From positions 5,818 to 27,862 of the forward strand of contig PKZK01000183.1 in the NCBI GenBank assembly GCA_003133025.1: a DNA stretch of 22,045 nt, given 5' to 3'. The notes beneath the pieces are model-generated. The model ran no database searches. It was not told the DNA's origin and saw nothing but the letters and a program-made list of their open reading frames with translations. The position numbers and the translations under genes are program-made. The number at the start of each line of letters is the position of its first letter. The stretch's first letter is position 1. This DNA comes from Vulcanimicrobiota bacterium. GTDB lineage: Bacteria; Vulcanimicrobiota; Vulcanimicrobiia; Vulcanimicrobiales; Vulcanimicrobiaceae. Shown here in pieces: positions 1 through 22,045 of this stretch.

Positions 1-23
1 GGCCGTCTCGTGCGAGGCCATCG

Positions 24-1496
24 CTAATCCTTGTCGACGACGCCTTGCGTCCAGGGTAGCTGTCGTCCGTATCCGAGCGCGGCCTTTGCGCCTTCGTTCA
101 TCACCGAGTTCGGTACCGGCGGGATGGGCGCGTCGCGACTGTAGTCGAACATGTCGCTCAGATCGTCTGCCCCGGCATCGCGCGTGCCGAGCGAACCGAG
201 AGCGAAGTTTTTCTCGATGTAGCGGATGATCGAACCGAACTCGCGCGGCGTGTGCGAAACGTAGGGGAGATATGCCTTGCCGGGCACGTAATTCGACTGC
301 GCCCAGCCCGAGAGTACCACGAGCGGAACGCGCATTCCCCAGGTGTTGCCCTGCGCGTCTCTCGGCGGCAGCACGTGATCGTACCAGCCTCCGGAATCAT
401 CCCAGGTCAGCAACATGGCGGTGTTATTGTAATACCTGCACTTCGGATCGCTCTGCATCAGCGATTCCGAGAGGGCGATGTACATCGTGGCCACCCACGC
501 GGGACCGCCCGCACCGAGCGTGCCCGAGAGATCCGAGGCCGTCTCAGGCGGCGTCACGTACGAGACCGGGGGCAGGTTGCAGTGCGCGATGTCGACGTCG
601 ATCGTGGCCGGCGGAGAGACGACGTTGGTAGCCCAGTGCGGACCGTCGCGGATGGGCTGCACCGCATCGTACGCGGAGATCGAGCCGTCGTACGTCCCGA
701 TCGCGCCCGTGTAATATTTCCACGGAATGCCGGCGCGGTCGAGCAGCGTCGCGAGGGTGTCGTAATGGAAGCAGACGGGGCCGGGCACGGTGTTCTCGCC
801 GACGGTGAAGGCGGCTGCCGTCGTACCCGGCGCCGAATCACAGCCCCAAATATTCTCGTTGGCCGGCGGCTGACTCGGCAGCGGCGCGGGAAAGATCGGG
901 TCGTCGGCCGGACCCTGGCCGGCGATCAGAAACTGATGGCCCGGGAACGTGGGAGAGAGCCGCGAGGAGAACATCCGGTCGGCAAGCGCGTAACGATAGG
1001 CCAGCGCGTGGTAGAGCGTCGTCTCGAAGTCGGGCACGTAGCCGAGTGCGGGGCGAGGAGGCGCCGTGTATCCGGGTTGCGTCACCTCCGCCGGATCTGT
1101 GTCGAAACCGTTCATGGCGCCGCCGTTCCATTCGGCGTCCAGATATTTGTGCAGATGCATCGGCGTGTACGGCACTTCGAACGGAATGGGCACGAGCGCG
1201 GCGTGCGAGCCGTCGTGTAAGAGCGCCGACTGCGTCGTGTCGGCGCCCGGATAGCCCTTGCCGCCGTTCAACACCGACGACCCGAACAGATTGTCGAGCG
1301 TGCGATTTTCCTGAATGACGACGATGACGTGCGCGATCGGGCTACCCGCAACTTGCCGTCCCGCCAGGCCCTCGAGTTGAGCCGCAGATGCACCGCCCGG
1401 CGCGACGCCGGCGAAGAGCGCCGCAACGAGAGAGCCCCACAGTGACGAAGGAAGCCGCAAAGGATGCCCTCCAGCACGCAACATGTTCGTCGTCAC
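24..1496 (-). CDS. Secreted phosphoesterase / phospholipase C (AcpA/PlcH family)
   Basis: Motifs HVIVVIQENRTLDNLFG, SPTFPGH (Thr nucleophile region), TWDDSGGWYDHV and GMRVPLVVLS; N-terminal hydrophobic signal-like segment. The start may be ATG at 1484. Confidence 0.88.
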   Translation of the reverse strand: MTTNMLRAGGHPLRLPSSLWGSLVAALFAGVAPGGASAAQLEGLAGRQVAGSPIAHVIVVIQENRTLDNLFGSSVLNGGKGYPGADTTQSALLHDGSHAALVPIPFEVPYTPMHLHKYLDAEWNGGAMNGFDTDPAEVTQPGYTAPPRPALGYVPDFETTLYHALAYRYALADRMFSSRLSPTFPGHQFLIAGQGPADDPIFPAPLPSQPPANENIWGCDSAPGTTAAAFTVGENTVPGPVCFHYDTLATLLDRAGIPWKYYTGAIGTYDGSISAYDAVQPIRDGPHWATNVVSPPATIDVDIAHCNLPPVSYVTPPETASDLSGTLGAGGPAWVATMYIALSESLMQSDPKCRYYNNTAMLLTWDDSGGWYDHVLPPRDAQGNTWGMRVPLVVLSGWAQSNYVPGKAYLPYVSHTPREFGSIIRYIEKNFALGSLGTRDAGADDLSDMFDYSRDAPIPPVPNSVMNEGAKAALGYGRQLPWTQGVVDKD

Positions 1497-1551
1497 TACC
1501 GATGGAGCACTGCCGAGACCTGCGCGCCGGCCGGACGCGCCGGCCTCGCGC

Positions 1552-1977
1552 TTACGTCGGGCCGGCCAGTTTGCGGCGCGCCGCTTCGCCGATTTCCGCC
1601 GACGTGTAGGCGTGGCCGCCGATGCCCCAGCCGCCGTCGGGCGCTTCGGTGATCAGCACCCAGGTGCGCTCGATCAGGCTCGGATCGCCCGCCGCGGCAG
1701 CCACGATCTCGGTCATCTCCTTGACCACGCCGAGTTTCTTGTCTCGATCGAGCACGCCGGCCGGCGTCAGAATTTGGACGCGCACGGAGCGGTTGTCGCC
1801 GCCCGCGGTGGCCAGTGCGTCGGCGGCCAACTCGTGCACGAACGCGGCCGTGTTGTCGCTGAAAAGCGAGATGTTGGGAACCTTTTCCCAGCGCATCAAC
1901 GCGGCGGTCAACTCTTTGTTGAGCGCGCGTTTGTCCCCGAACGTTCCCTCGACCGCAAACACGTCGATCATCGGCAT
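1552..1977 (-). CDS. Tautomerase superfamily protein (4-oxalocrotonate tautomerase-like, two beta-alpha-beta units)
   Basis: Begins M-P-M-I-D-V, giving catalytic Pro1 after Met removal; C-terminal WVLITEAPDGGWGIGG motif; 141 aa. Confidence 0.85.
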   Translation of the reverse strand: MPMIDVFAVEGTFGDKRALNKELTAALMRWEKVPNISLFSDNTAAFVHELAADALATAGGDNRSVRVQILTPAGVLDRDKKLGVVKEMTEIVAAAAGDPSLIERTWVLITEAPDGGWGIGGHAYTSAEIGEAARRKLAGPT

Positions 1978-1997
1978 GAGATCTTCCCCCGAGCGAG

Positions 1998-2051
1998 TAT
2001 GATAGTCGTCATAGCGACGGGCTCAGTATGCACTATGACGACCATCATAGT
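1998..2051. promoter_or_regulatory. Two related palindromic operators in the divergent tautomerase/TetR promoter region
   Basis: TATGA-TAGTCG-TCATA at 1998-2013 and ACTATGA-CGACCA-TCATAGT at 2032-2051; the 16-bp cores match 15/16 as inverted copies. They overlap a minus-strand TTGACT(2054-2049)-N18-CATACT(2030-2025) and a plus-strand TATGAT (1998-2003). Confidence 0.8.
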
Positions 2052-2065
2052 CAAGAGGGGGACGC

Positions 2066-2632
2066 GTGACCAACGACAGCCGCGACAAGATGGTGCGCAG
2101 CGCGGCCTCGCTCATCGGCGCTCGAGGTGCCAGCGCAACCTCGTTTTCCGACGTGCTGGCCGACAGCGGCGCGCCGCGCGGCTCGATCTACCACCACTTC
2201 CCCGAAGGCAAAACCCAACTGACCGAAGACGCGGTCCGTTGGGTCACCGAACGCGTGCTGGCGCACCAGCGCACGTACGCCGGAACCACCGCGGCCGGGG
2301 CGCTGCAATGGTTCATTGCGATGTGGCGCCAGGTCGTCGTGTCGTCGAAGGCCACGTCCGGCTGCGTCATCGCAGGCGTGGCCGTCGACACGCCGGCCGG
2401 CGATGCCGACGTGATGCGCCTGGTGCGTTCCTCGTTTCGCGCGTGGACCTCACTCTTGGCAGAGCAGCTCGAAGCCACCGGGATCGCGCGTCAGCGTGCT
2501 AAGACGATCGCCCTGACGACGCTCGCCGGCATGGAAGGCGCGCTGATCCTCTGCCGCGCCGAAGGCAACGTCAAACCGCTCGACGCGGTGGCCGACGAAC
2601 TCATGCGCCTGGTCGAAGCAGCGCCGGCCTGA
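2066..2632 (+). CDS. TetR/AcrR family transcriptional regulator (LmrA/YxaF-like)
   Basis: N-terminal HTH with SGAPRGSIYHHFPEGK; GC-V-I motif and EGALILCR C-terminal helix; GAGGGGG RBS before the GTG. Confidence 0.92.
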   Translation: MTNDSRDKMVRSAASLIGARGASATSFSDVLADSGAPRGSIYHHFPEGKTQLTEDAVRWVTERVLAHQRTYAGTTAAGALQWFIAMWRQVVVSSKATSGCVIAGVAVDTPAGDADVMRLVRSSFRAWTSLLAEQLEATGIARQRAKTIALTTLAGMEGALILCRAEGNVKPLDAVADELMRLVEAAPA

Positions 2633-4007
2633 AGCGCGAGCCCGACGGATTGCCGTCGTACGTGCGCATGAACGCGCCCGGCGTAAATTCTTTGTAGGCC
2701 GGCTTGAAGGAGCCGTTGTAATTGCTGCCCAGAGCGCGGGCCACAGCGTTGAGCTGATACGGGCTCACGCCGGTCCACGTGCCGCTGTCGATGCGGGCGA
2801 TCAAGGCCTCGAACCCGGCGATCTCCTCGGCCGATGTAAACGCGCAATGCCCGGCCCGATTGACGAATAGCTGCCGCAAATACGCGCCGTTGCCCGCGCC
2901 GTTCACGGCTGAGGCATAAGCAGTCTCGTTCTCGTTCACGACCGTTCCGTCGCCGATCGTGTGCAAGGCGAACACCGGCACGGCAAGCTTGCCGTCGAAG
3001 ATGATGTTTTGCGTGAGATACTGCAATGCGGCGGGAACGGCCGCGATATCGGCATTGCTGTCGAGCGTTGCGAGATCGGCGGAGAGGTCGATCCCTGCGG
3101 CCTCGTAGAGATGTTTCACTTCGTCGAAGTCCGACGATTGACGCAGTTCGGCCGCGTAGTCGACGCCGCTGTTCCACGTCGGATTCCCGCCGGCGCGCCC
3201 TTCCAATTCTGCCTCGAGATAGAAGCCGAACAAGAACGAAGCGTTGCCCAGCCATTCGTACTGGTTTTGCTCTTGCGCCGCCCAGTCGGTCCTGCCCGGC
3301 GGGGCGTCACCGGTGGTATACCAACCCGGGGTGTTGCCCAGCGCGGCCGCGAGCGCGATACGCGCCTGGCCCGCCGCGCTGCCTTGAGCGTAGGCGAGGG
3401 AACCCTCGGCATTGTCGAGATTCGTCGTCGGATCGGTGATGCCGACGACTTGCAACGAACCGCCCGCGATCAGCTCGTTGAACGCATAGGCGCTATCCAA
3501 CTGCGTGTTCCAGAATCCCACGCCGCCGGAGACGACGCCGCACATCGGCATGGCTCCGGCGAAGACCCCGGGATTCTGCTGCACGAGGGCTGCGGTAATC
3601 AAGCCGCCCATCGAGTGGCCCCAAGCGACGATACGCGTCGGCTGTTTGCCGGTCACGCCCGGGAAGATCGAAAGCACCTCCATCTGATCCGGCAGCGCTT
3701 GTTGCACCGCCCAACCGGTGGTCGCGTACGACGAACCGGCGAGCGCATAGCCTTGCTCCAGCAAATAGGCGCCGGTCGTCCCGTCGCCCACGTCGTAGGC
3801 CGGGTTCGCCGACCCGGGGAGAACGTAGCCGTGACTGTACAATACGACCGTTCCGTTGAACGACTGCGGCACCTGAATCAGATACGTCGCGCCGTCCGCG
3901 AACGTGCCCTGATAGGTCGCCACGGAAAACGTCGAGTGCGGCGGCCTACCAGCCGTCGAATGCGGCGCCGCAGCGAGCGCGGCAATGAATGCGAGCGTTG
4001 AAAACAC
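2601..4007 (-). CDS. Secreted alpha/beta hydrolase (esterase/lipase/peptidase-like)
   Basis: Signal peptide, LYSHG oxyanion motif, nucleophile elbow GHSMGG, LHTIGD and GHC(AF) for Asp/His; GGAGGT RBS; the 3' end overlaps the TetR 3' end by 32 bp. Confidence 0.82.
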   Translation of the reverse strand: MFSTLAFIAALAAAPHSTAGRPPHSTFSVATYQGTFADGATYLIQVPQSFNGTVVLYSHGYVLPGSANPAYDVGDGTTGAYLLEQGYALAGSSYATTGWAVQQALPDQMEVLSIFPGVTGKQPTRIVAWGHSMGGLITAALVQQNPGVFAGAMPMCGVVSGGVGFWNTQLDSAYAFNELIAGGSLQVVGITDPTTNLDNAEGSLAYAQGSAAGQARIALAAALGNTPGWYTTGDAPPGRTDWAAQEQNQYEWLGNASFLFGFYLEAELEGRAGGNPTWNSGVDYAAELRQSSDFDEVKHLYEAAGIDLSADLATLDSNADIAAVPAALQYLTQNIIFDGKLAVPVFALHTIGDGTVVNENETAYASAVNGAGNGAYLRQLFVNRAGHCAFTSAEEIAGFEALIARIDSGTWTGVSPYQLNAVARALGSNYNGSFKPAYKEFTPGAFMRTYDGNPSGSRFRPALLRPGA

Positions 4008-4097
4008 CGGACCTCCGCAAAGGAAGATGCCGCTGCTTGCGATGCTCGCCCACGCTTACCTTCTGCGGCGTGGTCAGAGCGTGCGCACGCCGAGCGA

Positions 4098-5720
4098 TCA
4101 TGGCGCGAAGAGTCGTTGGATCCGCTCCGTGCCCTCGACGCTGGGCTCGTACGCCGGGGCATGGCGCGCGTGCGTGGCCTGTTCGAAGGCGTATCCGAGC
4201 GCGAGCAGCCGATCCTCGGTCCAGGCGCGTCCGATGAAGTCGATGCCGACCGGCATGCCTTGCACGTAACCCATCGGTACCGTCAAATTCGGATAGCCCG
4301 CAACCGCCGCGAGCGACGTTGCGGAACCGCCCGAGAAATGATCGCCGGTCACGACGTCGATGCGCGAGGCCGGGCCGTCGCCGGGCGCGATCAAGGCATC
4401 GAGTTTGTTGTCGACGATCAATGTATCGATGCCCTCGGCCGCAGCCAGGCGCTTTGCGAGCGCGCGTGCACGGCGATACGCCGGGTCGTTGAGGCCCTTC
4501 GTGGCTTGGGCCAATTCGAAGATGTCCTGATCGAACAGTCCGAGTTCGCGCGGGCTCGCCTTATCGAACGCGATGACGTCGGCGAGCGTGCGGGTCTTGA
4601 TCGGCGCGGGCGAGCCGGCCAGATACGTGTTCAGGTCGGCCTTCAGTTCGGTCAACAACACCTTGAACTCGAGGTCGCCCAAACGCGGATCGGGCTTGAA
4701 CTTCTTGAGTTCCACGAGCGTGGCGCCTTGGGCCCGCAGCGTGGCCAGCGCGCGCTCGAAGAGCGCGTCGACGCTCTGGGACGAGCCGGTCGCGTAGCGC
4801 AAGACGCCGAGTCGCTTGCCGCGCAGCGATGCGCCGCCGAGCGCTCCGGCATAATCGCGTTTGTGCGCGTCGGAGGCGAGCGTCGCGAGATCCGCGGGAT
4901 CGCTGCCGGCCATCGCGGAGAGCAAAGCGGCGACGTCGGCAACCGAGCGCCCCATCGGCCCCGGCGTATCCTGCGTGTGTGAGATCGGCACGACGAACGT
5001 ACGCGAAACGAGGCCCACGGTCGGCTTGAGACCGGCGAGCCCGTTGACCGACGACGGACAGACGACCGAACCATCGGTCTCCGTGCCGACGCCGGCTGCG
5101 GCCAGACTCGCCGCAATCGCGGCGCCCGTGCCCGACGACGAGCCGCACGCGGAGCGATCGAGCGAATACGGATTCTTCACCAATCCACCAACGGCCGACC
5201 AGCCACTGATCGAATGCGACGAGCGAATGTTGGCCCATTCCGAGAGGTTGGTCTTACCCAGCACGATCGCGCCCGCGGCGCGCAAACGCTTCACGACCGG
5301 CGCGTCGCGGCCCGTCGTGTTGGCGGCGAGCGCCAAGGACCCGGCCGTCGTGGCCGCTCCGTCGGCCTCGATGTTGTCCTTGATCAGCACCGGAATGCCC
5401 GCGAGCGCGCCCTGCGGCTTGCCCGCTTTCCGGTCGGCGTCGGAGCGGCGCGCGTCGTCGAGCGCGCGCGGATTCAGCGCGATCACGCTGTGCAGCGCGG
5501 GCCCCGCCGCGTCGACCGCTTGGATGCGCGCCTGATACAGCCGCACCAGCTCCTCCGAGGTCACGCGACCCGCGGCGAGGTCGGCGCGCAGCGTCGCAAT
5601 CGACTTCTCTTCGATAGAGTACGACGCAGGGTTCGCGGCGGGTTGAGCCGCGGCCGGCGCCGAGCCGGCGAAAGCAGAGAACAGCGAAAACGCAAGGAGC
5701 CTGGCCACGGACGACTTCAC
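4098..5720 (-). CDS. Amidase signature family enzyme with signal peptide (peptide amidase Pam-like)
   Basis: GIPVLIKDNI (Lys), GKTNLSEWAN, CGSSSGTG (cis-Ser), GTETDGSVVCPS (Ser). GTG at 5720 fits the GAAAGG RBS better than TTG at 5726. Confidence 0.93.
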   Translation of the reverse strand: MKSSVARLLAFSLFSAFAGSAPAAAQPAANPASYSIEEKSIATLRADLAAGRVTSEELVRLYQARIQAVDAAGPALHSVIALNPRALDDARRSDADRKAGKPQGALAGIPVLIKDNIEADGAATTAGSLALAANTTGRDAPVVKRLRAAGAIVLGKTNLSEWANIRSSHSISGWSAVGGLVKNPYSLDRSACGSSSGTGAAIAASLAAAGVGTETDGSVVCPSSVNGLAGLKPTVGLVSRTFVVPISHTQDTPGPMGRSVADVAALLSAMAGSDPADLATLASDAHKRDYAGALGGASLRGKRLGVLRYATGSSQSVDALFERALATLRAQGATLVELKKFKPDPRLGDLEFKVLLTELKADLNTYLAGSPAPIKTRTLADVIAFDKASPRELGLFDQDIFELAQATKGLNDPAYRRARALAKRLAAAEGIDTLIVDNKLDALIAPGDGPASRIDVVTGDHFSGGSATSLAAVAGYPNLTVPMGYVQGMPVGIDFIGRAWTEDRLLALGYAFEQATHARHAPAYEPSVEGTERIQRLFAP

Positions 5721-5882
5721 GGGCAACCTTTCGGCAACGGGCTTGGTGCGATGAAGATCCTCCCGCTACTCGCGCTTCGCATCTATATGCGCGAAAAGCA
5801 AACTCGCATACGCGAACCGCGGGAAAGGGCACCGTCTACTCGACGACGACAGTAACGAAACGGTTTCCGTAGGAAAGGACAC

Positions 5883-6764
5883 GTGAACGAACTCGCTCAG
5901 CAGATCGTCAGCGGTTTAGCGACGGGCTCGATTTACGCGAGCATGGCGCTAGCGCTCGTGCTCATTTACCGCTCGATGGGCGTGATCAACTTCGCCCAAG
6001 GCGAGATGGCCATGTTCTCGACGTACCTGGCCTGGCAGTTCGCACAACAGGGCATGCCGCTCTGGATCGCCTTTCCGCTCACCATCGCGATCGCGTTCGC
6101 AGGTGCGGTCGCGCTCGAGCGCGTCGTCGTGCGGCCCGTCGAACGCGCCGCGCCGCTCACCGTCGTGATCTTGTGCCTGGGCCTGTTGATCACGTTCAAC
6201 GGCCTCGCCGGCTGGATTTGGGGCTACACGGTCAGGACGTTTCCCTCGCCGTTTCCCACGACGCCGCTGCACATCGGCTCGGCCGCATTCAGCAGTCAGG
6301 ATCTCGGCATCATCGCCGTCTCGCTGCTCTCGCTCGGCGCGATCTCGCTCTTCTTCGGAAAGACCAAACTCGGGCTCGCGATGCGGGCGGCCGCGCTCTA
6401 CCCCGAGTCGAGCCGCGTCCTCGGCGTACGCGTCGGCTGGATGCTGGCCCTGGGTTGGGGCATGGCGGCCGCCGTCGGCGCGCTCTCCGGCTTGATGGTT
6501 GCGCCCGTCGTGTTGCTCGAACCCAACATGATGCAGGGCATCTTGGTCTACGCGTTCGCGGCGGCCGTGCTCGGCGGCATCGACAGCCCGGTGGGCGCAG
6601 TCGTCGGCGGCCTCGCGCTCGGCGTCGGGCTCAACCTGATCGGCGCGTACGTGCCCGTGATCGGCACCGATCTCCAACTGACCACCGCCTTCGGCATCAT
6701 CATCGTCATCTTGCTCTTCCGCCCGGCAGGCCTCTTCGGCCGGCGCACGATGCGTCGCGTCTAG
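5883..6764 (+). CDS. livH: Branched-chain amino acid (HAAT) ABC transporter permease
   Basis: SGLATGSIYA, GVINFAQGEM, KTKLGLAMRA, AAVLGGIDS and RPAGLFG motifs; AGGAAAGGA RBS. Confidence 0.93.
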   Translation: MNELAQQIVSGLATGSIYASMALALVLIYRSMGVINFAQGEMAMFSTYLAWQFAQQGMPLWIAFPLTIAIAFAGAVALERVVVRPVERAAPLTVVILCLGLLITFNGLAGWIWGYTVRTFPSPFPTTPLHIGSAAFSSQDLGIIAVSLLSLGAISLFFGKTKLGLAMRAAALYPESSRVLGVRVGWMLALGWGMAAAVGALSGLMVAPVVLLEPNMMQGILVYAFAAAVLGGIDSPVGAVVGGLALGVGLNLIGAYVPVIGTDLQLTTAFGIIIVILLFRPAGLFGRRTMRRV

Positions 6765-6768
6765 CATC

Positions 6769-7749
6769 ATGAGCGGCATGCGGGTGAACAAGTATTGGAG
6801 CGTCGCGGTATTGGCGTTGCTCGTTCTCGTGCTGCCGCGCTTCGTGCCCTCGTATGCGGCCTTCGAACTGACCTTCGTGGGAGCATATGCGATCGGCATC
6901 CTCGGGCTCGTCATCCTGACGGGTACCAACGGACAAATCTCGCTCGGACACGGCGCGTTCTTCGGCATCGGCGGTTACGCCGTCGCCATCTTGGCCCAGA
7001 AGCTCGGCGTCCCGTTCTGGGCCTCCGTGCCGCTCGCCGCAATCGTGAGCGGGATACTCGGCTTGGGTCTGGGCCTGGTCGCGTTACGCTTGGAGGGCGT
7101 GTACCTCGCGCTGGCCACGTTCGCACTCGCGGTTGCGACGCCGTCGACGCTCAAGCACTTCAAGAGTTTGACCGGCGGCTCGCAAGGTCTCGCGGTGCCG
7201 TCGCTGAGTCCGCCCGGGCCGTTGCACGGCGTCATAACCTCGGAGCAGTGGCTCTATTACGTCACCTGGGTCATCGCCGGCGCACTCTTCTTGCTCACCT
7301 CGATCGCACTCGGCGGCCGGCTCGGCCGCGCGCTGCGCGCCATTCGCGACAACGAGGTGGCCGCGATCTCATTCGGCGTCAACCCGCAACGCTACAAGAC
7401 GTTCGCCTTCGGCTGGAGCGCCGCGTACGCCGGAATCGCGGGCGCCATCGTCGCGATCGCCACGGGCTTCGTCAGCCCGGACACCTACACCGTCGCGCTC
7501 TCGCTGGCGCTGGTCACGGGCGCCGTGCTCGGCGGCATCGACACGCTTTGGGGCGCGCTGCTGGGCGGCGTCATCGTAGAGTTTCTGCCGCTGCTCGTGC
7601 AGAAAATAAATCCTGCGGCGCCCTCCGTCGTTTACGGAATCGCGTTGGTTTTGTTCATGATCTTTCTTCCCGGGGGCATCGCCCGCAGCATACAAGCCGT
7701 CATTCATCCACTCCGTCTTCGAAGGGAAATACACCATGCACGTTCGTAA
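6769..7749 (+). CDS. livM: HAAT ABC transporter permease
   Basis: GQISLGHGAFFGIGGY, RLEGVYLALAT, GRALRAIRDNEVAA and LPGGI motifs. Confidence 0.93.
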   Translation: MSGMRVNKYWSVAVLALLVLVLPRFVPSYAAFELTFVGAYAIGILGLVILTGTNGQISLGHGAFFGIGGYAVAILAQKLGVPFWASVPLAAIVSGILGLGLGLVALRLEGVYLALATFALAVATPSTLKHFKSLTGGSQGLAVPSLSPPGPLHGVITSEQWLYYVTWVIAGALFLLTSIALGGRLGRALRAIRDNEVAAISFGVNPQRYKTFAFGWSAAYAGIAGAIVAIATGFVSPDTYTVALSLALVTGAVLGGIDTLWGALLGGVIVEFLPLLVQKINPAAPSVVYGIALVLFMIFLPGGIARSIQAVIHPLRLRREIHHARS

Positions 7750-8977
7750 CCGGCCGCTCGCCGCGACGCTGGCTGCCTGCTTCGCATTGTCGCTCGGCGT
7801 GGGCGCATTCGCGCCCGCCGCCGCCGACGAACCCGGCATCACGCCGACCGAGATCTTGCTCGGCGGACTGCATCCGTACAGCGGTCCCGCGTCGGCGTAC
7901 GGTGCGATCGGCAAAGGCATCTTGGCCTACTTCGCCTACGTCAACGACAAGGGCGGCGTCAACGGGCGCAAGATCACCTATAAGGACCTCGACGACGCCT
8001 ACAGCCCGCCGCAGGCCGTGCAGCTGACCAAACAGCTCGTCGAACAAGATAAAGTCTTCGCGATGTTCGACACGCTGGGCACGCCCTCGAATTTGGCGAT
8101 TCGCCAATACCTCAACGACAACGGCGTGCCCCAACTCTACGTTGCCACCGGCGCGAGCACGTGGGGCAGCGACGGCGCGAAGTACCCCTGGACGATCGGC
8201 TGGCAGCCCGACTATCAGTCGGAGGCGATCGTCTACGCGCGCTATCTTCTGAAGGAAGCGCCCAACGCGAAGATCGGCGTGCTCATGCAGAACGACGACT
8301 ACGGCGAGGACTATCTCACCGGGCTCAAGACGGGCCTGGGCTCGAAGTCGGGCAACATCGTCAAGGTCGCAACGTACGAAGTGACCGATGCATCGGTCGC
8401 TTCGCAGGTGGCGAGCCTCAAGGCGGCCGGAGCCGATACGTTCTTCGTCTTCGCGACGCCCAAGTTCAGCATCCAAGCCCTCGTGGCCGCCGCGCAGCAG
8501 TCGTGGCATCCGCGCACCTTCTTCAACAGCGTCTCGGCATCGGCTACGATCCTCGGCGCCGCGACCAAGGCCGGCGGTGAGGACGCGACCAAAGGCCTGA
8601 TCACCACGCAATATCTCAAGGACCCGAGCGAGCCGAGCTGGGCCGACGATGCCGGCATGAAACAATATCGCGAGATCCTGGCCAAATACGCGCCCGGCGC
8701 CGATCCGAACAACGGCTTCTTCGCCTACGGCGTGAGCATCGCGTTCACCATGGTCGATACCCTGAAACGCGCGGGCAAGAATCCGACGCGTAAGGCCGTG
8801 ATGGACATCGCGAACCATCTGCACGAGACCGACAATTTTCTCGTGCTGCCGGGAATCGTCGTCGAGACCACGCCGAAGGATCGCTTCCCGATCGACCAGC
8901 AGCGCCTAGCTCGCTACGACGGCACGCACTTCGTTCCGTTCGGCGAAATCTACGCCGGCCGCGGTCGCGGCCGCTAA
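7736..8977 (+). CDS. HAAT ABC transporter substrate-binding protein (LivJ/K-like, PBP type 1)
   Basis: Signal peptide ending AAA-D; PYSGPAS, NDKGGVNGRKI, DDAYSP and QNDDYG motifs; position within the liv operon. Confidence 0.92.
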   Translation: MHVRNRPLAATLAACFALSLGVGAFAPAAADEPGITPTEILLGGLHPYSGPASAYGAIGKGILAYFAYVNDKGGVNGRKITYKDLDDAYSPPQAVQLTKQLVEQDKVFAMFDTLGTPSNLAIRQYLNDNGVPQLYVATGASTWGSDGAKYPWTIGWQPDYQSEAIVYARYLLKEAPNAKIGVLMQNDDYGEDYLTGLKTGLGSKSGNIVKVATYEVTDASVASQVASLKAAGADTFFVFATPKFSIQALVAAAQQSWHPRTFFNSVSASATILGAATKAGGEDATKGLITTQYLKDPSEPSWADDAGMKQYREILAKYAPGADPNNGFFAYGVSIAFTMVDTLKRAGKNPTRKAVMDIANHLHETDNFLVLPGIVVETTPKDRFPIDQQRLARYDGTHFVPFGEIYAGRGRGR

Positions 8978-8994
8978 GGAGCACGCGAACTCTC

Positions 8995-9735
8995 TTGCCG
9001 GCGCTGCTCGAAATCCGTGACCTCTCCATTCGCTTCGGCGGCATAGCGGCGCTCAGCGACGTGTCTTTCGACATCGAAGAGGGACACGTCGCCGGACTGA
9101 TCGGACCGAACGGCGCCGGCAAGACCACGTGCTTCAACTGCATCACCCGACTGTACCAGCCAACGTCCGGGCGGCTGGCCTTCGCGGGCGACGATCTGCT
9201 CCGGCACGCTCCGCACGAGTTGGCCGGCAAACGCATCGCGCGCACGTTTCAAAACGTCGCGCTCTTCGACCGCCTGAGCACACTCGACAACGTGATGGTG
9301 GGCTATCACGTGCGCTACGCCCGGGGTGCGGCCCGGCTGCGCAGCGACGACGGCGGGCGCCGTGCGGCGCTCGAAGCCCTCGACTACCTGGGCCTAGGCG
9401 AACACGCGAATCGCCCGGTGCGCTCGCTGCCCTTCGGCACGCGCAAGATGGTCGAACTCGCGCGAGCGCTCGTGGCGCGTCCGCGCCTGCTCTTGCTCGA
9501 CGAACCGGCATCGGGCCTGACGACGGCCGAAGTCGCCGCGCTCGCCGATGTCGTCAAACGCATCGCGGCGGATTATTCCGCCACCATCGTGATGGTGGAA
9601 CACCACATGCAGTTGGTCATGAACGTCTGCGATCACGTGATCGTGCTGGCCTCGGGTCGGAAGATTGCCGATGGCCCGCCCGAAGCCGTGCAACGCGACA
9701 AGGGCGTCATAGAAGCCTATCTCGGGACGGCCTGA
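8995..9735 (+). CDS. livG: HAAT ABC transporter ATP-binding protein
   Basis: Walker A GPNGAGKTT, IARTFQN, LPFG signature, LLLLDEP, VEHHM and VIEAYLG. Confidence 0.93.
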   Translation: MPALLEIRDLSIRFGGIAALSDVSFDIEEGHVAGLIGPNGAGKTTCFNCITRLYQPTSGRLAFAGDDLLRHAPHELAGKRIARTFQNVALFDRLSTLDNVMVGYHVRYARGAARLRSDDGGRRAALEALDYLGLGEHANRPVRSLPFGTRKMVELARALVARPRLLLLDEPASGLTTAEVAALADVVKRIAADYSATIVMVEHHMQLVMNVCDHVIVLASGRKIADGPPEAVQRDKGVIEAYLGTA

Positions 9736-10446
9736 GTGGCGCTGCTCGAAGCCCGCAAGCTCTACGCCCGGTACGGCGAGAGCGACGTTCTCCACGGGAT
9801 CGACCTCGAGGTGGCGCAGGGTTCGATCGTAGCCCTGCTTGGCGCAAATGGATCCGGTAAGACGACGACGCTGCGCGCCTTGACCGGCGGCGTGCGCACG
9901 AGCGGCAACGTACTCTTCGACGATCGCGAGATCGCCGGGCTCCCGCCCGAAGCGGTCGCGCGCTTGGGCATCGCGCACGTACCCGAAGGCCGCGGCACGC
10001 TCGGATCGTTCACCGTTCGCGAGAATCTCAGCATGGGCGCCTACACGATCAAGGACGGGAAGCGCAGCAAAGCCCGGTACGAGAAACTCGTGGGCTATTT
10101 TCCCTGGCTCGTCGACCGGCGCGAGCAGCCCGCCGGCCTCTTGAGCGGCGGCGAACAGCAGATGCTCGCGATCGCGCGCGCACTCATGATGGAGCCGCGC
10201 GTCATCTTGCTCGACGAACCCTCGCTCGGGCTCGCGCCGATCATCGTCAAGCGCATCTTCGAAATTCTGCGCACGATCAACCGCGAAGACGGCGTCACGA
10301 TCGTGATCGCCGAACAGGACGCAGCCGCCGCCCTCGCTCTAGCCGATACCGCCTACGTCCTCGAAGTAGGCCGCGTTGCGATCAGCGGGCCGAGCGCCGA
10401 CTTAGCGGGCAACGAGCAACTGCGCAAATCATATCTCGGCTATTAG
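9736..10446 (+). CDS. livF: HAAT ABC transporter ATP-binding protein
   Basis: Walker A GANGSGKTT, HVPEGR, LSGGEQQMLAIARAL, LDEPSLGLAP and SYLG. Confidence 0.94.
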   Translation: MALLEARKLYARYGESDVLHGIDLEVAQGSIVALLGANGSGKTTTLRALTGGVRTSGNVLFDDREIAGLPPEAVARLGIAHVPEGRGTLGSFTVRENLSMGAYTIKDGKRSKARYEKLVGYFPWLVDRREQPAGLLSGGEQQMLAIARALMMEPRVILLDEPSLGLAPIIVKRIFEILRTINREDGVTIVIAEQDAAAALALADTAYVLEVGRVAISGPSADLAGNEQLRKSYLGY

Positions 10447-10475
10447 CGGAAACTTGAGCGCCGTTTGAAGACATC

Positions 10476-11111
10476 CTATTTATCTTGGGGAAACAACAAC
10501 ACCGTGCGAAAGGTCAATGATATCCTTCTCTCGCGATCGAAGGCGAATGATCCGATACGGTCCCGCTTGCGTGACGCAATACCATGCTTCCAAGAGAAGC
10601 GCGCATCGCCGCTAAGCACTAGCATACTGCGAGCCTTGAGCAACGCAGAACCCTTCTTACCGGCCTCTGATTCGAAGTTCATCACGATGTCCGAACAAAG
10701 CGACAACGAGGCGACAACGGGCCCGAAACAGGTATCTCTATCGATGTGCAGGCTGATGCCTTGTCCTGGCTGATACTCGTTCACAATAACCTGATCGGGA
10801 GGATGAGCTAGGTACTTCTCATCGACCAGCCTATCGGAGCATTCTCTTGCCCACGGCGGGAGATCCCCGATTCTATCGTTGTCGGAAATACCCCGCGACT
10901 TGTAGTCGTAACGATAGCCAAAATGTTGCACGCGGCGACGAAGCTCGGAACTCCAACCGGACGTCCCGGATCCGTCAATAGCTGCAACGATCTCGCGCTC
11001 TTCCGACTTCGAAACAAAATTGGGAAGGAAAAGCAAGCCGTCCGGTAAGCAGCCCTCGTACACCAGGACATCGCTCGGTGAAGCCTCTGCGAAGAGCAGA
11101 CCCTGAGCCAT
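10476..11111 (-). CDS. alkB: AlkB-family 2OG-Fe(II) dioxygenase (ALKBH8-like)
   Basis: RRVQHFGYRYDY, VNEY, HxD (LHID), distal His (WKHGI) and RISLTFR. Start moved to ATG 11111, which follows a strong GGAGGAGGTG RBS; the ORF-track TTG at 11162 is part of the -35 hexamer. Confidence 0.92.
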   Translation of the reverse strand: MAQGLLFAEASPSDVLVYEGCLPDGLLFLPNFVSKSEEREIVAAIDGSGTSGWSSELRRRVQHFGYRYDYKSRGISDNDRIGDLPPWARECSDRLVDEKYLAHPPDQVIVNEYQPGQGISLHIDRDTCFGPVVASLSLCSDIVMNFESEAGKKGSALLKARSMLVLSGDARFSWKHGIASRKRDRIGSFAFDRERRISLTFRTVLLFPQDK

Positions 11112-11132
11112 GACTTCACCTCCTCCTGCGCT

Positions 11133-11162
11133 AGTATAGAACATACGTTCGGACTCCGTCAA
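11133..11162 (-). promoter_or_regulatory. Sigma70-type promoter with LexA (SOS) box in the spacer
   Basis: Minus strand TTGACG (11162-11157)-N18-TATACT (11138-11133); the spacer holds CGAAC-GTAT-GTTCT (core 11139-11150), matching the GAAC-N4-GTTC LexA consensus of Bacillota/Actinomycetota/Chloroflexota. Confidence 0.85.
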
Positions 11163-11163
11163 C

Positions 11164-12120
11164 TCATGGGGTGATCAACTGGAAGAAGGCGCAGACGTTC
11201 TTCGTAGCAGGCGGCTCGCCGAACTCGAAGGTTCCATCCGGAGCGATTTCCACGTGCGGGGTGGAGTAGGTCGCCTTTCTGGGCCTGATGATGTAGCCGA
11301 GCGATTCGCATAGGTCGGCAAGAAGTCGGACTCGTTGCTCCGGCCAAACTAGGGTGTGCTTGCCCTCCTTCTTGGCATAATTCGCATCCTGAAGCAAAAG
11401 CCAGGCAGGAAGACCGGCCGAGCGCTCGCGTGCGTATCGCATGAGATTCGCAAGCGGCGACATATCCTGCATGAACTCCTGATGGACGACGTAGCTTGCA
11501 GCGAACACCACGCCGTCGCAGCCCTCCTGCAACCGCATGAACTCTTGCTGCTCGAGCGTGTCCAAAGATTCGACGAGCAAAGCCCGGCAACGTCCCGCGA
11601 GGGGCTCAATACCGAGCAGTTCTTCGCCCAACCTCCGCAGTGGCTCAGACGTATCGATACCCAGATAAGTAAGAAGCGTCACACCTGGGCCTCGTCGCTC
11701 CTCAAGCCAGTCCAAAATAGCTAGCGATGTAGTCGCTGGTCCACAACCGATGTCTATGATGAAAGGCCTCACCGGAAACGGGATCGGGTCGTCCGCGTAC
11801 GCATCTTCCAAAGCAGTGCGAAAAGACCAATAATGCATCGGCATCAGGCATATGCAATAGCAAACCGCCGCCTTGTCAGAATTGTATGGCCCCAGTCCAT
11901 GATTGCAGAAGCCGAGGCAACCACCTCGCCAGCCGATCCTTTGGGCAGCAGGCAATATGACGTCGAGAACGCCAGCTTCGAGAAAGCTCACGCGTGAGTC
12001 GAGCGAGCAATGATTCCTTGATTCACGAGTATACGCTTTCCAACAAGGGTGGGCTGGGTTCCTTGCAATGCAATCGCTTCTGAGCAGGTCGCGCGAACAT
12101 CTGAAGCGCGCCCGCAGCAA
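11164..12120 (-). CDS. Hypothetical protein with class I SAM-dependent methyltransferase-like fold
   Basis: Motif I FIIDIGCGPAT, motif II YLGIDTS, post-strand-4 VFAASYVVH. Start uncertain (TTG 12120, or GTG 11991 downstream of a TATACT at 12033-12028). Confidence 0.62.
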   Translation of the reverse strand: MLRARFRCSRDLLRSDCIARNPAHPCWKAYTRESRNHCSLDSRVSFLEAGVLDVILPAAQRIGWRGGCLGFCNHGLGPYNSDKAAVCYCICLMPMHYWSFRTALEDAYADDPIPFPVRPFIIDIGCGPATTSLAILDWLEERRGPGVTLLTYLGIDTSEPLRRLGEELLGIEPLAGRCRALLVESLDTLEQQEFMRLQEGCDGVVFAASYVVHQEFMQDMSPLANLMRYARERSAGLPAWLLLQDANYAKKEGKHTLVWPEQRVRLLADLCESLGYIIRPRKATYSTPHVEIAPDGTFEFGEPPATKNVCAFFQLITP

Positions 12121-12183
12121 GTCAGCAACCCGTTTGGTGTACGCGACCGATCGCCGGTTAAGGTCACGTTACTCCAGCGGCCT

Positions 12184-12429
12184 CTAGGTGTTCGTCTTCT
12201 TATGATTCGGCGGTACCTTGCCGCCTTCGCGGCGCGCCTCGCTCAGTCCGATCGCAATCGCCTGTTTCGGGTTGGTCACCTTTTTGCCCGAACCACCTGA
12301 CCGCAGTTCACCGCTCTTCATCTCGCGCATCGACTGCTCGACCTTCTCGCCAGCCAGCGGCCCGTATTTCCGCTTCCCGGTACTCGCCTTTCGAACCGTC
12401 GTCTTTGCAGTCGTCTTCTTTGCCGCCAT
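12184..12429 (-). CDS. DUF6496 small basic protein
   Basis: KVEQSMREMKSGELRSGGSGKKVTNPKQAIAIGLSEARREG family motif; GAGGAGGT RBS at 12442-12435. Confidence 0.88.
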   Translation of the reverse strand: MAAKKTTAKTTVRKASTGKRKYGPLAGEKVEQSMREMKSGELRSGGSGKKVTNPKQAIAIGLSEARREGGKVPPNHKKTNT

Positions 12430-12461
12430 CGCATACCTCCTCGAGAATGTGTCGCCTAAAA

Positions 12462-12486
12462 GTACCCGGCGCTCGAGCGCCTAAAC
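12462..12486 (-). promoter_or_regulatory. SigB/SigF-type general-stress promoter for DUF6496
   Basis: Minus strand GTTT (12486-12483)-N15-GGGTAC (12467-12462), matching the GTTT-N15-17-GGGTA consensus. Confidence 0.6.
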
Positions 12487-13287
12487 CCGCGGCGTCACGC
12501 CTGACGCCGCGGGAAGCTCGAGGTCGTAATCGATCGTCACCGGAGCGTGATCGGAGAAGCGCTCGTCGACGTAGATCGACGCCGCGCGCGCCGCACTCGC
12601 GAGATCGGGCGTGACGAGCTGATAATCGATGCGCCAGCCCAGATTGCGTTCGAACGCTCCGGGCCAGTTCGACCACCAGGTGTAGCGCTTGCGTTCGCCG
12701 TCGACGACGCGAAACGCATCGACCCAGCCCGCTCGATCGATGACCGCGTCCATCCACGCCCGCTCGTGGGGAAGGTGGCCCGTGACCTTCGCATTGCGCA
12801 CCGGGTCGTAGGTATCGATGGCCTTGTGTGCGATGTTATAGTCGCCGCAGAGGATGTAGCTGCGGCCGTCGTTGCGTTTGCGCGCTAAGATCGCGATGAA
12901 CTGCTCGAGGAAGCTGTCTTTGACGCCCTGACGCAGCTCGCCCGACGTGCCCGAAGGCACGTAGAGCGAGGCGATGCTGAACGAGCCCCAGTCGAACTGC
13001 ACGTAGCGGCCCTCGGCGTCGATGTCGGGCAAGCCGAAGCCGCGCACGATCGCATCGGGCGGCATCTTGGCGTACATCGCCACGCCGCTGTAGCCTTTCT
13101 TCTGCGCGTCGACGAAAGCATAACTGTACTCTTCGAGGTCGAGCGCCTCGGGCGGAAGCTGGTGCTCCTGCGCCTTGGTCTCTTGGATGCAGAGCACGTC
13201 GGGCGCGGTGCGCCGTAGCCAGGCGAAGAAGCCCTTGCGCGCTGCGGCGCGGATGCCGTTGGCGTTGAAGGTGGTGACGCGGAGCAT
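12481..13287 (-). CDS. xth: Exodeoxyribonuclease III / AP endonuclease
   Basis: TFNANGIRAA, LCIQETK, GYSGVA, SLYVPSG, CGDYNIAH, YTWWS, GWRIDY and SDHAP motifs. Start is ATG 13287 or 13308. Confidence 0.96.
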   Translation of the reverse strand: MLRVTTFNANGIRAAARKGFFAWLRRTAPDVLCIQETKAQEHQLPPEALDLEEYSYAFVDAQKKGYSGVAMYAKMPPDAIVRGFGLPDIDAEGRYVQFDWGSFSIASLYVPSGTSGELRQGVKDSFLEQFIAILARKRNDGRSYILCGDYNIAHKAIDTYDPVRNAKVTGHLPHERAWMDAVIDRAGWVDAFRVVDGERKRYTWWSNWPGAFERNLGWRIDYQLVTPDLASAARAASIYVDERFSDHAPVTIDYDLELPAASGVTPRV

Positions 13288-13416
13288 GAGCGTCGCTTCG
13301 ACGCCCATGCCCGGTTTAACTCATCACGAGACTGAAGCGCTCGAAGTCGGCCGAACCGCGGTTGCACGCGCGAGCCCAACTCGGCGACGTGTGCGCCGGT
13401 GCCGGCGCGGACGACT

Positions 13417-13923
13417 TCAGTCGGGGTACCGTCCGTTTTCGTCGGCGAGGACGATCTGCAGACCGCTTCCGCGCCGAATGCCTTGCATCGCGTTCCACGA
13501 TTGCGCGAGCGGACATTTTTCGAAAAACTCCTCGTCGTAGACGCGATTCAAGCGAACGCGGCCCGGGCCGAGCGGTTCGAAATGCTCGGGCACCGGTCCG
13601 CGCCGTTTCACGATCGCCGCGGCGACCGCTTCGAGCAGCGCCGTGCGCGCCGCCTTATCCGCGTCCCAAATGAGTAAGAGGTCGGGCAGATTCTTCGCGC
13701 CCATGCCGACCGTGTAACAGAATGCGGGCGAGCCGGCTTCGCCCTCGACGTCGATCCGATTCCAACCCAGTTTTCGCGCGCTCGCGCGCCGGTCGGTGAC
13801 GAGGCGGGCGTCGCCGAGCTGTATGCCCGGCGACGCCGTTACCGTCCGGCGCATGATGTAGGTTGCGGCCAGGATCAGGAGTGCGGCGCCAACCGCCAGA
13901 GTAACCCAGGTCCACTCGGTCAG
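13417..13923 (-). CDS. DUF4262 family protein with probable N-terminal transmembrane anchor
   Basis: PAFCYTVGM...LPDLLL and LQIVLADENGRYP motifs. The frame upstream of ATG 13854 reads (L)TEWTWVTLAVGAALLILAATYI back to CTG 13923. ATG 13854 is the conservative start. Confidence 0.72.
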   Translation of the reverse strand: MTEWTWVTLAVGAALLILAATYIMRRTVTASPGIQLGDARLVTDRRASARKLGWNRIDVEGEAGSPAFCYTVGMGAKNLPDLLLIWDADKAARTALLEAVAAAIVKRRGPVPEHFEPLGPGRVRLNRVYDEEFFEKCPLAQSWNAMQGIRRGSGLQIVLADENGRYPD

Positions 13924-16175
13924 GGTTTGAAGGCCGTTGGGAGCGGCCGCGGCCTGAAATCGGTCGGCGGCTGCCAGGTGTTGTGCATACGCATCGCCGG
14001 ACGACCCTTCGCCCGAGTCTTGGCGAAGTCATCGGCAGGCGCGACGGCCAAACCGGGTCCGCCGTCCGACACGAGCGCGAGTTGCTCGACGATCGAGCCG
14101 CTCGAGGGATCGAGCGCGTAGGCGATCGTGCCGCCGCCGCTCGCGACCTGAGCCCAGAGCAATTGCTCGCCCGAGTCGAACTTCAGGTACTGCAGCGTGC
14201 CGGAGTTCTGCAGCGTCGTGATCTTCTTGTACGGCTGCGTTCCGCCGGGCGCCCAGAACTCGATGTTCCCGGTCGTCGTGTTGGCGAACACCACATCGGC
14301 ATTCGCGTCGATGGTCAGCGAACTGCGGTATCCGCCGGCCGGCCCGAGAAGTGCGCCCGAGCCCGTTCCGCCCGGACCGAACTCCTTGACGCGCGCTTCG
14401 TTGTATTGGCTGCTCTCGTAGGCTACGTACACGTTGCCCGACGGATCGCAGTGCACCGCGAAGTTCCCGGTCGAATCCGAGTTCGAGATGAAGCTCGTCG
14501 GCGAATCGGCACCGTTTGCATACACGGCCACGGTTTGCGAATCGAGTGGAGCGATGTAGACCGTTCCATCCACGCACTTGGTGATGTCCCACGGGTGCGT
14601 GCCCGGGGTGCCGAACGTCGTGGTCGGACTGCTCTGACCGGTCAAAAACTCGACGCCGTCTTCCGCGTCGCTGTTGGCCACGTAGAGATCGCCGCTCGTG
14701 TCGATATCCATGCCCGTCGGGCCGCCGATGCCGTTCGTGATCGTGCCCAGTTGGCCGCCGGTCTTGGCGTCGTAGATCAGCACCTGCGAGTTGTCGGGAA
14801 TGAAGATCGTATCGGAGTTGCCGCTGGCGCACGAACCGCTGACGGAGATGTTGACCAACACGTCGTTGCCGATCTGGTCTTGCACGAGGATGCCCGTCGA
14901 GCCGGCGCCTTCTCCGGTGACGGTGAAGACCGTTCCGGGAGGACCGCTGGAAGGCGAAACCGTTGCGATATTGCTGTTCTGAGACGTGGCGTCGAAGTTT
15001 GCCGTGGAGCCGGGCTCGGCAGGAGTAAACGTACCCGAACAGTTCGACGGCCCTTTGAGCGATAAGCTCGCCGGCGCGGTGGTCAGGATGAACTTGAGAT
15101 AGGCTCCGACATCGCCGGTGGCATCGGTGAGCCACATGTTGCCGTCGAAGCCGTTGTAGATGTAGCGCAGGTTCGGTTTGGGCGCGGTCGCCTCGGGCTC
15201 GTACGTGTCGCTCGAGGGAATGAACGTCCCGATCGCCGCGCTGTTGTTGGCGGTGTCGATGTACAGCACGGAGCCGTCGGCTTTCCGCGCGAGAAAGCCC
15301 GGGTGCTGGCCGTTCGGCGCGGGATACGTCGTCGAGGTGCCGTTACTCGTGATGACCGAAAGTTGCGCGGCGACCGAATCCGAATAGACCATCACGCCCG
15401 AGGAGTTGGTGATGTAGAGCGGGTGGCCACCGACGTTGAACGTGGTCGCCGCTCCCGTAGCGGGCGCGACCCGATCGATGTTCCCGCTCTCGTCGGCAAT
15501 GTAGAGGTTGCCGTCGGCGCCGGCTGCGATGGAGGTGAGCACGGGCACGCCGGCGCCTTTGAGTTCGTAGAGTTTCGAGGAGCCCGTGGGCGTGACGTAC
15601 CCGTAGCCCGCGAGCGTCGTCTTCCCGCTCGTGTAGCTGCCGCAGAACCACAGGTTCCCGTCGGGTCCGGCGACGAGGCTCGACACGTCGATGGCGTTGG
15701 GCAGGGGATACGACGTGGACGAACCGCTCTCGGTAAACTGGTAGATCAGCCGCGAGCCCGTCTTATTCTTGTGCTGGTCGGCCACCCAGACGTAGTTGTC
15801 GTTCTCGGCAATAGGGCCGGGCACCGACGACGCGCCGAGCGGATAGGTCGTGATCTGGCCAGTCGAGATCGTGACCTTCCCCACGAAGCCGGGCGCATTC
15901 TTCTTGCAGCCCGCGGGCACGGAGAACCACATCGACAGCTGGGACGCACCGTGGCTCAATTGCCCGAGGGGCACGTCGCACGGGCCCGGATACTCCACGA
16001 ACTGGGCACCGTTGTTGAGTTGGAAGGCCTTGGGACTCAAGGCGCGAGAGGCGTCGCCTCCCGACGATCCGGCGAGGCCGGACGAAGGGGCCGAAAGCGC
16101 GTGAGCGCCGCCGCATCCTGCGAGCGCCAGGGCGGAAGTAAAGAACAGAGCGGAGAGTCGAGAGCGAAAAATCAT
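13920..16175 (-). CDS. Large lipoprotein: Vgb-like beta-propeller + Ig-like domain + NHL-like beta-propeller
   Basis: Lipobox LAGC (Cys21); repeats GPDGNLWF, GADGNLYI, GFDGNMWL; central ATVSP...FTVTG beta-sandwich-like segment; DTSGDLYVAN and DPSGNVYVA repeats. Confidence 0.8.
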   Translation of the reverse strand: MIFRSRLSALFFTSALALAGCGGAHALSAPSSGLAGSSGGDASRALSPKAFQLNNGAQFVEYPGPCDVPLGQLSHGASQLSMWFSVPAGCKKNAPGFVGKVTISTGQITTYPLGASSVPGPIAENDNYVWVADQHKNKTGSRLIYQFTESGSSTSYPLPNAIDVSSLVAGPDGNLWFCGSYTSGKTTLAGYGYVTPTGSSKLYELKGAGVPVLTSIAAGADGNLYIADESGNIDRVAPATGAATTFNVGGHPLYITNSSGVMVYSDSVAAQLSVITSNGTSTTYPAPNGQHPGFLARKADGSVLYIDTANNSAAIGTFIPSSDTYEPEATAPKPNLRYIYNGFDGNMWLTDATGDVGAYLKFILTTAPASLSLKGPSNCSGTFTPAEPGSTANFDATSQNSNIATVSPSSGPPGTVFTVTGEGAGSTGILVQDQIGNDVLVNISVSGSCASGNSDTIFIPDNSQVLIYDAKTGGQLGTITNGIGGPTGMDIDTSGDLYVANSDAEDGVEFLTGQSSPTTTFGTPGTHPWDITKCVDGTVYIAPLDSQTVAVYANGADSPTSFISNSDSTGNFAVHCDPSGNVYVAYESSQYNEARVKEFGPGGTGSGALLGPAGGYRSSLTIDANADVVFANTTTGNIEFWAPGGTQPYKKITTLQNSGTLQYLKFDSGEQLLWAQVASGGGTIAYALDPSSGSIVEQLALVSDGGPGLAVAPADDFAKTRAKGRPAMRMHNTWQPPTDFRPRPLPTAFKP

Positions 16176-16312
16176 GTCGAACCTCGTAGTATCCCGGAAC
16201 CATTAGGAGCGCAATATACCCGCCTCTTCGCCATCGGTTCCGCAGATACTTCCCTGTCCCTGGGAATGGGTGCGGCGATGGAGAGCCGGGACCCGGGGCG
16301 AAGCGCCCTGCG

Positions 16313-17494
16313 GTGAAGGAGCACGTCAGAGCCGGCACCGAGGTCGTCGACGGCCTGCGCGGGATCGCGATCCTGCTCGTCTTCGGCTTTCATAGCTGGC
16401 TGTTTTCGTTTTACACGCCGCCCTGGCCATTCTCGGTGTTCGCGGAGTCGGGCTATTTGGGCGTGGAACTCTTCTTCCTGATCTCGGGCTTCTGCCTCTT
16501 CTTTCCCTACGCTCGACACGTGCTCGACGGCGGCCCGGCGCAGTCGGTGAAGACCTTCGCCTACCGGCGCTTCATCAAGATCGTGCCCTCGTACGTGCTC
16601 GCGCTGATCGCGACGCTACTCGTGGCGCTGCCGCACTTCGCGCGCATCCAGTATCTCGCGCCGGCCGCCTTTACGCATCTGCTCTTCCTGAACAACTGGT
16701 ACAACGATCCGCTCGGGGGCACCAACGCGGTATTCTGGAGCCTCGGCGTCGAGGTGCAGTTCTATCTGATCTTCCCGCTGCTCGCGATCCTCTTCATGCG
16801 CGGCCCGCTGCCCACGCTCGCGGCCATGGTCGCGATCGCAATCGGGTATCGCTACGCCTTCGCGGGCTGCTGCATCCTGACCGAACCCGTCACGCGGCAA
16901 GTGCCGGCCTTTCTCGACATCTTCGCGCTGGGCATGTTTTCGGCGTACGCGGTGGTCTATGCACGAACGCGCCTGGCCTGGACCGGGCGCGCGCGCCTCG
17001 GCTTCACACTCGCCGCAATCGGCAGCCTCGTCGTGCTCTGGTTCATGCTGGCTTCGGCGGGTCAGGCCGAGTTCGTCACGATGCAGCGCGCGCAATGGGT
17101 GTTGCTCGGCCGCACGGGCCTCGCCTTCGCGCTCGCGGTGCTCGTGATCGGCTCGTGTCTCTCGCAAACCTGGTGGCGCAAACTGCTGGCCAATCCGGTG
17201 CTCGTATTCATCTCGGTGCTCTCATACAATCTCTATCTGTGGCACACGTTGATCGAACTCTACCTGTTGCAACACCATCTGCCGCCCACCGCCGCGCTCA
17301 ACCCGCACGATGACGACGCCTGGAAACCGTGGTTCCTCGGCCTTTCCGTGTTGCTGAGCGTGCTCGTCTCCGCGGCCGTCACCTACTTCATCGAACGGCC
17401 GCTGCTGGAAACGGTCCGGCCGCACCGCTTCGCCTTTCCCTGGAAGCGCGTGCTCGCAGGCGAAAAGCCCGCAGCCCCCGAGATCGCGAGCTAG
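16313..17494 (+). CDS. Acyltransferase family 3 (OafA/YrhL-like membrane O-acyltransferase)
   Basis: DGLRGIAILLVFGFH, GVELFFLISGF, RRFIKIVP, FWSLGVEVQFY, SYNLYLWH and YFIERP motifs. Confidence 0.93.
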   Translation: MKEHVRAGTEVVDGLRGIAILLVFGFHSWLFSFYTPPWPFSVFAESGYLGVELFFLISGFCLFFPYARHVLDGGPAQSVKTFAYRRFIKIVPSYVLALIATLLVALPHFARIQYLAPAAFTHLLFLNNWYNDPLGGTNAVFWSLGVEVQFYLIFPLLAILFMRGPLPTLAAMVAIAIGYRYAFAGCCILTEPVTRQVPAFLDIFALGMFSAYAVVYARTRLAWTGRARLGFTLAAIGSLVVLWFMLASAGQAEFVTMQRAQWVLLGRTGLAFALAVLVIGSCLSQTWWRKLLANPVLVFISVLSYNLYLWHTLIELYLLQHHLPPTAALNPHDDDAWKPWFLGLSVLLSVLVSAAVTYFIERPLLETVRPHRFAFPWKRVLAGEKPAAPEIAS

Positions 17495-17498
17495 CGAG

Positions 17499-18620
17499 CT
17501 AGAACGCACCAAGCCCGTCGGGCGTTCCGTTTCCGGTGGGCTCGTCGTAGCCGCTGGGCGGAATGTCGTAGAGTTTCGAGGCGTGCGCATAGAGCGTGCG
17601 CGCGTTCTTGATGGTTCTCGCGTTGCCGGCGAGCGCGTAGAGTGCGGCGAGCGCCGGCGCACCGACGCTCGTGCCGCCGACCACGAGCCAGCCGTTCTCC
17701 TGATACGAGTCGTAGATCGCGACGCCGGTCGAAGGGTCACCCACGAAGGCCGCGTCCACGTCGGTGCGCGTCGTGCAGAACGTGTCGTGCTGCCACGCGG
17801 GCTTCTTGGCGTATTGCGCGCAGCCGCCGCCGCCATCGGCAGTCTCGGTCCAGCCACGGCTGCCGCCGCCGCCTTTTTTCAAGGTCGTGGACCCAACCGC
17901 GGTCACGTAGGGTAGGGCCGCCGGGTAACCGATGCCGTAGCCCGAGTCGCCCGCGGCTGCGGTGACCGGGCGGCCCGCATCGTAGGGCGAGTGGGCGTCC
18001 TCGCCCTCGAACTCCGCGCCGGTGTAGCCGGTGGAGATCACCGTCGCGCCCAACGTCCGCGCTTCGCTCACCGCGGCGCCGAGATCGGAGAGCGACGCAC
18101 TGCTCGCCTCCACTAAGAGAATCTTGCAGTTGGGACAGAGCGCCGAGACCATGTCGGCATCGAGCGACTCTTCGACGGCCCAGCCCGCGTTCGGCGAGGG
18201 CAAAGACGAGCCGCCCATCTGATTGACCTTAGCCAAACATCCCGAGCCGCACGCGGCTAAGCCATAGGTGCTGCGATACTCCGCGACATCGGCGAGCAGA
18301 TTGGGGTCGTCGTACGCATCGATGATCGCGGCCGTCGCGCCCGCGCCGCCGCCGATGTCGTCGGTCAGACTGTACGCGCTCCACAAATCCTGGGGTCCGT
18401 AGCCCTTGGGCAGCCCTGCGAGCGCGACGTCGCCATCCTCGCGTATGCGCGCCGCGCAGTGCGCGAAGCCGAAGCGTGCATTTTCGCACGCGGCTCGAAC
18501 CGGAGTCGCGAGACTAAGCGCGAGTACGCTGCGCGCAGGCGCGTCCGTCGCCACGCCCGCACACCCGGCCACGGCGACGAATCCAATCAGTGCAAAGCCT
18601 CTGCGAATCATCACGCGCAT
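17499..18620 (-). CDS. S53 (sedolisin-like) serine peptidase, lipoprotein
   Basis: EESLD (Glu-x3-Asp), GDSG oxyanion Asp, GGTS nucleophile, GYDEPTGNGTP calcium-site region; lipobox VAGC (Cys20). Confidence 0.87.
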   Translation of the reverse strand: MRVMIRRGFALIGFVAVAGCAGVATDAPARSVLALSLATPVRAACENARFGFAHCAARIREDGDVALAGLPKGYGPQDLWSAYSLTDDIGGGAGATAAIIDAYDDPNLLADVAEYRSTYGLAACGSGCLAKVNQMGGSSLPSPNAGWAVEESLDADMVSALCPNCKILLVEASSASLSDLGAAVSEARTLGATVISTGYTGAEFEGEDAHSPYDAGRPVTAAAGDSGYGIGYPAALPYVTAVGSTTLKKGGGGSRGWTETADGGGGCAQYAKKPAWQHDTFCTTRTDVDAAFVGDPSTGVAIYDSYQENGWLVVGGTSVGAPALAALYALAGNARTIKNARTLYAHASKLYDIPPSGYDEPTGNGTPDGLGAF

Positions 18621-18697
18621 AAATCATCTCCGGCAACTTCGCAACGCTCTACTTCGCGGCCGCCGGCCGATAAGCCGCCGCGCCGCGCAGGTGGACT

Positions 18698-18716
18698 GAC
18701 TTTGCATCGCAAAGTC
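18698..18716. promoter_or_regulatory. Perfect palindromic operator upstream of the membrane protein-HTH-uppS operon
   Basis: GACTTTGC-ATC-GCAAAGTC with 8-bp perfect arms, ending 8 nt before ATG 18725. Confidence 0.78.
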
Positions 18717-18724
18717 TTGCGGCC

Positions 18725-19342
18725 ATGGAAGTACGCCGGGCCCTGGCGGATCTGGCCGAGGTGCGCGGCCGTCTCGCGACGCTGCAGCGCTTTGACGGAT
18801 ATTCGGGCAACGCCGCTGTGGCAAGCGGCGTGGTCGCCTTGGGCGCCGGGGCCGCGCAGTTCGTGCTCGCCCCGCACCCCATCGCTCCCTCAACGCGGCT
18901 GACCTACCTCTGGATCTGGCTGATCTGCCTTGGCCTGGCCCTGGCGATCAACTACGGCGCCATCGTCGCCTGGCGCTCGCGTCACCCCGATCCCCAGGCC
19001 GCCGCGCAGATGCGCACCGTCGGCTTCACCATCTTGCCCGCGATCGCGGCCGGCGGCGTGGTGACCCTGGCGCTCGTGCTGCGCGGTCTCTTCGACCTGC
19101 TGCCCGGCATGTGGTGCGCCACCTACGCCCTGGGCCTTTTCGCCTCGCGCTCGATGGTGCCGCGCGAGGTCGTGTACGTGGCCATCGCCTTCGGGGCGGC
19201 CGCAACCGCGCTACTCTTGCTGCCGAACATAGATCCGTTGGCCTGGTGGATCATGCCCGCCGCATTCGGCCTCGGACAGATCGCGATCGGCGCGATCGTC
19301 CGGGCCCGTCCCCTTCAGGAAAGGACTCGCACGATCCGATGA
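18725..19342 (+). CDS. Hypothetical integral membrane protein (about 6 TM)
   Basis: Amphipathic N-terminal helix (ALADLAEVRGRL) followed by several hydrophobic segments; the stop overlaps the next ATG (ATGA 19339-19342). Confidence 0.8.
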   Translation: MEVRRALADLAEVRGRLATLQRFDGYSGNAAVASGVVALGAGAAQFVLAPHPIAPSTRLTYLWIWLICLGLALAINYGAIVAWRSRHPDPQAAAQMRTVGFTILPAIAAGGVVTLALVLRGLFDLLPGMWCATYALGLFASRSMVPREVVYVAIAFGAAATALLLLPNIDPLAWWIMPAAFGLGQIAIGAIVRARPLQERTRTIR

Positions 19343-19701
19343 ACCAAGCGCCGTTCGCCTACGAGGGGCTGGAGCGTATCTTTCACGAGCGGGGCAGGCT
19401 GGCCGTCTGTACGTGTCTAGTGGCCAATCCCGCCGGCATGAGCTTCACCGCGCTGCAAGAAGCCTGCGCGCTCACCGACGGCAACCTCAACCGTCATCTG
19501 CACGCGCTTGCCGAAACTGCAATCGTCACGCTCGAACGCAAACGCGGCTCGGGGCGGCCCACGACGATCGTGCGCATTACGGAATCCGGACGCGAACGAT
19601 TCCTGGCCTACGTGGACGAGTTGGAAGCGGTCGTGCGCGCGGTGCACGCGAGCGACGAACGCACGTCCGGCGCCGGTTTGCGCTTGGCGGCGCAATCATG
19701 A
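19339..19701 (+). CDS. Winged-helix transcriptional regulator (HTH_34 / MarR-ArsR-like)
   Basis: FAYEGLERIFHERGRL, LTDGNLNRHL and ITESGRERFLAY; start placed at ATG 19339 from the ATGA coupling. Confidence 0.88.
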   Translation: MNQAPFAYEGLERIFHERGRLAVCTCLVANPAGMSFTALQEACALTDGNLNRHLHALAETAIVTLERKRGSGRPTTIVRITESGRERFLAYVDELEAVVRAVHASDERTSGAGLRLAAQS

Positions 19702-20426
19702 TCGATTCTGTTCGCGCACATTCCACGGGTGCGGGCATGCCCCGCCACGTCGCAATCATCATGGACGGCAACCGCCGTTGGGCCGCCGAACGCGGCCTCT
19801 CCTCGATCGAAGGCCACGCCGCGGGCGGGAGGCGTTTGCGCTCCGTCGTGCGCGCGGCGATGCGCTTCGGCGTCGAGATCCTCACCGTGTACGCATTCTC
19901 CGAAGAGAACCGCAATCGCGCACCGGCCGACGTGGCAATGCTCATGGATCTGCTGCGTTCGTTTGCCGAGCGAGAACTCGACTCGCTGCGCCGCGAAAAC
20001 GTGCGCGTAACGGCCATCGGCCGGCTCGACGCCCTGCCTGGGCCGACGTGCGAAGCGATCCGCGCACTCTGCGCGGCGACGGCCACCAACGACGGCCTGG
20101 TGCTCAACCTAGCGCTCAATTACGGCGCGCGCCGCGAACTCTGCGACGCGATCCGGGCCCTGACCGCCGACGTGGCCGCGGGCCGGCTCGATCCCGCGTC
20201 GATCGACGATGCCTCGCTTTCGGGCTACCTCTACACGGCCGGCATGCCCGATCCCGACCTCGTGATCCGCACCGGCGGCGAGCTGCGCCTCTCGAATTTC
20301 ATGCTCTACCAGAGCGCGTACGCCGAGCTGTGGGCCACCAACGTCCGCTGGCCCGACTTCGACGAGACCCTCTTCGAGGAGGCGTTAGGCTCCTTCGCAA
20401 GGAGGCAGCGCCGATTCGGTACCTAG
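19698..20426 (+). CDS. uppS: cis-prenyltransferase (undecaprenyl/polyprenyl diphosphate synthase)
   Basis: HVAIIMDGNRRWA, GH, YAFSEEN, LNYGAR, PDPDLVIRTGGELRLSNFMLYQSAYAEL, WPDF and RRFG; start ATG 19698 overlaps the HTH stop (ATGA). Confidence 0.94.
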   Translation: MIDSVRAHSTGAGMPRHVAIIMDGNRRWAAERGLSSIEGHAAGGRRLRSVVRAAMRFGVEILTVYAFSEENRNRAPADVAMLMDLLRSFAERELDSLRRENVRVTAIGRLDALPGPTCEAIRALCAATATNDGLVLNLALNYGARRELCDAIRALTADVAAGRLDPASIDDASLSGYLYTAGMPDPDLVIRTGGELRLSNFMLYQSAYAELWATNVRWPDFDETLFEEALGSFARRQRRFGT

Positions 20427-20463
20427 TGCCAGGCTAAAGCCGTCGGCGAGGGCTCCCGGGGCA

Positions 20464-20472
20464 TGGTATACT
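20464..20472 (+). promoter_or_regulatory. Extended -10 promoter of typA (leaderless configuration)
   Basis: TG-G-TATACT at 20464-20472, 7 nt before GTG 20480; no Shine-Dalgarno in between. Confidence 0.7.
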
Positions 20473-20479
20473 GAAGCAC

Positions 20480-22045
20480 GTGACGACTCGCCCCGATATC
20501 CGCAACATTGCCATCATCGCCCACGTCGACCATGGCAAGACGACCTTAGTCGATGCCATGCTCAAGCAGAGCGGCGTCTTTCGCGAGGGCCAGAGCACCG
20601 GCACCCGCATGATGGACTCCAACCCGCTCGAGCGAGAGCGAGGCATCACGATCTTGGCCAAAAACACCGCGGTGCGCCACGGTGATTTCAAGTACAACAT
20701 CGTCGATACGCCCGGCCACTCCGATTTCGGCGGCGAGGTCGAGCGCGTCTTACAGATGGTGCAGGGCGTGCTGCTGCTGGTCGATGCGGCCGAGGGCGTG
20801 ATGCCCCAAACCCGCTTCGTGCTGCGCAAAGCGCTCGAACTCGACCTGCGCGCGATCGTCGTCATCAACAAGATCGACCGTAAGGACGCGCGGGCCGAAG
20901 AAGTCGTCAACGAAGTGTTCGACCTCTTTATCGAACTGGGCGCCAGCGACGAGCAGGCAGATTTCGCCGTCGTCTACACCAACGGCAAGCAGGGCATCGC
21001 CAAGCTGAATCTGGCCGACGAGGGCGTCAACCTCGAACCGCTCTTCGACACGATCCACCAGCGCGTTCCGGAAGCGCCGGCCGAAGAGGGCCCCTTCCAG
21101 ATGCTGGTCTCGGCCATCGACCACAATAAGTATGTCGGGCGCATCGGCATCGGCCGCGTGTTCCGCGGTTCCATTAAGGTCAACGCGCCGATCGCCAAGG
21201 TCGGCCGCGAAGGCGCGGTCGAGACCGGCCTGCGGCTCACGAAGCTGCTCACATTCGCCGGCTTGGAGCGCGTCGAAGTCGACGAAGCCGCCGCGGGCGA
21301 CATCGTCTGCGTGTCCGGAATCGAAGGACTCAACATCGGCGACACCATCGCCGACGCATCCGCGCCCGAAGGCCTGCACGCGGTTGCCGTCGACGAGCCC
21401 ACGGTCTCGATGTTCTTCATGGTCAACGCCTCGCCGTTCGCGGGCAAAGAGGGCAAGTTCCTGACCTCGCGCCAGATCCGCGAGCGGCTGATGCGTGAGT
21501 TGGAATCCAACGTTGCGCTGCGCGTTTCCGACACGGAGAGCGCCGACACGTTCGAAGTGCGCGGACGCGGCGAACTGCATCTCTCGATCCTGATCGAGAC
21601 GATGCGTCGCGAAGGCTACGAGATCGCGGTTTCCAAACCGCAGGTCATCATCACCGAACGCGACGGCAAGAAGTGGGAGCCCGTCGAGTACGTGGTGGTC
21701 GACGTGCAAGAGGAGTACGCGGGCGCGGTCATCGAGTCGCTCGGCCGGCGTAAGGCGATCATGTCGAACATGCTCAACGTCGGCGATAGCCGCCGTCTCG
21801 AATACACGATGCCCACGCGCGCCATCTTCGGTTTGCGCGGCGAGTTGCTGACGCTCTCGCGCGGCACCGCGATCATGTCGCACACGTATTACGATCACCA
21901 GGAGTGGAGCGGCGAACTGCCCGGCCGTTCGGTCGGCGCGCTCGTCTCGAGCGACTCCGGCACGACCACGTCGTACGCAATGGTCGGCCTCGAAGCCCGC
22001 GGCCGCTTCTTCGTGGGCGAAGGCGTCGACGTCTACGAAGGCATG
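20480..22045 (+). CDS. typA: Translational GTPase TypA/BipA (5' part, runs off the window end)
   Basis: Read by hand from GTG 20480: MTTRPDIRNIAIIAHVDHGKTTLVDAMLKQSG, ERERGITILAK, DTPGHSDFGGEVER, NKID and GRGELHLSILIETMRREG. It is absent from the ORF track because no stop falls in the window. Confidence 0.97.
   Translation, partial: MTTRPDIRNIAIIAHVDHGKTTLVDAMLKQSGVFREGQSTGTRMMDSNPLERERGITILAKNTAVRHGDFKYNIVDTPGHSDFGGEVERVLQMVQGVLLLVDAAEGVMPQTRFVLRKALELDLRAIVVINKIDRKDARAEEVVNEVFDLFIELGASDEQADFAVVYTNGKQGIAKLNLADEGVNLEPLFDTIHQRVPEAPAEEGPFQMLVSAIDHNKYVGRIGIGRVFRGSIKVNAPIAKVGREGAVETGLRLTKLLTFAGLERVEVDEAAAGDIVCVSGIEGLNIGDTIADASAPEGLHAVAVDEPTVSMFFMVNASPFAGKEGKFLTSRQIRERLMRELESNVALRVSDTESADTFEVRGRGELHLSILIETMRREGYEIAVSKPQVIITERDGKKWEPVEYVVVDVQEEYAGAVIESLGRRKAIMSNMLNVGDSRRLEYTMPTRAIFGLRGELLTLSRGTAIMSHTYYDHQEWSGELPGRSVGALVSSDSGTTTSYAMVGLEARGRFFVGEGVDVYEGM

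Follow-up and report, generated by a model that had tools for sequence, protein, structure and literature searches.

The 22,045-nucleotide stretch of Vulcanimicrobiota DNA that was analyzed (the window) carries a foreign, horizontally acquired cassette of two intact genes, one for a methyltransferase with a predicted Rsm22/METTL17-like fold and one for an AlkB-family dioxygenase of the ALKBH8-like type. Together they form a conserved, mobile two-gene unit. A dedicated methyltransferase and AlkB system that is likely directed at nucleic acids is well supported, because the genes are neighbors in many phyla, occur as fusions, have co-varying trees and lie in a defense context, and because the nearest folds to the methyltransferase are RNA-binding proteins. 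The best explanation, to which we give a probability of roughly 45%, is an acquired module in which the methyltransferase writes a methyl group on RNA and AlkB erases it oxidatively, as a defense or conflict pair of the DarTG kind.

The cassette and its two genes

Five features were located in the window.

10447..12180, low-GC insertion between livF (plus strand) and the DUF6496-xth gene pair (minus strand)
10476..11111, minus strand, AlkB-family Fe(II)/2-oxoglutarate dioxygenase, 211 aa (P0002), group 2A (ALKBH8-like) by sequence, PF13532 E 2e-25
11118..11127, minus strand, strong Shine-Dalgarno-like stretch AGGAGGAGGT ahead of alkB
11133..11162, minus strand, sigma-70-like site TTGACG-18-TATACT (10/12) in the intergenic gap of the two genes
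11164..11991, minus strand, predicted class I SAM-dependent methyltransferase, 275 aa, Rsm22/METTL17-like fold (motifs, homologues, structure model and structural search)

The ORF listing gave 11164-12120 and 10476-11162 in the same orientation on the minus strand, and alkB lies tail-to-tail against a livF-like ABC ATPase gene (9736-10446, plus strand, Pfam ABC_tran) across a gap of 29 bp, as an earlier note on this DNA had described. Both ORFs of that note exist, but both genes start later. The most likely start of alkB is ATG 11111, because of the strong Shine-Dalgarno upstream, and that of the methyltransferase is GTG 11991, because an identical sequence is present in the Atlas and the alignments of full-length homologues begin near this position. 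The ORF extension up to TTG 12120 would add 43 codons, which are probably untranslated.

The low GC content from which a foreign origin had been proposed was confirmed: 0.558 in 10447-12180, compared with 0.652 and 0.648 in the flanks and 0.665 genome-wide, and equally low values occurred in 0.3% of 5909 genome windows of the same size. GC3 was likewise lower in the cassette genes (0.60-0.66) than in four flanking genes (0.83-0.86) and the DUF6496 gene (0.74). The source organism is a peat bacterium. Among the best 150 of 218 DNA matches in 40 related genomes, including three unpublished ones (G018, G020 and G036), none was to the cassette; DUF6496 adjoins xth in one relative (G023). Neither terminal repeats longer than 7 bp around the insertion nor an integrase or transposase gene within it were found. 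No credible empty-site allele was found in three DNA runs, and a joint from 10339 to 12498 was present in the DNA-run listing, given without side lengths. Fourteen DNA runs contained at least 0.9 of the words of the stretch, which is therefore no assembly artefact.

The sigma-70-like site is possibly a separate alkB promoter, the count of such sites (1 found, 0.8 expected) being at chance level. The duplex energy of the alkB Shine-Dalgarno was -13.4 kcal/mol versus -3.2 kcal/mol at the methyltransferase start, which has no Shine-Dalgarno of comparable strength ahead of it. Contigs from RNA runs, which give no expression ranking, contained parts of alkB in 5/5 runs and parts of the methyltransferase gene in 2/5. 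RNA contigs from two studies ended at 11114, past the ribosome site but still ahead of the ATG, and therefore do not confirm the promoter.

By its residues AlkB is a group 2A, ALKBH8-like protein. It is complete, as had been noticed from the letters: the iron triad (H122-x-D124 and H176), R196-x5-R202 and the lid motif RRVQHFGYRY are intact. The best solved match was ALKBH8 (3thp, E 1.8e-32; second match 4.7e-13), with the lid of which the RRVQHFGY segment aligned; NCBIfam AlkB models reached 44 of 267 bits, far under the cut-off. The HxD..H and RX5R motifs were 96-100% conserved across 119 alignment rows, and lid and catalytic residues 94-100% irrespective of partner, in a locus set that was seeded with alkB and favors, by design, intact alkB and conserved lids. 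No match to the window AlkB was found in 50,697 phage records.

The methyltransferase had been called an orphan; it has 47 homologues, itself counted, and the nearest align over the full length at 42-48% identity. A pseudogene fragment, which the earlier note had allowed for, was rejected on this full-length alignment, the lack of stops and the intact SAM motifs. Motif I DIGCGP (residues 80-85), motif II YLGID (109-113) and the YCICLMPMHY segment are all present as described, but the last is a family signature (Y45 in 30/31 members, C46 in 27/31, H53 in 28/31) and not a Cys cluster. D80, G82, G84 and P85 of Rossmann motif I were invariant (31/31), and D113 at the acidic end of strand 2 was conserved in 30/31. 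Cys columns shared by at least 10 of the 31 members were C46, C83 and one near motif IV; none that could form a zinc-finger-like motif followed the Rossmann core.

The predicted structure is a Rossmann fold (pLDDT 92), and in the model the chain ends with this fold, apparently leaving no room for a C-terminal OB-fold. In the full-length structural search, Rsm22/METTL17 proteins were the top three of 48,161 chains (Z 18.1, 17.3 and 14.1), superposing at rmsd 3.7-3.9 over 235-239 residues with 10-12% identity. The best small-molecule enzyme had Z 13.1, and no DNA methyltransferase was among the best 50 rows. The Atlas gave a TM of about 0.7 to Rsm22 clusters. Foldseek was uninformative, with small-molecule methyltransferases in its top rows at TM <0.5 and rmsd 4.8-12.7. 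At the sequence level, PF09243 did not match the window protein at E 0.1 and weakly matched 7/31 members (best E 2e-4). Pfam and NCBIfam contained no real match, a bDLD3 match (E 0.07) was regarded as noise, and the solved-sequence search with the methyltransferase profile returned motif-level matches only. Word-index protein searches returned the protein itself and one homologue, and viral contigs held no relative. A link to the m3U family Bmt6/PF11312 (Methyltransf_34, which we take to be linked to Bmt6) was seen in Atlas feature neighbors only (13-28% of clusters) and was rejected by HMM (0/31 members at E 0.05, 0/5 genomes).

Linkage and neighborhood across bacteria

The earlier note had proposed a search for conserved adjacency, and the pair was indeed found across many bacterial phyla. 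The methyltransferase gene or a remnant lay directly upstream of alkB at 20 of 80 related genome loci, and at 19/28 outside Pseudomonadota. At 24/80 loci a BMT5-like gene or remnant took its place, this partner being the replacement in Alphaproteobacteria. By profile comparison the two methyltransferase families are unrelated (probability 0.2%), and they never occurred at one locus (0/80), one or the other being present at 44/80 and neither at 36/80; a fold search of the BMT5-like model was uninformative (flat Z 12-13.5). Seen from the methyltransferase, in 34 sampled, non-seed genomes, each with a strong match, alkB was adjacent in 27 and two genes on in 1. Two in-frame methyltransferase-AlkB fusions (539 and 633 aa) were found, and the partner trees co-varied (Mantel rho 0.76, p 0.001, 51 pairs, kin being non-independent). 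These linkage counts exclude chance neighbors.

The methyltransferase gene was broken beside a full-length alkB at five loci (L031, L040, L081, L088 and L177), and alkB was the broken gene at three (L095, L019 and L219). The GC content of alkB was below that of the flanks at 19/20 paired loci versus 19/38 loci without a full partner. The best ribosome site was stronger for alkB in 23 of 33 pairs and weaker in 7 (p 0.024, with kin non-independent), a bias absent in BMT5-type pairs (5 vs 5). Four of the 34 genomes, all Poribacteria and one assembled almost into a single contig, had an intact-looking methyltransferase paralogue and no group 2A alkB that could be found; these paralogues form a single clade in which the YC..H motif is altered and the SAM motifs are intact. 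At 36/62 metagenome loci, the domain ended an ORF of >1000 aa with no alkB nearby, alkB being sought at the loci only, and the three such long ORFs scanned were all SF1 helicases.

Proximity to defense genes, also suggested for checking, was common. Five loci combined a helicase, a fused ADP-ribosyltransferase/glycohydrolase (ART-ARG), the methyltransferase and alkB. DarT-Macro was found two genes upstream at L023, Gabija downstream at L140 and Lamassu-type genes at L212; a 744-aa AlkB fusion at L212 had no relation to the ART-ARG protein. Two plasmids of the laboratory cyanobacterium Synechococcus PCC 7002 carry the pair, under the locus tags SYNPCC7002_RS14875/RS14870 and RS14625/RS14630, and a retron-type RT and a type III-B CRISPR locus also lie on these plasmids. 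Of the methyltransferase family members, 30/31 matched C3a159, a model for a type III CRISPR accessory, 6/31 matched RT_UG35 and 3/31 RT_UG25, and SF1 helicases and reverse transcriptases occurred as fusion partners or neighbors of the domain. An alanyl-tRNA synthetase was fused to the methyltransferase in two Saprospiraceae. No recurring biosynthetic genes were seen among the scanned neighbors.

The pair had been thought to be no named system, and this held. In PADLOC, AlkB had no match at E 0.1 and the methyltransferase had weak C3a159, mad2 and RT_UG35 matches only, making the pair no catalogued system. Neither methyltransferase-alkB pair was described in the literature searched, although supplements or the source of the Pfam families 2CompART/2CompARG may list the neighborhood. 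A term search found no mention of AlkB in PMC9503650 or PMC8195603, and the excerpts of PMC7824862 mention phage AlkB in general terms only.

Possible functions of the pair

In the reading we favor, the predicted methyltransferase would methylate a base in RNA and the predicted AlkB partner would strip that methyl group oxidatively. An RNA substrate is suggested by the fold of the methyltransferase (Rsm22/METTL17), by the Bmt5-like family as alternative partner and by a lid of the ALKBH8 type. As the mark we propose a methyl on the pairing face of the base, for example an N3-methyl-pyrimidine, because the alternative partner belongs to the family of a yeast m3U writer and AlkB-family enzymes remove N3-methyl marks. 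Surplus AlkB would hold the mark low; infection or stress would shift the balance, and the mark would then block translation or reverse transcription. In the published excerpts, yeast Bmt5 (PF10354; Sharma 2014) is an rRNA m3U methyltransferase (PMC3950682), FTO removes the methyl of m3U in vitro (PMC7694415), and yeast Rsm22 has tRNA-methylating activity in vitro (PMC8171064).

Of the writer/eraser system proposed earlier, the dedicated pair stands, but a toxin with its antidote is only plausible, because of the four alkB-less genomes and helicase-type fusions that mostly lack alkB. Also against a strict toxin-antidote scheme, published group 2A enzymes demethylate poorly according to the excerpts of two papers (PMC2790896, PMC4051686). 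There, a Roseobacter enzyme repaired m3C in vitro (PMC4051686), the R. etli enzyme processed etheno adducts but had little effect on methyl marks, and none of the enzymes rescued MMS sensitivity (PMC2790896, PMC4051686); the natural substrate of bacterial ALKBH8-like proteins was posed as an open question (PMC4051686). No methyltransferase gene is beside the tested Roseobacter alkB on pTB4, the gene upstream belonging to neither family.

Alternatively, the pair may act in two steps as ALKBH8 does, an RNA nucleoside (tRNA or rRNA) being methylated and then hydroxylated by AlkB to a stable hypermodified base that shields against nucleases or tunes decoding. We regard this as possible, though on the unlikely side. 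The closest solved AlkB relative is ALKBH8 and the lid is retained; channelling would agree with the constant order of the genes and with their in-frame fusions, the alanyl-tRNA synthetase fusion fits too, and lone methyltransferases are tolerated. An RNA-hydroxylating or RNA-modifying role for group 2A was also favored by the published authors, in the excerpts of PMC4051686. Against this reading, the methyltransferase is of the Rsm22-like type, and instead of being stable within lineages the pair is rare, foreign and linked to defense. In the published excerpts, loss of the gene in Agrobacterium left the tRNA-Gly wobble modification unaltered. The alternative partner, moreover, comes from an N3-methylating family; in established AlkB chemistry, hydroxylation of such a methyl would release it as formaldehyde.

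A DNA target seems improbable. Here the writer would block replication on single-stranded invader DNA or RT-made cDNA, and AlkB would repair collateral marks on the host chromosome. The SF1 helicases and reverse transcriptases fused to or beside the domain, the DarT-Macro neighbor and the in vitro action of group 2A enzymes on DNA m3C and etheno lesions, as given in the excerpts, agree with this, but the nearest folds are the RNA-binding Rsm22/METTL17 proteins, no DNA methyltransferase ranked among the best 50, and rRNA is the substrate in the family of the alternative partner. It is quite improbable that the methyltransferase serves helicase, RT or CRISPR defense with alkB as an optional clean-up of stray methyl or etheno damage: helicase fusions lack alkB, many alkB loci (36/80) lack a partner and, of the activities in the excerpts, repair of etheno lesions is documented best. 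Yet the bare two-gene unit moves alone, as in the window, the two genes are adjacent in 27/34 genomes, in-frame fusions of them exist, and the same slot has also been taken by a methyltransferase of another, unrelated family. It is highly improbable that the two genes tailor small molecules or proteins or are chance neighbors, since the Foldseek top rows that suggest tailoring are outweighed by the Rsm22/METTL17 scores (Z 18.1 and 17.3 vs 13.1), the conserved nucleotide lid and the lack of recurrent biosynthetic genes among the neighbors scanned.

The favored reading, an RNA methyl writer with its eraser, may be extended to bacterial ALKBH8-like proteins as erasers of a widespread, reversible RNA methylation (m3U or a comparable pairing-face mark) with two writer families, which would serve as a switch against phage or as a toxin switch; we hold this extension to be rather doubtful. 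If true, this would be a dedicated bacterial methyl writer/eraser immune system, and probably also the context that supplied ALKBH8 with its AlkB domain. Gene context offers two candidate writers, one family with known m3U chemistry, whose products should be the substrate of AlkB; the substrate question is therefore directly testable, and the pair would indicate the natural target that has long been sought for the ALKBH8-like enzymes of bacteria. A true writer/eraser pair would add methylation to the chemistries of toxin-antitoxin and anti-phage systems, and a true two-step pathway would be a new mobile RNA modification. Either outcome would also bear on the methylase domains found in type III CRISPR accessories and in UG25/UG35 reverse transcriptases, and a site-specific demethylase tool could come of it.

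Comparison with known systems

Animal ALKBH8 consists of an RRM, AlkB, a zinc finger and a Trm9 methyltransferase. The analogy drawn in the earlier note holds for the AlkB domain, the same subtype being coupled to a class I methyltransferase, with fusions in both. It fails for the methyltransferase, since the fold search shows an Rsm22-like and not a Trm9-type protein. The pair also differs in lacking an RRM or zinc finger (no such Pfam matches in its single-domain proteins), in its opposite domain order and in being mobile and patchy. DarTG is a modify/erase toxin-antitoxin pair based on ADP-ribose chemistry. Like DarTG, the pair is a small mobile two-gene unit with defense neighbors, a predicted writer upstream of a predicted eraser and the better ribosome site on the latter; unlike DarTG, it would use methyl chemistry, and some predicted writers apparently lack an eraser.

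Bacterial group 2A AlkB proteins (van den Born 2009, PMC2790896; Zdzalik 2014, PMC4051686) are of the same subtype, single-domain and with intact motifs. They are treated as stand-alone enzymes in the excerpts, whereas here a methyltransferase gene is upstream at 44/80 loci. Rsm22/METTL17 (PF09243) are the closest solved folds to the window methyltransferase over the whole chain. The Rsm22 family has a zinc-finger-like motif after the Rossmann fold and a C-terminal OB-fold (excerpts of PMC8171064), whereas the window protein has neither this Cys motif nor the OB-fold but its own YC..H signature, and its context argues against a ribosome assembly factor. C3a159 (Shah 2018, PMC6546367), a partial and weak match (E 7e-5), and the UG25/UG35 methylase-RT fusions (Mestre 2022, PMC9226505) share a related methyltransferase domain in defense settings; AlkB is not mentioned in the main texts of the two papers. 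Yeast Bmt5 is not homologous to the window methyltransferase beyond the general fold, and its family swaps in upstream of the same AlkB in Alphaproteobacteria, where its bacterial members are candidate writers.

The cassette and its surroundings

The earlier note described two co-oriented ORFs lying tail-to-tail against livF, with a GC content below that of the flanks. Both minus-strand ORFs were found in those places, ending against an ABC ATPase gene, and the GC content of 10447-12180 was 0.558 compared with 0.665 for the genome, within the lowest 0.3% of 5909 genome windows. GC3 was near 0.6 in the cassette genes and about 0.85 in four flanking genes.

11164-11991, minus strand: methyltransferase gene, likely start GTG 11991, 275 aa
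10476-11111, minus strand: alkB, likely start ATG 11111, 211 aa
12184-13308: DUF6496 gene behind the exonuclease III gene (xth)

No DNA match among those listed from 40 relatives (including the unpublished G018, G020, and G036) fell inside the cassette, and the stretch was nearly whole in 14 DNA runs from peat, permafrost, and moss. Eremiobacterota-type bins supplied the nearest genome loci for both genes. Neither terminal repeats nor mobility genes were found at the cassette. The alkB gene is preceded by a strong ribosome site of its own and by a promoter-like sequence that is not above chance. Both genes are intact, foreign, and coupled. The relative G023 has the DUF6496-xth order too, so the DUF6496 gene is probably native, making it the right-hand limit of the insertion. 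In run X14, one cassette-bearing contig departs from the window at 10455 and a second has a loose end at 10070, which suggests that some strain differs by a rearrangement where the cassette meets livF. The window also encodes a 751-aa predicted secreted propeller protein (13920-16175; Vgb/NHL matches under cut-off) and a 373-aa protein that is subtilase-like by eye (17499-18620; no Pfam match at E 0.1).

Linkage of the methyltransferase and alkB

Whether the adjacency is conserved had been raised in the earlier note; counted from either gene, it recurs in genomes and metagenomes. Among the best 80 of 525 alkB genome loci, the window's methyltransferase family lay directly upstream on the same strand in 19, or 20 with an iterated profile. 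These loci span Eremiobacterota-type bins, Armatimonadota, Bacteroidota, Cyanobacteria, Planctomycetota, Poribacteria, and one gammaproteobacterium. From the methyltransferase side, alkB was adjacent in 17 of 62 metagenome loci (one from the window organism, one convergent); 36 were ORFs over 1000 aa without alkB, four were cut at the 5' end, four reached a contig edge, and one had room but no alkB. Genomes sampled without regard to alkB seldom carried the methyltransferase (5/251, 4/121, 3/401, 5/401, and 1/401), except in Poribacteria, which are enriched for it (24/61). With few candidates scored in each genome, these tallies are minimum values. Five seed genomes and three motif-only matches are part of them but were dropped before adjacency was counted. 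In the 34 remaining genomes, alkB was adjacent in 27, two genes on in one, cut off by a contig end in two, and absent in four.

The two genes were fused as a single ORF in two genomes, and protein P0153 is a partial fusion. Partner distances correlated across 51 pairs (rho 0.76, p 0.001), to which shared host ancestry contributes, and both partners had the same nearest neighbour in 28 pairs. The stronger ribosome site belonged to alkB in 23/33 pairs; its site was weaker in 7/33. Paired alkB genes were lower in GC than their flanks in 19/20 loci (median 5.7 points), as were 19/38 alkB genes without a full partner. Poribacteria (L173-L202, L206, L207, L213, L214, L217) carry tandem methyltransferase-alkB-methyltransferase arrays, two fusions, and a methyltransferase paralogue persisting without alkB.

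Protein families and a second methyltransferase partner

The methyltransferase had been called an orphan, but 47 homologues were found. Searches of Pfam and NCBIfam assigned it no family. Its confident structural model (pLDDT 92) best matched chains of mitoribosome small-subunit assembly from trypanosome, human, and yeast (Z 18.1, 17.3, and 14.1; next 13.1), the human and yeast chains being METTL17 and Rsm22, respectively. Independently, Rsm22 clusters in the Atlas protein-cluster resource matched it at TM about 0.7. PMC8171064 names Rsm22 as part of the trypanosome entry. Since the zinc-finger-like and OB parts of the Rsm22 family are absent, the protein is predicted to work like Rsm22 while standing outside Rsm22 proper. 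The SAM motifs and YC..H signature (Y45, C46, H53) were kept across 31 aligned members, 30 of which matched the PADLOC model C3a159, a type III CRISPR accessory methyltransferase (PMC6546367 Table 2). UG35 and UG25, described as methylase-RT models in excerpts of PMC9226505, matched six and three members.

The downstream gene is, as the earlier note held, a complete AlkB, with all iron and 2-oxoglutarate ligands in place. It scored far under the cut-offs of E. coli-type AlkB models, and its nearest solved structure was human ALKBH8 (E 1.8e-32). Together these features place it, judged by sequence, in the ALKBH8-like group 2A. Excerpts of PMC2790896 and PMC4051686 describe group 2A enzymes as able to repair etheno adducts, with in vitro repair of m3C reported for one. 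In the same excerpts, no group 2A enzyme relieves MMS sensitivity, tRNA-Gly of Agrobacterium is not modified by them, and the natural substrate is left as an open question. The 5.8-kb plasmid that carries the tested Roseobacter alkB (L224:520-1570) also has a BrnT-BrnA pair; an unknown 153-aa gene ahead of this alkB is shared with two other small contigs (L073, L082). In rhizobia, a phage portal gene directly precedes group 2A alkB (L036:3739-5585, L041:3694-5591). Partnerless copies nearest the window's clade (L060, L067, L085, L015) have unannotated neighbours. ORFs flank those of Nannocystis (about 145 aa upstream, 710-730 aa downstream) and Spirillospora (838 aa upstream); given the high GC of this DNA, these ORF calls may be spurious.

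Where the Rsm22-like gene was missing from alkB loci, 41 neighbours were scanned, and 16 of them were BMT5-like (PF10354) proteins above the Pfam cut-off. A profile search placed a BMT5-like gene at 24/80 alkB loci, all Pseudomonadota and several as remnants; it never occurred together with the Rsm22-like gene, and 36/80 had neither. Among 251 sampled Alphaproteobacteria, four had a BMT5-like gene; alkB follows three and the fourth is broken. BMT5-like plus group 2A alkB counts as a separate, second system. Bacterial BMT5-like genes are rare, mostly coupled to group 2A alkB, and carry an N-terminal helical extension; they lie directly upstream of alkB at L017, L019, L021, L026, L032, L034, L037-L039, L043, L045, L048, L052, L064, L072, L092, and others. 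Profile comparison indicated that the two methyltransferase families are unrelated, and the AlkB nucleotide-recognition lid and active site were nearly invariant with either partner, partly through seeding bias. Yeast Bmt5 writes m3U in rRNA, according to excerpts of PMC3950682. That one AlkB type has two unrelated RNA-type methyltransferases beside it, at the same position, is the clearest indication that the methyltransferase product is what AlkB acts on; their recruitment also points to an N3-type mark.

Genomic contexts and possible function

The earlier note also raised proximity to defence islands. DarT-Macro and EAD11 neighbours were found at L023, Gabija at L140, an Eco57I-type RM gene at L089, Lamassu-type genes near L212, and HD-CE near L205; many other pairs, including the window's, stand alone among housekeeping genes. 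Synechococcus PCC 7002 has one pair on pAQ6, following Csx1 and WYL genes inside a type III-B CRISPR locus, and another on pAQ5, where a retron-type RT and then a WYL gene precede it. Five Bacteroidota-type loci share a four-gene order.

L222:8926-10450 and L223:8926-10450: PCC 7002 WYL-methyltransferase-alkB block, two copies
L074:431-5540, L140:2279-7396, L142:154-5306, L151:1986-7160, and L205:5419-10870: UvrD-like helicase, 2CompART-2CompARG fusion, 480-aa methyltransferase, alkB

The fused ADP-ribosyltransferase/glycohydrolase is a predicted second write/erase pair within the methyltransferase-alkB operon. The 480-aa methyltransferase has an unannotated 225-aa N-terminal domain, and an HTH gene precedes the operon in L140 and L151. 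Behind the Lamassu/ABC-3C operon of L212 (7794-11958) lie a methyltransferase, a helicase-like gene, and then a 744-aa protein in which AlkB is joined to an N-terminus of 600 unannotated residues. SF1 helicases of 1400-1650 aa (AAA_11/AAA_12; one with a NERD domain) ending in the same methyltransferase domain as the window protein (L100-L146, L154, L204:5735-10165) are common on gut-type metagenome contigs, with alkB behind only in L204.

The methyltransferase would methylate RNA and AlkB would oxidise the methyl placed. Erasure in a conflict role is the favoured reading (probability about 0.45), for these reasons: the substitute methyltransferase comes from an m3U family, ART-ARG offers a parallel, defence genes are frequent neighbours, the methyltransferase has repeatedly decayed next to a full-length alkB, and translation is biased towards alkB. 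Strict toxicity is opposed by four genomes with a lone methyltransferase paralogue, which form one clade (SH-aLRT 99) with an altered YC..H signature and intact SAM motifs, by helicase-methyltransferase fusions without alkB (L204 has both), and by three loci where alkB is the broken gene. A two-step modification, with methylation followed by AlkB hydroxylation as in ALKBH8, is a weaker candidate; the ALKBH8 kinship, the methyltransferase-AlkB fusions, the poor demethylation by tested enzymes, and a fusion to a synthetase speak for it. That last fusion, present in two Saprospiraceae bins (L070:1309-4932, L049:2-2179), runs in frame from alanyl-tRNA synthetase into the methyltransferase, with alkB next; two further Saprospiraceae matches are unfused. 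DNA as the methyltransferase target is improbable, a passenger repair role for alkB slightly more so, and small-molecule tailoring or chance association very improbable.

Literature searches returned no description of either methyltransferase-alkB pair; supplements and two relevant comparative-genomics papers, which may list it, lay outside their scope. PADLOC contains no AlkB model. The methyltransferase-alkB system, built from parts of known kinds, appears to be undescribed.
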